A stretch of DNA of 64,000 nt from the IMG/VR virus record IMGVR_UViG_3300045988_121141, positions 1 to 64,000 of that record. The stretch is one strand, 5' to 3'. Below the pieces are notes generated by a model. It was not told the origin of the DNA, did no database searches, and saw only the letters and a list, made by a program, of their open reading frames with translations. Below are positions 1 to 64,000 of the stretch, in pieces (position 1 is the first letter of the stretch; each line of letters opens with the position of its first letter). The translations under genes and the position numbers were made by a program. This stretch comes from a virus.

Positions 1-34
1 TAAAACACATTTTCGGCGAAACGTTCTCAAAGAA

Positions 35-289
35 GTGGATGCAGACGATTATGTTTTACGCAAGGATAATTGCTATGAAGACTTCATGGCAGGTGCAGAA
101 TGGAGCATCAGCAGCGCGTGGCATGATGCAAGCGAAACACCACAACACAGTGGAATGTTGATTGCTATTAAACAAGATGGAACTCCTATTGTCTGTGGGC
201 CAAATAACTCTAATTGGAAAATAGCTGTTAGAATTTTCCATATCGTAAGATGGACCTACATCGAAAATTTACTGCCTATTACATGTTGA
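35..289 (+). CDS. hypothetical protein (84 aa)
   Basis: ORF in same orientation and packing as downstream operon; no recognisable motif. Confidence 0.4.
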   Translation: MDADDYVLRKDNCYEDFMAGAEWSISSAWHDASETPQHSGMLIAIKQDGTPIVCGPNNSNWKIAVRIFHIVRWTYIENLLPITC

Positions 290-310
290 ATAATATATTT
301 TCACGAGATC

Positions 311-514
311 ATGACCGACAGAGAACTTCTCGAAGAAAACAATAAGATGTTAAAGGAAATTCTAAGTTTTGTGAGAAAAGTTGATTCTGCTGAATACAGG
401 GATCATCAAGACTTTATGGAATTTCTTAGAAATGTGGCAGCCGATATATGGGTAGAATATACGGAGCCTGAACAAAGAGGTAGATTGTTTAATTTAATAA
501 ATAAAAAGAAATGA
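311..514 (+). CDS. hypothetical protein (67 aa)
   Basis: ORF overlapping next gene by 4 nt (ATGA-style coupling). Confidence 0.4.
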   Translation: MTDRELLEENNKMLKEILSFVRKVDSAEYRDHQDFMEFLRNVAADIWVEYTEPEQRGRLFNLINKKK

Positions 515-1176
515 AAACAGTTTTTGATTTAAGCAGAGATGAGATTGTGGCATTGACAGACGAAGAGATAAGTCTGTATATAGACAAAGAGCTTGCTGGT
601 AAAGGTATTCCAATTGAAGCTAAAAACTGGAATATAAAGAACGAAAAAGAAGTCGTGTATCCAAGAACTGGAGTTCCAGTATTTATGTTAAAAGATATCG
701 GCATCGGTTTTAGAACCGTAGAAGGTGCAACTGAGGTGGCTAATTTGCTTGTTAAATATAATGCATTTAAAATAGAATCAAGGTTTCTGACAGGATCGTA
801 TGAACAGTTTTGGATCATAAAAGAAAGTGTTTGCCCGGCTATTAAAGGGGAAGCGGGGTATAGCAAAGAAGAGTTTGATAAGGTAAACAAGGAAAGCAAA
901 GATCCAGAATTGGAAAGTATAAATTCCTTCAATGATACTGTGAAAAAAGCCAATGAAATTAAAGACAGGGTGTTGAAATACGTGTACAACATAAAACAAG
1001 AGCGTTCATATAACAATGACCTGGTTGGTATCTTTGAAAGGTATAAAGATATAGCAGACGGTGATATGGAGGTAGCTATGAATTTTATTAAGGAGGCCTA
1101 TCCATTCAATGAAGAAACAGAATCGTTTATCAGGAAAAAGTTTGACATGCCTATGCCGGACGAATCAAAAGAGTAG
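511..1176 (+). CDS. hypothetical protein (221 aa)
   Basis: Long ORF, coupled start; no motif recognised. Confidence 0.5.
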   Translation: MKTVFDLSRDEIVALTDEEISLYIDKELAGKGIPIEAKNWNIKNEKEVVYPRTGVPVFMLKDIGIGFRTVEGATEVANLLVKYNAFKIESRFLTGSYEQFWIIKESVCPAIKGEAGYSKEEFDKVNKESKDPELESINSFNDTVKKANEIKDRVLKYVYNIKQERSYNNDLVGIFERYKDIADGDMEVAMNFIKEAYPFNEETESFIRKKFDMPMPDESKE

Positions 1177-1350
1177 TAATTAAGCTAAATTAAATCATTT
1201 TGAATCTTTTTTATTATCAAAAGACATATCTTTGTCCAAAAAAACAAACAGAATGGAAGAAAAAGAGATAAAAGAAGCTATGATTGAAGCCCTGACGCAC
1301 TTAGAGGGGTGTAAGTATTTCGTGGCCACGATAGTAAATAATCGAGAATA

Positions 1351-1650
1351 ATACATAACTCATACAAATCATAAACAATTTGTATCGTATTATGTATAAT
1401 AGCCAAAAGCTATTCCGATTATTAGCCTAAGTGTTGAAATAAACACTACGTTATTTGAGAATATATAGTTACCTACGGATGTTTACCCAAGTCTGTAGCT
1501 CTAAGGTAAGTGATTAAACAATGGTTGTATTCGAGCTATAGTGTTGCTTACGAAAAACCTTAAATAACATTGGCGATGGGTACTAACAGAGTTTTACTCT
1601 GACTTATGTTGAATAAACATTAAAAACGTTTGTAGATATGGTGTACGTAC
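1351..1650 (+). ncRNA. candidate IscB omegaRNA (non-coding leader immediately 5' of iscB)
   Basis: About 290 nt without a long ORF directly upstream of and abutting the IscB start; several local and long-range complementary segments (gtgtt/aacac hairpin near 1433, tagctc..gagcta near 1498/1545, gtaag..cttac). Position matches known IscB omegaRNA architecture. Confidence 0.3.
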
Positions 1651-2864
1651 AAGACATAAATGGTAAACCTATGATGCCAACAACAAGACATGGAAAGGTT
1701 AGGAGACTGCTCAAATCAAACAAAGCAGTCGTTGTAAACCTATGTCCGTTTACCATCAAATTAATGTACGTAACATCTGATTACAAACAAGAAATTGTGT
1801 TAGGCGTTGATGCTGGTACTAAACATGTTGGTTTATCGGCTACAACGAAAAGCAAAGAACTTTACAGTAGTGAAGTAATCCTTAGAAATGATATTGTAGA
1901 TCTTTTGTCTACCAGAAGGGAGCTACGAAGATCAAGACGAAATAGATTGAGATATAGAAAACCTCGTTTTGATAATAGAATAAAAAGTAAGCGTCCGGGA
2001 TGGGTAGCACCTTCGGTGAAATACAAAGTAGACGCCCATATTCGTGTTATTGACAATGTATGTTCTATATTACCAATATCTCGTATTGTTATCGAAGTAG
2101 CTCAATTTGATACTCAGAAGATTAACAATCCTGAAATATCAGGTAAAGAATATCAGGAAGGAGATCAACTTGGTTTTTGGAACGTAAGGGAGTATGTTTT
2201 AGCAAGGGATGGACATAAATGTCAGTATTGTAAAGGAAAATCGAAAGATAAGATCCTTAATGTTCATCACATTGAATCTCGAAAGACTGGAGGAAATTCT
2301 CCATCTAATCTTATTACCTTATGTGAAACATGTCATAAAGAATATCACAAAGGCAATATTAATTTAAAAGTAAAACGAGGCAAGTCGCTTCGCGACGCGG
2401 CCGTAATGGGAATTATGAAATGGAGGTTGTATGAAGGATTAAAGTCTAAATATGACAAAGTTTCTATGACTTTCGGTTATGTTACAAAATACAATAGGAT
2501 TTATAACAATATTGAAAAATCCCATGTTTCGGATGCTTTTATTATTTCTAAGAACTTTAATTCTATAAGGTTGGGTTATTATTATAAAGTAAGATTAATT
2601 AGAAGACATAATCGTCAAATTCACAAACAAAAGATTCCAAAAGGAGGGATAAAAAGACCAAATCAATCTCCTTTTGAAGTTTTTGGTTTCCGATTGTTTG
2701 ATAGGGTTATGTTTGAAAACAGTTATTACTTTATATTTGCAAGGCGTAAAACCGGTAGTTTTAATATTCGAGATATTGATGGTAAAAACCAAAGAGATAT
2801 TACATACAAGAAATTGAAATTATCAAGGTGTAAACGCTTTATGGTACAAAAGGAAATGGATTGA
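1638..2864 (+). CDS. iscB: IscB, IS200/IS605-family RNA-guided HNH/RuvC nuclease (OMEGA system)
   Basis: N-terminal PLMP-like domain (GKPMMPTTRHGKVRRLLKSNKAVVV..PFTIKL), RuvC-I (LGVDAGTKHVGLS), Arg-rich bridge helix (RRELRRSRRNRLRYRKPRFDNR), RuvC-II (IVIEVAQFD), HNH (CQYC..HHIESRKTGG..NLITLCETCHKEYH), RuvC-III (SHVSDAFII); 408 aa. Confidence 0.8.
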   Translation: MVYVQDINGKPMMPTTRHGKVRRLLKSNKAVVVNLCPFTIKLMYVTSDYKQEIVLGVDAGTKHVGLSATTKSKELYSSEVILRNDIVDLLSTRRELRRSRRNRLRYRKPRFDNRIKSKRPGWVAPSVKYKVDAHIRVIDNVCSILPISRIVIEVAQFDTQKINNPEISGKEYQEGDQLGFWNVREYVLARDGHKCQYCKGKSKDKILNVHHIESRKTGGNSPSNLITLCETCHKEYHKGNINLKVKRGKSLRDAAVMGIMKWRLYEGLKSKYDKVSMTFGYVTKYNRIYNNIEKSHVSDAFIISKNFNSIRLGYYYKVRLIRRHNRQIHKQKIPKGGIKRPNQSPFEVFGFRLFDRVMFENSYYFIFARRKTGSFNIRDIDGKNQRDITYKKLKLSRCKRFMVQKEMD

Positions 2865-3358
2865 TTAATTTGAATAAAAATATAGACATGAATCGTTGGT
2901 TTGAAATCACAGTAAAAGCCGAGATTGATAATATCGAGAACGGCAAAAAAAAGAAAGTAACTGAAAAGTATTTGGTAGATGCCTTGTCTTACACAGAGGC
3001 AGAATCAAGATCGTTGGAGATCTTTAAGGATTTGTACAATTCTTTCGAGGTTGTAAAAATTAATCCTATTAAAGTGTCGGAAATCTTTTTCAACGGAGAA
3101 GCTGAGTACTGGTATAAGTGTAAGGTGAATTACATTACACTGGATGAAAAGAAAGGTAAAGAAAAGAAAACTCCATGCTATATGTATATCCAGGCCGGCA
3201 ATCCGAAAGACGCTGAGGCTGTGTTGACTAAAGGTATGCAGGGTACGTTAGGAGACTGGAATTGCGAGTCTATTGTGGAAACGAAAATCATTGAAGTGTT
3301 TAAATACGATCTTCAGAAGGGAGCTGAAAAATTAGGCGAGAAGAAGAGTGAAGAGTAA
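2861..3358 (+). CDS. hypothetical protein (165 aa; alternative start near 2888)
   Basis: ORF overlapping iscB stop (ATGA); protein-like composition. Confidence 0.5.
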   Translation: MINLNKNIDMNRWFEITVKAEIDNIENGKKKKVTEKYLVDALSYTEAESRSLEIFKDLYNSFEVVKINPIKVSEIFFNGEAEYWYKCKVNYITLDEKKGKEKKTPCYMYIQAGNPKDAEAVLTKGMQGTLGDWNCESIVETKIIEVFKYDLQKGAEKLGEKKSEE

Positions 3359-3587
3359 GGCTGATGTAGTTTCCAACATAGCGCTTGTTGTGGCGATAAT
3401 ATCATTGCTTTCAGCAGGCGCTTTCCTTCTGATAGTGATTAAGACAGACGAGGTATCTAAATTATTAATGAACGTACCTTATCTACTGGCTTCAGCGGGA
3501 TTATTCTTTTCAATAATATCATTATTATTCGAATGGAAAGCAAGGAAAAGAAGCTATACGTCTGCGAAAAATGCGGACGAAAAGTAA
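3348..3587 (+). CDS. small membrane protein (79 aa)
   Basis: Two hydrophobic helices (IALVVAIISLLSAGAFLLIVI; LLASAGLFFSIISLLF). Confidence 0.45.
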   Translation: MKSKADVVSNIALVVAIISLLSAGAFLLIVIKTDEVSKLLMNVPYLLASAGLFFSIISLLFEWKARKRSYTSAKNADEK

Positions 3588-4057
3588 TGATAAGAAGTCA
3601 TGGCTTATGCCAGGCTTGCAGGAGCAAAGAGTTGACTCCGAAGAAAAAAGACAGAATTACATCCATTAAAAACAGCAGCAAGAAGAAAAAGTTAGAGAAC
3701 CCGGATTTATCCGGGTTTTTTCGTCTTATGTTGGAGGAGTTGAGTACTATTCGAATGTCTATGACCGGTAAGGCTATTCATTTTCCTACAGTATGTAACG
3801 TATGTCACATACTTCCGAAAAGGTTATATAAGTCGGTTGCTACTTGCAGGGATAATATAGTTTTCCTACATGAATCGGAGCATACGGTATTCGACATGTA
3901 TCTTGACAGGATGGAATTTGATAAACTTGAAACAGAATTTCCTTTTGTGTGGAAGTATGCGGTAAAGAAGGTACTGGATATGGAAAACAGGGGAATGATT
4001 AAAGAAAGAGGTAGATTAATTATTGAAATAATTGACAGATATGAGAAAACTTTATAA
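3533..4057 (+). CDS. zinc-ribbon protein (174 aa)
   Basis: CEKCG...CQAC Cys4 zinc-ribbon motif at N-terminus. Confidence 0.5.
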   Translation: MESKEKKLYVCEKCGRKVMIRSHGLCQACRSKELTPKKKDRITSIKNSSKKKKLENPDLSGFFRLMLEELSTIRMSMTGKAIHFPTVCNVCHILPKRLYKSVATCRDNIVFLHESEHTVFDMYLDRMEFDKLETEFPFVWKYAVKKVLDMENRGMIKERGRLIIEIIDRYEKTL

Positions 4058-4217
4058 AATAAGAATAGAAGCTGACAATGAAACTATCTTTTATGCTCAC
4101 ATACAGAGAGAGAGTTATGGTAAGGATATAGCTATCGCAGTGAAAGATAAAGATAAAGATGAAGTGGAAACAGTGTTACATTGTATTAAAGAAGAATTGA
4201 TTAGAGGAAGATCATGA
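4032..4217 (+). CDS. hypothetical protein (61 aa)
   Basis: Small ORF filling gap, coupled to next gene. Confidence 0.35.
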   Translation: MTDMRKLYKIRIEADNETIFYAHIQRESYGKDIAIAVKDKDKDEVETVLHCIKEELIRGRS

Positions 4218-5530
4218 AAGAGAAAATAAAAATATTGACAGATTTAGGATTTGTTCCTATGGTGGAAGGAGAAGGAAATACGTTGTTTAGAATGAACGAT
4301 GTTGTGATGTCGGTGTCAGATCCTAATCAAACACCAGAGCAGTTGAAGAAGGAGGTTATGTCTTTAATAAAGAACAGAGACATAGCAGAAAGAGGCGGAC
4401 AGGTTCCAGTAGTTGAAGAGCCGGCGCCTGAGCCAGAGCAGGCCCAGAAGGAGGAACCGGAAGCTCCGGCGGAGGAAGCCGCTTCTAACCCTGGAGAAGA
4501 GGATTCGAATCCGTTTACAGAAAATCAGGAAACGTTAGAGCCGTTTTATATCTGTGATGAGTTAAAGAAGATTGAGACTCCCAAATTCGTAAGATTGACA
4601 TTAGACGGTAATCGTTTTTATGTAAGAAAGATGGACGATGGGACAGCCAAGATATACGCCTCGGTAACAACCATGATTAGAGACGGATTCGTAGATGACA
4701 AGACGGCTCTTCAAGAATGGAGACAGGAGATGAGGATGATTGGTCGCAATCCGGAAGAAGTATCAGAATATGATGCAGATAAAGGAACGATCATGCACTA
4801 CCTATACGGATTATACTTGACAGGTAGAGATATGGTCTTAAATCGAAGTTTTATAGTTAAGACAGTGCAAGAAGGCAAGCTTAAAATATCAAAAAAGAAT
4901 CTTGACAAATTCTTTGGTAGCATAGATGATCTTGACGATATGATTGTCAGAGTTATGAAGTTTGCTAAGTTTTGTTCGGAGTATAAGGTTAAGCCGATGA
5001 TGATTGAAAGAATATTGTCATTAGAAGATTATTTGGTAGCTACGCCGATAGATGCGATGGTTAAAATGACATTCAAATACAAAGAAGAAGGTTGTTTTGG
5101 AGCCGTGTATCAAAGGGCTACGGGGCAGTTCAAAAAAGGAGATCCGAAGAAGGAAGTGAGAGAAGTGGAGAAAGAAGAGATTGTTATCTTAGATTTTAAA
5201 TCAGGTGACATACGAAATGAACATGCTTTTCAATTGGAGGCTGAAAGGAGAATGGTTAAAAACTGGTACGGAATTGATGCACGTATTATGAATTTTTCTC
5301 CAAAAAGCACGAACAGTAAAGGTTATACGCTAAAAGAATGGTCTGATAAAAATGCTGCTATGGAGAAAGCGGACTGTGTGTTCCAACAAGGGATGTTGAA
5401 TCATATCAGAAAAGATAAGAGGTTTAAAGTGAGAAAAGGAGTGCTGAATATCAATAAGCCGTACAATGAAGAGGATCATATTGTCGTATATGATATTGCT
5501 GAGGAAATGTCTAAAAGATTCGTAATATGA
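4214..5530 (+). CDS. hypothetical protein with acidic Pro/Glu-rich linker; possible PD-(D/E)xK-type nuclease C-terminal domain
   Basis: 438 aa; ILDFKSGD...QLEAE motif resembling the IDWKSG motif of the RecB/Cas4-like nuclease at 14198. Confidence 0.5.
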   Translation: MKEKIKILTDLGFVPMVEGEGNTLFRMNDVVMSVSDPNQTPEQLKKEVMSLIKNRDIAERGGQVPVVEEPAPEPEQAQKEEPEAPAEEAASNPGEEDSNPFTENQETLEPFYICDELKKIETPKFVRLTLDGNRFYVRKMDDGTAKIYASVTTMIRDGFVDDKTALQEWRQEMRMIGRNPEEVSEYDADKGTIMHYLYGLYLTGRDMVLNRSFIVKTVQEGKLKISKKNLDKFFGSIDDLDDMIVRVMKFAKFCSEYKVKPMMIERILSLEDYLVATPIDAMVKMTFKYKEEGCFGAVYQRATGQFKKGDPKKEVREVEKEEIVILDFKSGDIRNEHAFQLEAERRMVKNWYGIDARIMNFSPKSTNSKGYTLKEWSDKNAAMEKADCVFQQGMLNHIRKDKRFKVRKGVLNINKPYNEEDHIVVYDIAEEMSKRFVI

Positions 5531-5760
5531 GTGATATTGTTATTCCTGAAGGAGATTATGTGGAAATCGTAAAAGCGATATGTATCAATCCTTTTGGTAA
5601 TTATTTCATTAACATCAAAAGGGGTTCAAGATTAAGATTATCGAAAGATTTGAAAATAGGGGATAAGTATGCAATATGCATACTCACATCTTATGAGAAA
5701 TATGGTAAGACCGTTAAAGTAGTAATGCCTATACTGGTTAGAAACACAAGAAGAGTATGA
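5527..5760 (+). CDS. hypothetical protein (77 aa)
   Basis: Coupled ORF. Confidence 0.4.
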   Translation: MSDIVIPEGDYVEIVKAICINPFGNYFINIKRGSRLRLSKDLKIGDKYAICILTSYEKYGKTVKVVMPILVRNTRRV

Positions 5761-6107
5761 AAAGAAAAATTAGAAGAACCGGGGAGATAATAGACGTAAT
5801 CACCTTCAGCGGCTCAACTACAAGAAGCGACTGTGACAAAATACAGTTCTATGACAGAAACGGAAGTGTGATAAATGAGAGTTTAAATTATTATCTCGAT
5901 ACCCTTCCTGTGGATGATGAAAACAAAGACGTAGATTGGGAACAACGTAGATTCGATCTTGTTAAGGCTTATTCTATTGAGTTTATTAAAACGCTGCATA
6001 GAAAAGGAGAAATAGATTGCGGAGTATATGTACCAGATGTGGTGTCATGGTCTATAACTATAGCAGATAGAATCATAGAAGCAATGAGAGGAGTTAAAAA
6101 TGCTTGA
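5757..6107 (+). CDS. hypothetical protein (116 aa)
   Basis: Coupled ORF. Confidence 0.45.
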   Translation: MKRKIRRTGEIIDVITFSGSTTRSDCDKIQFYDRNGSVINESLNYYLDTLPVDDENKDVDWEQRRFDLVKAYSIEFIKTLHRKGEIDCGVYVPDVVSWSITIADRIIEAMRGVKNA

Positions 6108-7113
6108 TTTCAGAAGATACGAAAACGTACCCCGGTTTCAACTTGACCGCAGACCTGGCAGGAGCCGACTAAAGCTAACCTGCCCGGCTTGCGGAAAAAG
6201 CCGGTGCCTCACTCCTTATATTGATGTGGCAACAGGTCAGGTTGTTGGAAACGAGTTCGGAAGATGCGATCATGAACGGACTTGCGGTTACGATAAACGA
6301 CCTACTGGTAAGGATGTAGGTGATAAAGATCTTTGGATTTCGGGAAATAAGTGTATAAGAGCTTATCGTCCTCCTGTAAATCCTGACGTTGTAAATTACA
6401 TACCTTTTAGCGAGTTTGAGAGGACTGTGGTTCCAGACGATAGAAACACCGTATTTAGATTTTTATCGTCTCTGTGGGGGAAAGAAAGGGTGTCTGATGT
6501 GTTCAGAAGGTACCATGTCGGAACAATGGATTTATGGGGATGGAAAGGGTGTTGTATATTCTGGCAGATAGACAAAGATTTTGTATGTAGAACCGGCAAG
6601 ATCATGGACTTTTATATAAAGACCGACAGCCAGGGGAATGAGATTGATGTAAAAAGAGTGAAGGAAAAAGACGGTGACAATGAGCGGCCTCATGTTATGT
6701 TTTATCACTCGTTGCATGCAAGAGACTTCTTGTTTAGGCAATGCCTGTTCGGAGAGCATCTTCTAAGCCAGTATCCGGATAAGGTGGTTAATCTGGTGGA
6801 ATCAGAAAAGACGGCTATTATATGCGCTGTGAATAAACCAGATGAGTTATTTGTAGCTACCGGTGGGTTGCAGAATCTAAGGCCGGAAGTGATAGATGTT
6901 TTAAAAGATAGAAAGACTGTAGCTTTTCCGGACAAAGGACAAGCATTTGAGACATGGAGTAAAAAGATAGATGGGATGATGATGAAGTCAAGGATAAAAG
7001 TATCGGACTATCTTCAAAATGTTGAAAATGTAGGAGACGGAGATGATGTGGCAGATTTGATAATTAGTAACAAGATAAAAGAAAAATATCATGAGCCTGG
7101 ATGTTTATATTAA
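6100..7113 (+). CDS. primase-like protein (zinc-binding domain plus TOPRIM-like region)
   Basis: CPACGKS..C..H..C zinc motif near N-terminus; VESEKTAIICAV...VAFPDKGQAF resembles TOPRIM acidic motifs; location beside helicase. Confidence 0.4.
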   Translation: MLDFRRYENVPRFQLDRRPGRSRLKLTCPACGKSRCLTPYIDVATGQVVGNEFGRCDHERTCGYDKRPTGKDVGDKDLWISGNKCIRAYRPPVNPDVVNYIPFSEFERTVVPDDRNTVFRFLSSLWGKERVSDVFRRYHVGTMDLWGWKGCCIFWQIDKDFVCRTGKIMDFYIKTDSQGNEIDVKRVKEKDGDNERPHVMFYHSLHARDFLFRQCLFGEHLLSQYPDKVVNLVESEKTAIICAVNKPDELFVATGGLQNLRPEVIDVLKDRKTVAFPDKGQAFETWSKKIDGMMMKSRIKVSDYLQNVENVGDGDDVADLIISNKIKEKYHEPGCLY

Positions 7114-7441
7114 GAACAAGAAGAAAGAAGATCGTGAATGGGTTGCAAACATTACCCACAACATGAACAAGATGGCACAAAGGATATTCGTATCAGAAAA
7201 TAAAGAAACGCTGTACGATTATGTTTGGAGACCAGAAGAATTGTATAGAGAAATATATACCAATGAGATGAAGAATGTACTTACAAAAGGTATATGTATT
7301 ATGATCTCCAAGAGAAAAAGTCTTTTGAAATACGAGCCAGAAAATGGATGGGGGTCTTATGATTCATTTCTTAAGTTTCTTATCGAATATAAAGAGGCGT
7401 GTGAAGATCATCCGGGTTATATAATTGAAGCAAGTAGATAA
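7091..7441 (+). CDS. hypothetical protein (116 aa)
   Basis: Coupled ORF. Confidence 0.45.
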   Translation: MSLDVYIKNKKKEDREWVANITHNMNKMAQRIFVSENKETLYDYVWRPEELYREIYTNEMKNVLTKGICIMISKRKSLLKYEPENGWGSYDSFLKFLIEYKEACEDHPGYIIEASR

Positions 7442-7700
7442 TATGGAAAATTACAAAAACACTTTAAATGAGGTAGTGGTGATCGAATCATCACCAGAAA
7501 CGTATTTTGTTTACGCTATTCGTAATGCTATTCGTATCTCTAAATGTGCGTATCCGACAGCCAAGAAAGTAATTTTCAAAAGAGAGGACGTAGAGGTAGA
7601 GATTTCGGAAATGGAAACTGAGAGCAGTTTGTATGAAAAGTTTAAAGAAAAACAAAAGAATAGGGTATGGAACTTAATGAGCGCCAACAACGGGTTTTAA
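7425..7700 (+). CDS. hypothetical protein (91 aa)
   Basis: Coupled ORF. Confidence 0.4.
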   Translation: MKQVDNMENYKNTLNEVVVIESSPETYFVYAIRNAIRISKCAYPTAKKVIFKREDVEVEISEMETESSLYEKFKEKQKNRVWNLMSANNGF

Positions 7701-8233
7701 GAGGCGAAATTTGTCCTTATTGTGGAAGAGAAACCGAGTTGGTCAATGCCGATAAAATATATAGCAGAAAAGACTTAGGGATGGTTATGATGTGTAAACC
7801 ATGCAATGCTTATGTCGGTGTTCATGAATCAGGGCCGAATAAGGGAAAAGCTAAAGGCCGGCTTGCAGGGCCATCACTGAGGTCTCTTAAGATAAGGGTC
7901 CATGCCGAACTTGACAGACTATGGTCTACGCCGGAGGAACGGGAAAGGATGTATAAAGATTTATCTGAATTTCTCTCTATACCGGAAGAGTACACACATA
8001 TAGGTATGTTCGGAGAGAAGACGATGGGGAAAATCTTTCAGTTCTGTCATGTAAACAAAGAGCGATCAGGTTCGAGAATAGAATGGCATAAGCCTGGAGA
8101 TAAGTGCCCTAACAAAAACAATCAAATAGTGTCAGGCAGTAGCGCATGCAGAGGATGTCCTGAGTATCTTCATGATGAGAAAGACGGGTATGTCTGGTGT
8201 GATCCCGACATGAGCTACGGTAGGTTGAAATAG
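7667..8233 (+). CDS. zinc-ribbon protein (188 aa)
   Basis: CPYCG...CKPC and CRGC Cys clusters. Confidence 0.5.
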   Translation: MELNERQQRVLRGEICPYCGRETELVNADKIYSRKDLGMVMMCKPCNAYVGVHESGPNKGKAKGRLAGPSLRSLKIRVHAELDRLWSTPEERERMYKDLSEFLSIPEEYTHIGMFGEKTMGKIFQFCHVNKERSGSRIEWHKPGDKCPNKNNQIVSGSSACRGCPEYLHDEKDGYVWCDPDMSYGRLK

Positions 8234-8241
8234 GGCGCGAA

Positions 8242-8565
8242 TTGCCTATCTTTGTGCTATTATTAATCAAAAAAAAATATAAGCACATGGGCAGATCAAC
8301 AGAGTACTACAGGACTCATCCCGAAGCCAGGAAGAAAAAGGCTAAAAAGGACAAGGAAATAAATGCCAGACCGGAACAGAAAGCCAAACGCCGAGAGCTT
8401 GGTCGTAAAAACTACGAAACGGACAAGAAGAAGGGTAAGGGCTGGAGAAAAGGAAAGGATTGTTCTCATACCAAGAACGGTCTTAGGTATAAATCAGTAA
8501 AAGCTAATAGGGGATCCAAATCGGATACGAAAGGTGACAAAAATGCAAGAGGATCTGAAAAATAA
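8242..8565 (+). CDS. highly basic Lys/Arg-rich protein (107 aa), possible nucleic-acid binding
   Basis: Composition: KKKAKKDKE..KAKRRELGRK..KKKGKGWRKGK. Confidence 0.4.
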   Translation: MPIFVLLLIKKKYKHMGRSTEYYRTHPEARKKKAKKDKEINARPEQKAKRRELGRKNYETDKKKGKGWRKGKDCSHTKNGLRYKSVKANRGSKSDTKGDKNARGSEK

Positions 8566-9667
8566 AATAGATATAAGAAGGATATTCAAGACCTCTAAAC
8601 AGGTTATGGAAGAGGCGTATGAGAATATCTTGAAATACAGGCGGGGAGAGCTTATCCCCGCTAAAACCGGATACGATTATATTGATGAGGCTTTGCTTGG
8701 AGGTATTTTTCCTCAGCACGCTATTGCCATAGGAGCCCGGCCATCTGTAGGTAAATCGTATGTGGCCCAAAAGATATTGGAAAATGTGATGAATCCGATG
8801 ATCAACCCGCAAGCAGAAGATTATTTTCTTGTTAATTGCGAGTTCGAAATGAATCCTCAAGATCTTCTTCTTCGCAGAATGAGCCAGGATATGAAAAAGC
8901 GAGCTCCTGAAATATTAAGAAGGCAAGATTCTAATACAGTAGAAGAGATGAGGATGTTTGAAATCCTTCAAGGTGAAATCAGGAATAATATAATATACAT
9001 CGATGCTCCGTGTACGGTAAAAGAGTTTGAGGCGGCTGTGTATCATATAGCTACCAAACACAAAGACAAACGTCTTATAATATTTAAAGTCGATCATATT
9101 GCTTTGATAAAAAGAATGGGGTTAGATCCTAAGTCGGCTATAGATGATTTGGTGGCGGTTATGAACGAAGCTAAATTAGTATATAAAAACATATTTTTCC
9201 TCATCATATCCCAATTCAACAGAGAGATAGAAGGAAGGATAAAAAGCCCACAAGAGCAGCCTCCGCGTCTTTCTGATTTTTACCAGTCTGATACGCTGGG
9301 TCAGTTATGTACGTTAATGATAGGTTTGCACAATCCTCGTAGGTACGGGCTGGATAAGTATATGATATTTGGGAAAGATTGGTATCAGACTCTTGATAGG
9401 TTTAAAACTGAAAACAAAACATCATTCAGGACAGCCGGACTGGTGTTTCATCATATACTGAAGGTAAGGCAAGTTAGTATGGAAGAGCTTACTAATACAA
9501 TCCACCCAGAGATCTTGCCGGGGCATGGATGGATGTACGGGGAGGGAGGGACGAAGTTCGTGAACCCCAACCAGCCGCCGACGCCGCCCAAGCTCTATAC
9601 TGTGGAAGACGTTACGGACAATCAGGAACAAGAACAAGAGACAAAAGAAGAACAGTCATTGTATTAA
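8534..9667 (+). CDS. DnaB-like replicative helicase (RecA-fold C-terminal domain)
   Basis: Walker A GARPSVGKS; DnaB H4-like motif LIISQFNREIEGR; 377 aa. Confidence 0.65.
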   Translation: MTKMQEDLKNKIDIRRIFKTSKQVMEEAYENILKYRRGELIPAKTGYDYIDEALLGGIFPQHAIAIGARPSVGKSYVAQKILENVMNPMINPQAEDYFLVNCEFEMNPQDLLLRRMSQDMKKRAPEILRRQDSNTVEEMRMFEILQGEIRNNIIYIDAPCTVKEFEAAVYHIATKHKDKRLIIFKVDHIALIKRMGLDPKSAIDDLVAVMNEAKLVYKNIFFLIISQFNREIEGRIKSPQEQPPRLSDFYQSDTLGQLCTLMIGLHNPRRYGLDKYMIFGKDWYQTLDRFKTENKTSFRTAGLVFHHILKVRQVSMEELTNTIHPEILPGHGWMYGEGGTKFVNPNQPPTPPKLYTVEDVTDNQEQEQETKEEQSLY

Positions 9668-9682
9668 AAAAAAATAAGAACC

Positions 9683-10285
9683 ATGAGACTAACAGTAGAA
9701 GAAAACGAATACCTGATAAGTAAGTTCCTTTTGGTTCTTACTGAGTTTGCAGGGGATGAAAGAGAGATGTTTTTAATCAACTCCATACATGATAAGGCGG
9801 TGGCGGATATGAATTATCGTCTTCCGTCTTTAATAAGCAGAGAACGTAAAAGACGAGTCATTGAGCTCCTTAAAGAAGGAACCAGAATAATCAAGGACTT
9901 TTCCGGCTATGCAGGTGATATGGGTATGATTAACGAATACGATCGTCTAAAGAAAGAAATAGGTACCGTCCAAGACCAGCTTGGTGACGTAGAAGGTCAA
10001 CTTCGGGCAGCAGGAGAAGTTATTAAAAAAGAACTTGATATGATTGCTGACCGAATCAAAGAAGATCTTCTTGACCGAGAGCTGGCTAAAAGTAATGCCG
10101 AGGCTGAAAGAAAAGCCAAAGTAGATCCGAGATACGAAGTAGCTTTAGGTGATTACAAGGAGATGCTGGAAGTGATTTTTACAACCAGAAACAAGTATTC
10201 TACGGTAGATTCTGTACATGACGATCTTCGACAGTCGGTATCTACCGGTAGAAATTCGATTATTAAAGAAGGGTACAACAGTTAA
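9683..10285 (+). CDS. hypothetical protein (200 aa), coiled-coil
   Basis: ORF; charged heptad-like region. Confidence 0.5.
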   Translation: MRLTVEENEYLISKFLLVLTEFAGDEREMFLINSIHDKAVADMNYRLPSLISRERKRRVIELLKEGTRIIKDFSGYAGDMGMINEYDRLKKEIGTVQDQLGDVEGQLRAAGEVIKKELDMIADRIKEDLLDRELAKSNAEAERKAKVDPRYEVALGDYKEMLEVIFTTRNKYSTVDSVHDDLRQSVSTGRNSIIKEGYNS

Positions 10286-10300
10286 AAACAAGGAGGGAAT

Positions 10301-10507
10301 ATGGAAAAGAAGGAATTTAAAGTAGGAGAAGTATTTACTGCCGGACTTGTGAGATTAAAATGTGTGGAACCTACGGCACCAGATGCAGGATGTGAAGGAT
10401 GTATATTTAATTACTTTACATGCGGGGCAGTGGATGTGATTGCAGGTCCGTGTAATCACGCAGAGAGAGAGGATAATAGGGATGTTATTTTTATTAAAGC
10501 TGATTAG
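10301..10507 (+). CDS. small Cys-rich protein (68 aa)
   Basis: 5 Cys in 68 aa (CVEP..CEGC..C..C). Confidence 0.35.
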   Translation: MEKKEFKVGEVFTAGLVRLKCVEPTAPDAGCEGCIFNYFTCGAVDVIAGPCNHAEREDNRDVIFIKAD

Positions 10508-10509
10508 GC

Positions 10510-11223
10510 ATGTACATCAATTTCAGACAACTTGCAGCATCAGACATGACTCCTAATGATCTTGCCAATCTTCTTGCCATAAGACAGAAGGATACGGTTA
10601 TGATCGAAGCCATGCCAGAAGAAGATGCTGGGAGATATATAGAGCTTGGCTTGGTTGAGAAATTAAAATCAGGCGTGATGAGATTAACCAACAAAGGAAC
10701 GTCTTTTGTAAATTATATAGAGACACCGGAAATGACAGACGAGGTTCTGGAAACGTTGAAGATTATGATAGGAATGTACGAATCATATTCAAAAGACATA
10801 GGTGTCAGCAGAAAAGAAGCAGAATCCAGATTGTGTTGGTTTATGGGTAACACCTCATTCAAGAAAGAGGTCATACTTCAGGTAACGGAATCTTATATAG
10901 CAGAGTCAGGAGATTATACAATGAGCTTATGTAACTTCATATGGAAACCGCCTTCTCAGGCTTTTTCAGTCCATATGAACCTTAAAAATTCAAAGCTCTT
11001 TGACTTAATAGCTGAAAAATTTAAGATCGCTACCGAGCCTTATTTGGAGTCTAAGAAGAATAAGGAAATGGATTGGTTGTTTGCCGTATCTAAATTGCCT
11101 ACGCCGCCGGCTAAAGGCAATCCGGATTATTTATTTACCGGAAGTTCTGAAACAGACAAAGAGAGATTGAAAAACATAAAAACATACTTATTTAACAAAA
11201 TTAGAAAGCAATGGAAAAAGTAA
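10510..11223 (+). CDS. hypothetical protein (237 aa)
   Basis: ORF. Confidence 0.5.
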   Translation: MYINFRQLAASDMTPNDLANLLAIRQKDTVMIEAMPEEDAGRYIELGLVEKLKSGVMRLTNKGTSFVNYIETPEMTDEVLETLKIMIGMYESYSKDIGVSRKEAESRLCWFMGNTSFKKEVILQVTESYIAESGDYTMSLCNFIWKPPSQAFSVHMNLKNSKLFDLIAEKFKIATEPYLESKKNKEMDWLFAVSKLPTPPAKGNPDYLFTGSSETDKERLKNIKTYLFNKIRKQWKK

Positions 11224-11462
11224 GAATCAGAAAGATAATAGAGGATATAATTATTACTCAGTTTCTTAATTCGGAAATAGATATAGTTCATGAAGAAGAT
11301 GTGACGTTTAAAGAACTTGGATTAGATTCTGTTGATCGAATTGAGCTTGATGTGATGGTGGAACAAAAATTCAATATTGTTATTATTGATTATGATGTGG
11401 AAACCATCAAAGATATGACTGATCTTGTTTACAAAATAATAACAGAAGGGTATGGGAAGTGA
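11211..11462 (+). CDS. acyl-carrier-protein-like protein (83 aa)
   Basis: Aligns by eye to ACP helix I/II: IRKIIEDII...FKELGLDSVDRIELDVMVEQKF (ACP: VKKIIGEQL...[22 protein letters not shown]) with the conserved DS(L/V)D Ser. Confidence 0.55.
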   Translation: MEKVRIRKIIEDIIITQFLNSEIDIVHEEDVTFKELGLDSVDRIELDVMVEQKFNIVIIDYDVETIKDMTDLVYKIITEGYGK

Positions 11463-11946
11463 CATAATTTTATGCATGGCTTTAATAGCGTCATTTGCTT
11501 TTGTTATACAGTTTTTGTTGTCGATATTAGGATCCGATCTGGATACGGATATTGACATTGACAGTGCTTCTGATTTAAGCATGTCTTTGTCGGACATCAT
11601 ATCATTCAAGGGCATAACACATTTCATCCTTGGATATAGCTGGACTACCTACTTTTCGGGTTCTCATTTAGTAGGGGTTGTGATAGGGTCGTTTTTCTTT
11701 ATCGTTTTGTTTTACGTATATAAATTACTTCTTAAGTTAAAACAAGAAATGGTGTACGAATGTCCGGAAGATTTAAATGGCAGAGAGGTGGAGATAGTGT
11801 TTAGATCGGGGAAGAATCATTATATGGTAAATATTTCGAAAAATGGAAGACAAGAGCAAATGAGAGTAAGATGCTTGTCTGGAAAAACCTACAAAAACGG
11901 TGACAAGGTGAATATAAAATATGAAGAAGGAGAATTAAGTATCTAA
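11452..11946 (+). CDS. NfeD-like membrane protein (YuaF-like short NfeD)
   Basis: Two TM helices followed by a small C-terminal beta domain; immediately upstream of an SPFH/flotillin gene as in yuaF-floT operons. Confidence 0.5.
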   Translation: MGSDIILCMALIASFAFVIQFLLSILGSDLDTDIDIDSASDLSMSLSDIISFKGITHFILGYSWTTYFSGSHLVGVVIGSFFFIVLFYVYKLLLKLKQEMVYECPEDLNGREVEIVFRSGKNHYMVNISKNGRQEQMRVRCLSGKTYKNGDKVNIKYEEGELSI

Positions 11947-11977
11947 TTTTTTTATCAACAATTAAATTTTAAAAGTT

Positions 11978-13678
11978 ATGACAACAATCATGTACGTGTC
12001 AGCTATCTTAGCTGTAGTGATTATTTTGACAATCATCGGAGTCTTATCAAGGTATCGTAGATGTAAGCCTAATCAGGTCTTGGTCGTTTACGGTAAGACA
12101 GGTGGGGAAAAGAAATCGGCGAAATTATATCATGGTGGAGCGGCATTTGTCTTGCCTATTATTCAAAGCTATGATGTTTTGTCAATGGAGCCTATGCAAA
12201 TAGATTGCAAGCTTACCGGTGCTTTGTCATCTCAGAATATTAGAGTAGATGTACCTACGACCATTACAGTAGCTATCAGTACAAATCCCGAAATCATGCA
12301 AAATGCGGCAGAAAGACTTTTGGGGATGGATACCGAATCTACTGAAAATCTTATTACGGACATCGTTTACGGTCAGATGCGTTTGATTATTGCTGAAATG
12401 ACAATCGAAAAACTTAATTCTGACAGGGATGAGTTTTTGGATAAGGCAAGAAAGAACATTGATAACGAGCTTAACAAGTTAGGTCTTTACCTCCTGAACA
12501 TCAACATCAGTGACATCAGAGATGAAGCCGGTTATATTATGAACCTTGGTAAGGAAGCTGAAAGTAGGGCTCTGAACGAGGCACAGGCTAATATCGAAGA
12601 ACAGGAGAAGCTGGGTGCTATTAAAATTGCTGTACAGCAGAAGGAAAAAGAAACGGCTGTGGCTAATACCAAAAAAGAACAAGAGATTCAAATTGCTTGT
12701 ACTGAAAAAGAAAAGGAGACAATAGTAGCTGAAACGAAGAAAGAAAAAGAAATAGCTTTAGCTTTAACCGATAAAGAGAAACAGATCGGTGTAGCTCAAG
12801 CAGATAGAGACAGGGCTGCGGTTATCGCAAAAACTTTAACCGACAAGGAATCGGCGATCGTAAGATCTAAGGCAGAACTTGAAGTAAATAAAGCCGAGGC
12901 TGAAAGAATGGAAGAAGTCGGAAAGAATAAGGCTGAAGCTGACAAGGAAGCAGCTATAGCAATACAAGACTCTGAAGCTCAGATTAAGAAGGCTGAGGCT
13001 GAGAAAAATGCGTCTATAGGATACAACAATGCCCAGAAGGAGGTTGCTGTGTCAGTATCAGAACTACAGATCATCAAAGCTCAATCAGAGAAGAAGGCCG
13101 GAGAAGAAAAAGTTAAATCGGAAGCGGCTGTAAAAACAGCAAAAGAGCTTGCCGAAAAAGAAGTGGAAGAAGCTAAGGCTAAGAAAGTTCAGGCTGCGCT
13201 TAAGGCTGAAAAGATTGTGCCGGCTGAAACCCAGAAGGAAGAGGCTATCTTGCAAGCTGATGCCGAGGCCGAGAAGATCAAACGCCGGGCTGAGGCTGAG
13301 GCAGCAGCACATTTGGCAAAAGCTGAGGCGGAGGCAAAAGCTATTCAGATGAAGCTGGAGGCAGAAGCCGAAGGTAAGAAAAAGTCGTTAATGGCAGAAG
13401 CCGACGGATTTAAGGCCATGGTGGAAGCAGCAGAATCCAATCCTCAGATCGCCATCCAGTACAAGATGGTTAATCAGTGGAAAGAAATTGCCGGAGAACA
13501 GGTTAAGGCATTTGAGCACATTAACCTCGGAAATATCACAGTATTTGACGGCGGTCAGAACAGTACCGGTAATTTCCTTAACAATGTTGTCAAGACCGTC
13601 GCTCCGGCATTGGGAGTCATTGATCAGCTTCCGATTGCAGATACTTTAAAGAAGTTAAAAGGAGATGACAAAAAATAA
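11978..13678 (+). CDS. flotillin-like SPFH/band-7 protein with long Glu/Ala/Lys-rich coiled coil (566 aa)
   Basis: N-terminal TM anchor, SPFH-like region (QVLVVYGKTGG...), long AEAEAKA / EKE-repeat coiled coil typical of FloT/flotillins. Confidence 0.75.
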   Translation: MTTIMYVSAILAVVIILTIIGVLSRYRRCKPNQVLVVYGKTGGEKKSAKLYHGGAAFVLPIIQSYDVLSMEPMQIDCKLTGALSSQNIRVDVPTTITVAISTNPEIMQNAAERLLGMDTESTENLITDIVYGQMRLIIAEMTIEKLNSDRDEFLDKARKNIDNELNKLGLYLLNINISDIRDEAGYIMNLGKEAESRALNEAQANIEEQEKLGAIKIAVQQKEKETAVANTKKEQEIQIACTEKEKETIVAETKKEKEIALALTDKEKQIGVAQADRDRAAVIAKTLTDKESAIVRSKAELEVNKAEAERMEEVGKNKAEADKEAAIAIQDSEAQIKKAEAEKNASIGYNNAQKEVAVSVSELQIIKAQSEKKAGEEKVKSEAAVKTAKELAEKEVEEAKAKKVQAALKAEKIVPAETQKEEAILQADAEAEKIKRRAEAEAAAHLAKAEAEAKAIQMKLEAEAEGKKKSLMAEADGFKAMVEAAESNPQIAIQYKMVNQWKEIAGEQVKAFEHINLGNITVFDGGQNSTGNFLNNVVKTVAPALGVIDQLPIADTLKKLKGDDKK

Positions 13679-13685
13679 ATACAAT

Positions 13686-13707
13686 GGCCCAAGGTTACAC
13701 TTGGGCC
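13686..13707 (+). terminator. hairpin after flotillin gene (ggcccaag-gttaca-cttgggcc), no clear U-tract
   Basis: 8-bp perfect stem 8 nt after stop codon. Confidence 0.3.
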
Positions 13708-13841
13708 TAATTGAAGAAATAAAAGCAGCATTCATAGATTTCCTGCCGGCAGGGACAGTGATTTTAAGTGCTTTACTAATTACGATATTTTTAACATGGA
13801 TTTTGGACAAGATTTAGAACCAGAAGAACTGACCAAGCATT

Positions 13842-14201
13842 ATGATCAGTGTTATGGAATTGATTTTGAAACAGAAGAAGAGGAGGATGAAGATTATGAC
13901 TGATGAGGAATTTGTATTGGATAATAAGAAAAAGGTTGTTGTAAGAAAAAGAATATCTTATTTAAACAAAGGGGATAAAGTATGGATCGTGTCTTCCGAC
14001 GGGTATCTACTACACACAGACGTAGTTAGAGCCGAACGCGGTCGATCTTATGTGGATATAGATGGGATTCTGTATTGGAAGCGAGGATTAGATGGCAAGC
14101 ATCGTAATCGTAATAACTACATGCAGTTTGCCATGACACCAGAAGACGGTAAGAAGTATGTCGTATATTACCCGGAAGGATTTAAAGACAATGACTTATG
14201 A
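13842..14201 (+). CDS. hypothetical protein (probable true start near 13897, MTDEEF, behind GAGGAGGA RBS)
   Basis: ORF; RBS-like GAGGAGGA before internal ATG. Confidence 0.45.
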   Translation: MISVMELILKQKKRRMKIMTDEEFVLDNKKKVVVRKRISYLNKGDKVWIVSSDGYLLHTDVVRAERGRSYVDIDGILYWKRGLDGKHRNRNNYMQFAMTPEDGKKYVVYYPEGFKDNDL

Positions 14202-15217
14202 TGGTCCCGGAAACGCATTTGCTATATAAGGAGTTTAATGGTGTGAAACGTCTTGCCATATCTTATTCCCAGATAGACACGTTTCTTACCTGTCCAATGA
14301 AATGGTATAAGACTTACGTAGAGGGCAAAAGGTCTACAGAAAAACAAGAAGCTACGTCTTATGGTACGGTTATCCATAAGACACTGGAATACTTTTTTAA
14401 GAACGGAAGGCAGCCTTCTGGCAAAGACCTTGGAGAAGCAATAAGTTACTATGCTTACCAAGAAGACATACCTTGGCAATCACCGGAAAATATGATGATA
14501 GCCATGAAACAATCTGGGGAGCTTCTTGCTTGGATTGTGGATCTGTTTAAAAAAGACGGCAATAGGTTTATGATAGCTGATAGTGATCTTAATCCTTGTG
14601 AGAAACTTATCAGACACGGCGCTATAGTTGGAGTCGAAGAAGATTTTGTGCTGCCGTACCGCCTTCCTAAGCCAGTTGACATAAATGGGGTAATTCATAC
14701 CCATGTGTACATAGTAGGATCAGTAGACCTTCATCTGGCTATAAAGAGCAAGAACGTAATTCACCATTATGTCATAGATTGGAAATCAGGGAATAAGGTT
14801 TTTGATTCTAAGAAGTTGGAAACGAATTTACAGCATCCTATATATTCGTTTTACATCTATAGAAAATATGGTGGGGTTCTACCAGATATGAACATCTATT
14901 TCTTTACCAGAACCAGGCAGTACCAAAAGGTTAAGGTGGATGAAGAACGTAAAACAAAATCTATAGAGATGCTAAATGACACTTTATCTAAAATGTATGA
15001 TTTTGAAGATAATAGTGTAAAAACATTTCAGGCATACATCCAGGGGGCAGAAGGAGCCAGATATAGCAAGCGGCGTGCCACCCTAAGCCAGCCTGTTCCG
15101 CAAAACAAGCTACCCTGCCCGTCGGCACTGTGTTATTATTGTGACTTTGGATTACATAACAAAAACGAATGCCCTTTCTCTTCGGATTGGGATCCGTCTA
15201 AAAAGATAAAACGATGA
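14198..15217 (+). CDS. PD-(D/E)xK nuclease of the RecB/Cas4 family with C-terminal Cys4 cluster
   Basis: N-terminal SYSQIDTFLTCPMKWY motif, VDLH...IDWKSG catalytic motifs, C-terminal CPSALCYYC..C Fe-S-type cluster. Confidence 0.65.
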   Translation: MMVPETHLLYKEFNGVKRLAISYSQIDTFLTCPMKWYKTYVEGKRSTEKQEATSYGTVIHKTLEYFFKNGRQPSGKDLGEAISYYAYQEDIPWQSPENMMIAMKQSGELLAWIVDLFKKDGNRFMIADSDLNPCEKLIRHGAIVGVEEDFVLPYRLPKPVDINGVIHTHVYIVGSVDLHLAIKSKNVIHHYVIDWKSGNKVFDSKKLETNLQHPIYSFYIYRKYGGVLPDMNIYFFTRTRQYQKVKVDEERKTKSIEMLNDTLSKMYDFEDNSVKTFQAYIQGAEGARYSKRRATLSQPVPQNKLPCPSALCYYCDFGLHNKNECPFSSDWDPSKKIKR

Positions 15218-15387
15218 AATACGAGGACGTTCAAAAGTTAAGAACAAAATACCGGCAAGATCCGGAAGTCATATATCTTGAAGAGATGAGGAACGTGGCG
15301 GTACGGTGCGGAAATTTTAAAAAGGCGTTTGAGTTCCAGGAGAAACTTGAGGCTATTTGGTTTAACTACTTAAAGGGAGTGCAATGA
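15214..15387 (+). CDS. small protein (57 aa) filling operon gap
   Basis: ATGA overlap with upstream stop and ATGA-type overlap with downstream start; below ORF-track threshold. Confidence 0.35.
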   Translation: MKYEDVQKLRTKYRQDPEVIYLEEMRNVAVRCGNFKKAFEFQEKLEAIWFNYLKGVQ

Positions 15388-15707
15388 AAGAAGATCTAAT
15401 ATGTGGAGTAGCGATCCTTTTGTATTTAGTTTTATTATACTTGCTCACGACAATTTTCATAAAAACAGGTGAAGCAGTAGGTCGTTACAAGATGAAGAAG
15501 AAAACTGACAAAATCAAAGTAGGCCAAAGATACGAACATAAGAACTACTTTGAGGATCCATTTGAAAGAGGCAAGCATGTGATTAAGATATTAGACATAA
15601 AAGAAGGGTACGCTCTGTATGTGTATGAAGAAAAACTATATATACGTTCTTCTATAAGTCTTGAAGATATTGTTAAAAAATATATTTTAATTACTGATAT
15701 AAAATAA
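15384..15707 (+). CDS. small membrane-anchored protein (107 aa)
   Basis: N-terminal hydrophobic helix ICGVAILLYLVLLYLLTTIFI. Confidence 0.45.
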   Translation: MKEDLICGVAILLYLVLLYLLTTIFIKTGEAVGRYKMKKKTDKIKVGQRYEHKNYFEDPFERGKHVIKILDIKEGYALYVYEEKLYIRSSISLEDIVKKYILITDIK

Positions 15708-15713
15708 GGGGTT

Positions 15714-16100
15714 ATGGAAAAGAAAGTCACAATCAAAGAAGGGATGGATATTTTTTACAAAAATGCAGGGAAAGATATATGGGTCTATATTGGACTTTTT
15801 GGAAATAAAGTGCTATCCATTTTAAAAAACAAAGGTGTTATTGCATGCGAAAACGATGCTGAATATTGCGTGTTGATGGATGGAGAAGATCATTTTATAA
15901 GTATAGCAAAAGACATGAGTCACGACTATTGTTGTGAATACGTTGTAGAAAGAGCAGAAGCCTACAGAGACTACCCCTCCAAAGGTGCTACATGCAGTGT
16001 ATGCCTGTTTGAAGATAATGAGAATAAGGCAAGGGAGATGTTGAAAGAGGCGATAATAGAACTTTCAAAAAACAGCAAAATAGATTGCGATGGGCTTTGA
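15714..16100 (+). CDS. hypothetical protein (128 aa)
   Basis: ORF with RBS-like GGGG upstream. Confidence 0.45.
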   Translation: MEKKVTIKEGMDIFYKNAGKDIWVYIGLFGNKVLSILKNKGVIACENDAEYCVLMDGEDHFISIAKDMSHDYCCEYVVERAEAYRDYPSKGATCSVCLFEDNENKAREMLKEAIIELSKNSKIDCDGL

Positions 16101-17511
16101 ACTTAGACCTTACCAGAAAGAGGCAGTAGATGCCGGGCTTAAGTTTCTTACAGGAAGATCTAAGAAGCCTGGCATAATCGTAGCCCCATGCGGATGTGGA
16201 AAGAGCCTTCTGATATCCAAGATAGCACATGAAATAAATAGACCGACATTAGTATTACAGCCCTCAAAAGAGATTCTGGAGCAGAATTATGCGAAGGCCG
16301 TATCATTCGGTTCTGAACCTACTATATATTCTGCTTCATGTGGTATAAAGGAGCTGTCGGCTATGACTTATGCAACATTAAAGAGCATAAAGAAAGATGT
16401 AGCGAGGTTGAAGGATATAGGGATAGATACCTTATTGATAGACGAATGTCATTCAGGATATTCTCCTGAAGAAGGTTCTGAATTTATGGAGTTTATGAAC
16501 AGGTTCCCAGAGGCGAAGGTACTGGGCTTCACCGCCACTCCCTGCCGCCTCCGAACCTACAGTTCCATGCTGGAAGGGAACTATAGCAAGCTCAATATGC
16601 TGACGAAAGACGAGCATAACTTCTTCAAGAAAATAGTTCATGTGACTCAAATACAAGAACTAACTTCTCAAGGGTTTTGGTGTCCACTTAAGTACGAACG
16701 ATGGTCGTTTGATGAATCGGCTCTGATGTTAAACAGTACCGGAGCCGAATACACCAACGAATCTATTAAAGAAAGTATTGTACGAAACGGCTTAAACAAC
16801 TCTATCTACAAGCGCCTTCTTCAACTTATGAACGAGCGTAAAGCCATTTTGGTTTGCATGGATTCTATCGAATCATGTAATAGAATATCAGAGTTCATGA
16901 ATGCCAGGATGGGAGCCATAACCGGTGTCGTAACATCGCTAACAACCAAAAAGAAAAGAGAGCAAATCATATCCGATTTCAAAGAAGGTAAGTTGAAGGT
17001 GGTTTTTAATTATTCAACGCTTGCTACCGGATTTGATTTTCCTGAACTTGATTGTGTGATGTTTGGTCGACCAACTTTCTCATATTCAACTTATTACCAA
17101 ATATTAGGCCGCGCCGTCCGCATCCATCCTGACAAGAAAGAGGCGCTGATAGTTGATTGCTGCGACAACATGAGACGCTTTGGTCGGATAGAAGACCTGA
17201 CAATCGAGCAATTCCCTTCTAAGGGCTGGTGTATGTTTGCTGGCGATCAACTTCTGTCTAATATAAGGATGGGTGATATTATTACCAAAGACGAGATCCT
17301 TCGCCGGGCAGCCTCGCTTAAATCTGTGAATGGAGATGGTAGGAGAGAAGACGATCTTGACAGTATAATAATGTGGTTTGGAAAATATGAAGGAATTAGA
17401 TTCAAGGACATACCAGTGTCGTATTTTAGGTTCTTGGCTGAGAATATGGCAGTAAAACCAGGAGACAGGAAAGAAAAGATTATCGAATATTATAATAAGA
17501 TAAAGGCATGA
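16090..17511 (+). CDS. superfamily-2 DNA/RNA helicase (DExH box)
   Basis: Walker A APCGCGKSLL, DECH box, FTATP motif III, C-terminal helicase domain motifs (ILGRAVR). Confidence 0.7.
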   Translation: MGFELRPYQKEAVDAGLKFLTGRSKKPGIIVAPCGCGKSLLISKIAHEINRPTLVLQPSKEILEQNYAKAVSFGSEPTIYSASCGIKELSAMTYATLKSIKKDVARLKDIGIDTLLIDECHSGYSPEEGSEFMEFMNRFPEAKVLGFTATPCRLRTYSSMLEGNYSKLNMLTKDEHNFFKKIVHVTQIQELTSQGFWCPLKYERWSFDESALMLNSTGAEYTNESIKESIVRNGLNNSIYKRLLQLMNERKAILVCMDSIESCNRISEFMNARMGAITGVVTSLTTKKKREQIISDFKEGKLKVVFNYSTLATGFDFPELDCVMFGRPTFSYSTYYQILGRAVRIHPDKKEALIVDCCDNMRRFGRIEDLTIEQFPSKGWCMFAGDQLLSNIRMGDIITKDEILRRAASLKSVNGDGRREDDLDSIIMWFGKYEGIRFKDIPVSYFRFLAENMAVKPGDRKEKIIEYYNKIKA

Positions 17512-17864
17512 ACAACAAGAGAAGAAAAAAAATATCGGATGTTATTAACAACGTAAATAAGTATAAAACAGATTTTGAATACATCAAATCAAAGTTGTCG
17601 GAGTTGAAGCACAACATAAATTCAGCCAAAGATGATGTTGATATGATTTTAGATGAAGAGACTGAGGCGAGAGATAATATACCGGAATCGTTACAAGACT
17701 CAGAAAGATATTGGGAATCAGATCAGGCTGTAACTGATATGGAGGAGGTGGTTGATGACATGGAAAGTATTATAAATGATATAGATGATGTGATTTCAAC
17801 CATAGATGGGAGCATTAAAACCATAAATGGTTCTATTAAAGTAAATTTGGAAGGAGTAATATAA
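17508..17864 (+). CDS. very acidic protein (118 aa)
   Basis: Asp/Glu-rich C-terminal half (DDVDMILDEETEARD..DMEEVVDDMESIINDIDDV). Confidence 0.45.
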   Translation: MNNKRRKKISDVINNVNKYKTDFEYIKSKLSELKHNINSAKDDVDMILDEETEARDNIPESLQDSERYWESDQAVTDMEEVVDDMESIINDIDDVISTIDGSIKTINGSIKVNLEGVI

Positions 17865-18170
17865 ATGAAAACAAATGAATTAAGGGAAATACTTAAATTG
17901 TATGGTCTTCAACATGATGTTGTTATCAACAAAAGTTCAAGAAGGTATTCTATTATCTTAGATAATAACATAATAGGAACCAATCACGACAAAGAGAGGG
18001 TGGTTGTGTTCCGTCCTATACCGGAAGGGAAAAACACATTCTGCATGGAGCGAGATAGGTTCTACACGGAGTTTGAAGAAGCTTTTGATGATGATAAAGC
18101 CATAGAAGCCGTAAGACAATATTTTGAAAACAATAAAACAGAAAGTCATGAACGAAAACGAAATATTTAG
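17865..18170 (+). CDS. hypothetical protein (101 aa)
   Basis: ORF. Confidence 0.4.
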   Translation: MKTNELREILKLYGLQHDVVINKSSRRYSIILDNNIIGTNHDKERVVVFRPIPEGKNTFCMERDRFYTEFEEAFDDDKAIEAVRQYFENNKTESHERKRNI

Positions 18171-18489
18171 ATTAAAGGGCAGAATAGCCATATCCAACCT
18201 ATCACGTGAGGACAAGGATATGATAAATAGCATCCTTGATGGTATCAATAAAAAGGATGAAGAAGAAAAAGGATATCTCTATACCGTGAGAGTAAAACTA
18301 AACAACGGAAGGGTTGTGCATGCTACTTTATTTTTTAAAGACAAGAAAGGCCCTACATTTGAAGATTTAAAGAAGGAGCTTGATGACATGGGAGTTAAAA
18401 ATGATAGTTATAGCAATAACGGCATAATTATCATTAACCGCATTGTCATGAGCGGAGAAGAATTTGACCGCTTTGCAAAAGAAAAATGA
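18124..18489 (+). CDS. hypothetical protein (121 aa)
   Basis: ORF. Confidence 0.4.
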   Translation: MKTIKQKVMNENEIFRLKGRIAISNLSREDKDMINSILDGINKKDEEEKGYLYTVRVKLNNGRVVHATLFFKDKKGPTFEDLKKELDDMGVKNDSYSNNGIIIINRIVMSGEEFDRFAKEK

Positions 18490-18533
18490 TGGACTATATT
18501 ATTATATCAAATAATTAAAACAACGATAAAACA

Positions 18534-19091
18534 ATGGAAAAGATGGACAATAATACTAAAAACATCCTTTATCCAAAAGGATCTATTTTTCGCATGTTGG
18601 AAAGTGATGTAATCAGTTCCGAATTAGAAATAGCCAGAGGAGCTATAGTGGAGGCAGTATCAGACATAGAGGTAGATGATGAATATGCTGAGGTTTGTTG
18701 CAATGGAGAGACGTTTATCGTAGGAACGGACATTATGGGTATTATTCCTGTCAAAGTATCCAGAGAAAACAAATCGGTGAAAAATGACATCATTGACGAT
18801 AAACTACGATGGGATTTACTTCCAATGGAAGAGATTGAGGACATTGTAAAAGTCTATCATGCTGGTGCAAAGAAGTACGGACCCAATAAATGGCAGAACC
18901 TTGACAACGGGTTTGAACGGTATCGTGCTGCGGCTGCCAGACACCTAATGGAATACATGAAAGGGGAAAGAATAGACTCAGATACAGGATGTTTTCATCT
19001 TGCACAATGTGCATGGAACTGTATAGCTATGCTGTGGTATGACAAGCATGGAAAAGGGTTGATACCATTAAACAAGGAGGAAAAGAAATGA
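18534..19091 (+). CDS. dATP/dGTP pyrophosphohydrolase-like (MazG-like phage nucleotide pyrophosphohydrolase) domain protein
   Basis: RWDLLPMEEIEDIVKVYHAGAKKYGPNKWQNL...RHLMEY...GERIDSDTGCFHLAQCAWN matches the phage dGTP/dATP diphosphohydrolase domain pattern. Confidence 0.5.
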   Translation: MEKMDNNTKNILYPKGSIFRMLESDVISSELEIARGAIVEAVSDIEVDDEYAEVCCNGETFIVGTDIMGIIPVKVSRENKSVKNDIIDDKLRWDLLPMEEIEDIVKVYHAGAKKYGPNKWQNLDNGFERYRAAAARHLMEYMKGERIDSDTGCFHLAQCAWNCIAMLWYDKHGKGLIPLNKEEKK

Positions 19092-19396
19092 CAAAAGAAC
19101 AAATGATTCAACTGTTAGACACAGAGCTTGATGCAATGAACAAACATAGAAATAATATTGAAAGAATTAAAAAGGAATATTTCGATTCTGTTTATGGATT
19201 CAAGAAGGGAGATAAGGTAAGCGTTCTTTACAAACGTTCGAAAGAACCTCTTGTTGGTTTCTTCAAGAGCGTTCAAATCATGAGTACTGGAACAGTTATA
19301 TTTACAATCCAGGAAGTTAATAAAGAAGGAAGACCTGGAAGAGGATCTTATTTGGTGTATGAAGGCGATTTAAGCGAAATCAAAAAAGTAGAATAA
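19088..19396 (+). CDS. hypothetical protein (102 aa)
   Basis: Coupled ORF. Confidence 0.4.
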   Translation: MTKEQMIQLLDTELDAMNKHRNNIERIKKEYFDSVYGFKKGDKVSVLYKRSKEPLVGFFKSVQIMSTGTVIFTIQEVNKEGRPGRGSYLVYEGDLSEIKKVE

Positions 19397-19397
19397 C

Positions 19398-19928
19398 ATG
19401 ATTAGAGCAAGATTTTACATTAGAAAGGATGACTGTAACAATAATTACCGTCCAGTCAAATGGCCTATAAAATATCCATATTGGTGTAGTGCAGAATCCA
19501 GTAATTCATTTGTATTGGTAGCGTATGCTGAAGATGAAGACAGCATAAAAGAACTGTGGCCGGAGGCGTATGATATTAATGTCTTAGAGAAAGATACCGA
19601 AATTAGATTCACATTAAGATTCCCTAAGCCGGAATGGTATGAATTGTACGAAAGGGAATTAGAAGAATGTGATAGATTTATATGGGTTACGGATGCGTGC
19701 CTGAGAGACGGTATAATAAGAAAAGTAAAAGCTAAAATAGAAGAGTATGGTGGTCTTTTGTTAGCCGACATCCCTGATAGGTTCACTCCTTATGAAATAG
19801 GAATGGATGCTTTTGAGAGCAAAGAAGAAGCTTTAAAACATGCAGAGGAACGGAGAGCGCACCTGATCGAATCTATTAAGAAAAAATTGAATGAACTTGA
19901 AAATCTAAAATTTGAATGCGATGATTAA
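19398..19928 (+). CDS. hypothetical protein (176 aa)
   Basis: ORF. Confidence 0.45.
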   Translation: MIRARFYIRKDDCNNNYRPVKWPIKYPYWCSAESSNSFVLVAYAEDEDSIKELWPEAYDINVLEKDTEIRFTLRFPKPEWYELYERELEECDRFIWVTDACLRDGIIRKVKAKIEEYGGLLLADIPDRFTPYEIGMDAFESKEEALKHAEERRAHLIESIKKKLNELENLKFECDD

Positions 19929-20634
19929 TTACGCAGCAAAAGCCAGAAAAGCTTATTTGATAAATAATTTCGATAAGATTCTTAACAGTCTTAACACGCT
20001 TCATTCGACGGTTGAGACCATGACGTTGTTCGTAAACGACCAGGCTTATAATTACATTCTTAAGCTAAAGGAGGTAATTAAAACCAGTCCTATGTATAAG
20101 CACAATATCAAGCGTCTTTTAAATGACATGGACAAAGAGATAAAGAGGTACAATGCTTCTATCTACTACATAAATAAAGAGCGTAGTGAGGTTATAGCTG
20201 ATATAACACAAGCGATGGAAGATTGCCTCATGCCATACATAGACAACCTGGCCGGCGCTATAAGGGCAGCCGTGTGGTCGAGGGGTGTGTCCGAGGAGCG
20301 GACGGAAGCGGCGGTACTGTCCCTAATCGTATCCTCCTTGGCCACGACATCAGGCAGACTTATCTCAGGTGGATATCAGATCATGAAAGAAATGGGTGGG
20401 GGTCAAGGTGGTAATCCATTTACGTTTATGAGCATTGATAAGATAAGACACTTATCTACATCATTATCTGATGCTATTACCGGTGGAGAAATAGCTCTTG
20501 AGGAAAAAGAAGCCAATGACATAACTAAGGCAATGGATATTTTTATTGAGAAAATGTCTGATTCGGATATTGTTGATAAGGTGATCAGCATACTTGAAGA
20601 GGCTGAATCTAAAAATAAAGAGGAGCGATCGTGA
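19912..20634 (+). CDS. hypothetical protein (240 aa)
   Basis: ORF. Confidence 0.45.
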   Translation: MNAMINYAAKARKAYLINNFDKILNSLNTLHSTVETMTLFVNDQAYNYILKLKEVIKTSPMYKHNIKRLLNDMDKEIKRYNASIYYINKERSEVIADITQAMEDCLMPYIDNLAGAIRAAVWSRGVSEERTEAAVLSLIVSSLATTSGRLISGGYQIMKEMGGGQGGNPFTFMSIDKIRHLSTSLSDAITGGEIALEEKEANDITKAMDIFIEKMSDSDIVDKVISILEEAESKNKEERS

Positions 20635-20822
20635 ATTATTTGGATGGGTATGTAGAAGAAGTTCTTTCTGAGCCGTACTATGACGATTATGGCTCTGGGG
20701 TTTTTAGGTGGTGGGTGAAAGTGTCTTACGTTTGTGAAGGCATAGGAGCTGTCACTACCTTAATGTTTGATACGAGAGAAGAAGCAGAGGCAGTAAAACC
20801 AGGTTATAAATTTTTATGTTGA
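20631..20822 (+). CDS. hypothetical protein (63 aa)
   Basis: Coupled ORF. Confidence 0.35.
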   Translation: MNYLDGYVEEVLSEPYYDDYGSGVFRWWVKVSYVCEGIGAVTTLMFDTREEAEAVKPGYKFLC

Positions 20823-22272
20823 AAATAATATGGTGCAAAATAACATTAAAAATAATAGATTCTATTCTGTAATACAAATGTAATTCGTATATTAGATATA
20901 TGATTCATAGACAATATTTATAGTATTAAAAAAATCATGAGATTAGCATACAAGTTCAACATAGGAAACAATGAAAATATATCATCTCTGTGCAAGATTA
21001 GCAATAACTTGTACAATCAGGCATTATATATTTTTAGAGAAACACTTTCTAAAGAAGATAAGTGGTTGTCCTATTTTGAACTTGATTCTATCATGAAGAA
21101 TACCAAGAACTTAGATGGAGACATTAATTACAGATTACTAAAGGCGCAATGTTCTCAACAAGTTCTTCGTATTCTTGATAAGAATATAAAAAGCTATTAC
21201 AAATCGGTCCAAGATTACAAGAAAAATACCAACAAATACAAAGGAAAACCAGGTCTTCCAAATTATAAAAAGAGAGGTTCTGAGTTCAATTTGTATTACA
21301 CGAATCAGAGTTGCAAAATAAAAGATGGGAAAATAATCCTATCAAAAGATCTTTCAATACCCATTCCTCAATATGAGAAGTATTCTGATTTGATAAAAGA
21401 TTTCAAACAGATTAGAATAAAACCATTATCATGTGGATACAAAATAGAAATCATTTATGAGGTAAAAGATGCTGAAGTATCTAAAGGTAGAGAAGAGAAG
21501 ATTGCTTCAATTGATTTAGGAATAGACAATTTTGTAACATTAGTTAGTGAAGATTTTACCTATCTTTTTAGCGGTAATTTTGTTAAATCATATAATCAGG
21601 GATTTAATAAAACACTTGCTAAATTAAATAGCATAAAGGATTTACAAAAGATAAAAGGAACAACAAAACGAATAAAGAAATTATATTATGATAGAGAACA
21701 GTACATAGAAGATGTTTTTCATAAAATCAGTAGAAAGATAGTTGATTTGCTTGTTGATTCTAAGATAACAAAATTAGTTGTAGGTTATAACAAGGGATGG
21801 AAAACTGGAGTAAACATGGGAAAAAGAAACAACCAAAAGTTTACCCAAATCCCTTTTGCGAGATTAGTTAGTTACTTAGAATACAAATGTGAATTAGTTG
21901 GTATTGAAATAGTTATTCATGAAGAATCATATACTTCGAAATGTGATTCTCTTGCATTTGAGAAGATAGGAAAACATGAAAACTATTTAGGAAAGAGGAA
22001 GAAACGAGGATTGTTTCAATCTTCAGTAGGAAAACTCATAAATGCTGATGTAAATGGAGCATTAAACATTATGAGAAAAGTAGTCGGTGATTCCTGTGAA
22101 TCAATTCGTAGGATAATCGATAGAGGGTTATTGTTTAACCCGGTAAGGATTACGAATGTATTTTGCTAAGAAGTACATTTTGAAACTTATAAAGAAATGT
22201 AATAGATTTTTATTTAATTTAATATTTTTCATAACATCGGAGATTCTATTAAAATCGTAAAAGTAAAATAAT
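20823..22272 (+). mobile_element. IS200/IS605-like TnpB-only (TnpA-less) insertion
   Basis: Single tnpB-like gene flanked by AT-rich non-coding arms (114 nt left, 103 nt right) sharing short motifs (atagattctatt / gagattctatt; aaatgtaat in both arms), inserted between two tightly spaced phage genes. Confidence 0.45.
20937..22169 (+). CDS. tnpB: TnpB-like RNA-guided nuclease homolog, apparently lacking RuvC-II Glu and the zinc-finger Cys (possibly nuclease-dead)
   Basis: N-terminal MRLAYKFNI.., RuvC-I IASIDLGIDNFV, YTSKCD, RuvC-III NADVNGALNIMRK; the segment aligned to the E-D-L-N RuvC-II motif reads LVVGYNKGWK (no acidic residue) and the CxxC..CxxC finger is absent. Confidence 0.7.
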   Translation: MRLAYKFNIGNNENISSLCKISNNLYNQALYIFRETLSKEDKWLSYFELDSIMKNTKNLDGDINYRLLKAQCSQQVLRILDKNIKSYYKSVQDYKKNTNKYKGKPGLPNYKKRGSEFNLYYTNQSCKIKDGKIILSKDLSIPIPQYEKYSDLIKDFKQIRIKPLSCGYKIEIIYEVKDAEVSKGREEKIASIDLGIDNFVTLVSEDFTYLFSGNFVKSYNQGFNKTLAKLNSIKDLQKIKGTTKRIKKLYYDREQYIEDVFHKISRKIVDLLVDSKITKLVVGYNKGWKTGVNMGKRNNQKFTQIPFARLVSYLEYKCELVGIEIVIHEESYTSKCDSLAFEKIGKHENYLGKRKKRGLFQSSVGKLINADVNGALNIMRKVVGDSCESIRRIIDRGLLFNPVRITNVFC

Positions 22273-22761
22273 ATGGAAAAGAATTTAAAACTCGTATGTC
22301 CAAAATGTGGCACCCCTCACCAGCCTCATTCTCCGCACACGATGGATGCAGATGGATTTGAAAGGTGTGAGATAAGAACTGTCATGGAAGACAGGGGGTG
22401 GTGCTACGAATGCTCTTTTTGGCAAAACATGTACGACAAACACAAAGACGATCCGGGATGGGTTAGGATAGACGGTGAAAGCTGGGTGCTTAAACCTATG
22501 GTGAAAAACGTACCAAACGGATGGAATAGCCTTGGATGTGGTGGAAGAAAGATGTATATCAATATCGAAGGGAAGGGTATTGTTACATCAAATAACTGCT
22601 GGTGCCAAGGTGATGTTTCGGATGCATTTAAGGATCTGATGCCTGATAATGCTACTTGGGCTACGAAGGAGGAATTTGACAAAGCTCCTGTAGTAGGATA
22701 TATTGTAGAAGGTATTGGTTTAGTTTTCACAGATAGGGAAGGTCATGAAGTTAATGCTTAG
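22273..22761 (+). CDS. zinc-ribbon protein (162 aa)
   Basis: CPKCG...CYEC motif. Confidence 0.45.
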   Translation: MEKNLKLVCPKCGTPHQPHSPHTMDADGFERCEIRTVMEDRGWCYECSFWQNMYDKHKDDPGWVRIDGESWVLKPMVKNVPNGWNSLGCGGRKMYINIEGKGIVTSNNCWCQGDVSDAFKDLMPDNATWATKEEFDKAPVVGYIVEGIGLVFTDREGHEVNA

Positions 22762-23002
22762 AAACTTATTTCATATTCCTATTAGAATAGTTGAAAGGAA
22801 ATTAACTAATGGAGAGGTAGAATATTGGTGCCAATATCAAAACATTCTTGGGAAATGGAAAAACAGGATAAAATACGATATGTTTGGCATGGCGTGTTAT
22901 GCTGTTTTTTATTCATTCGAAGATGCGTATGAATTTAATTATGGTAAGAACAAAGAAGAAAAGGTAAAGGTAGTGGACTCTTGTTACAAGAAACGGTTTT
23001 AA
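22745..23002 (+). CDS. hypothetical protein (85 aa)
   Basis: Last plus-strand ORF before convergent terminator. Confidence 0.4.
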   Translation: MKLMLRNLFHIPIRIVERKLTNGEVEYWCQYQNILGKWKNRIKYDMFGMACYAVFYSFEDAYEFNYGKNKEEKVKVVDSCYKKRF

Positions 23003-23009
23003 TAATTAT

Positions 23010-23047
23010 AGCACCAATAGTTCTTGGTGCTATAATTGTTTTTTTTA
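23010..23047. terminator. bidirectional intrinsic terminator between convergent modules
   Basis: agcaccaa-tagttc-ttggtgct hairpin followed by T-run (attgtttttttta) on plus and A/T-rich on minus. Confidence 0.6.
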
Positions 23048-23065
23048 TTTGAACTCATATCGCAA

Positions 23066-23773
23066 TTATTTGGTTATAGTATTATTATATACAGGGTTAT
23101 ATCTATCAGAAGGATCTATTAGATACAGCTTTACGTCAGCTTTAAATACTATGTAGCTATCATCTTGTATATTAGACTGAATATGTATTATAGAAACAGT
23201 GTTTAACGATACTGTATTATTAAGTCTACCTTCTATATTGACATTGCTATCAACAACCCCCAGATTCCATTTTGAATCATCCTTGTAAAGAGCTTTATAG
23301 ATAGGGCTGCCAGGTGTCCCTTCATCTGTCTCCTCTTTTATTTCGTAGGTGTAATTCAGGTTATATAATCCAGGAACAACATTGTAAATAGACTCTGGAG
23401 CGTGATTATGATAAACTTTATATTTTTTGTAAGTAATAGGAGTAGAAACAAGAACAAAGTTAATGACAGGCAAACTAACGTGTAGAATATTATAATCATT
23501 TCCATTTTGTGGAGAAACAATTATAGCTATTTTATCTAATCCTTGAATATCTGTACTATTTTCAGTATATGTATCTATCAATTCTCTATTATTAGAGGGC
23601 ACGCCCCCTGAGATACTAATAGAAGAGATGGTTGGTTTTGGAGTAACGTAAATCAAAGGACTGGAGCTTACGACACCTACATTTTTTTCATCTACGAATA
23701 TGGTTCCGCCTATACAGTTGCTATTTATTACATATTCGTATAGCTTAATATCATTTTTGTATCTTCTTCTCAT
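23066..23773 (-). CDS. MRRRY-N-terminal protein, Asn/Ser/Thr/Tyr-rich beta-type (possible fibre/receptor-binding-like)
   Basis: ORF; N-terminus MRRRY shared with three other genes in window. Confidence 0.5.
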   Translation of the reverse strand: MRRRYKNDIKLYEYVINSNCIGGTIFVDEKNVGVVSSSPLIYVTPKPTISSISISGGVPSNNRELIDTYTENSTDIQGLDKIAIIVSPQNGNDYNILHVSLPVINFVLVSTPITYKKYKVYHNHAPESIYNVVPGLYNLNYTYEIKEETDEGTPGSPIYKALYKDDSKWNLGVVDSNVNIEGRLNNTVSLNTVSIIHIQSNIQDDSYIVFKADVKLYLIDPSDRYNPVYNNTITK

Positions 23774-23777
23774 AATT

Positions 23778-24395
23778 TCATAAAATTAATTCAGTAAAAG
23801 GACGGACATAATGTGAACTACCCCTTGAACCTGTATCCAAATGATCTCCTTGGATGTTTATATCATAATACCACGAATAGGAAAATTTTGTATTTCGAGT
23901 GGATGTCCACATTCTATTACTCATTATCGTACCTCCTACCATTAAAAGGCATTCGTTTATTTCATTCGCATACAATGATATCAAAAAAAACTCTCCGGCG
24001 CCACCTACATATCCATTTTGACCATTTTTAAATAAATAGTTATTAGCTTTATTAAAAGCGTAATCTGTATTACTGGTATCATATTCAAGATACGCATTCT
24101 GATTTTCACGCCCCCAATAATCCTTTTTAATAGTTCCCATATGAGAACTATCTTGTGCAAATATATTGTCTATTTCTCCATCCTTACCCCAACGAAATGT
24201 GCCAATATATTCGGTGGCTATAACAAAACACACTTTATCTACAAGAGCTATTCCATTGCATAGATCATTGGAATATCCTTTATTAGACCAATTTTCTTTT
24301 GTATATAATCCTCCATCTACATGTTGGATGTATATGCCTTTATTGATTATAAGCGAGGGATTTACCCCCATCCCTATTTGAAATCTTCGTCTCAT
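23778..24395 (-). CDS. MRRRF-N-terminal protein (start taken at internal MRRRF; ORF track extends to 24482)
   Basis: Internal ATG giving MRRRFQIG matches family N-terminus; upstream 29 codons look non-coding. Confidence 0.45.
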   Translation of the reverse strand: MRRRFQIGMGVNPSLIINKGIYIQHVDGGLYTKENWSNKGYSNDLCNGIALVDKVCFVIATEYIGTFRWGKDGEIDNIFAQDSSHMGTIKKDYWGRENQNAYLEYDTSNTDYAFNKANNYLFKNGQNGYVGGAGEFFLISLYANEINECLLMVGGTIMSNRMWTSTRNTKFSYSWYYDINIQGDHLDTGSRGSSHYVRPFTELIL

Positions 24396-24609
24396 GATTT
24401 TTGTTTGCAAGATAGCAATAATTGACAACATAAAAGAAACCGGTTCCCTATCATCTCTGACTGAGAACCGGTAAGAAAACAATTTCAGAAAAAATTAAAC
24501 CTACATAATCTTTCAAGTAAGAACAAAAAAACGTACAATCTACTCTTTGACGATGCTAATATAACATATTGGAATCATACAAAAACAATGCAAGTCCGAT
24601 ATTCTTCGT

Positions 24610-27600
24610 CTATTTGTAACTAACGTCATCGTCTCCTTCCGAATCAGGAGTAGCGCCGATGAAGAACATCATTGACTTGTTGTTTGTCTGCTGCCACCAA
24701 TTATAGGCGCGCGCTACGTCTTCCGGCGTCTTGATATTATACCATTGTTTGATAAACGTCTGTTTGGCGAGTTGCCTAAATAGCTTAGACTCTCCTTTGT
24801 ATGTACCGGATGTTACTTTATCAAGTGAATAATTCCTAAGATCGGTAAGATCCTTCAGCTTCCTTCCCATAACAAACGGGTCGTTAATGATATCTACAAC
24901 GTTAAGCTCCATAATAAACGGCATCTGTGAAGCTATTTCGTTTATGGTTCTGAATCCAACGTAAGATCCAAATTGAGTAAGCCAACTTTCTTCGTTTTCA
25001 TCATCATCACGCCATCCGGCAAGAAGCATGGATACGGCTTGCATGATAAGGAACGTGCCGGCATAGACACTGAGGCGTTTGAGATTAGTTTTTTCTACCT
25101 CATTCATATTGTCTTTATTTTCGTTCCAGGCATCTATGATGTTTTTCATACCAGACTCGGAAGCCAGGCTAAATGTTTTGGCTATCATATTCTTTAACGT
25201 AATTGACAACCCTTCCTCTTCTTGCATTGTTTGGAAATTGAAGCCACGTCTTTTCCACAGACGTTGAGCCGCCAGCACCAACCATCCTCGGTGGGCGGTC
25301 ATGAACCTGGCTATCCAGTTGCGCGATGCGGCAGTTCGGTTTTCTTCATTCAAAGATCCGTTACATATCTGCGACAAGCTACGGACTTGATTCCTGGTTA
25401 TAGCCATCTGGGTTTCAACTTCCTCAACAGTAACACCCGATCCTGGCTTTACAACCACCTTCCCATCCACGACGTCTACCATACTCCATAAAGTACGATC
25501 TTTTAATGCATTCCATTCTCTTTTTATGGTACTCTGTTCTTTATTGCGTTCTTTTTCCATCTTGAAATCTTGGAACGTGTAGAACCGACCTTTGTAATAA
25601 CGAACATTGTCCATAGTAGCAATCATAACCTGCGGATCAAGAGGGTAGTTCAGGATTTCCATAAAAGCATACATAGGTGAACGCATTAAGGTCCTGGCCA
25701 CTCTATTATATCCGGCACCATACATACGATTTCGGATATTGAATATCCCCATTCTCTCACCTATGACATATAATTTGCTTTTTCTATCTATGTCTCCGGT
25801 TTCTGCTATACAAGATGGCGCAAGACGGGAAAACTCAGCCGATGCGTATTTAAGGGAATCTTTGCTTATATACTGTCCTACGGCTGATTCCATGATGAGG
25901 TTGATATGGCCGGTAAGGGCGCCGGTAGCTGCCACAAACGGGGACAGTGCCAAGTTCATGACCGACATAAATCTTTCAACGGCCATCATTATCCTGGTAA
26001 GGTCTACTGTGTATCCACCGATGTTTACCGTCAGTTTTTTGGTGTTCATCCTAATGCCATAATAATGGTCATTGAAGAAGTCCCTGAACATCTGATATGC
26101 TTGGGTTGCTTCAGCTTTCTTCCCGCCTTCAAATTGCTTATTCAGCAACATCTGTTCCAGTCCTTGGGCAAGCTCTATAGACTTCTGCTTTTCGTTGTAT
26201 AACGATGACTGCATCATAAGCATCGAATAAGAGTAGCCAAAATCGTGAGATACATCATCTTGGTTTTCCAATTCATATATGTAGTATTTAGGTATAGACC
26301 TAAGTCTGTCTTCCGGATCATATACTTCCCCTTGTCTGGTTTTACCGTATAAAGAATCGTCTACTCTGTCCAGGCACAGATCTGATACAAAATTACGAAC
26401 CGTATTTTTGAAGTTAATACCCAATCCTTCTATACGTTCTATATCTTGTTTGGATATCTGTGGAATAGCATACAGATTAGGGCTCTGCTCTTTATATAGA
26501 TCAAGGGATTGTCTTTTTATTTCCTTGAGTTTTTGAATCATATTCCACTGCTCTACGTTTTTAGTAGCGACCTCATTACCATCAGCATCATACTTAATGC
26601 CGAAGTCGTTGAAATACGATTCATCACGATACAGGCTCTTCTTGGGCATACGATGACCATACCCGTGGTCTTTTACATAATCAGGGTTACGACCGCTATT
26701 TTCGGCCTCGGATTCAGCCACCCATGCTCTTGCAGGGTCAAAAGACAGGTATGATATATCCATACCATAATCTTGTGTGGATGTCCCATTCTGTACGTCC
26801 TTAACCATCTGCGCTACATCTATCTCACCTCGACCGATTTTGTCGATCATAGCCGCATATCCAGTAGGCGCCATGCGTTTATAGTACGAAAAGACCTGGC
26901 TCCTGGCAAATTCATTAACGATATCGTTCACTTCAGCTACTCCGTTATCGTGTCCAAATATGTCAGACATCTTAGCTCTAACCGCATTCCTAAAATCTCT
27001 ACGATCTAGCTTTTTATCTATTCCCAATTTTTCTGACAAGTAGTTGGTTTCAGAGACGGTAAACATATATCTGTTATCTTGAGCCATGAATAACTTATCT
27101 CTAAGAGCCTGAATCCTTTTGGCTTTTTTGGCAGTAGTATGACGCTGTGCAAACTGCCATTCAATTTCCTTAGAGTCAGCAAGAGCATTTAAATAAGACT
27201 GATTTACTTCGTTTTCAGCCTTACTGCTTTTAGTAAGGTATTTATCAATATCTTCAAGACCCACCATCTTAGCATAATCTATCAAAATAGCGTAATCGGC
27301 TTCAATAGCTTCAGATGCGGCCCTAAAAGCATCTCTTTCAGATGAGGTAAATGTCGCTTCATTAATTTCTCCGATATCAGCCACATCTCGGTTGTTGCCG
27401 ATTATTTCCTTGATAATGGCCTTATTTTTTTCTATATCTTTTACAATAGAATCCACGTCAGTCGCATCTCTATCACTTGTCGTAGAACTAATGATATCAT
27501 GCGCCATTTTAAGATACGAAGCCTTGTTATTTGATTCGGTACGTGCCGACTGCTCCGATTCTATGTCATTCCAAAACCGATCGTTAAATGACAGGTGACC

Positions 27601-30600
27601 CCCCAACATAAGCGTCTTCAGCGCAGCTTCCCCTCCAGACTCACGCTGAATCGTTCTCAATCTTTCCAAAAATGATTCTGATACGGCATTAGTGACATTA
27701 TTTGATTCTTTTCTCCAAACTTCATTTATGGCTTGTATTTCTTTAGCCATCTTAAGTTGGTCGCCGGTTTTTTCAACACGTCTGGTACCAACATATATGT
27801 ATTCCGAAGCCGCTTCCTTACGTTGTTTACGAAGCAGTCCTTCTTCTTCGTAGTTACTACTCTTATAGTAAGCAACCTCATCAAAATTACCACCGCTATC
27901 AATAAAAGGCTGCCTCAATATCCGTTTTTGCCGGGAAAGAGCATTAAGATACTCTTTAGTTGTTTGAGAAACCGGATGCCCTAATTCTTCTTCGGCCTTT
28001 TTGTATATGGATTCCATTCTTGTGGCATAACTTTCACTAAATTCCAATTCTGAATTTTCAGCATCCCACTTTTCCATCTGCTCCGTATAGATCTTTTCCT
28101 GCTCGATGGTAAAAATATCGGTATTAACCCTATCGGACGATGGTTTGAATTTAGCGTTTTCAGTAACCGTATTTCCATCCTTGTCAACTACTTCTCTTTT
28201 AAATACGTAATTACGGTTATTGTCAACCACATCATTTATTTCTTCTTCTGATATCTCTATGTTCATGGCAGTCGCAAACGCTCGCATCTGCGCCAGCTTC
28301 TTATTACGATCGTATTTAGCCATATCAAGAGCACTACGAAGGTAATTAGAAGTTTTGCCGTCTACTCTCTGAAGCAGTTTTTCAAATTCATATTTGTTAA
28401 AACCATGCTTTTTCGCATATGCCAGGAAGTCGGATATGGCGGGCTGGGCATTCACCATCGCATTGTAATTGTCTTTGGCAATCATAGCTCCAAGAGCGTT
28501 ATTGAACGGGCTGGAAGAATGCTCTAATATACCAAACCACCTACTTATCCAAGAGACATCATGTTGAACTTTGTCAAAAAATTCTTTTACTCTCTTTACC
28601 TTATCTGCCGGCACATGAAGTTCATTCATTAACTTATCAAGCAACGTACTTTCATCAAGGTCTTGTACTGATTTAATATCAGACTGAATACCATTGATGT
28701 CGGCAATGACGGTATTGATCCTATTTGTATAATCCTGCTTTTCACGTTCATCAAATTCGGTACTTCTGTTACGGATATATCCTCGAAGATCGTTCATGAT
28801 CGGAAGAACCTGATTGTTGATAATATCTACGTTCTTTCGATCATTGGTATTGAAGTGAAGCTTACCGTCTTTGGTATCACCATGAAGGATGGTGTTCACC
28901 ACATTACTTAAGTATCTGACCTGAGCTTCGGCTGTGGAGATCATGCTGTTCATGGCAGCCGCCATCTCATTCTTGTCTATTTCGGTCTCTACCTTATTTA
29001 TCTTATCTTCTATGGTCTTAAGCTGAGCAAGGGTCATAGACGTAGTTACAGCCCTATCAGAGCTTATCTGACGTAAGTCTCTTAATGTTTTTCTTAGTGA
29101 TCTGATCTTGGACTCAAGAAACTTGTTCTTGTTCATAGAAGAAAGGGAGTATAATGTAAAGTCATTATCCTTTAACAGAGAGGTGTCAAATCCTTTATCT
29201 ATGTCAGTAATGGCAAGATCACGAATGTTTTTAATAACGTTATTCAAATCTTGTCTTTGGGTTGATAAAGCTGATTTAAGCCAGCTTACGATTCCAGAGA
29301 AAAGCTGCCGGACGCGCCCCAGGAAGGAGGTGGGCTCTACCGGCGCCTGTGCTGTGCCGGTCTGCATCTCCCTGGCGAGGATCTTTCCAAGAATTTCTCT
29401 CCTAACAGCATTATCAAGCTCAGCTCCTTCATATACTTTACCGTATGTATTATAATACTGACCTGCATATTGGTTCCACTCTTCCGTACCTTCCACATCT
29501 TGCAGAACAGCCTCAACAGCATTCTGATCTCTGTATGCCTCTACAAGGAAGTGGGCTGTTTCTTCTACTAAATCAGATAAAGTAGCATCTTCACCAACTG
29601 CTATTACGTTATTGGCAATATCCGCCAATGCCTTAGCAGAAGGTTCATGCCCGTATTTGGTTTGGTACTTCTCTATATAGTCGGTCATACCTATGACGCT
29701 AACGCCAAGAGTTTTCAGTATCTCGACAATAGAATTTCGTTGGTCACGTTCCTGCCTGCTATAATCCGATACGATCTTAGCTTTAGTATCAGCATAAAGA
29801 TCGTTGTCTTCTAATATGAATGAAACTACAAGCGCATCAAAATGATCGTACTTGGCGTCCAATTCATTGTATCTTCCTGACTTAAGATCGTTCTTTATCT
29901 GCTCCCTGCTAACCCTTTCCGTTCCTCCGGTGGCGAGCCTCATAGTCACCTTACTGTTATCCAACGAGCTTATGGTTATCATACCTTGGTCGTTCATGGA
30001 AACATCGGAACCAAAATGATTACGGAGCTCGGTGTAGGATAAGGCTGAATTGAAAAGTCTAATTTGTCCTGTATGACCTTCTCCTGTAAGATAATAGCTT
30101 CTTGTTTCAGGATCGAATATCTTAGATCCGGACAAAAGACCTTTCTTTATAAGGTAGTTAATTATACCACCTTTTGTTGATAAAGAAGTAGAAGCAGAAG
30201 CGGTCATGACCGGTATAAAAGATTTGGGATTATTAAGAACATACCTTCCAGCTTTGTAAGTAATGTCTGCCACGCCATCCCAGGCAGATTCTTGAACGGT
30301 GCCTGATAAGAATCCTATTCTAATATCATTCCCGCCAGAACGAAGAGCTTCTCCGTAATCTTCAAATAATTGATTACGATCGCTCATGAAAAACAAACGA
30401 GGCTCTCCGGTCTGATACGTTACACCCACAGGATTAGAATCTGTCTGTGGTAACTCTTCTGGGCTAAATATCTTAAGACCGTCTTTTATAACCATATAAT
30501 TAACACCCTTATCCTGTACCATAGATACGGGAGTGAAGTCCGAAGATATAGCATCTTGTAAATACTGACCGGCGTCTATTCCAGGTCCTTCCGGTACGGA

Positions 30601-31023
30601 AATACTTGACGGAACCATAGCATCCACCAACATAATATTATCACCCAGATCTTGGCTGTAGAATCCAAAGCCCGATTCTCGGATTTCATAAGGTGCATCT
30701 GATTTTGACACAAGAACAGGATTACTCATCTTAGAAGCCTTATCCAGCACCCTTTCTCTATAGGCTTCCGGAATAAGATCGATGTTGGATTTTACCTTAT
30801 TATAAGCCGGTTTGTTGATAGGCACTCTCTTTCTCCAGTCGCCAAAAGCCTTTAAGAACTTATTAGAAAATACGGTTTTAAAAACAGTAGTAGCCCGCTC
30901 CCTATTTTCCATAAGAGGAATAGATGCTATTTTATCAAACAACATAGACCTGTCCCCTGATCTGGTAGAGACAGAAACAACTTTCTTTTTATTATCTCTT
31001 TTAATAATACACGTTGATACCAT
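24610..31023 (-). CDS. giant virion/ejection-associated protein (2137 aa), function unknown
   Basis: Uninterrupted 6.4 kb ORF; TAccTTTG promoter-like box about 30 nt upstream. Confidence 0.8.
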   Translation of the reverse strand: MVSTCIIKRDNKKKVVSVSTRSGDRSMLFDKIASIPLMENRERATTVFKTVFSNKFLKAFGDWRKRVPINKPAYNKVKSNIDLIPEAYRERVLDKASKMSNPVLVSKSDAPYEIRESGFGFYSQDLGDNIMLVDAMVPSSISVPEGPGIDAGQYLQDAISSDFTPVSMVQDKGVNYMVIKDGLKIFSPEELPQTDSNPVGVTYQTGEPRLFFMSDRNQLFEDYGEALRSGGNDIRIGFLSGTVQESAWDGVADITYKAGRYVLNNPKSFIPVMTASASTSLSTKGGIINYLIKKGLLSGSKIFDPETRSYYLTGEGHTGQIRLFNSALSYTELRNHFGSDVSMNDQGMITISSLDNSKVTMRLATGGTERVSREQIKNDLKSGRYNELDAKYDHFDALVVSFILEDNDLYADTKAKIVSDYSRQERDQRNSIVEILKTLGVSVIGMTDYIEKYQTKYGHEPSAKALADIANNVIAVGEDATLSDLVEETAHFLVEAYRDQNAVEAVLQDVEGTEEWNQYAGQYYNTYGKVYEGAELDNAVRREILGKILAREMQTGTAQAPVEPTSFLGRVRQLFSGIVSWLKSALSTQRQDLNNVIKNIRDLAITDIDKGFDTSLLKDNDFTLYSLSSMNKNKFLESKIRSLRKTLRDLRQISSDRAVTTSMTLAQLKTIEDKINKVETEIDKNEMAAAMNSMISTAEAQVRYLSNVVNTILHGDTKDGKLHFNTNDRKNVDIINNQVLPIMNDLRGYIRNRSTEFDEREKQDYTNRINTVIADINGIQSDIKSVQDLDESTLLDKLMNELHVPADKVKRVKEFFDKVQHDVSWISRWFGILEHSSSPFNNALGAMIAKDNYNAMVNAQPAISDFLAYAKKHGFNKYEFEKLLQRVDGKTSNYLRSALDMAKYDRNKKLAQMRAFATAMNIEISEEEINDVVDNNRNYVFKREVVDKDGNTVTENAKFKPSSDRVNTDIFTIEQEKIYTEQMEKWDAENSELEFSESYATRMESIYKKAEEELGHPVSQTTKEYLNALSRQKRILRQPFIDSGGNFDEVAYYKSSNYEEEGLLRKQRKEAASEYIYVGTRRVEKTGDQLKMAKEIQAINEVWRKESNNVTNAVSESFLERLRTIQRESGGEAALKTLMLGGHLSFNDRFWNDIESEQSARTESNNKASYLKMAHDIISSTTSDRDATDVDSIVKDIEKNKAIIKEIIGNNRDVADIGEINEATFTSSERDAFRAASEAIEADYAILIDYAKMVGLEDIDKYLTKSSKAENEVNQSYLNALADSKEIEWQFAQRHTTAKKAKRIQALRDKLFMAQDNRYMFTVSETNYLSEKLGIDKKLDRRDFRNAVRAKMSDIFGHDNGVAEVNDIVNEFARSQVFSYYKRMAPTGYAAMIDKIGRGEIDVAQMVKDVQNGTSTQDYGMDISYLSFDPARAWVAESEAENSGRNPDYVKDHGYGHRMPKKSLYRDESYFNDFGIKYDADGNEVATKNVEQWNMIQKLKEIKRQSLDLYKEQSPNLYAIPQISKQDIERIEGLGINFKNTVRNFVSDLCLDRVDDSLYGKTRQGEVYDPEDRLRSIPKYYIYELENQDDVSHDFGYSYSMLMMQSSLYNEKQKSIELAQGLEQMLLNKQFEGGKKAEATQAYQMFRDFFNDHYYGIRMNTKKLTVNIGGYTVDLTRIMMAVERFMSVMNLALSPFVAATGALTGHINLIMESAVGQYISKDSLKYASAEFSRLAPSCIAETGDIDRKSKLYVIGERMGIFNIRNRMYGAGYNRVARTLMRSPMYAFMEILNYPLDPQVMIATMDNVRYYKGRFYTFQDFKMEKERNKEQSTIKREWNALKDRTLWSMVDVVDGKVVVKPGSGVTVEEVETQMAITRNQVRSLSQICNGSLNEENRTAASRNWIARFMTAHRGWLVLAAQRLWKRRGFNFQTMQEEEGLSITLKNMIAKTFSLASESGMKNIIDAWNENKDNMNEVEKTNLKRLSVYAGTFLIMQAVSMLLAGWRDDDENEESWLTQFGSYVGFRTINEIASQMPFIMELNVVDIINDPFVMGRKLKDLTDLRNYSLDKVTSGTYKGESKLFRQLAKQTFIKQWYNIKTPEDVARAYNWWQQTNNKSMMFFIGATPDSEGDDDVSYK

Positions 31024-31071
31024 GATAAAACATTTTTGTTATGAGACAAAGGTAGTTAAAAATCAAGCATA

Positions 31072-31113
31072 TCATAAAAAATAAAGCCATCTAACTTCTC
31101 AGTCTGATGGCTT
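31072..31113 (-). terminator. intrinsic terminator (minus strand) upstream of giant gene
   Basis: aagccatc..gatggctt 8-bp stem followed on minus strand by TTTATTTTTT. Confidence 0.5.
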
Positions 31114-31165
31114 AAAAATGATATGAAAAAAAATTATAATCTGACGAAAAATCGTCAAGTTCAGC

Positions 31166-31489
31166 TTATATGTAATGCATGTACCCATCTCGGTGTATAA
31201 ACCTTCCCGATTCAAAGCGCTCAATATCTTCAGGGCAAATAGGGCCTGAATCCTCTCTCCTGGCTTCAAACCAAAGCCCCGGCTTACGAAGTCGGCAAGT
31301 TATGATATAATTGAAGCAATTGTGCGTAAAATGGAAAACAGATCCTACAGGGAAATACCTATCAGCTTGAAATACGATTCTTTTTCGTTTAGTATCAAAC
31401 GTGATATCTCCTACTATCTTAGCCACGTAATAGCTTCTGCCATTTAACGTTTCATCTGTTTGTGGTATCCAATAATAACCTCTTGCCAT
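31166..31489 (-). CDS. hypothetical protein (start revised to MARGYYWIP)
   Basis: Strong terminator hairpin lies inside the longer ORF-track version; ATG at 31489 follows the terminator U-tract. Confidence 0.45.
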   Translation of the reverse strand: MARGYYWIPQTDETLNGRSYYVAKIVGDITFDTKRKRIVFQADRYFPVGSVFHFTHNCFNYIITCRLRKPGLWFEARREDSGPICPEDIERFESGRFIHRDGYMHYI

Positions 31490-31534
31490 GCCACAAATAT
31501 ATAAAAAAAGTCGGACAAGACACATGTCCGACTT
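31490..31534 (-). terminator. intrinsic terminator (minus strand)
   Basis: aagtcggaca..tgtccgactt 10-bp stem followed by TTTTTTTTATATATTT on minus strand. Confidence 0.55.
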
Positions 31535-31698
31535 TATATTACTTTGATTCATTTTCAAACCGCTTTATAAGAGAAGCAATATCATCACCACAAACAAACA
31601 TCATTCGACGTTCTTCTTTTGGTTTATGAGACACTGGGATGGTTTTGTTTATCTTAATCTGATTCGCCAGACCTCTGCCTAAACGAATATCAACCTTT

Positions 31699-32016
31699 TT
31701 ACCTTTCATGAATTATTTGTTTAAACAGACCAATTCCATCTATTATAATATGACCGCTTTGCATACGACCATTATTAGGATTGTAAAGAAAATTGAAACC
31801 ACTTTCTTTTTCCTGTCTTTCAAAAGAACTGATATCCTTTCCTCTACGGGCTCTTTCAAAAGCTTTCTTGAACAACTTACCCCTGAAGGTCTTGACGAGG
31901 ATCTTGGTAGCGTTATTGCCGGCTTTTACCATTGCTTTCCTTGCCTGGTCCTCCGAGACAAAACTGCTTCGGAAAATATACGATGCTGCTGCTTGTATAT
32001 CTTGTTTAGTAATCAT
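31699..32016 (-). CDS. possible HU/IHF-like DNA-binding protein (105 aa)
   Basis: N-terminus MITKQDIQAAAS resembles HU MNKxELIxxIA; basic arm-like RGK region; weak. Confidence 0.35.
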   Translation of the reverse strand: MITKQDIQAAASYIFRSSFVSEDQARKAMVKAGNNATKILVKTFRGKLFKKAFERARRGKDISSFERQEKESGFNFLYNPNNGRMQSGHIIIDGIGLFKQIIHER

Positions 32017-32363
32017 ATGACAAACATTTCTTTCAAGATACTATTTTGTATGCTATATATCAATTTCATCCCATCTCTATCATATACGTCAAAAAAGGAT
32101 TCACTTAAGTTCTTTGGATTTACATTCAGTTGAATTATGCAATTACCGGTATAAACCTTAATTCCGTAATTATCAGAGTATATATCTTGCATAGTCTCAA
32201 ATGTCTCAATTAAATTTTCAACAAGGACTCTGTTAAATGAAAAAGGTTCTTTACCATTACCTTTAAATGTGATATGATCTAAATTTATGTTGTCAAATTC
32301 ATACTCTAACTGATTGCCGTCCATCATATCATAAGTGATTGACTTTTTGATTTTAAACCCCAT
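32013..32363 (-). CDS. hypothetical protein (116 aa)
   Basis: Coupled ORF. Confidence 0.4.
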   Translation of the reverse strand: MGFKIKKSITYDMMDGNQLEYEFDNINLDHITFKGNGKEPFSFNRVLVENLIETFETMQDIYSDNYGIKVYTGNCIIQLNVNPKNLSESFFDVYDRDGMKLIYSIQNSILKEMFVI

Positions 32364-32380
32364 GTTGTTTTGTTTTTTAG

Positions 32381-32686
32381 TTAATATAGATCTTCTGAAT
32401 ACAATTGTTCTCTAATGGCACTCCTATCTACTACCATTTCCTGATTATTGTTTCTAACAAGTTCAGATGCCTCCTCTCTTGTTAAAAACCGATTCTTGCT
32501 TGTCAAAAATCCTTGAACACTGCGGTTTTTATGGGCTATACCGTATGCCGCAAGTTGAGATAGTATAGAGGGGTGTCTCAATCCACAGAACACGGTACCG
32601 GATGGTATATTGGTGGGCTGATAGGGACGTTTCTTGTCGTCCTGTACCCAGATGGCCGCGCATATCACGATTTCTTTATTGCACAT
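32381..32686 (-). CDS. hypothetical protein (101 aa)
   Basis: ORF. Confidence 0.4.
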   Translation of the reverse strand: MCNKEIVICAAIWVQDDKKRPYQPTNIPSGTVFCGLRHPSILSQLAAYGIAHKNRSVQGFLTSKNRFLTREEASELVRNNNQEMVVDRSAIREQLYSEDLY

Positions 32687-32688
32687 GA

Positions 32689-32964
32689 CTATAAATTTAA
32701 TATTCCGTTTTTACCAATATGTTTCTTTTCTTCTTCAGTAGGCCATTCTTTCTTGAACTTACCATGCCACGTTCCAGGAACTACCACCACTTCGCCTCCC
32801 TTACTATATTCAATAGCGGCACATTCAGAACAAAGAGGCTTGCCTTCATATCCCTTTAGCGACTTATCGTAAATACGATTCTTACAAGGTCTTATAAGAG
32901 CCCAGTAATATGATGTGGCTGTATTATCTATACAGCCACATTTTGAACAAACAAACAAACTCAT
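32689..32964 (-). CDS. zinc-ribbon protein (91 aa)
   Basis: CSKCGC...CSEC. Confidence 0.4.
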   Translation of the reverse strand: MSLFVCSKCGCIDNTATSYYWALIRPCKNRIYDKSLKGYEGKPLCSECAAIEYSKGGEVVVVPGTWHGKFKKEWPTEEEKKHIGKNGILNL

Positions 32965-33839
32965 CCCGCAATCTCCCAGTCATTAGACATAATATCATGT
33001 TCGGTTGGATTCCAATTTGATGCTACTTTTTGACCTGTATCTACCATCAATATATTTACGTCAGATTCTACAATAAACATACAGATATACTTTTTACCCC
33101 AATCGATTCTTTTTATCTTACGACCTAATTTAAGCTGTTCTAAAGCCTGTTCGAATGTCATGCCACGACGAGGCAGTTTGAGATACTTTTCAAGTCTGTC
33201 GGCAGCTTCATTTGGTGTATGGCCATCGTATTCGAAAGCGGTTTCTCTTTCAGGAACATCAAACAAATCCCAGTATTTGCTTTCATAGTGATTAGATACC
33301 TGACCGGTAGGTAGGATCGCCATCACAATAAACCAATCATCAGAACCGAAGCATTTTTCTCCATCGCTGTGTCTCCTTGATTTGCAAACTTCAACCTGTC
33401 CGTTTCTGGCTAATAGATTAAAGAAGGCGGCGTTATACAACATGCGGTACCGATACAATTCATTGAAAGTATGGTATCCATCAGAGACTTCTCCCACGTC
33501 TACAGGCTTCTTGTTTTGAATACTACCCAAAATATTCTCTATATAGAGCTGTATTTTATACATACCCATTTCGGTGTGGCCGTATTTGTTCAAGATATTA
33601 TTGACATCGTATTGTATATTAAAATCTTTTTCAAATTCTACTTCAGGATGATTAGGATAGTAGTAATCTACTGATGCTTCTAACACGGACTTTACGTGTT
33701 CCATTACCCTCGTAGCATCATCATGTTTAAAAAAATGCTTAATTCTTTCAACGAATTTAATATCTTCGTTGATTGCTGATTCGAACTCTTCTTTTGTCAT
33801 CACTCTAATTACATCTTTTTTAAAATCGTCTAATCCCAT
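32961..33839 (-). CDS. two-domain protein with C-terminal DUF2829 (Tad2-like, anti-Thoeris family) domain
   Basis: C-terminal ~75 aa: MTFEQALEQLKLGRKIKRIDWGKKYICMFIV...SNWNPTEHDIMSNDWEIAG matches the DUF2829 pattern (F.EAL..LK.GKKV.R.GW......NxWxP...D.la.DWe). Confidence 0.5.
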   Translation of the reverse strand: MGLDDFKKDVIRVMTKEEFESAINEDIKFVERIKHFFKHDDATRVMEHVKSVLEASVDYYYPNHPEVEFEKDFNIQYDVNNILNKYGHTEMGMYKIQLYIENILGSIQNKKPVDVGEVSDGYHTFNELYRYRMLYNAAFFNLLARNGQVEVCKSRRHSDGEKCFGSDDWFIVMAILPTGQVSNHYESKYWDLFDVPERETAFEYDGHTPNEAADRLEKYLKLPRRGMTFEQALEQLKLGRKIKRIDWGKKYICMFIVESDVNILMVDTGQKVASNWNPTEHDIMSNDWEIAG

Positions 33840-33894
33840 GATTTATTTTAAATTAGTTGTTATTATACTTTTACATTTAAGATTAATGTTTTCA

Positions 33895-34110
33895 TTATTT
33901 TGGCAAAATATTCATATAACACGGCACATCTACTACGTCTCTTCTACGGATCCGCTTATCAAAATAAGAAACCATATAAGTATTTTTACCTTCGTGATCA
34001 GGTCTGGGATCGAAACATTCAAAAACGAATCTTGTTCTACCTTCAAGATGACCAAACATGAAAACAAATTCGCCACCGTATCTTTTATTAGCCAATTCTT
34101 CTACGGTCAT
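33895..34110 (-). CDS. hypothetical protein (71 aa)
   Basis: ORF. Confidence 0.35.
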   Translation of the reverse strand: MTVEELANKRYGGEFVFMFGHLEGRTRFVFECFDPRPDHEGKNTYMVSYFDKRIRRRDVVDVPCYMNILPK

Positions 34111-34334
34111 AATCTGTCCCCTCCTAATCCTGAATTGATGCTAACATACTTGACACGGACATCATTTCCACGTCCAAGCTGACCCCAGCCGGGCGATGGC
34201 GTTCCCTTAGCCGGAGCAGGGACAGCCCTAAGCCGAGACCAGTCCTGCTTTTGCCTCATGGCTTCAGCCTCTTTGTAATACCGGTTACACAGTTCTTGAT
34301 CTTCGTAACCAACGTAATCTTCCTTATTTTCCAT
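34107..34334 (-). CDS. hypothetical protein (75 aa)
   Basis: Coupled ORF. Confidence 0.35.
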   Translation of the reverse strand: MENKEDYVGYEDQELCNRYYKEAEAMRQKQDWSRLRAVPAPAKGTPSPGWGQLGRGNDVRVKYVSINSGLGGDRL

Positions 34335-34400
34335 AAAAAATACTTTTTCAACAAATGTACGACATTCATGAATTAATTAGATTTAAAATAAAACAATATG

Positions 34401-34439
34401 AATTAAAATAAAAACCCGATACGTTAAAATCGCATCGGG
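34401..34439 (-). terminator. intrinsic terminator (minus strand)
   Basis: cccgatgcg..cgtatcggg stem (with G-U) followed by TTTTTATTTT on minus strand. Confidence 0.5.
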
Positions 34440-34460
34440 CCTGGTATTGAAAAAACAGGT

Positions 34461-34637
34461 TCAGATCTTGGGTAAAGACTCGAGCCAATTTTTAACATCT
34501 TTATATTTAGGGTCTTTGTCTATTCTATCTTTCAGTTCATGCAATGCTGAGTCCATAACCGTATTCGGTACGCCAATCAACTCTCCTATTAAATACAATG
34601 GGGTTTTATTCGATTTAGATTCGTGTGCTATATTCAT
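34461..34637 (-). CDS. small protein (58 aa, MNIAHESKSNKTPLYLIGELIGVPNTVMDSALHELKDRIDKDPKYKDVKNWLESLPKI)
   Basis: Below ORF-track cutoff; same strand as neighbours; followed directly by the terminator above; competing plus-strand 84-aa ORF looks antisense/low-complexity. Confidence 0.35.
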   Translation of the reverse strand: MNIAHESKSNKTPLYLIGELIGVPNTVMDSALHELKDRIDKDPKYKDVKNWLESLPKI

Positions 34638-34800
34638 GTCAAAAAAAAGTTATGTGAAACAAACCGGCCACGGGTATTCTATTGCCCGCCGACCGGTATA
34701 ATATTTTTATTCTTTTTTTTCCAAACGGGAAAAACGGGAATGCGGGAATCATATTTTTTACTATGGCTCCCGCACCACCGGAAGGACCTGGATCTGGATC

Positions 34801-35094
34801 TCAGGTCAGATCCTTCCAGTTTATTTTTTCGCCGAGGTAATCTTGCACGGCAAGCCATCTTATAAAGGCTACTCCTTCGGGAGCATCCGGATCATCCAAA
34901 TACATTAACGTAGCTTTCACCAACTCGTTCTCACATTTGAAGACCTTCGGAAAACCATCCGAATAGTACATTGCAAAGACATATTGGACATCGCCCCATG
35001 TCGCTTTATCCGGCTTCTTCGCTCCGCACTTTTCAAAAATATCTTTTATTTCCGGCTGCTTCCAGATCCTCTTGGATCCATCGACGTTGACCAT
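34801..35094 (-). CDS. hypothetical protein (97 aa)
   Basis: ORF; in frame with upstream gene through a single TGA. Confidence 0.4.
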   Translation of the reverse strand: MVNVDGSKRIWKQPEIKDIFEKCGAKKPDKATWGDVQYVFAMYYSDGFPKVFKCENELVKATLMYLDDPDAPEGVAFIRWLAVQDYLGEKINWKDLT

Positions 35095-35187
35095 CTTCTT
35101 TACCGCCTCATCAGCAAGAGCATTAGAAAAATGGTAGCCGTAAGTATCTACATATTTCTGATAAGCTGGATCCTCTGCGTCTGCTCC

Positions 35188-35556
35188 TCAATAAGAACGA
35201 CCTCTGCCACGTCCGCGACCTCTACGCATCTGAGGTCCGTCACCGTAGTATCTGTCGTCTCCATAGTAATCGGTCGGGTAGGATTCGTAACCCATCCTCC
35301 GGTATTCCCGGTCCTCCATTTCATAACGACGTTCGCGCTCTTCGAGTCTTCTTTCCCTTTCTTCCAGCTCGTTTTCGCGTTCTTCCATTTCCTTCATCTT
35401 CTCATGCATACCGTAATGGTCGTAAATACCACCACCGTACCCCATGTACGTCCCATCAGAACGCCGGCTTCTGCCTCTGCCTCCACCTCGTCTGTCTTCT
35501 ATCTCGTCATATCCAGGATATTCTCTGTGTCCTGAATTTAAATCATATACTATCAT
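35188..35556 (-). CDS. RG/RGG-repeat, Tyr/Glu/Arg-rich low-complexity protein (122 aa)
   Basis: RRGGGRGRSRR...RERRLEERERRYE...RRGRGRGRGRSY. Confidence 0.45.
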   Translation of the reverse strand: MIVYDLNSGHREYPGYDEIEDRRGGGRGRSRRSDGTYMGYGGGIYDHYGMHEKMKEMEERENELEERERRLEERERRYEMEDREYRRMGYESYPTDYYGDDRYYGDGPQMRRGRGRGRGRSY

Positions 35557-35563
35557 ATTATAC

Positions 35564-36058
35564 TTATTTCAAACGTTCTACAATTAACTTCTTTAAATCT
35601 TCGAATGAATCAGTAAGGTCATTCACCTTATTTTCTATACCAGCTATTTTACGATCCTGCTCTCTCGTTTGTTTGAATGCCGGATTGATGTCTTCTAATA
35701 TAGATTCACAAGCCTCTATCTTGGCACGATGGGCATCTACGCTGTTTATTATGTCTTGACTGGTGTTTTTTATAGCATTCAGTTCGTTCATAATCGGATC
35801 TATGCTGGTAGATAATGTTATGCCCATAGCCTTAGCCACATTCTGGGATTCCGGGACCGTATAGGTCTTGGTTTCGCCAGTGAGCTCTACCGTCAGATCC
35901 ACCACGCGGGTCTGCATCGCCTGATACTGACCTGGCTGAGGAGGAAGATACCTGGGTTCGGATACGGCTACTACCTTTCCCAATTCGTATTTAGGTACTG
36001 TATTAGTATCAAGGGTATGTACCTGAAACCCTTTCTTCAAATCTGAAAACATGATCAA
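35564..36058 (-). CDS. hypothetical protein (164 aa)
   Basis: ORF. Confidence 0.45.
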   Translation of the reverse strand: MIMFSDLKKGFQVHTLDTNTVPKYELGKVVAVSEPRYLPPQPGQYQAMQTRVVDLTVELTGETKTYTVPESQNVAKAMGITLSTSIDPIMNELNAIKNTSQDIINSVDAHRAKIEACESILEDINPAFKQTREQDRKIAGIENKVNDLTDSFEDLKKLIVERLK

Positions 36059-36108
36059 AATATTAGTTAGGTGAAAATAGGGTGATGATCTCCATCACCC
36101 TACTGAAA

Positions 36109-36522
36109 TCATTTACCTGCTTTAACTTCAGACGCCTGGGCTGTTGTTGTCGGAACACAACAATCCATTAATCTTAACACGCCACGAACTTTATTGAAGT
36201 ACAGAAGGCGTTCTGTGCCATTTACCATAGCAGCACCCGTGACAGCTACGTTAATAGGGTTCACGACATTCACTCCCGTAACCGGGCAACAGGTGTCGGC
36301 TCCTACTGTTGAAACTGTGCTGTTTGCCGGGACCGCAATCTGTACCGGTAGAGCACTTCCGGCTGTGGGGACTACTTGCCTTATCTTAAGAAGGATAAGA
36401 CCCTCACACGGAAGGGCGATCCAAGCCCGTGGGTTAATACCGAAGACTGTATTTGTCGTACTGACAATAACATTCTTCGTAACCATCTCATACAACGATC
36501 CTATTTTAGAAACACAAGCCAT
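36109..36522 (-). CDS. Val/Thr-rich hypothetical protein (137 aa)
   Basis: ORF. Confidence 0.45.
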   Translation of the reverse strand: MACVSKIGSLYEMVTKNVIVSTTNTVFGINPRAWIALPCEGLILLKIRQVVPTAGSALPVQIAVPANSTVSTVGADTCCPVTGVNVVNPINVAVTGAAMVNGTERLLYFNKVRGVLRLMDCCVPTTTAQASEVKAGK

Positions 36523-36545
36523 ATTAGCCTCCTTTCTTAATAAAA

Positions 36546-37553
36546 TCAGACAGCAGCGTTGTTATTGCAACATCCGTTGTTACATCCACATCCGTTATTG
36601 CAGCAACCTCCTCCGAATACCTGTCCCCAAGTATAAGCCTGGTAAGGAGAACAAGAGGGGTAGGCCGGGACGGCCGTCGGACGTAATTGACCAACGATAT
36701 TCTGGGTTTGTTGCTGAGATAATGCCGAAGCTGTCAAAGCCGCTTTTTCTTCACGAAGTTGAGCAATAGTGTTCTGCATTTCCCTCATTTCCAACTGACA
36801 GAATTTGTCGTTGATCATGACGTTTTGAGCATCAAGTTTAGCAGACAAGATATTGAATTGGCTTGTAGCTTGCTCACGATTGTTATTCAGACCTTGGTTG
36901 AGACCGTTCTGCAAGATATTGGTTTGTTCCAACGTGCGAAGTTGGTTATCAAAACCTTGCTGAGTAATCATTCCCTGAGTCTGGCAAGTGCTTTGATTGA
37001 TCAACGAACTCAGATTGCAGCAGCAAGAGCTGATTTGATTTCCTATTTCACAACCTTGTTGTTGAACTGCGTTGATAACAGCCTGAGAAGTCATACCTAC
37101 CTGACCGGCTACTTTATCAATAGCACCCTGTACGTTGCAGATAGCACTCTGAAGTTGAGTAGTAGAACAGTTCAAAGCAGAAGCGATCTGATCTATGGCG
37201 CTACGATTACCTTGAATTGCTTGCATCAAAAGTTCACGACCGTAATCGTTATTCAACTGAGCCGGCAAACCATTGGCGCAACAATCACCGCCATTTCCAA
37301 AACCGTTACCGAAGCCGCGTCCACCCCACAGCCAGAACAAAACAATTATCCAGAGCCACCAACCGTTAGCCCCACCGAAACCGTCCTGGTTGTTACGACC
37401 GTTCATCAAAGCCGCCACCAGATTCGGATCCATTTTATTACCACCTATCAAATTAGCAAACATGCCGGGAATCATTGAAAGAAGACCGTTAGTGGCTGCA
37501 CCACCACCGTTAGCCCCGGCTCCATCTAAAAGGACGATTTTATCACCACCCAT
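36546..37553 (-). CDS. Gly/Asn/Gln/Cys-rich membrane-anchored protein (start taken at MGGDKIV)
   Basis: TM segment WWLWIIVLFWLW, Q/N-rich coiled region, C-terminal GGGCCNNGCGCNNGCCNNN tail. Confidence 0.5.
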   Translation of the reverse strand: MGGDKIVLLDGAGANGGGAATNGLLSMIPGMFANLIGGNKMDPNLVAALMNGRNNQDGFGGANGWWLWIIVLFWLWGGRGFGNGFGNGGDCCANGLPAQLNNDYGRELLMQAIQGNRSAIDQIASALNCSTTQLQSAICNVQGAIDKVAGQVGMTSQAVINAVQQQGCEIGNQISSCCCNLSSLINQSTCQTQGMITQQGFDNQLRTLEQTNILQNGLNQGLNNNREQATSQFNILSAKLDAQNVMINDKFCQLEMREMQNTIAQLREEKAALTASALSQQQTQNIVGQLRPTAVPAYPSCSPYQAYTWGQVFGGGCCNNGCGCNNGCCNNNAAV

Positions 37554-37697
37554 AATTTTATAGTATTTAATTGTTAAACATACGTGCATGAAGCACGTAA
37601 CAAAGATCATGATTGCAGGGTGGAACAAGGCTGAGTTTGTTTCCGATAAAATGGAAGGATTTTCAGTAAAAACGGAAATATAATATACAACAAGTAG

Positions 37698-37719
37698 TTT
37701 TCCCCATTTATGGGGAAAA
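37698..37719. terminator. hairpin ttttcccca-ttta-tggggaaaa in 680-nt non-coding region
   Basis: 9-bp perfect stem flanked by A/T runs. Confidence 0.4.
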
Positions 37720-38308
37720 ATTGATAATCAGCAACTTTCGCTTTTCCTTTTTTGGGTAAAGCGCTGTAAATCAAAACAGGATCCGCATCACTGCGAATCC
37801 TGCCTCAACTAATCTAAACTAAAATACCATGAAAAACTTTTCCCTACTAAAACTAAAGAACGAACAAATGTATGAAAATACATGCTTTTCACAAAGAATC
37901 CGTATCCTGTTCTTTGGTATGGTTAAGTACATGGGATATAGTTCTGATACTTAATCCGGTTTGATTTTGTATCAGATTATAAATATAGGATTTTGAAACT
38001 ACAGTTCTTAATTGACCTAAATCATTCATAATGTTTTTATACATAAGATGAATGCTGTTGTTACGTTTGATGGTACTGATTCTCATTTCCTACTGTTATT
38101 AGTTACGTTCGGTTCTTACTTTTTCCTTATTTCCATAATCCCTTCCTGAAACTAATATTGCAAACTTAATAAAAATAATTCATAAACAATGAAAATCTAA
38201 CTTTTCTTGTATGTTATTGATATACGTACATATATAAGAAAAGTGAGACTTTCACAAGCCTCACTTCCCAAATTATAACTATGAAAAAACTATATATATG
38301 TACAAAAA

Positions 38309-40588
38309 TTACCTGCATTCTAATTTGTTAAGGTCATCCAATTCAGACTTGCTTACGGTCATGTCTTGCGTCAAGCCAGATCTGTTTTGGTATGGAGCGT
38401 AATCGGTTTCTACCACCTTAGCCTTCTGAGTAGAATCGTATTTCACCTCCGATTCGGTTCCTGTCAGATTTTGGTAGATAGATCCGGAACTACTTTCGCT
38501 TACTTTAGACCATATCTTATTACCTACTCTTATAAAATTATCATAAATACCTTCGGCTGTTATAACACCATCTTGCTCTACGATATTAGGGCCCGATTTT
38601 TCTTTTAACAGATACGGGTGCCTGGTGTAAAAATAGTGTTCAAAATCATTCCCGGCATACGAAGAGTCATACTTCTCCAAATAAAACAATTCTGATAAAG
38701 AAGGGTCGGTACTGGTCATGCTATAATCAAACAACATCAACCTGTCTTTTCCAGATAAAGATAATTCTATTGATTTCAAAATATCAGGATCATCAGAAAT
38801 AAGGCCCAAAGATGGACCAGGTTTGAAGTCAAGATACTTATAGGCATTATCATATAATTTTGTTTTATGGAGTTTGTTGTCAAGGTAAGATTGGTATAAA
38901 TCGAATAAGGATAATGGGTTTTCGCTATCTTGTTTTTTGTTCATGTATCGACTATACTCCCGATCCACATCCACGTAAGGAACGTCAAGTACCGCCGGGT
39001 GCCCAAACGCCATCCTGGTCATTATCATGTCCTCTGTGTTTTGAGAATCCATGAACGATCTGACGTATTTTTTAATGGAATCCATGAGCGTATTATTATC
39101 TACGTTCCGTACTTTCTCTTTATCCAAAACGCCGTTCTTAAAACAAGATTCAGGATATATTTTAGTAGAAAAATGAGTTAGGTTGTGCTTGGCTAACACT
39201 GTTGATATTTGATACATCTCGTTAAGATCATCTTTGCTGATCCTTTGATATAGATTATCTCCTACCTTAAGCAATGAATGTTTCTCAAATGCTTCTACTG
39301 GGTCTATATCAGATTCAGAATAAACGATATTCAAATTATCCATATATTCCGGCAATAATTCAAAATAATAGTCTGTACTATCACCAAGAACATCATCTAT
39401 AGAAGATGCCAGTGTTGGAGCATAATTTGCATCATTATGCCTAGCCACATAAATATCAAGATCCAGCATCAAATTATCTATCTTATTCAAAGATTCTTCT
39501 GTGCCATCATAAGTTTCCGATGTCCCTATTATATCTATGCCAAACCACGTACAAGCCTCTTCTATATCCCATATCATGCTTCTTAAATCGGATTCGGTGT
39601 CGGCATTAGCCCTATGTAAATAAGCTGATATACGAGCTCTTAGGAACTCTATTTTGCCAGGATTGTAATAAGACATATCTTGTAGCTTAGACAAGGATCT
39701 TCTCTTGCCTTCTACCACATCATCCCCTTCTATGTTTATTACCGGAATCTTATTCGTAGATAAAAACTCATCAAACATAGATTCGGCAAATTCTTTATCA
39801 GAAACGAATTTCTCAACCAGTTCAGGATATGAGTTTCTCAACGATTCAAAAGCAGATGAAAATTCAGAAAAGTTTTTTATGCCGGCTACTGTTTTACGTA
39901 TAGCATAATAAAGCTCAGAAGGATTATATGGCACTTTTTTACCAAATTGGTTAAACACTCCCTCCTTGTAAACAATAGGACCATACTGATAGTCAACAGA
40001 CATAAAATAATTATCCTTTTCCCTATCATGTTCGTTAATAGAATAATCTATTAACTTTCTCATGGAAGTCGAAACCTCATTTAAAACAGAAGGATCGGAT
40101 AAAATACGACTTATCTCTGTTTCATCATACAAACCGGATCTCCTTAATTTCTGCTCATTCAGTATCAAACTGCCATCTACATAAAAATCGAAGAGAATAG
40201 CATTAGACAATGAAGACGCATTGAAAAAATAATGAGTAGACAAAAGGAAATCCCTTACATCCTTAATATCCTGAGCCGTTAAAGGATCAGCAAAATAAGT
40301 CTGACGCTTCATATACGACAGCACGTCTTCTAAAAGAGGTTCGCCATTGGGATCGGTATTAAACATCTCCCCTGGAGCCGGGTTATTCCAATGACCGTAA
40401 TACGACAAAAAACCAGGAGTGTAAGCCTTAGCCCATACCTGAAGAGCTCGTTCGCTATTTCCTAATAATTTTAAGGCACTTTCGTAAAGAACGGAAGGCT
40501 CCCCGTTAGGAGCCTTAACCCGTTTTATTTCATTTTCCTTTTTTTCTATCTGACATTTGACACCCATAGTGATAAATATTTTGGACAA
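38309..40588 (-). CDS. large virion-associated hypothetical protein (759 aa; alternative start MGVKCQ at 40567)
   Basis: Long ORF. Confidence 0.6.
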   Translation of the reverse strand: MSKIFITMGVKCQIEKKENEIKRVKAPNGEPSVLYESALKLLGNSERALQVWAKAYTPGFLSYYGHWNNPAPGEMFNTDPNGEPLLEDVLSYMKRQTYFADPLTAQDIKDVRDFLLSTHYFFNASSLSNAILFDFYVDGSLILNEQKLRRSGLYDETEISRILSDPSVLNEVSTSMRKLIDYSINEHDREKDNYFMSVDYQYGPIVYKEGVFNQFGKKVPYNPSELYYAIRKTVAGIKNFSEFSSAFESLRNSYPELVEKFVSDKEFAESMFDEFLSTNKIPVINIEGDDVVEGKRRSLSKLQDMSYYNPGKIEFLRARISAYLHRANADTESDLRSMIWDIEEACTWFGIDIIGTSETYDGTEESLNKIDNLMLDLDIYVARHNDANYAPTLASSIDDVLGDSTDYYFELLPEYMDNLNIVYSESDIDPVEAFEKHSLLKVGDNLYQRISKDDLNEMYQISTVLAKHNLTHFSTKIYPESCFKNGVLDKEKVRNVDNNTLMDSIKKYVRSFMDSQNTEDMIMTRMAFGHPAVLDVPYVDVDREYSRYMNKKQDSENPLSLFDLYQSYLDNKLHKTKLYDNAYKYLDFKPGPSLGLISDDPDILKSIELSLSGKDRLMLFDYSMTSTDPSLSELFYLEKYDSSYAGNDFEHYFYTRHPYLLKEKSGPNIVEQDGVITAEGIYDNFIRVGNKIWSKVSESSSGSIYQNLTGTESEVKYDSTQKAKVVETDYAPYQNRSGLTQDMTVSKSELDDLNKLECR

Positions 40589-40609
40589 AGGTATTATAAA
40601 AAATAGAAA

Positions 40610-41197
40610 TTATGAAACTTCTATTTCATAATGCGAAGCCTTTGTTTCAACTATTAATCTTCCCTCTCCTTCGAACTCAACACTATTATCTCCTGGACCA
40701 GTAACAAAATGGAAATCAGATACGGATGTTACATAATCTTTATCACCACCAGAAAAAGACTGACTTTTACTTTGTTTGTAATTGATAGTCAATTGTGTTT
40801 TACCTATCTGAAGAGTTCCAGATAAATTTTTAGTATAAGTAGTGGTAGTTGTAATATCCCCATTTTTATAACAATACATTATAAAGGTGGTAACCGGACT
40901 CTTTTTTATATTACTATCCGGACCTGCATGATAAGATTCATTTCCTCCAAATATGCTATAAATGTGACAATAAGGACCGACTCTTTTACTTGAAGTTTTA
41001 GCCTTATCCTCGACTCCTTTCAAAGATATAGTAACCTTACTCTTGTATTCAATATCCTTCCAATTACAGACTCCTTCACTTACGTTTCCAACAAACCTGT
41101 CATCAACATAAACCTCTATATCCCCCTGCTGATTGGTCTTCAACTGATACTGAACAAGATTTGAAACATCTTCGTATCTCCTTCTCATACTCAACAC
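40610..41197 (-). CDS. MLSMRRRY-N-terminal protein (195 aa), Ser/Thr/Gly/Tyr-rich
   Basis: ORF; start region lies in a duplicated 47-nt junction. Confidence 0.5.
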   Translation of the reverse strand: MLSMRRRYEDVSNLVQYQLKTNQQGDIEVYVDDRFVGNVSEGVCNWKDIEYKSKVTISLKGVEDKAKTSSKRVGPYCHIYSIFGGNESYHAGPDSNIKKSPVTTFIMYCYKNGDITTTTTYTKNLSGTLQIGKTQLTINYKQSKSQSFSGGDKDYVTSVSDFHFVTGPGDNSVEFEGEGRLIVETKASHYEIEVS

Positions 41198-41222
41198 TCC
41201 TTATTTAACTCATTTATCGAAT
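41176..41222 (-). repeat. 47-nt junction repeat copy A (copy B at 41793..41839, 1 mismatch)
   Basis: atctccttctcatactcaacactc[c/t]ttatttaactcatttatcgaat present twice; spans RBS plus MLSMRRR start and, in copy B, the 2214-aa gene terminus SINELNKEC*. Confidence 0.7.
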
Positions 41223-41249
41223 TTTTCTATCTGACATTTGACACCCATA
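41223..41249 (-). repeat. 27-nt repeat (second copy at 40541..40567) duplicating the MGVKCQIEK start region of the 759-aa gene
   Basis: tttttctatctgacatttgacacccat identical at both sites. Confidence 0.7.
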
Positions 41250-41274
41250 ATAATTAACTTTTTTTCAAAATTAA

Positions 41275-41814
41275 CTATAAAATCGACTTATACAATGACG
41301 GATCCCAAACTCCTTCTATATAAATCTCTGGGAAACTCAAACTGCCATCACGAAGAGTGGTAACTTTCAAACTGGGAATGTTAAAAACAGTGCTAACATC
41401 ACTAAACTCACCATTCAACTTAATAGCATTTCCACTATTATCAGCTTCATAATAATAATAACAATAATTTTCATTAAGACTCGGATCATATTCGTACCAA
41501 TATGTTAGATCTTGCATATGGTCTTCTATATTACCAATTTTATTTCCACCTAATATAAAAATACCATTATTGCTATGATGATAAACCGTAGATTCATAAT
41601 TACCATAATTCCAGTCACTATTAAACACTATATCACTGACATCGGAATCATGATCTTTTAATACAGGTCCTATATGTATATGAATTTTATTAAACTGACA
41701 TACATAAGGTCTTTTTCCTCCAAGCCTTTTTATCTCTTCATTAGATAACTTATTATAACATCCTCCCACAAAATTATCCGCAGCATTAAAAAATCTCCTT
41801 CTCATACTCAACAC
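41275..41814 (-). CDS. MLSMRRRF-N-terminal protein (179 aa), Asn/Tyr-rich
   Basis: ORF; start overlaps last codons of the 2214-aa gene. Confidence 0.5.
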   Translation of the reverse strand: MLSMRRRFFNAADNFVGGCYNKLSNEEIKRLGGKRPYVCQFNKIHIHIGPVLKDHDSDVSDIVFNSDWNYGNYESTVYHHSNNGIFILGGNKIGNIEDHMQDLTYWYEYDPSLNENYCYYYYEADNSGNAIKLNGEFSDVSTVFNIPSLKVTTLRDGSLSFPEIYIEGVWDPSLYKSIL

Positions 41815-44800
41815 TCTTTATTTAACTCATTTATCGAATCCGAATTATCAGAACCTTCTACGAGATTCTTATTCCTATCTATCTCTTCCTGACTCATGTT
41901 ACTCATCATATTTTGTATTTTTCTACCAGATTGAGATAAAGAGCGGATGAATGCACTGGAACTTATCTTAACTCCAAGATCCGGTTTTGCCCTAAACGCT
42001 TCACCGGTACTGATATTATACAAATCATACACACCTGAGTTCATATAGAATTTATATATCCAGTTTCCACCAGCTTTTTTGTACCCTAATTTGGTTAACT
42101 CGACTACACTCATACCAAATTTAATGCCATTACGACCCATTATCTTCTCCGGTATAGGTTCTACCTTAGCCGGAACAGATGTATATGCTTCATCGCCGCC
42201 GTACAGGAAATAAGGGGTTGTCACCCTTGATATGTGAGTAAGCGACTCTTCGGATATACGAGGTTCGTCTTTCGCAGCCTTAGATCCTTTCCTTAGATTG
42301 GATATTCTAATAAAAGGATCGTATGTCAAAAAGGTTAAGCCGTATTCTACTTTATAACCTGATACGCCGTTAAGATCCCTTATAGCCTTAGTCGTATGCG
42401 AGTGATTGATGGTGTCTATACCATACCTTGATTCCATATCGGTCATAATACTATTAACCTCATCTCCCTCTACATAAACCTCTTCTCCTTCCGGGATAGA
42501 GGTTATGCCGGCAGCCCTTCTAAGTAGCCATAAAGTAACTTCAGCAATGTCAGAGAACTTATCTCCGTTCTTCCTATAGTTATCTACTCTTCCTTCTTCA
42601 GATCCAGGTAATTCGACATTTCTTTCAACTTCGACATTTGTTCTGGATTGTCCTTTGCCTTCTCCATCTCCCTTTTTATCGCCATCTTCCTCAGTGCGTA
42701 CTGCACCGCCTTCTGCACTTCCTTCTTTTCCATCATTTAAAATATTATCTGATTCTGACTCTATAGACTCCACGACAGCATCATACTCTGGTATGCCGCT
42801 AAGGAAATCTGCTACGTTATTCAAAAACTCTATTTTTTCCTCGTTTGTCATATCAAGGCTTTCCACGGGCCCCCATATGGCGGGCAAGTTGTTTGATTTT
42901 ATTACAGTAGAAACATCTTCTATAGTTTGGTTGTCCACCGTAGGCAAAACTTTAGAAACCAAACTATTGATATCAGATTCCATTTTTTCTACTTCCTCTT
43001 TTGTGCCATATTCTTTTAGGGTATCCATGCCATTGACTCTAAGAGAATAATTCAAAGCCTTGCTTGGAACAAAATTAATATATTTCAAAAAGTTTTTCAA
43101 CTCTGATATAATTTGTTCGTCAGATCTTGGCCCAACATAATCCTCGACTACCTGATCTGTTTGAGAACGAAGCCAAGAAACGTATTCTTCTAAAGTCTTA
43201 CCACCTTTACCGGAAGGAGTGGATATTTTATCACCTACTGTTCCTTTAGGTTCTAATCCCATTTCCTCCTTAAGGCTTTTAGGATTACCTCTCTCACGAA
43301 GAAACCTCAAATCACCTCCTACAATCTTCCTTGCTATAAAATCAAAAATATTAGCATAAGGCGGCAATCCCTCTTTTTCTATATGAGATTCTATTTCGTT
43401 TAACATAAGAGAGAAGTTTTTCCTGGAGGTACGCTTCTTGCCAGGTAAAGACTGCGCATCTTGTGCCGCAGGAGCCGGCTGAGCTAATGGCGCCGGCTGA
43501 GTCTCCCGGGCAGCCCCTTCCTCTGGCATTTCCTCTTCATAAACTTCCACATCTTCTACCTTAGAAGTAACGGTCTTACCCTCATCAGAGAAAGGAAGAT
43601 CATCCTCTATAAGCGATTTAGGTCTGGAAGATGATTTGCCAAACTGAATCCTGATCTTAGGAGCGACAAACATCTCACCTTCGAAATCTATTCCAGATTC
43701 TACTTCAGACGTCACAATGTCTTTCACATTCCTGCTTTCATCTTCTACCCACTTAACAACATCAGGAACCGTAGATAATTTTTCTATAGCCTCACGAGCT
43801 TTTCTAAGCCCTGAAATAGGATTCAAATACGATACTTGATACGAAGCCGGATCAAGACCTAACTTGGTTAGATACGCATTAAGATCTTGTATGTCATCTT
43901 GACCCATCTGTAGCAATTCAGAATCACCAGATTCAAGCAGCATATCTATAAAAGACATCCATTTCTGCCCTTCCTCTGATTCTACAGAACGTAGGCTAAC
44001 TGGGAAAAGATAATTAAGACCGTTTTTACCTTTGATGACGACTACCGGAACTCTTACATTTTTGTAATTATTCCCCTTGTCATTTAATATAGAATAAGCA
44101 AATGGGAAGCCTGTGTATTTAGATCCGTTCTTAAGCACGACTTTGCCATTTAATACATATCCAACATCAGATACTTTTTCAGCACCTTTTTCGGTAATAG
44201 GGAGATTTTCTATCTGGCCATATCCTTGACCGTTCACCTTCATGTTAAACACCGGTCTTCCGGGAAGGGTCTGGGCAACAACATGCGTGCCGACGCCGAT
44301 GGTAGCCGACCGGCCGGCGTCCTTCTTCCACTTGTTAAAAGCCGTTCTTCTTATTTTACTTATACCATCTATGCCTCCTGTATCAGCTTTTACAACAGAA
44401 ACGAATCTGTTTCCACTCATGACCTTGATAACCATATTGGATACCAGTTTATTTTCAGCAGATTCTATTCTTTTTTTATCTCCGGACTGAACAGCATCAT
44501 TGTATTCGGCAAAAAGAGACTGATTATAGGTATCATTTACATCTATTTCGAGATTAACCTTATCTCCTTTTTTCAAAGAAGATAATGCTTCCTGATCTAT
44601 TTTATCTACTTCATTCTCTCCGAATCCGACACCCGTTCTGTACGGAACCAACTCATCTGAATCAAGACGCTTATAAACCAAAGAATATGAATTACCCACG
44701 TCCTGAATAGACACATCTGTGTAACGGTTAAGAACACGAGCCGATTCTTTGTCTATAGACCATCTCGCATGATAAGGCAGTTCAATTATAGTAGCCGTTT

Positions 44801-47800
44801 CTCCACCTATGTTAAGAGAATACCTTTTAGTACCATTAGCGTTCGTTTCAGAGCTTATTTGAATAGGAACCAATGATTTTATAGAAGATATAAATTTATC
44901 GGCTCTAAGACCTGCAATTTCATACCTTTCATTGCCGTCATTGGAGATTCTTCTTACCATCAACGTCTCTGGATTCTGGGCGCTATCTATATTGGCTCCC
45001 GGCGTATTATCAGATTCGTCTAATTCATTTACAAGAGAATCTATATTAGCATCATCCTCCCCAAAATTACTTAACGTAGATTCGGAAATACGACCTTTAT
45101 CAATAATCCTGTTTTGTTCGATATAAGGAAGGAGATCCGTGATGTTTCCAACCTGGCCAAGATCTTCTATGGTAAATACCGAATCGGCAAGCTTATCTTC
45201 GTCAACTTTCTCCCCTTTGTCCCGTCTGTTCATTATATCAACATACGAAGAAATAGCATCATCAAGTTCCTTCCTTTGATCTGGTTCCAAATTGGATTTA
45301 GCCATATCAATAATAGCTTTATTATCCTCATACACAGATCTCGGACTTGTAAGCCTATCAGCCTTTTCAGATAATGATTTTATGAGATTAACGGGACTGT
45401 CACCCAAAGACGATACATAATCATCAAAATCTTGTTTGTATTTATCATACACATCTTTTTCTCTCTCAGTAAGAAGATCGGCATTACCTGTATATAGTTT
45501 ATCAATTATAGACTGCCTTACGGCCGGAACCATAATAGGATTATCCATAGCAGCCTCATAATCTTCATCCGATACAGACTCCGTAAGCGGTGACTCTTTT
45601 ATATCATCTTCTGCTTCCTTCATCCTATCTTCCCTTACTTTATCAAGAGCATGCATAAAAGCCTTGATAGTCCAAGCTTCGTCTTCCGAAATCTTACCTT
45701 CTGACACAGCTTGATCTACTACCTCATCAGTGTCATATTCACCAACTTTATTAGACTCTGCAAAATCAGGAACCTTGTCATCCCCTTTATAAGGAGTAGA
45801 CCATAGAGAAGACAGCGCTTTTGAAAACCCCCTGTTTTCCTCAGCTAAGAATCTTTTATCAAGCATCTTAGACAAGAAGTTATTCATATTCCTATAGTCC
45901 ATCAAACTTCTTCGGTATTCATTTACCAAGGATCTCATGGCTTTGTCTTTGGCTGTAAACTTCTTTTCCTGTCTTGATTTTACATTAAAATAATCATCAA
46001 AAGCCACAAGCGTATCATAGGCTTCTATCACATCTTGTGAACTTATGGGAGAAAGAGGAGATGATAAAACAGATTCGGTTTTACTTACCAGCTCTTCTAT
46101 CGAAAACTCTTTTCCTATTAACGTTGATAACTCAGACAACGAATTGTTGTAATTGGTTCTAAGGCTTTCCAATTCTTTGGTTTTTCGTTGTATGGATTCA
46201 GCTTGTGGATCTTTCCCTTCTACGTTGCGAGGGCGGGTAGCAAGATCTTCTATTTCGGATTCAAGTTCTTCTATTCTTGACCGTATGCCACGGATAGCCA
46301 TCGCCCGCTCCCTTGCCCTGTCCGACAGCCGGGAGAACGTACTTAGAGCATCCGCCACGCGAGGCTGCCCCGAAAGCGTTTCTATGACAGAAGCTATGTC
46401 TTTCATTCTTGATTCCGATTGAAGACCAAGAAAAGCATTACGAGCCACGTATTTCCTAAACTCAATCTTAGAATCATCACCTATAAGATCTTCGGCAAAA
46501 CTCTGGGCAGATCTGAAATCCGAAAGACGATTATTATAATTATCAATAATAGAGTCCTTGTATTTCTTTGCCTCTTCCAAAGACATTCCATTAGCTTCGG
46601 CTATTTCCGAAATAGGCATCATATCAATCATCTGCCGGAAATTTTCAGCCGAATCCTCTAAGGTTCCCATTTGGTTGTCAATAGACATCTTTTCAAACAT
46701 AGCATCATCAAGCTCCTTACCAGTCATAGACTGGGCATCGGAACGAACTTGAGGCCCTAAACTCATTGATTTTTTCAACGTATTCAAAGCCGCCGTGTTA
46801 AGATTAGAAGATGCTTTGTTATATTCATTCACTTGCCTTTCCAGCAAGATCTGACTATTACTATACTCTTTCACCCCAAAGAAGCCTTCTCTCATACCAA
46901 ACAAAGAACCGATAATAGCACCGATTCCTATTTCAGTCCATCCTTCTTTAGACGTATATTGCTTTTTAAATCCTTCAGAAATAGCATCAAGAACATCAAC
47001 GGCTCCGTTCATGGCGACATTATCATATCTTGACTTAACATATTCCTCAGCCGTATTCTGAACAGCACCTTGAGATCCTTCTTCCCATAAGCCTTCAGAT
47101 ACCGGTCTTTTCATGATATTGAAAACATTGCCTGCTATCTTCTGTCCTATATTGGGATTGGTTATTTTAATAGCCATCTCTCCCGGCTTCGCAACTTCCG
47201 TCCCTAATCCAAATAAATGCTTGTTGAGCCTCTTTTCCAACCCTGGTATAGCCTTGCCTCCTAACCCTATATACTTACCAAAAAGAAGCCAGTTAGATAA
47301 TCCTACGATACCCATATTGGCGGCAAATATAGCACTACCTACATCAGCATTAGAATTACGAAAAACAGCCATTTCCTCTGCATTGGGATCACGACCATAA
47401 ATCTTACGATAATAATCCTTGAAATCAGACTCAGATTGCTTCATAAAAGAATTTGCTTCAACCGATGACTCGAATCCGGCACTGGTAGCCAACAACGTCA
47501 TGGTCTTAGCCGCCTCCCCTACATTTCTTCCGGTAGCAACTCCTTTTCTTACATAGTCGTTAAACACGCTTTTAAGGCTTCCTATGCCCCTATTGGCAGC
47601 TTGCCTTGCTGCTAACTTAGCTCCGATTCTTCCACCTAATTTAGCGCCTATATTACCCAATGATCCAACTCCAAGTCCTCCGGTCATGTACGCTGATATC
47701 ATGGCTCCTACGGTAAAAGACATACCATTACCAAGGACGTCATTCCACAAGAAATTACCGGTATCCTTAAAAAGCTTCTGACCAAAATTATAATCTTCTA

Positions 47801-48452
47801 CCTCTTTCTTGTAATAATGGGGAAGAAGCATGTCTATTTGCTGGTCAAGATCACCTACAAACTTATCCATGTTAGTGTTTAACGCAGCTTTGTAACTTCC
47901 CTCAGATGCCATATTGATAAGTTTGTCAGGCAATGACACAACTCCTTGTGCACCGTACAATGCGGATTTTAAAGCGAATTTGCCTACACCATTCCAAAAC
48001 TTACTCCACCCGCTCTGTCTCCTGGCATAATAATCCTCATTATTTATACCCGGAATATAGTTGGGATATTTTGTACGCCATACCCCATCATTACCCATCT
48101 GATGACTTTCACGGATACTTACCTTCGGTCCATAGGGATTAAGAGGCGGCGGGGCAGGTGTAGCCCCCCTGTAGCTGTTACGAGCCAGTGCCTCTGAGTA
48201 GCTGTTGCTTATCTCCTTGGCTATATACGGTTCTTCGTATTCGGCAGCAGCTATCCTTGATGCGTAATCCGGAAATTTAGGTTGGGCATACACACCTTCA
48301 CCAGGCATATAATTAGGAACCAGAGGCGTTGTCGTCTCTGGTAATGTAGCCGGAGTGTAATTCTCTTCTTCGGCTAATTTCCTTTGCCTTGCCACATCTT
48401 CGTAAGTGGTTTTAGCAGCAGGATTATATCTATCTATATTATTGTCAGCCAT
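41808..48452 (-). CDS. giant virion/ejection protein (2214 aa) with Gly-rich hydrophobic segments
   Basis: 6.6 kb ORF. Confidence 0.8.
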   Translation of the reverse strand: MADNNIDRYNPAAKTTYEDVARQRKLAEEENYTPATLPETTTPLVPNYMPGEGVYAQPKFPDYASRIAAAEYEEPYIAKEISNSYSEALARNSYRGATPAPPPLNPYGPKVSIRESHQMGNDGVWRTKYPNYIPGINNEDYYARRQSGWSKFWNGVGKFALKSALYGAQGVVSLPDKLINMASEGSYKAALNTNMDKFVGDLDQQIDMLLPHYYKKEVEDYNFGQKLFKDTGNFLWNDVLGNGMSFTVGAMISAYMTGGLGVGSLGNIGAKLGGRIGAKLAARQAANRGIGSLKSVFNDYVRKGVATGRNVGEAAKTMTLLATSAGFESSVEANSFMKQSESDFKDYYRKIYGRDPNAEEMAVFRNSNADVGSAIFAANMGIVGLSNWLLFGKYIGLGGKAIPGLEKRLNKHLFGLGTEVAKPGEMAIKITNPNIGQKIAGNVFNIMKRPVSEGLWEEGSQGAVQNTAEEYVKSRYDNVAMNGAVDVLDAISEGFKKQYTSKEGWTEIGIGAIIGSLFGMREGFFGVKEYSNSQILLERQVNEYNKASSNLNTAALNTLKKSMSLGPQVRSDAQSMTGKELDDAMFEKMSIDNQMGTLEDSAENFRQMIDMMPISEIAEANGMSLEEAKKYKDSIIDNYNNRLSDFRSAQSFAEDLIGDDSKIEFRKYVARNAFLGLQSESRMKDIASVIETLSGQPRVADALSTFSRLSDRARERAMAIRGIRSRIEELESEIEDLATRPRNVEGKDPQAESIQRKTKELESLRTNYNNSLSELSTLIGKEFSIEELVSKTESVLSSPLSPISSQDVIEAYDTLVAFDDYFNVKSRQEKKFTAKDKAMRSLVNEYRRSLMDYRNMNNFLSKMLDKRFLAEENRGFSKALSSLWSTPYKGDDKVPDFAESNKVGEYDTDEVVDQAVSEGKISEDEAWTIKAFMHALDKVREDRMKEAEDDIKESPLTESVSDEDYEAAMDNPIMVPAVRQSIIDKLYTGNADLLTEREKDVYDKYKQDFDDYVSSLGDSPVNLIKSLSEKADRLTSPRSVYEDNKAIIDMAKSNLEPDQRKELDDAISSYVDIMNRRDKGEKVDEDKLADSVFTIEDLGQVGNITDLLPYIEQNRIIDKGRISESTLSNFGEDDANIDSLVNELDESDNTPGANIDSAQNPETLMVRRISNDGNERYEIAGLRADKFISSIKSLVPIQISSETNANGTKRYSLNIGGETATIIELPYHARWSIDKESARVLNRYTDVSIQDVGNSYSLVYKRLDSDELVPYRTGVGFGENEVDKIDQEALSSLKKGDKVNLEIDVNDTYNQSLFAEYNDAVQSGDKKRIESAENKLVSNMVIKVMSGNRFVSVVKADTGGIDGISKIRRTAFNKWKKDAGRSATIGVGTHVVAQTLPGRPVFNMKVNGQGYGQIENLPITEKGAEKVSDVGYVLNGKVVLKNGSKYTGFPFAYSILNDKGNNYKNVRVPVVVIKGKNGLNYLFPVSLRSVESEEGQKWMSFIDMLLESGDSELLQMGQDDIQDLNAYLTKLGLDPASYQVSYLNPISGLRKAREAIEKLSTVPDVVKWVEDESRNVKDIVTSEVESGIDFEGEMFVAPKIRIQFGKSSSRPKSLIEDDLPFSDEGKTVTSKVEDVEVYEEEMPEEGAARETQPAPLAQPAPAAQDAQSLPGKKRTSRKNFSLMLNEIESHIEKEGLPPYANIFDFIARKIVGGDLRFLRERGNPKSLKEEMGLEPKGTVGDKISTPSGKGGKTLEEYVSWLRSQTDQVVEDYVGPRSDEQIISELKNFLKYINFVPSKALNYSLRVNGMDTLKEYGTKEEVEKMESDINSLVSKVLPTVDNQTIEDVSTVIKSNNLPAIWGPVESLDMTNEEKIEFLNNVADFLSGIPEYDAVVESIESESDNILNDGKEGSAEGGAVRTEEDGDKKGDGEGKGQSRTNVEVERNVELPGSEEGRVDNYRKNGDKFSDIAEVTLWLLRRAAGITSIPEGEEVYVEGDEVNSIMTDMESRYGIDTINHSHTTKAIRDLNGVSGYKVEYGLTFLTYDPFIRISNLRKGSKAAKDEPRISEESLTHISRVTTPYFLYGGDEAYTSVPAKVEPIPEKIMGRNGIKFGMSVVELTKLGYKKAGGNWIYKFYMNSGVYDLYNISTGEAFRAKPDLGVKISSSAFIRSLSQSGRKIQNMMSNMSQEEIDRNKNLVEGSDNSDSINELNKEC

Positions 48453-51400
48453 AAATTTTCTGCAAAAAATCGTTCAACTTACTAAACTTGTCATTCATAT
48501 TGGGCGTGATATTTATTCCTCTCATATACGGATCCCTCATCTGATCAAGACGTTCTTGAACAGCCTCCTTCACGTATTTTACAAAGAAGTACTGAGGACA
48601 CTTCTGGTGAATGCTATTCCAGTAATCCGCATACTCATCATTACCTGGATCCAAAGGAACAAAATCCGAGAACAACAATGCAGGATTTTTAGAATTTTTA
48701 GTCCTTTTGTCATAGAAATTGACCGCTACCTCTCTCGAACCCCTGTCATCCATTCCTTCCAACTGAACTGATATGTTATCAGACATGTCAATAAAATTAT
48801 CAACAAGGGTTTTAACAACATTCATTTCTTCTGGCTTAAGGTAAGAACCATGAACCTTTACTATATCATAAAGATCATTCTTGACATCAGCCTTAGAAGC
48901 CAAACGGGGAAGACCATTACGTATGAGATACTTATCATAAGAATAGCCTTCCTTCTTTCCGGTATCTACAAAATCACAAGTTCCAAAACTTGATTTGTAA
49001 CCATCTACTGGATAATTGCGCTCCTCAACCGAAGGATCTATACCTGCCTTAAGAAGCTCATCATTTGTGATCTCTACCCTTTCTGTAACATAAGAGTTTT
49101 TACCAGACCCTACTTGAGCAGTCAAGAATCTTCTAACAGTGCCATTATCTATCTCGGCGTCCATATTGATGGTATTAATAGCAGTAGGATCCAGATTATT
49201 TACCTTTCCTGCCATGTAACCAGACAATCTTCTAAACTGAGCCTTCTGCAAAGACTTTTCCGGTGAATCGGCATTCCAATTGTATCTTTTGTAAGAATCA
49301 AGGTAATGATACTGAGATAACTTATCAGAAATCTGATCAGGAGATACAGACATTTTTATCTCATCCTGCATCTGACCTGCTATCATATCAGACACTCTAC
49401 TGTTTTTCTCAGCATATCTTAGCTGGGTAATAGTTAATGGTTCACCTTCCTGATAATCTTTTAAATCTATATCACCATCCTTATCTATGGTCATATAATC
49501 TGATATATTAAAATCAGGATCGCCGTTGAGTTTCTTCATTCCATTAATAAGAGCCAACGTACCAGTAGAAGAACCATTATTCTCGCTTGTAATAGCATCA
49601 GATATGTTTTTCCCCAACTTGCCGGCACTCGCCTTAGCTCCTAATGACGGAGATATAGCACTAAGAATATCTATTCCTCTTGAAGGGTCCATCATGTATT
49701 CTCTGAACCCTACGGCATCAGATACACCAGTTGTTATGGCTGTGGCGAGCAGGAAGGCTCCAGCCTTATCATCTGTATCGGTAAGATTTATAAAAGAATT
49801 TCCTTTCATAAACTTAGCATTACGAACTTTACTGATAATATCCTTATTTTTTTTAGTAACTATATTATCTATTTGATAATCAGTTATGTTATTTATAGCC
49901 TTTGTAGCTCCATTTGCCTTAGAATCAGAAAGAAGTAAAGCATCATAAGCTTCAGACAATCTGTTATTTCCTTGTCCAAAATATCCGTTTTTCTGACCTC
50001 CATTATTTTTTAAATAAGAATATATCCGTTCTTCAGGAGTCATATTAGCATACAATCCTGGGTCAGTTTTTTCTTCTTCGTATGATGCTGCAACGATATT
50101 ACTTCTGTCTGTAGGAGATAATGAATTATATAATTTCAATAAATTTGCTTTACGATCTGTAGAATGAGATTTAAGTAACTCGTAAGGAATATTGGCCAAA
50201 TTAACAGATCCCGTCTTACCTGTTCCAGAGTTAATAGCCGTAGGCCCGTCCATAGGAGCCATCGGTACTCTCATGCCGCCTGCGCCTGTTGTGCCTGCGG
50301 ATGAGCTTTCAGTTCCCATCTTGGAGCCGTAAGTGCGCATGTACTCGGTTTCAATCTTAGCCTGTGCAAGTTGCTCTTTTGCCAACGATATTTCAACCAT
50401 AGACTTAGCATTATCAGTCAAAAACTTTTGCTGAGCCCTATCCTCTGCCAACCTTGCAAAATAAAGATCATCTTTCTTCCTTTCAAAACTTGTATTGTCG
50501 TATCTCCATGCATCAGTCATCTTATCGAAAAGATTATTGGTAACAACAAAATTAGCAGCCGCTACCGGATCTGATGAAGCTATTATCATATCTGCCTCCC
50601 TCTTGGCTTCTGCTTTCTGATTTTTAGCTTCCTGTATCTGACTGTCAATACGATCAATAATATCCTTATTATCCCCTACTGATTTCTTTTTTGCTTCCAA
50701 TGCTCCTATGTGCCTATCGTATCTTTCGACATAAGACCCAATGTATTGACTAACCAAATCCGGATTACTGAACACCGGATTGGTAGCTGCCATGTATGAT
50801 GCTTCTATTCTCATCTGATTCCTCATGTTTTCAGATAAGTTAGCAGACACAAAATTCCTTATCTGGGAATCAGTAAGCTCATCTACGTTGACTTCTATGA
50901 TTCCACCAGTAGGATTACCTTTAACATCATATTCTGTTGTCTGAATCTTCTTGCCTTCGTTGTTTTTCCTAAAATCACTGACCAGCTTATTTATCTCCTT
51001 AGTATAATCGACATAAGGAGAATAATGAAGACCTCCCAACCTTGATCCTGCTTTACCATCTGACCTCCATTTGTAATAAGGGTCCAAAGCATGCCATTCA
51101 TTAATAGGAGAATAAAGTTCAGGATGATTCTGTTTTATAGATTCTATTTCCTTCATAACCCTCTTGCCTTCTTTTGTGCCGGCAATCGCGTTAATGACCG
51201 TATCATCTAACACCGAACTTATCTCTCCTTGTATGGCTCTCGTAACACCATCAGAAGAAAGATCCACGCCTTTGAATTTTTGATTGATGTTAGCAATCAC
51301 ACCTGACATCTTATCTTCCATATAAGCGCGGGCTTCAGGCTTATCTATCTCTTGACCCATAAGATAATCTACCTGGGTATAGATCTTTTCACGAGCAGCA

Positions 51401-51504
51401 TCAACCTTCTGCTGTTTGTACATCATGACGTCCTTAACAAGATCTATGTTGTAAGGACTAACATACGGGGCATATTGCCTTAAAATACTATACTGTGAAG
51501 CCAC
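48445..51504 (-). CDS. large virion protein (1019 aa); contains DKDGD motif
   Basis: Long ORF overlapping neighbours by a few nt. Confidence 0.8.
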   Translation of the reverse strand: MASQYSILRQYAPYVSPYNIDLVKDVMMYKQQKVDAAREKIYTQVDYLMGQEIDKPEARAYMEDKMSGVIANINQKFKGVDLSSDGVTRAIQGEISSVLDDTVINAIAGTKEGKRVMKEIESIKQNHPELYSPINEWHALDPYYKWRSDGKAGSRLGGLHYSPYVDYTKEINKLVSDFRKNNEGKKIQTTEYDVKGNPTGGIIEVNVDELTDSQIRNFVSANLSENMRNQMRIEASYMAATNPVFSNPDLVSQYIGSYVERYDRHIGALEAKKKSVGDNKDIIDRIDSQIQEAKNQKAEAKREADMIIASSDPVAAANFVVTNNLFDKMTDAWRYDNTSFERKKDDLYFARLAEDRAQQKFLTDNAKSMVEISLAKEQLAQAKIETEYMRTYGSKMGTESSSAGTTGAGGMRVPMAPMDGPTAINSGTGKTGSVNLANIPYELLKSHSTDRKANLLKLYNSLSPTDRSNIVAASYEEEKTDPGLYANMTPEERIYSYLKNNGGQKNGYFGQGNNRLSEAYDALLLSDSKANGATKAINNITDYQIDNIVTKKNKDIISKVRNAKFMKGNSFINLTDTDDKAGAFLLATAITTGVSDAVGFREYMMDPSRGIDILSAISPSLGAKASAGKLGKNISDAITSENNGSSTGTLALINGMKKLNGDPDFNISDYMTIDKDGDIDLKDYQEGEPLTITQLRYAEKNSRVSDMIAGQMQDEIKMSVSPDQISDKLSQYHYLDSYKRYNWNADSPEKSLQKAQFRRLSGYMAGKVNNLDPTAINTINMDAEIDNGTVRRFLTAQVGSGKNSYVTERVEITNDELLKAGIDPSVEERNYPVDGYKSSFGTCDFVDTGKKEGYSYDKYLIRNGLPRLASKADVKNDLYDIVKVHGSYLKPEEMNVVKTLVDNFIDMSDNISVQLEGMDDRGSREVAVNFYDKRTKNSKNPALLFSDFVPLDPGNDEYADYWNSIHQKCPQYFFVKYVKEAVQERLDQMRDPYMRGINITPNMNDKFSKLNDFLQKIYG

Positions 51505-54350
51505 TATTTGGTCCTCCTTCTTCTTTTAATTTCATCATCTTCTTCATTTAAACTTCTCAAGTAAGGTGTGGAATAATCACCCATATTCATCACATCCTGA
51601 TTACCTTGAACGTAAATAATTTGACCACTTGGAAGCATTCTCATATTTGGAGCTATGGAAGCTATGGTATTCAACGATGTACGAACATTGAACTTATTCT
51701 GTATCTCGCTGTTTATACTATCATAATAACGAGCAAGATTTTCATCCCTTATAGCCATAGCCTTCAATAATCCAGATTCATAACGTTGCCTTTCCGCTAT
51801 GTTCTTATCGTCTGTCTGAACATAAGCCATTTCATTGAATCTATCAGCTTCGTTTATTTGCCTTGCGTTATTGAAATTTACTTCGTTAATGTACTTGGCT
51901 ATATTGCTTCCGGCTATGGCGTTCATATTAGCCAGAATAGCGGAGCGCTGGGAGTCGGGCACGTCACCTACTGCGTCCAACTGAGCCGATGTCGCGCGGT
52001 TGAGCTCGTTGATATACTGATCAGCAGATTGCAGAACAGGATCTATTCTCGGAGCCTGATGCCTTTCCAATCCCTCTATCTCTAATCCGGTATCAAGCAT
52101 CCTCAACATCTCAGGGAATATAGGACCTGATAAAGCAGGATTGACACCTTTTCTTCCTTTTGTATCATCTTCTTCCTCAGCTTCCGTTTCTACAGTAGTA
52201 TTAATAACAGGATTTTCTTTCTTCACTTCTATCCTGCCTGGAGAACCTGGGTTGGGAGATTTAGCGCCGGTTCCTACAGGTTTAGCTTCTATAGGTTTTG
52301 ATGCCGGATTTACGGCTTCTAAAACAAAGTCTGTTTCTAACATCAAACCGCTATCTTTTAAAGCAGCAAACTTATTATAATCGGCACCCAGAATCTTCTT
52401 AGCTGCATCAGATTTATCACCAAATAAGTCAACATAATTCTTTATCCCTTTTTCGTTCAACAATCTCTTTTGTTCAGGAGTAACTACATCCAATCCATAA
52501 AATGATCTGGTTGCCGTAGTTTGCCCAAATTTGTCATCTACGGCAAATGAGTTATATGCCGATTTACTTCCTTGGTCGTACTTACCAGCATCTTCTCCCC
52601 AAAATCCGTATTCGTCTCTAAATTTCTTGGCTTTTTCGGCATTGGCTATAGCACCTGATTCTGCCAAAGCCCATAGGTTGTTTAGTTGGCTATTGTATCC
52701 AGTCTGGAATCCTTCTGTATTAAAATCTCCATCCGTATTGTATTTATTAGCCCAACGGTTAATATCAAGCAAATTAGAAATAGCTTTGTTGTTTACCCTA
52801 CCATAACCGGAACTGCTTCTGTGTTGCAGATTTTGATTAGAATTTACACCAGAATCAGGATTAAGGATCTGCTCTCTGTCTGCAACATCTACTATAGACA
52901 TATTAAGAGCACGTCCAAACTGCTTCATTAAAAGCTGCTGTACTTTCTTACCCCACTCTATTTGCTCTTTGGTAGGGCCGCCTTCAGCCATTTTCCTAAC
53001 TCTCTTTACATACTCATCGTATATCCAATTTTTAGCATCAGATTCAGATACGTTAAGAGCCTTAGCCTGCTTTCTTACGGCATTTAAATCAACCTTTCCG
53101 CCATCTCTAAAGAAAGCATCTATCTTTTCTTGGCGCTTGGATTCCTCTTGTTTGTTATAGACAATATCAGCAAAAGACCTGAATTGCACCTCAAGTTCGT
53201 CTATTTCCTTTTGATTATCATTTACGTACTTGGAAAGAATAGACTTATTCAACTCAGAAGTATTTTTATCCTTAACATCCTTATTCTTTTCCAGCCTCTT
53301 GAAAACACGTTCCTGATCATCATACTTTTCGGACAATCCTATTTTTTTCTTGTACCTATCAAGAAGCGTAGCATATGTATCTTTTTCCGTAGCTCTAATG
53401 CCATAATTTTCCCTTACGTAAGAAGCAAAATCATCATCAATAGTACGGTAATCTGAAATAATATGAGCTTCTGGCAAATCAACGGGAGTGCCGCCGTCTT
53501 CATGCCTGTTACCTTTTGCCTCCATAGGACCAACATCATCCGGAGTCGAAACATATTCTCCTTTTTCTATCTCAACATTAGCATTATCCTCCATAGATTT
53601 AGGAAGAGGGTAAATGTATTCTCCTGTCAAATCGGAAGAATCTATTCTCTGTCCATTTCCGAGGTTAACACCACCGCCTTCACGTTCCCATCGGATAAAC
53701 TGCTGCCGGCGCTCTTTTTCGAGCTTTTCCCTCGCCGCCTGCTCGTCTCTGCTGGCTGCATACGCAGCAGATGAAGCTCCCATGATATTACGAGTAAGAC
53801 CTAATCCTAAACTAACACCGGACAAGGCAGCTTGAGCCACATTAGCACCGACCTTATTACCGGCTCTTATCCGACCAAGACTTGTACCGAACATTTGAGC
53901 TCTGCCGGTTAGATCAGGTGAATAATATGGGGTAGTCATAGGATCAAGAGGATTACCATCTTGGGAACGTTTTTCTTTAGAGGAATCAGCATCAACACCA
54001 CCTAAATTCATTGCATTATCAACGACTGATTTCTCTACGTTTTTAACCATGCCCCTATTATCAGCGAGATATCCTGCATATCCTGCATCATGATTTTCAA
54101 AAAACGGATCGGATGTAGGCATACTACTAAATGGATTTATCTCCCCCTCCTCTGTTTCTAAAGTCACATCAGAAGGCATATATATATTCTGAATATCAGA
54201 TTCACCCCATTTATTAACAGGCGTTCCATAATCAAGAATAGGCTGAGTAGAGGATACATTAATATCCTGTCTCTTATCCTGAACACTACCGCCAGGAGCG
54301 AATATCGGACGATTTTTTATGATTCGTAATCTCATACTATCTTTTTTCAC
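51504..54350 (-). CDS. large virion protein (948 aa)
   Basis: Long ORF. Confidence 0.75.
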   Translation of the reverse strand: MKKDSMRLRIIKNRPIFAPGGSVQDKRQDINVSSTQPILDYGTPVNKWGESDIQNIYMPSDVTLETEEGEINPFSSMPTSDPFFENHDAGYAGYLADNRGMVKNVEKSVVDNAMNLGGVDADSSKEKRSQDGNPLDPMTTPYYSPDLTGRAQMFGTSLGRIRAGNKVGANVAQAALSGVSLGLGLTRNIMGASSAAYAASRDEQAAREKLEKERRQQFIRWEREGGGVNLGNGQRIDSSDLTGEYIYPLPKSMEDNANVEIEKGEYVSTPDDVGPMEAKGNRHEDGGTPVDLPEAHIISDYRTIDDDFASYVRENYGIRATEKDTYATLLDRYKKKIGLSEKYDDQERVFKRLEKNKDVKDKNTSELNKSILSKYVNDNQKEIDELEVQFRSFADIVYNKQEESKRQEKIDAFFRDGGKVDLNAVRKQAKALNVSESDAKNWIYDEYVKRVRKMAEGGPTKEQIEWGKKVQQLLMKQFGRALNMSIVDVADREQILNPDSGVNSNQNLQHRSSSGYGRVNNKAISNLLDINRWANKYNTDGDFNTEGFQTGYNSQLNNLWALAESGAIANAEKAKKFRDEYGFWGEDAGKYDQGSKSAYNSFAVDDKFGQTTATRSFYGLDVVTPEQKRLLNEKGIKNYVDLFGDKSDAAKKILGADYNKFAALKDSGLMLETDFVLEAVNPASKPIEAKPVGTGAKSPNPGSPGRIEVKKENPVINTTVETEAEEEDDTKGRKGVNPALSGPIFPEMLRMLDTGLEIEGLERHQAPRIDPVLQSADQYINELNRATSAQLDAVGDVPDSQRSAILANMNAIAGSNIAKYINEVNFNNARQINEADRFNEMAYVQTDDKNIAERQRYESGLLKAMAIRDENLARYYDSINSEIQNKFNVRTSLNTIASIAPNMRMLPSGQIIYVQGNQDVMNMGDYSTPYLRSLNEEDDEIKRRRRTK

Positions 54351-54403
54351 AAAGATAAGAGAAACGAACGAGAAAATCCAACGTTATGGGATACGTTTAA
54401 AAA

Positions 54404-55423
54404 TCAATCATGTACGGCAGACAAACCGCCCGAATCAGGGTCGTACTTAAGACCGCATGCCCGGCGATAGTTCTTAAGCGCTCTCTTGTACAAAAACAGC
54501 ACTGTCTTGGAAACTATTTTCTTCATAGATTTGGTTAAAACCTCTTCTGTTGAAACAGACATCAGACAGCTATTCAAAAACGACCTGACATTGGAACCGA
54601 ACAAGATCTTCACCATTTTTCTAAACGTTCTAAAAAGATATGATGCAGAAAGAGACTTTAACCCATTGCGAACCAGTCTCTTATTCAAATACGAAACAGC
54701 CTTTTCAGATAGACAGAGCCTATTCTTTCCTTCGCTATCTACCTCTGATGAAAACCACGAATATAAAGTGGTAGGATGTTTCTTAAGGTGATTGATGAAG
54801 GAAGTCATTATCCCTTCTTTTAAGGCCCTTTTGTGGGCTACGCATGCAGCAATCTTCTCTTCTCTTTTTAAAGAGCTGTCAAGGCATCTAAACACCGTCC
54901 TATCGTCTCCGATGAAATACTGAGGACGTTCTTCCTTGAACTTAGCCCGATAAGCGGCATATCCTTCCTTACGAAGCATATCTATCTGAGACCGGATATA
55001 GAACCTTACACACTTTTCTTCAGCTTCTTGCACGCTTTTAAGATAAGGAACTGACTTTCTCCCATATCGAAGATAATCATAAACCATAGCCTCAATAAAG
55101 TCATTGTACGGAAAGAATCTTCCAAATCCAAAGTTCCAAACTATGAAACATCGCACTCTATCTTTCCAGTAATCAGATATGAGAAAATTACTACAATATC
55201 TCAACTTCCTGTTTTTCTGATAGAAATGATGAGTATGTTTGTCATAAAATAGATTAAAATATCTCAAATTGCCTAAACACTGACCGGCTGGACGGCGTAC
55301 TACATTGTACCCTAAGTTGCTGAAGCTATTGTATATAACTTCTATCGGAGAGACCTGCTCTTTCTTGAAGAGCTTGTCGTGTAACTTGTGAGGATTCATT
55401 ATTTCAGTTATTTTTGTCTCCAT
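54404..55423 (-). CDS. basic hypothetical protein (339 aa), apparently an independent transcription unit
   Basis: ORF; TATATTTG -7-like box about 21 nt upstream; hairpin further upstream. Confidence 0.55.
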   Translation of the reverse strand: METKITEIMNPHKLHDKLFKKEQVSPIEVIYNSFSNLGYNVVRRPAGQCLGNLRYFNLFYDKHTHHFYQKNRKLRYCSNFLISDYWKDRVRCFIVWNFGFGRFFPYNDFIEAMVYDYLRYGRKSVPYLKSVQEAEEKCVRFYIRSQIDMLRKEGYAAYRAKFKEERPQYFIGDDRTVFRCLDSSLKREEKIAACVAHKRALKEGIMTSFINHLKKHPTTLYSWFSSEVDSEGKNRLCLSEKAVSYLNKRLVRNGLKSLSASYLFRTFRKMVKILFGSNVRSFLNSCLMSVSTEEVLTKSMKKIVSKTVLFLYKRALKNYRRACGLKYDPDSGGLSAVHD

Positions 55424-55443
55424 ATTGTTTTTGTTGTTTAGTG

Positions 55444-55451
55444 CAAATATA
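55444..55451 (-). promoter_or_regulatory. Bacteroidota-type -7 box TAtaTTTG
   Basis: Exact TAnnTTTG match about 21 nt upstream of ATG at 55423. Confidence 0.35.
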
Positions 55452-55482
55452 TGATTTTATATAAAAAGAAGAAAATGCACTG

Positions 55483-55528
55483 CCTTGTATCCGGTTTGAG
55501 AGAAATAGGATACAAGGTTTTTTGTTTT
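55483..55528. terminator. hairpin ccttgtatcc..ggatacaagg with TTTTTTGTTTT on plus side
   Basis: 10-bp stem, 15-nt loop; T-run on plus strand, weaker U-rich on minus. Confidence 0.4.
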
Positions 55529-55740
55529 ATGACGGTTTGGATAAGAGACGGGAAAACGACTCTGAACGTAACCGTCTGACCGTCAGGAGTGGGACAACAA
55601 ATCTTGAATTAAAACTACGCCTATAAATAGTCTCCGTTTTCCTTAATATTAAGACCATTTTTAATGATCTTACTCATTATATTATTTATATTATTTTATA
55701 TACTTTACCATTTATTCATATAATTGTTTGCAGTGAATGA

Positions 55741-55915
55741 ACTTAACGACCGAAGGGAGTTAAGTGAGTGAACGGATTGACAAATTACTTTTTTCGTCTA
55801 TTGTATTGTTTGCCTAATTGTGTTAAAAGATTGAGTATCGTGACCGAAGGGAACGATGCGAAAAAATTTATAATATTTAAAAACGACTGAACCTATCGAC
55901 TGAAGGGAGATAGGT
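55741..55915 (-). ncRNA. three hairpins with conserved 11-nt loop GAC(C/T)GAAGGGA and covarying stems (candidate structured RNA or protein-binding sites)
   Basis: 55741-55765 acttaac/gttaagt; 55845-55869 (g)tatcgt/acgat(gc); 55891-55915 acctatc/gataggt; loops identical except one C/T; on minus strand the loop contains CUUCGG. Confidence 0.45.
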
Positions 55916-56178
55916 GATGGAGTGACGTTAATAATTATATTAGGTAGCCAGTGGAGAATTAGGCAGGCTGGTAGGCGAGACGGGCGTCCATGCCTGTCAG
56001 GACAGTGGAAGTACGTAGGTCTGTTCTGTTAAACAAAGGCGATGATAGTTCCATCCTTCACGAAATCGCACAGAAAAGCCGGATTATCTTGATGACGTTC
56101 TTCAACCTTCGGTATCCGTGTAACGAGTCTCAAATCCGGCTTCGCTTTATTAATATGAGGAAATAAAATAATATTGTT

Positions 56179-59160
56179 CTAATTATCGGTGACGCCTTTA
56201 ATGCGAAGCTGAATATTGGGAAGCACGGCATTAATCAAAGCCATTTTCTTATCCTCTTCGCTTTCTTTTTCATGCTGTTTATACATCATGCTGTAATCAC
56301 TGTCATCACCATCCTTTTTCCCGTCTAACGTCAGTAAATGATTTATGATGTCCTTACCATACGTTTCAGTCCATGTACGGAATCTCTCTTCCTCGGACTG
56401 TCTCTCCTGGGACGGGACTTCCGGGTTAGGAAGGGCGGCTGCCACTTCTACCTCTGGAAGTGTTACCGATGCTGCTATTTCAGCATCATCTCCGAATCCC
56501 ATTTGACCATACGAAGATACGGAATTTTCTTCAATTTCCAAACCAAGATTTTTAGCAACCTCCATAGCATAATTATAACGGTCATCGTTTCTTATAACAC
56601 TCTTATGAGGACGTCCTGCTCCTTGGTTCCAAGCTACTACAGCATCTTTCAGGTTATCGGCGTTCATAAAGTCCTGCCGGCTGTAGTTGTAATACCCTGG
56701 TCCTTCTTTTCCTTTTCTTGTGTATAAGAAATTAGAATATCCGGTTTTCCCTTCGTATTCATCAGCTAAAAACTCAAGTTGGTCTTTGAATGTTGGTGTA
56801 GAATGACCTTTCTTTTTGGCGTGCTTGAATAGCTTATCCATACGCTCATTATGCCATTGCTGTATGCCGTATGATGTTCTGTTGTCTCCGTATATGTCAT
56901 CTTTAAGACCGGATTCAGCCATGAGATTACCTATGATGGCAAGCGCTTGTATCTTGGACATACCTCGCTTATTAGTAAAGTAATCATATGCTTCACGCTG
57001 TTTTCCAATCACGCCGCCTTCCTCCATCTTACTTACATCATCTACTATACCCAACGTTGATATAACAGGATTTGCAATATCAAGTATATCATCCACTTTG
57101 TTTCCATATCTTCCCATAAAAGACATATTCCTTACCACATTCGTTCCTCCTATTGCTTCTGCCGCTCCACCAAGTATGCCGGCATAATTAAAGGCATTAT
57201 CACCTTCTGGATCTAAGGCAATCTGACTTCCATCAATACCTATATTGGACAATCCTGCTATGGTTTGTATCTTGCTACTTTCTGCTATTGTCTTAAGAAT
57301 TGGCATTAAATCTAATCCCATTTTATTATACAACCTAAGCATTCCAGGTGTGGAAGAAGCAACATCTGCAAGAGTAAGCAAAGATTCTGCCATTAACTTA
57401 TAAGGGTAAGCGTCCTCCTTGCTCTTGTTCTCCTTCCCCTTTTTAGCATCATCAATTCCCCCTTTTACCTTATCTATATCTATGGAATTTAAAAGATTAT
57501 TTATGATAGCGCCTATTTCTTCCCCGTTTCCATCTTTGGATATTATCAAATTTCCTATTTCACTATTTGAAAATCCGGCTATTCTTCTAAATTCGTCCTC
57601 ATCAATTTCACCTTTTTCAAGATCTGAATGAGCTTGTTCAAGTAATATCCTCCTCTTTTCTTGCCACTCCCCATTGTCATCTTGTCTTTTTACAATCTCA
57701 TCTCTCTTGTTTGGATCAATCCACCAATGTTTAGTTTCTCCACCTTCTCCGTATTTCCTTACAAACCTTTTAGGTAAAGCCTTGTCATTATTTCGAAGCA
57801 CACTACCTTTCTTAGGATCGTATTTGATACGTTCCCTTATTCTAAGAGGGACATCCCTTTCAGGTATGATGTCTTCCGCTATTTTCTTTCGACTAAAATC
57901 ATAATCATCCTTAACATCCAACATACCAGCATCAGGATCCCATCTTACACTGAAATTCTTCAACGCACCTAATCCGGAAGCTTCGTTTACTTTTTCAAAA
58001 TTGTCACCATATACTTCTTCTCTAAATGGACTTACACCTTCATTTACTAAAATCCATTTTCCTGGATTTTCAAATATATTTTTATTTAGTTTATCAAGGA
58101 CCTTCTTATAATCTATTATTTTTCGTTTACTTTTTTTATCAGCATCCTTATATGCCTCGTCAAGCATGTTGTTCATATACTCTTTATCTAATAAAGATTG
58201 TATCAAAATAGCTTGTTCTTGAGGCAATCCTACATACTGAGCGTCATCATCATCGTCATCAAAACGATACTTGCTTGCCGGCAATCTACTTATATCTCCA
58301 TCCGTGTAAGCTTTCCACATTTTTTCTTCAAAATCCGTGGCTGTATCTTCCCCCGATCGCTCTCTATTAGGATCCAACATACGTTTCATAGTAGGAATAA
58401 AATCGGCAATTAAACTAATAGGATCAGTGTCTAATATTGGATTAACGGATTCATACCACTTATCAGGATCAGCGTTATTGGATATACCAACTGATTTCAT
58501 ATTCGAATCAGATACCCTGACCTTATTTCCGTCATATCCTCTACCCACATAACCTGTATAATCATATTTAGCTTCCACATGGCGAGCGTCTTCGTATTTT
58601 GGACCATCAGTACCTTCTCCTACAGATTTGTCTTCTACTGGCTTGTTTTCAATCAGGACGTAGTTACTGTCGTCATCCACCGTCCAAGGCTGGTCTGTCG
58701 GCGTAGAGAACACCCGGCGCTCGAAGGCCCGGCGCTTCTTCTGGCCATCCATGTCGTCTTTCCATTCGTCATGATTTATTTCCTTAACCGCCTTATCAAA
58801 ATCTCCTTCTTTAAGATATTTGAATAGCATAGGACTTTTCATATAAGTATCAGCACCGGCATTGTAATACAAGCTAAAAAGAGCATCACGCTGATTATTG
58901 TTTAGATTATCAAAGTTTGGAGTAAGTTTCCTAAACTCAGGAACGAACGTATTTACTACGCCTGCAAATTCTTTGTCTGCTTGCTCTTCCGTTATACCCT
59001 TCTTGTATTTTTTAAGAAGGTGAGGCAAGTTAAATCCGTATCCGACAGTAATATTTCCTTCACCATCGTCATACGGTTTTGACCTAAATTTTTCCCACGA
59101 CTTCAAATATTTAAGAATATTTTCTGAAGGTTTCCAATCTGACTTACTCTTCTTTGCCAT
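56179..59160 (-). CDS. large virion protein with N-terminal GH24-like lysozyme domain and a second muralytic (phage-tail-lysozyme-like) domain (993 aa)
   Basis: N-terminus ILKYLKSWEKFRSKPYDDGEGNITVGYGFNL (T4-lysozyme-like E..D..T pattern); later ALAIIGNLMAESGL..YGIQQW region. Confidence 0.7.
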   Translation of the reverse strand: MAKKSKSDWKPSENILKYLKSWEKFRSKPYDDGEGNITVGYGFNLPHLLKKYKKGITEEQADKEFAGVVNTFVPEFRKLTPNFDNLNNNQRDALFSLYYNAGADTYMKSPMLFKYLKEGDFDKAVKEINHDEWKDDMDGQKKRRAFERRVFSTPTDQPWTVDDDSNYVLIENKPVEDKSVGEGTDGPKYEDARHVEAKYDYTGYVGRGYDGNKVRVSDSNMKSVGISNNADPDKWYESVNPILDTDPISLIADFIPTMKRMLDPNRERSGEDTATDFEEKMWKAYTDGDISRLPASKYRFDDDDDDAQYVGLPQEQAILIQSLLDKEYMNNMLDEAYKDADKKSKRKIIDYKKVLDKLNKNIFENPGKWILVNEGVSPFREEVYGDNFEKVNEASGLGALKNFSVRWDPDAGMLDVKDDYDFSRKKIAEDIIPERDVPLRIRERIKYDPKKGSVLRNNDKALPKRFVRKYGEGGETKHWWIDPNKRDEIVKRQDDNGEWQEKRRILLEQAHSDLEKGEIDEDEFRRIAGFSNSEIGNLIISKDGNGEEIGAIINNLLNSIDIDKVKGGIDDAKKGKENKSKEDAYPYKLMAESLLTLADVASSTPGMLRLYNKMGLDLMPILKTIAESSKIQTIAGLSNIGIDGSQIALDPEGDNAFNYAGILGGAAEAIGGTNVVRNMSFMGRYGNKVDDILDIANPVISTLGIVDDVSKMEEGGVIGKQREAYDYFTNKRGMSKIQALAIIGNLMAESGLKDDIYGDNRTSYGIQQWHNERMDKLFKHAKKKGHSTPTFKDQLEFLADEYEGKTGYSNFLYTRKGKEGPGYYNYSRQDFMNADNLKDAVVAWNQGAGRPHKSVIRNDDRYNYAMEVAKNLGLEIEENSVSSYGQMGFGDDAEIAASVTLPEVEVAAALPNPEVPSQERQSEEERFRTWTETYGKDIINHLLTLDGKKDGDDSDYSMMYKQHEKESEEDKKMALINAVLPNIQLRIKGVTDN

Positions 59161-59563
59161 CTTTTTCTTCCTCTAAGAATCCAAACATTTCATCTGCGCA
59201 ATTACCAACAAATCCGGCTATGTAAGCTGCGTGTTCATCTTCTCCCACCTTAAAGCCAAGAGACATATTACAATGTTGGCATACCGACATAGCTGCATGA
59301 AATGATTCATGACATATGTTTTGTATAGTCATATCATTCTCACTTTGAAAATTCCATAATAACTTAAAAGCTCTATCATCCCCCTTATCACGAACAAGAT
59401 TCATAAAAGAGACTTCTGAATCTAAATCGCCTTCATCTCCCCATTCTCCTTCATGATCCAATTCTGCATTCTCAAAACGATCACACAATGTTTTGTAATC
59501 TAACCCTATGGTGATAATCAACTTTAGTGGATATATCACAAAATCAAATTCTTTTTCTTTCAT
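59144..59563 (-). CDS. hypothetical protein with HExxH motif (CHESFHAAM), possible Zn-metallopeptidase-like (139 aa)
   Basis: ORF; single HExxH motif. Confidence 0.4.
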   Translation of the reverse strand: MKEKEFDFVIYPLKLIITIGLDYKTLCDRFENAELDHEGEWGDEGDLDSEVSFMNLVRDKGDDRAFKLLWNFQSENDMTIQNICHESFHAAMSVCQHCNMSLGFKVGEDEHAAYIAGFVGNCADEMFGFLEEEKDGKEE

Positions 59564-59569
59564 TCTTTT

Positions 59570-59624
59570 TTTTCAACAAATGTAAACAAAATAGCCGAAG
59601 AATGCCACCATTCATTCTCCGGCT
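59570..59624 (-). terminator. hairpin agccggagaatg..cattcttcggct followed by U-rich tract (minus strand) after the Ro60 gene
   Basis: 11/12-bp stem 45 nt after stop of 59670..61304. Confidence 0.4.
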
Positions 59625-59669
59625 TGTTATGATAAATCTCTTCTTATGAAAACAGTACGAATGTAAGAT

Positions 59670-61304
59670 TTAAATCTTAATCTTCTTAATTTCATCAATC
59701 ATATTCTTATATCCGCAGAACTTGCTGTTAATAACATCGAAGATAGATTCTGACCAGCCAGCTATGTTCAAGATATTAGATCCTCTGTAAAACATCTCAC
59801 TTCCATATCCTTGAATAGAAATAGAAACGATTTTGCAATTTGGATTCACTTTCTTGAACCCTTTCAAAAGTTCGGCGAATTTGCCATATCCATAACTGGA
59901 ACTTTTCTCCCATACAACAGATTCACCGTCTCCTATCTGCATATCTGAAATAACGTACAAGTTATCTACTTTGATCTTATCTTTAACGCACTTATCCAAG
60001 AATGCAAAAAGACCGTTTTCAGTGGCACCACCGCATTCTCCTCCGGCAGTAAAAGATTTTTTGTTATTCCATAAAACACCTTTACTTCTATCATATTCGT
60101 AATTGATAAGTTTGTCACCAAACATACCAATAAATACGTCAGGAAGCACAGAAGCAATCATACAGCCAAACAAGTTGCCAATGACAGCCGTACTTGTTTT
60201 GCTAAAGGCAGACACCTCAGAAGATCCTCCCATATCTCCACGTACAGAGCCAGAGTGGTCAATCAGGATAGCCGACCGCCCCTCCAATACCGGCAGGTTC
60301 TTGCAGGAGATGGTTATGGCTTTCTCCAACGCATCTAAAATCTTATATTTGTTACGCGCTGTTAATTTAGCACGTTTTTTATCCGACTCAAATACAATAT
60401 CATTATCGGAACCATCAGTGCCTATATTTTCAACCTCTTTGAAAGCTGAAGCAAAACGGAAAGGAAGCATCTTCGAATTAAGCACCTTCTCTTCTATTGT
60501 AAGCTGCCTACAAACTTCATCTATTTGATCAGGTGCGTATTTGATTATGTTTACAAGATTACGAACCATATTAAAAATAGGCATACCTTTTACATTAGAA
60601 ACCACGTCCCGAATAGCGTCACCTAAAGCTTCTTTCTTTTCCTTATTGTCTTTCTTATCCTGACCGGCCTTAGACATCTCTTTTTCAAGAATCTTGCTTT
60701 CGTATAATCCAGACAAAGATCGACCTTCTATAAGATACTGGAAAGCTGTTTTATTAACCTGATTGCTTTTGGGGTGAAATAAATTCACAAGATCAATCAT
60801 CGTAATAACCCTACTGTCCATCTTGTACTTGTCAATCCGATACGGATCAAGACCTTCCAGGGCCGTCTTAAACCCTTTCTTAATAGCGCTGGATATTCCT
60901 CTTAACTTCTTTGGATTTTTGTCGTTAAGAGCCGCATAGCAGCCAAGGATTTCGCTCATATCATCAGGACGCATAACGATCTTATTATAGAACCTTGAAG
61001 CCCATTCCTTACCCGATGCTTTGCTGGCAAGGACAGAAGCCATAAGATGCGTTACCGACCTAAGCTTTCCTTCTTTCCTGACATACAATGCTGTTTGTGC
61101 TGCGAAATATGGATCTACTTGATCCATAAGGTCCTTAATCCTGTTCACCTTGTCTTTTTCTTTCTCATAATAAGAATCAGACAACATGGTAGTCATTACC
61201 GTAGATACCAACTCTTCTTCTGCGTTAGGCTTATACGCCTTCTCTCCCATGTGATTCACGATCGTAGGTTTAACACCTTCATCCTTTTTGTTAAACTTTC
61301 CCAT
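59670..61304 (-). CDS. rsr: Ro60 ortholog (TROVE domain plus C-terminal von Willebrand A domain with MIDAS)
   Basis: N-terminal TROVE-like segments alignable to Ro60 (..TMLSDSYYEKEKDK..RIKDLMDQ..HLMASVLASKAS vs human GGTYYIKEQKL..ALIRLIED..FALAIASQCS); C-terminal vWA: ILIDHSGSVRG (DxSxS MIDAS), GGECGGATENG; 544 aa like Ro60. Confidence 0.75.
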   Translation of the reverse strand: MGKFNKKDEGVKPTIVNHMGEKAYKPNAEEELVSTVMTTMLSDSYYEKEKDKVNRIKDLMDQVDPYFAAQTALYVRKEGKLRSVTHLMASVLASKASGKEWASRFYNKIVMRPDDMSEILGCYAALNDKNPKKLRGISSAIKKGFKTALEGLDPYRIDKYKMDSRVITMIDLVNLFHPKSNQVNKTAFQYLIEGRSLSGLYESKILEKEMSKAGQDKKDNKEKKEALGDAIRDVVSNVKGMPIFNMVRNLVNIIKYAPDQIDEVCRQLTIEEKVLNSKMLPFRFASAFKEVENIGTDGSDNDIVFESDKKRAKLTARNKYKILDALEKAITISCKNLPVLEGRSAILIDHSGSVRGDMGGSSEVSAFSKTSTAVIGNLFGCMIASVLPDVFIGMFGDKLINYEYDRSKGVLWNNKKSFTAGGECGGATENGLFAFLDKCVKDKIKVDNLYVISDMQIGDGESVVWEKSSSYGYGKFAELLKGFKKVNPNCKIVSISIQGYGSEMFYRGSNILNIAGWSESIFDVINSKFCGYKNMIDEIKKIKI

Positions 61305-61332
61305 TTGTTGTTGTTTTCTTTAAAGTGTTATA

Positions 61333-61375
61333 CAAAAAAAAGCAGTGATATTACTACCACTGCTTGAAAAAAAAA
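61333..61375 (-). terminator. intrinsic terminator between ncRNA cluster and Ro60 gene
   Basis: agcagtg-N10-cactgct hairpin flanked by A8 / T9 runs. Confidence 0.45.
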
Positions 61376-61424
61376 TATATCAAAATGAATACTCAATGAG
61401 GGAAAACCTGAAGTTAGTGTAAAC

Positions 61425-61530
61425 AATCAAATAATGGATTTGAACCATTGACACATATCTTAAAAGGATATTGCTCTACCATCTGAGCTAAATTCGAAGT
61501 AACTAACCCCATCACCACTCATTAGTTTCT
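61425..61530 (-). ncRNA. tRNA-like module 1 (D-arm, UUU anticodon-like arm, T-arm) lacking a conventional acceptor stem; flanks form a long imperfect stem
   Basis: Minus strand: TAGCTCAGATGGTAGAGC (D-arm), ATATC-CTTTTAA-GATAT, GTGTC, AATGG-TTCAAAT-CCATT; 5' TCGAATT cannot pair with 3' ATTTGAT, but AATGAG..GTTAG upstream pairs with CTAAC..CTCATT downstream. Confidence 0.45.
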
Positions 61531-61539
61531 TATGTCTTT

Positions 61540-61626
61540 CAAACAGAGGAAAAGCGGAGACGGAGAATTAAAATGATATATCGGCCTCATTCGAAGTAAC
61601 CGTACTCCTCACCATCTGTATATTTT
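61540..61626 (-). ncRNA. module B: repeat motif plus long imperfect stem without tRNA-like arms
   Basis: TACAGATGGTGAGGAGTACGGTTACTTCGAATG followed by CTCCGTCTCCGC..CCTCTGT able to pair back. Confidence 0.25.
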
Positions 61627-61633
61627 ATTAAAA

Positions 61634-61760
61634 CAGGGATAACTTGGAAGGTGTTTTAAAGGAGGTTTTGATCTACCAACTGATCTAATTTTTCTTACAT
61701 GAAAAATACAGGACTCGAACCTGTGACACAAACCGAAGTATCACCTTCCATCACCACTGT
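61634..61760 (-). ncRNA. YrlA-like Y RNA candidate: permuted tRNA-like module (T-arm, loop-closed acceptor stem, D-arm) embedded in a long 5'/3' stem
   Basis: Minus strand order: GGAAGGTG..GGTTTG / TGTGTC / ACAGG-TTCGAGT-CCTGT / ATTTTTC-atgtaa-GAAAAAT / TA / GATC-AGTTGGTA-GATC / CAAAACC..CACCTTCC; termini pair (GGAAGGTG with CACCTTCC, GGTTTG with CAAAACC). Confidence 0.45.
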
Positions 61761-61903
61761 TTTTGTATTATAATCTCTCTTGATTACGATGCAAATATAG
61801 ACATTCAAATATGATTTACAAATTAAAATGATTTAAAATAGATTAATTTGAATAAATTAACACACAGACAATATAATAGGAAGTATTGTATTGTATATTT
61901 GCG

Positions 61904-61911
61904 TATAACAT
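61904..61911 (+). promoter_or_regulatory. Bacteroidota-type -7 box TAtaTTTG upstream of T5orf172 gene
   Basis: Exact TAnnTTTG 16 nt before ATG at 61927. Confidence 0.35.
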
Positions 61912-61926
61912 AAAAAAAATAAATAC

Positions 61927-62538
61927 ATGGATAGATATATTGTTGATTTACTATTAAATGAAGACGACTCTCCGTTTAATAGTAAAAATTTTAAAATAAT
62001 AGAATTTGAAGAAAATGACAATGAAAAAGTATATAACCTATTCAATAAAGTGTACGGAGAAAATGTAAGTATTATTTTCATTGATAGTGGATTTGGAGTA
62101 TTAACGTTTATAAATGATAACATGATGAGACAAGTTGATTTGTATATCATGCTGCAATCTTTATCCGTTATATACGAAGATGCTATAGATGTAATATCCA
62201 TATTGTTCGGTAAAAACGCATCACTCCTTACAGTATGTAACAAACCAGCCCCAGTCACGCATGATAAAAATTCCAGTGGTGATATTAATACCTATATAAT
62301 TAAAGATAGTTCGAGTGGTTTATTTAAAATAGGGAAAAGCCGTAACCCTATTGAAAGACTTAAAACGCTATCTATCGGGAATCCTAATTTATCTATAATA
62401 GGAGTATGCAATAAAAATGTAGAATTATTAATACATAAAGAATATGATTCGGTAAGAGTAGGTGGAGAATGGTTCAGAATGGATAATAATGATATTTGCC
62501 ATATAATAAAGAAATACGGATTTATATGTGTAGAATAA
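61927..62538 (+). CDS. T5orf172/MUG113-type GIY-YIG-superfamily domain protein (203 aa)
   Basis: C-terminal GLFKIGKSRNPIERLKTLSIGNP...ELLIHKEYDSVRVGGEWFRMD matches T5orf172 domain pattern; lone plus-strand gene in minus-strand block. Confidence 0.55.
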   Translation: MDRYIVDLLLNEDDSPFNSKNFKIIEFEENDNEKVYNLFNKVYGENVSIIFIDSGFGVLTFINDNMMRQVDLYIMLQSLSVIYEDAIDVISILFGKNASLLTVCNKPAPVTHDKNSSGDINTYIIKDSSSGLFKIGKSRNPIERLKTLSIGNPNLSIIGVCNKNVELLIHKEYDSVRVGGEWFRMDNNDICHIIKKYGFICVE

Positions 62539-62541
62539 AAA

Positions 62542-62575
62542 ATCACCCTCTACTTATTGAAAAGTAGAGGGTGAT
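62542..62575. terminator. strong bidirectional hairpin terminator between convergent genes
   Basis: 13-14 bp perfect stem (atcaccctctactt / aagtagagggtgat), loop attgaa; U-tract on minus side. Confidence 0.6.
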
Positions 62576-62581
62576 ACGATA

Positions 62582-63925
62582 TTATCTATTCTTAATCTTA
62601 TCCTCAGAAATCAACCACTGGAATATAATCTTCCGGTTGCTAATTACTTTCTTTATCCTCATCAGCATCCAACTTCCTCTTAACCTATCAAGCCATGACC
62701 GTCTAAAATTAAGAGAATCAGGATTAACCGACTTATTTATATCGTTATCGTCCTTGATCCAGATAGGTGTTTCAGATCGGTCATCGTCAACCCTATTAAA
62801 GAAGTCGTTTAACTTATGTCTTCTATATACTTCAGTATCCAGAACCTCGGTATGGTCGCCTACGATCTTCGGATACGATATACGTTGCGCTAAATTATTC
62901 TTTTCTTCTGGAACAAGATGAATTTCACCTGAGTTGTTTGTGTCGTTGTAGATAGTTATCGTATCTAAACCTACTTTTCTATCAAGAGTGTAATTCACAT
63001 CATCAACGTATTTCCTTGCGTCAAGCTCATACTCAACAGAAGCCAGCGTAGAACCATTATATTTCTCTTTTATCGGAACTTCTAATATAAATGGATATGT
63101 TGTTCCATAAAACGTTTGAAAGCTTTTATTCGTCAGCAAATGACTCCATAAGCCACCTTCTTCGTCTGATGCCGGGAAGTTTATACCTGTTTGGAAATAT
63201 TGTTGCTGTTCTATATAATAGTCGGGGCAGAACGAATAATAAGAAATCCATTCTTGCTTCAAACACGAATACCCGATAGTGAACGACACATCCTTGAAAT
63301 ACTGTTCGTCTTTTAAGGATATTTCCTTATCGTTTGACAACACCTCTGTTTCATTGTACAAGAACCTTCCACCATCATATTTATAATATGCCGGGTTCTT
63401 AACAGGTATATAATCTTTTTTCGTGATAAGTACCCTCTTATACCTATTATCCCATCCAAGAGACAGACCAAGACCTATAAATTTATTATCCGTATCTTCT
63501 TCTGTCATCTCTGTACCGGTTAAGATATTAGTTATTCCGTATCTAAGAATCTTAAACGGAAGATGACGCTTAAGCCAATGTCTGATACCTACACTAAGTT
63601 CCTTAAGATTACGTCCGTTTGGATCGGTCATGAACACCTGTGCTCTTTTAGTATCTACCCAGAAATGACCAAATTCTGAACTAATTATTTCAGTACTCTG
63701 GGTTCCAGAATAACCAAGGTCGGTCGTGTTGTACTCCAGAGGCCGGGACGCAAACAGACCGCCGGTGCCCATCTCAGCCTGCCCTGGGGAGGTGCGCTCC
63801 TTGATTACGTCTATGGCGTTATGGAGCGAAACTTGATCCTCGAACCTGACAAGAATCTGATTAGACTCAATACGCTTCATATGGATCAGTTTACCGTTAC
63901 TGGTAGGGAACTCATGATAATCCAT
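62582..63925 (-). CDS. hypothetical protein (447 aa), possibly structural
   Basis: Long ORF ending just before terminator. Confidence 0.6.
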   Translation of the reverse strand: MDYHEFPTSNGKLIHMKRIESNQILVRFEDQVSLHNAIDVIKERTSPGQAEMGTGGLFASRPLEYNTTDLGYSGTQSTEIISSEFGHFWVDTKRAQVFMTDPNGRNLKELSVGIRHWLKRHLPFKILRYGITNILTGTEMTEEDTDNKFIGLGLSLGWDNRYKRVLITKKDYIPVKNPAYYKYDGGRFLYNETEVLSNDKEISLKDEQYFKDVSFTIGYSCLKQEWISYYSFCPDYYIEQQQYFQTGINFPASDEEGGLWSHLLTNKSFQTFYGTTYPFILEVPIKEKYNGSTLASVEYELDARKYVDDVNYTLDRKVGLDTITIYNDTNNSGEIHLVPEEKNNLAQRISYPKIVGDHTEVLDTEVYRRHKLNDFFNRVDDDRSETPIWIKDDNDINKSVNPDSLNFRRSWLDRLRGSWMLMRIKKVISNRKIIFQWLISEDKIKNR

Positions 63926-64000
63926 AGGTTTATACGTTAGCCACGGATCTGTTTGGCTATTTTCAGATACGTCAGCCCTACTCCATATAACACCATTAGG

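What the first reader, a model, noticed from the sequence alone, without database searches (positions are those of the whole stretch)
55741..56010. Three hairpins with an identical 11-nt loop and covarying stems, next to a GC-rich island, in a 755-nt non-coding region
The loops read GACCGAAGGGA, GACCGAAGGGA and GACTGAAGGGA. They are closed by entirely different 6-7 bp stems (acttaac/gttaagt, tatcgt/acgat, acctatc/gataggt). The loop is conserved while the stems covary compensatorily, which is the signature of a functional structured RNA or a repeated protein-recognition hairpin. On the transcribed minus strand the loop contains a C(UUCG)G tetraloop-like core. The following segment (about 55935-56000) is conspicuously GC-rich for this genome. 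It lies between the lysozyme-domain virion gene and an isolated 339-aa gene.
Basis: seen in the sequence. Interest (0 to 1): 0.6.

Follow-up and report, generated by a model that had tools for sequence, protein, structure and literature searches.

The report
Capped hairpin array in phage cassette
Three hairpins with the same structured 11-base cap are real and evolutionarily maintained; they belong to a previously undescribed, optional 1.8-kb module (structured non-coding DNA, a predicted antisense small RNA and an orphan protein gene) of epsilon crAss-like gut phages, whose function is still unknown.

Summary
GACYGAAGGGA occurs three times, only here (0.06 expected by chance), each time closed by a different 7-bp stem.

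- **The cap.** The "loop" is structured: a tandem G·A/A·G clamp, 1-2 covarying base pairs and a GNA or GNNA loop. That makes it a CCGAAGG/GCGAAGC-type mini-hairpin.
- **The strand.** Wobble pairs, covariation and a base-pair deletion put the fold on the + strand. This is the strand opposite the flanking genes. The proposed minus-strand C(UUCG)G is not conserved.
- **The context.** The hairpins belong to a 1.8-kb accessory cassette (54351-56178). It also holds a G-rich island, an AT-rich spacer, and a second hairpin with a constant loop and free stems followed by a U-run. That hairpin lies downstream of a conserved antisense promoter, so I predict a ~100-nt antisense sRNA. The cassette ends with an orphan 339-aa gene.
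- **Distribution.** A paralogous cassette sits about 37 kb away in many of the same genomes. Some relatives lack the cassette. Homologues at 22-44% identity also follow long non-coding regions with similar caps.
- **Matches.** Nothing matches in Rfam, Pfam, PHROGs, PDB sequences or fold libraries.

Function is unresolved. The best guess is a protein-recognition hairpin array in a + strand RNA (0.4). The main rival is single-stranded DNA initiation signals, as promoters (0.2) or priming sites (0.13).

The parts
55741..55765 (+). Hairpin unit 1: ACTTAAC [GACCGAAGGGA] GTTAAGT. The extended helix with two more GA/GA steps spans 55733-55773.
   Evidence: RNA fold -11.7 kcal/mol, z -4.25, against -6.8 on the - strand. 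Population variants ACTTGAC, GTTGAGT, ACTTAAT and GTTAGGT all keep pairing as G.T on the + strand.
55835..55859 (+). Hairpin unit 2: GTATCGT [GACCGAAGGGA] ACGATGC (one T.G pair). In most relatives it is flanked by GA-TT-GA ... GA-AA-GA.
   Evidence: -11.8 kcal/mol, z -4.85. Orthologous units GGATATC/GATATGC (L267) and ATATCGT/GCGATAT (paralogous cassette) carry compensatory changes.
55891..55915 (+). Hairpin unit 3: ACCTATC [GACTGAAGGGA] GATAGGT. The extended helix spans 55883-55923.
   Evidence: -13.3 kcal/mol. Cap variants in relatives are GACTGAAAGGA (T-A replaces T.G), GAC-GAA-GGA (a whole base pair deleted) and TACCGAAGGGA.
55935..56010 (+). G-rich island with conserved blocks GTAGCCAGTGGA, GGTAGGCGAG and CAGGACAG, and G2-tract (G-quadruplex-like) runs.
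   Evidence: GC 0.575, skew up to +0.62. (blocks conserved among the window, L267 and the paralogous cassette). (G-tract motifs lie on the hairpin strand in the four cassettes compared, namely the window, L267, L264 and L307, and in L319, where both are on the other strand).
55600..55740 (.). AT-rich spacer (GC 0.18-0.20 at 55620-55739) between the gene-proximal elements and the hairpin array.
   Evidence: An AT-rich stretch occupies the same position in the other cassettes.
55531..55600 (+). Conserved gene-proximal element: inverted repeat GACGGTTTGG.../...AACCGTC, then CTGAnCnTCAG and GGTGGGACAA.
   Evidence: inverted repeat I3. (CTGA.C.TCAG..GGTGG.ACAA aligned in three divergent cassettes).
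55483..55529 (+). Hairpin T: CCTTGTATCC [GGTTTGAGAGAAATA] GGATACAAGG followed by TTTTTTGTTTT. It is terminator-shaped on the + strand.
   Evidence: Five cassettes have fully paired stems sharing only 1-5 of 7-10 positions, a conserved loop GUU(U/C)GnGAnAAU(A/G), and a U-run on the strand opposite the gene. Positions 55500-55519 are nearly invariant in the population (variability 0.001), and the 5' arm at 55480-55499 is also conserved (0.020).
55409..55416 (+). Bacteroidetes-type -7 promoter box TATTTTTG (TAnnTTTG) on the + strand, inside the first codons of the orphan gene. It predicts an antisense RNA of about 100 nt, roughly 55425-55527, ending at hairpin T.
   Evidence: a box at the same relative position in 4 of 6 divergent cassettes. 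(present in all 80 near relatives). The RNA itself is inferred, not observed.
55444..55451 (-). Promoter -7 box TATATTTG of the orphan gene.
   Evidence: a sense-strand TAnnTTTG at the same relative position in 5 of 6 cassettes.
54404..55423 (-). Orphan 339-aa basic protein gene, the constant partner of the non-coding region.
   Evidence: no Pfam or PHROG family. (20 hits among 1.84 billion representatives). (in the loci that hold upstream sequence, homologues are preceded by 540-1095 nt of non-coding DNA; L308 starts at a contig end). (no fold or sequence match to solved structures).
56076..56142 (-). Hairpin AAGCCGGATT...AATCCGGCTT followed by TTTTCTG on the - strand. It is the probable terminator of the lysozyme gene. 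It lies within the cassette-specific sequence and contains a CCGAAGG mini-hairpin on the - strand (56112-56106).
   Evidence: inverted repeat I21. (conserved in L267). (absent downstream of the lysozyme gene in L260, which lacks the cassette).

Best explanation
**What it is.** The three hairpins are a strand-specific array of recognition modules. Each has a free Watson-Crick stem capped by the same compact structure: a tandem G.A/A.G clamp, 1-2 base pairs and a GNA or GNNA loop.

**The cassette.** They belong to a self-contained accessory cassette of epsilon crAss-like phages (window 54351-56178). Its parts are an upstream terminator, a G-rich island, the hairpin array, an AT-rich spacer, hairpin T, two face-to-face overlapping promoters and an orphan basic protein gene.

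**Most likely mechanism (inferred).**
- The array is read in single-stranded form as + strand RNA, either one non-coding RNA or short hairpin RNAs.
- The caps are docking sites for a protein, most plausibly the cassette's own orphan protein, which always travels with them.
- Synthesis of that protein is held down by a ~100-nt antisense RNA (about 55425-55527). It starts at a conserved promoter inside the first codons of the gene and ends at hairpin T.

**Shown.** The structure, the strand, the covariation, the cassette and its presence/absence and duplication, and the conserved promoter boxes and hairpin T.

**Inferred.** That the array is transcribed, that the orphan protein binds it, that the antisense RNA exists, and what the module does for the phage.
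For: **Structure and covariation.**
- 96.4% of cells pair, against 73.4% in shuffles and 36-46% for slid partners. Eight of 11 pairs change on both sides.
- The cap pair Y4-R8 runs C-G, U.G, U-A, or is deleted as a pair. C3-G9 becomes G-C (GAGCGAAGCGA) or A-U (GAACGTAGTGA) in other cassettes.

**Strand.**
- In hairpin 1 every population variant in a paired position is a G.U-type change on the + strand, and G.U is the standing majority state in units 2 and 3. Only two singleton sequences, in the caps of units 2 and 3, break a pair.
- + strand RNA folds of -11.7 to -13.3 kcal/mol compare with -5.0 to -7.3 for the - strand.

**RNA-like features.**
- A U.G pair closes the triloop in most copies of unit 3.
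- GAAUC/GUGA internal loops appear in other cassettes.
- L307 has a GUGA tetraloop version of the cap.

**Link to the protein.**
- The non-coding region and the gene are gained, lost and duplicated together.
- Homologues down to 22% identity keep a long upstream non-coding region, with capped hairpins in L307 and L319. In the distant members L263 and L318 I found only hairpins with a C-G-closed GNA or GNNA loop and no GA clamp.

**Transcription in that direction.** A conserved + strand TAnnTTTG box and a U-run after hairpin T show a + strand transcription unit in the cassette.

**Precedent.** Long intergenic regions of the crAss-like phage phi14:2 give abundant non-coding RNAs of unknown function (bioRxiv 10.1101/2020.03.07.982082).
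Against: - No transcript data are available.
- No host-type promoter box lies between hairpin T and the array in any cassette. Hairpin T looks like an efficient terminator, so read-through from the antisense promoter may be small.
- Sigma-70-like matches upstream of the units are no more frequent than in shuffles (3 found, 3.5 expected).
- C-G-closed GNA triloops are the hallmark of DNA mini-hairpins, whereas stable RNA hairpins usually carry tetraloops (PMC13037366).
- In L319 the capped hairpin and the G-rich island lie on the gene-sense strand, in a different order along that strand. This does not fit one conserved RNA architecture.
- The consensus fold of the whole region has no pair with changes on both sides. 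The fold of the whole region is not significant (z -1.58).
- The orphan protein has no recognisable RNA-binding domain, and no recognisable domain of any kind.
Confidence: 0.4

Rival explanations
1. The hairpins are template-strand DNA hairpin promoters. They would extrude from supercoiled or transiently single-stranded DNA and be recognised by the injected virion RNA polymerase. Transcription would then run leftward, towards the orphan gene. This would be a functional analogue of the three early promoters of coliphage N4.
For: - The cap core is a DNA mini-hairpin (CCGAAGG, GCGAAGC, CCGGAGG, CCGTAGG). N4 early promoters use GCGGAGC or GAA-loop mini-hairpins on the template strand with 5-7-bp stems (PMC13037366; N4 P2 oligonucleotide GAAGC-GGA-GCTTC in PMC13492108).
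- Here the hairpin strand is the template strand for the orphan gene and all flanking genes.
- There are three copies, as in N4.
- The crAss-like virion polymerase gp66 transcribes single-stranded but not double-stranded DNA, and no sequence motif was found at its early promoters.
- crAssE-Sib is reported to encode a phi14:2-like virion polymerase (PMC11054128).
- An optional gene inside a late operon would need its own early promoter and insulating terminators, and the cassette has both.
Against: - The crAss polymerase is unrelated to N4's T7-like enzyme.
- The units are much more elaborate than N4 hairpins: a 7-bp stem plus a clamp, then further GA steps.
- T.G closes the triloop in most copies of unit 3, which should weaken a DNA mini-hairpin (the closing pair matters; abstract of PMC3201870).
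- Hairpin T and 200-400 nt lie between the array and the gene, which also has its own host-type promoter.
- In L319 the capped hairpin is on the non-template strand.
- I found no DFDxD motif in the large ORFs of this window.
Confidence: 0.2
2. The region is an accessory replication module. The hairpins would be single-strand initiation (priming) signals next to an AT-rich unwinding region and a GC-rich block. The orphan protein would be the initiator or primase, and the antisense RNA a copy-control countertranscript, as in small plasmid replicons.
For: - A CCGAAGG mini-hairpin is part of RSF1010 ssiA, which is recognised by the RepB' primase. GCGAAAGC lies at the G4 priming site (PMC13037366).
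- The layout of gene, antisense RNA, AT-rich stretch, repeated elements and GC-rich block resembles plasmid origins (my own knowledge of RSF1010, ColE2 and R1 organisation).
- A fourth CCGAAGG lies on the other strand at 56112-56106.
- The distant cassette L263 has iteron-like direct repeats (ATACCAGTA.C / ATACTGGTAGAT) plus C-GGA-G and C-GCA-G hairpins.
Against: - The cassette is dispensable and can be present twice, which is odd for an origin.
- It lies inside the late structural block, not at a switch in gene orientation.
- The protein shows no similarity to any Rep, primase or helicase loader.
- No classical iterons are present in the window's own copy.
Confidence: 0.13
3. The cassette is a selfish mobile element. 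The hairpins would be strand-specific single-stranded DNA recognition sites for the orphan protein acting as a transposase or homing enzyme. Antisense control would resemble IS10 RNA-OUT or the IS200 antisense RNA.
For: - The cassette shows presence/absence polymorphism and sits at two different intergenic sites in the same genomes. Both sites are just upstream of a similar late promoter, TTATCTTTGTGnAAAAAG.
- An outward-facing antisense promoter inside the 5' end of the gene resembles IS10 (my own knowledge).
- The same cap occurs in dispersed intergenic repeats of giant-virus contigs, on both strands.
Against: - There are no target-site duplications, terminal inverted repeats or hairpins at the cassette ends.
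- All units cluster in the middle of the non-coding region.
- The protein has no transposase, recombinase or nuclease signature.
- Only two insertion sites were seen.
Confidence: 0.1
4. The hairpins are minus-strand RNA elements: UUCG-capped hairpins in the 3' UTR of the lysozyme gene or the leader of the 339-aa gene, acting as stabilisers or terminators.
For: - The flanking genes are on the minus strand.
- Units 1 and 2 read C(UUCG)G on that strand.
Against: - Unit 3 and many variants read UUCA or UUUC.
- The observed polymorphisms would be A.C mismatches on the minus strand.
- Minus-strand folds are about half as stable.
- The clamp would be U.C/C.U mismatches.
- No U-run follows any unit.
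Confidence: 0.03

Closest known systems
DNA mini-hairpins d(GCGAAGC)/d(GCGAAAGC) and their biological uses (N4 early promoters P1-P3; RSF1010 ssiA; phage G4 complementary-strand origin)
   Same: - The cap core is CCGAAGG, CTGAAGG, GCGAAGC, CCGGAGG, CCGTAGG or C-GTGA-G. In every case a GNA or GNNA loop with a sheared G.A is closed by C-G.
- It sits on top of a 5-7-bp stem and is strand-specific.
- The literal CCGAAGG of ssiA is present, and there are three copies as in N4.
   Different: - An extra tandem G.A/A.G clamp surrounds the mini-hairpin, and further GA steps lie below the stem.
- U.G and U-A closing pairs are tolerated.
- No T7-like virion polymerase or RepB'-type primase has been identified.
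- Action as DNA is not shown.
Arrays of protein-binding RNA hairpins with a constant loop and free stems (lambda boxB/N; CsrB/RsmZ GGA hairpins; phage coat-protein operators)
   Same: - The motif is repeated on one strand, with a constant apical structure and covarying stems.
- A partner protein is plausibly encoded next to it.
   Different: - The cap is neither a GNRA-like pentaloop nor an ANGGA loop. GGA is lost in the GAGCGAAGCGA and GAACGTAGTGA caps.
- No N-, CsrA- or coat-like protein is present.
- The array lies on the strand opposite the neighbouring genes.
Antisense-RNA-controlled genes with face-to-face overlapping promoters (IS10 RNA-OUT/RNA-IN; symE/SymR; plasmid countertranscripts such as CopA or ColE2 RNAI)
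   Same: - A conserved promoter box inside the first codons points outward.
- A hairpin plus U-run lies about 100 nt downstream.
- The predicted RNA overlaps the 5' end of the mRNA.
   Different: - The RNA has not been observed.
- The loop of hairpin T is conserved although the mRNA from the mapped promoter box would not contain its complement.
- The regulated protein is an orphan.
Type III toxin-antitoxin loci (ToxIN)
   Same: Repeats, then a terminator-like hairpin, then a protein gene.
   Different: - The units are not identical direct repeats.
- They fold on the opposite strand to the gene.
- The protein is twice the size of ToxN and unrelated to it.

Membership tests
N4-type hairpin promoter | The hairpin forms on the template strand of the genes it drives. 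| tested here: met
   The folded strand is +, and all neighbouring genes are on -. The exception is the distant cassette L319.
N4-type hairpin promoter | A 5-7-bp stem directly capped by a 3-nt G-N-A loop with a C-G closing pair. | tested here: inconclusive
   A GNA loop (GAA, GGA, GTA) closed by C-G is present. It is separated from the 7-bp stem by two base pairs and a G.A/A.G clamp, and T.G or T-A closing pairs occur.
N4-type hairpin promoter | Recognition by a T7-like virion RNA polymerase, with a transcription start about 11 nt from the loop centre. | not testable with these tools
   The phage group is reported to have a phi14:2-like (two-barrel) virion polymerase, not a T7-like one. No transcript ends are available.
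Single-strand initiation signal (RSF1010 ssiA/ssiB, G4 ori) | A hairpin containing a CCGAAGG or GCGAAAGC mini-hairpin. | tested here: met
   CCGAAGG is in units 1 and 2 and CTGAAGG in unit 3. GCGAAGC is in the paralogous cassette.
Single-strand initiation signal (RSF1010 ssiA/ssiB, G4 ori) | A cognate primase, and a position within an origin (iterons, unwinding element). | tested here: inconclusive
   An AT-rich stretch and a GC-rich block are present. The window's copy has no iterons, although L263 has iteron-like repeats. The orphan protein shows no primase or Rep similarity.
Any Rfam family | A match to a covariance model. | tested here: not met
   At gathering thresholds the window matches only HEARO and tRNA. 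In 55300-56300 nothing scores better than E = 1.
Y RNA / YrlA (partner of the phage Ro60/Rsr) | A YrlA-like fold and linkage to rsr. | tested here: not met
   There is no YrlA hit in the region. A YrlA-like element lies elsewhere, at 61641-61751. L260-L262 keep rsr but lack the cassette, and the paralogous cassette is not near rsr.
CsrB/RsmZ-type sponge | An unpaired (A)NGGA in the hairpin loops. | tested here: not met
   The GGA of the cap is paired or clamped, and it is replaced by GCGA or GUGA in other cassettes.
Kink-turn / box C/D | A 3-nt bulge between a canonical stem and the tandem G.A pairs. | tested here: not met
   The GA steps are symmetric and continuous with the helices, with no 3-nt bulge in any unit.
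Type III toxin-antitoxin | Identical tandem direct repeats on the same strand as, and upstream of, a ToxN-like gene. | tested here: not met
   The units share only the cap and short flanks (61-73% identity over 49 nt). They fold on the opposite strand. There is no ToxN, AbiQ or other family hit.
Protein-coding region | A conserved open reading frame. | tested here: not met
   The only + strand ORF across the units (55768-55890, 40 aa) is broken by a 1-nt indel after 55798 in many relatives.

The most novel reading that the evidence does not exclude
The clamped mini-hairpins are the long-sought early promoters of a crAss-like virion RNA polymerase. They would be DNA hairpins on the template strand that give the single-strand-dependent enzyme an entry point. 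This would be a convergent reinvention of the N4 strategy by an unrelated, RNAi-polymerase-like enzyme, used here to express an optional early gene cassette.
Probability: 0.15. Interest if true: 0.85.

Novelty: new variant of a known kind. Interest (0 to 1): 0.6.

Why it matters
- **An uncharted phage group.** Epsilon crAss-like phages are abundant human-gut viruses with no cultured member, and their non-coding DNA has not been described. This work defines a recurrent, mobile, three-part module: a structured hairpin array, a predicted antisense RNA and an orphan protein family. That family has only about 20 representatives among 1.84 billion.
- **A simple diagnostic.** The cap consensus is GA-(1-2 bp)-GNA/GNNA-GA.
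- **If the hairpins act as DNA.** They would give the first concrete candidates for how a crAss-type virion RNA polymerase, or a phage primase, finds its start sites. That question was left open by the phi14:2 study.
- **If they act as RNA.** They define a new phage ribonucleoprotein.
- **Testability.** Either way the hairpins, their cap mutants and the 339-aa protein are directly testable with oligonucleotides.
- **A wider motif.** The same clamped cap tops unrelated hairpins in giant-virus contigs, so it may be a more general structural building block.

Tried and rejected
**Searches that found nothing useful**
- **Rfam.** The whole window at gathering thresholds and the region at E up to 10 gave nothing relevant.
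- **GenBank phages.** By DNA, or with the 339-aa protein as query, the only related record is csAssE-Sib. The lysozyme protein gave 74 further, distant domain-level matches that did not bear on the region. Its paper does not mention the region.

**Motifs checked in the orphan protein**
- A HUH/YxxK motif that I noticed by eye (HTHH, YRAK) is not conserved in the family alignment, so I dropped the HUH-Rep idea.

**Families and readings rejected**
- The Ro60/Y-RNA link, a CsrA sponge, a kink-turn, type III TA, a coding ORF and a minus-strand UUCG were all rejected. The reasons are in the membership table.

**Structure of the whole region**
- The consensus fold of 55700-56060 has no pair that changes on both sides, and its z-score is not significant. 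I therefore do not claim a global RNA fold.

**Promoters**
- Sigma-70-like promoter matches upstream of the units are at chance level.

**Is the 11-mer common in viruses?**
- A control scan with the reversed 11-mer gave a similar number of unrelated contigs (8), but none in a hairpin context. The motif is therefore not over-represented as such. Only its use as a hairpin cap is special.

**Mobility**
- Cassette junctions show no target duplication or terminal repeats.

**Virion polymerase**
- I found no DFDxD motif in the five large ORFs that I checked on the minus strand of this window.
Full report
**1. The observation**

The sequence is as described. GACYGAAGGGA occurs three times in the 64-kb window, at 55748, 55842 and 55898, all on the + strand. 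Shuffles give a mean of 0.06, and none of 100 reaches three.

Each copy is enclosed by a perfect or near-perfect 7-bp inverted repeat:
- ACTTAAC/GTTAAGT
- ACCTATC/GATAGGT

The non-coding gap is 55424-56178 (755 nt). It lies between a 339-aa ORF and a 993-aa ORF with two lysozyme domains, both on the minus strand. The GC-rich island is real: GC is 0.575 at 55940-56019, with a strong G excess on the + strand.

**2. What the '11-nt loop' really is**

About 200 near-identical relatives in IMG/VR supply natural mutants.
- Positions 4 and 8 of the 11-mer covary: C-G (GACCGAAGGGA), T.G (GACTGAAGGGA) and T-A (GACTGAAAGGA, 33 loci).
- In eight distinct sequences both positions are deleted together, giving GAC-GAA-GGA.
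- In more distant cassettes positions 3 and 9 change from C-G to G-C (GAGCGAAGCGA) or A-T (GAACGTAGTGA). The central triplet is GAA, GTA or GGA.
- One lineage has GA-C-GTGA-G-GA.

The cap is therefore a tandem G.A/A.G clamp, then 1-2 base pairs, then a GNA or GNNA loop. In other words, it is a CCGAAGG/GCGAAGC-type mini-hairpin held in a G.A clamp. Below the 7-bp stem the helix continues through more symmetric GA/GA steps. An example is GU-GA-AU-GA-stem...stem-GA-GU-GA-AC in unit 1.

I tested the proposed structure on 15 unit variants from three cassettes.
- 96.4% of cells pair, against 73.4% in shuffles and 36-46% when partners are slid.
- Eight of 11 pairs change on both sides.
- These variants are a mix of paralogous units and population variants, so they are not independent events.

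**3. Which strand**
- In hairpin 1 every population variant in a paired position is a G.T-type change on the + strand. These are ACTTGAC, GTTGAGT, ACTTAAT, GTTAGGT and C4-to-T, and each would be an A.C mismatch on the minus strand.
- G.T is the majority state in units 2 and 3.
- Only two singleton sequences break a pair, both in the caps of units 2 and 3.
- My count over all cassettes is about 11 G.U-type states against 2 A.C-type states on this strand. That count is my own tally, not a tool output.
- As RNA, the + strand units fold at -11.7, -11.8 and -13.3 kcal/mol (z -3.7 to -4.9). The minus strand gives -6.8, -5.0 and -7.3.

The folded strand is the + strand, opposite to all neighbouring genes.

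**4. The hairpins are part of an optional, duplicated cassette**

The window is about 97% identical to phage csAssE-Sib (OR575929.1), an epsilon crAss-like phage (PMC11054128).

Presence and absence:
- In relatives whose lysozyme is 85%, 63% or 51% identical (L260-L262), the lysozyme gene is followed after 74-191 nt by the ~946-aa structural gene.
- These relatives therefore lack both the 755-nt region and the 339-aa gene.
- Other relatives keep both at this site: L267 (protein 83% identical), L307 (44%) and L308 (41%).

A paralogous copy:
- A cassette with a protein about 61% identical lies between a DUF6808 gene and a 292-aa structural gene.
- It occurs in the same genomes as the first cassette, about 37 kb away. 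At least 18 IMG/VR contigs carry both.
- It is absent at that site in csAssE-Sib itself.

The protein family:
- It is tiny, with 16 clusters and 20 hits among 1.84 billion representatives.
- In every member locus that holds upstream sequence, 540-1095 nt of non-coding DNA precede the gene (L308 starts at a contig end), including members at 21-25% identity.
- It has no Pfam, PHROG, PDB-sequence or fold match.

Unit copy number also varies: L158 carries unit 1 twice.

**5. Other conserved parts of the cassette**

Aligning the window with L267 and the paralogous cassette, and inspecting L307, L318 and L319, shows a common layout.

In the window, L267, the paralogous cassette and L307, three features sit on the strand opposite the gene:
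- an array of capped hairpins;
- a G-rich island with invariant blocks (GTAGCCAGTGGA, GGTAGGCGAG, CAGGACAG) and G2-tract runs;
- an AT-rich spacer.

In L319 the capped hairpin and the G-rich runs are together on the gene-sense strand.

Next to the gene lies a second hairpin of the 'constant loop, free stem' kind, hairpin T (55483-55517).
- Its stems share only 1-5 of 7-10 positions between five cassettes, yet they are fully paired.
- Its loop is conserved as GUU(U/C)GnGAnAAU(A/G).
- A U-run always follows it on the strand opposite the gene.

Upstream of hairpin T on that same strand, inside the first codons of the gene, is a Bacteroidetes-type TAnnTTTG box (55409-55416).
- It is found at the same relative position in 4 of 6 divergent cassettes and in all 80 near relatives.
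- The gene's own TAnnTTTG box faces it, at 55451-55444.

This predicts an antisense RNA of about 100 nt (about 55425-55527) that overlaps the 5' end of the mRNA. That is inference; no expression data were available. No host-type promoter box lies between hairpin T and the hairpin array in any cassette.

**6. The cap elsewhere**

Pattern scans of IMG/VR found the identical 11-mer capping unrelated hairpins in at least eight other viral contigs. Several are giant-virus MAGs. They have different, covarying stems and even the same GACTGAAAGGA variant.

A control scan with the reversed 11-mer found as many contigs (8), but only as plain tandem repeats with no hairpin context. The 11-mer is therefore not enriched as a word. 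It does recur as a hairpin cap, which suggests an intrinsically favourable structure.

The core is the known 'mini-hairpin' (PMC13037366).
- d(GCGAAGC) and d(GCGAAAGC) are extraordinarily stable.
- CCGAAGG is part of RSF1010 ssiA, which is recognised by the RepB' primase.
- GCGGAGC or GAA loops form the N4 virion-polymerase promoters.
- GCGAAAGC lies at the G4 priming site.

The N4 P2 template-strand hairpin is GAAGC-GGA-GCTTC (PMC13492108).

**7. How it most likely works**

Shown:
- a strand-specific array with a constant cap and free stems;
- tight linkage to an orphan protein gene in an optional, duplicated cassette, which also carries the promoter box and terminator-shaped hairpin from which I predict antisense control.

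The general reading that fits all of this is an array of recognition sites on a single-stranded nucleic acid for a protein, most plausibly the cassette's own.

RNA or DNA cannot be decided here. I put the RNA form first (0.4).
- G.U pairs are frequent and are often the majority state, including as the closing pair of the triloop.
- Other cassettes have RNA-typical GAAUC/GUGA internal loops.
- There is a transcription unit on that strand.
- crAss-like phages make abundant non-coding RNAs from long intergenic regions.

Against the RNA form:
- Hairpin T looks like a good terminator, and no promoter follows it.
- GNA triloops closed by C-G are a DNA signature.
- L319 has a different order and strand.

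The DNA readings together get about 0.4:
- Template-strand hairpin promoters for the virion RNA polymerase, which depends on single-stranded DNA (0.2). The orientation fits, there are three copies as in N4, and no early-promoter motif is known for crAss-like phages.
- Priming or origin signals with the orphan protein as initiator (0.13).
- Recognition sites for mobility of the cassette (0.1).

The minus-strand RNA reading is essentially excluded (0.03).

**8. Comparison with known systems, and novelty**

The element fails or leaves open the defining tests of every family I considered: Rfam families, Y RNA, CsrB-type sponges, kink-turns, type III TA, N4 promoters and ssi signals. Details are in the membership table.

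Its building block, a GNA mini-hairpin, and its logic, a constant cap on free stems repeated on one strand, are known. The G.A clamp, the cassette, the orphan protein family and hairpin T with its conserved loop do not appear in the literature I could search.

I therefore rate it a new variant of a known kind of element, with a real chance of being something more distinct once its function is known.

**9. Limits**
- Most sequence variation comes from very close relatives, so counts are not independent events.
- The divergent cassettes are few (six).
- Unit alignments between cassettes were made by eye from tool outputs.
- Promoter boxes are consensus matches in AT-rich DNA.
- Nothing here shows transcription, binding or any phenotype.

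Noticed in passing
window 1396-1587 (+) and ORF 1638-2864 (+): There is a HEARO RNA (Rfam RF02033, 101 bits, E 1e-19), the guide-RNA scaffold of IscB nucleases. A 408-aa ORF follows it directly, so this looks like a phage-borne IscB/omega-RNA locus.
   Followed up: no
window 61641-61751 (-), upstream of ORF 59670-61304 (-): A YrlA-like Y RNA candidate scores 35.5 bits (E 5e-6), below Rfam's gathering score of 69. It has a T-arm (CAGGTTCGAGTCCTG), a D-arm-like hairpin and a closing stem GGAAGGTG/CACCTTCC. It lies next to a Ro60/Rsr homologue (TROVE domain, E 1.6e-14), and so looks like a phage Ro60 and Y RNA pair.
   Followed up: partly
window 61757-61748, about 61616-61590 and 61520-61498 (-): Three copies of a GTGGTGATGG...ACTTCG(G/A) leader-like motif precede, in turn, the Y-RNA-like element, a degenerate tRNA-like stretch (annotated tRNA-Tyr in csAssE-Sib but not called here) and tRNA-Lys. 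This suggests serial duplication of a tRNA-type unit.
   Followed up: no
L189, L193/L195, L105/L141/L145, L117, L143, L156 (IMG/VR contigs, several GVMAG): Giant-virus and other viral contigs carry dispersed intergenic hairpins with unrelated, covarying stems. All are capped by the same GC-GACCGAAGGGA-GC, with a GACTGAAAGGA variant in L193/L195. They occur on both strands and often in tandem. They may be a repeat family or a processing signal in their own right.
   Followed up: partly
L263:3344-4332: In a distant relative the equivalent non-coding region holds iteron-like direct and inverted repeats (ATACCAGTA.C / ATACTGGTAGAT). It also has two adjacent hairpins with C-GGA-G and C-GCA-G triloops on the gene-sense strand, followed by a 312-aa protein 21% identical to the orphan protein.
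   Followed up: partly
window 54351-54403, compared with L264:4072-4153 and OR575929.1:41637-41719: Both cassette sites end immediately upstream of very similar late-promoter-like sequences, TTATCTTTGTGnAAAAAG. This could be the recombination or targeting point for cassette exchange.
   Followed up: partly
L261:634-1824: In one relative a TnpB-like gene (OrfB_IS605 / Cas12f-like) sits directly upstream of the Ro60 gene. It is another RNA-guided nuclease in this phage group.
   Followed up: no
window 55776-55794 (+): A small conserved hairpin, GATT-GACA-AATT, is followed by ACTTTTTT just after unit 1. It has a GNRA-type loop plus a U-run. It is too weak to call a terminator, but it is nearly invariant in the population.
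   Followed up: no
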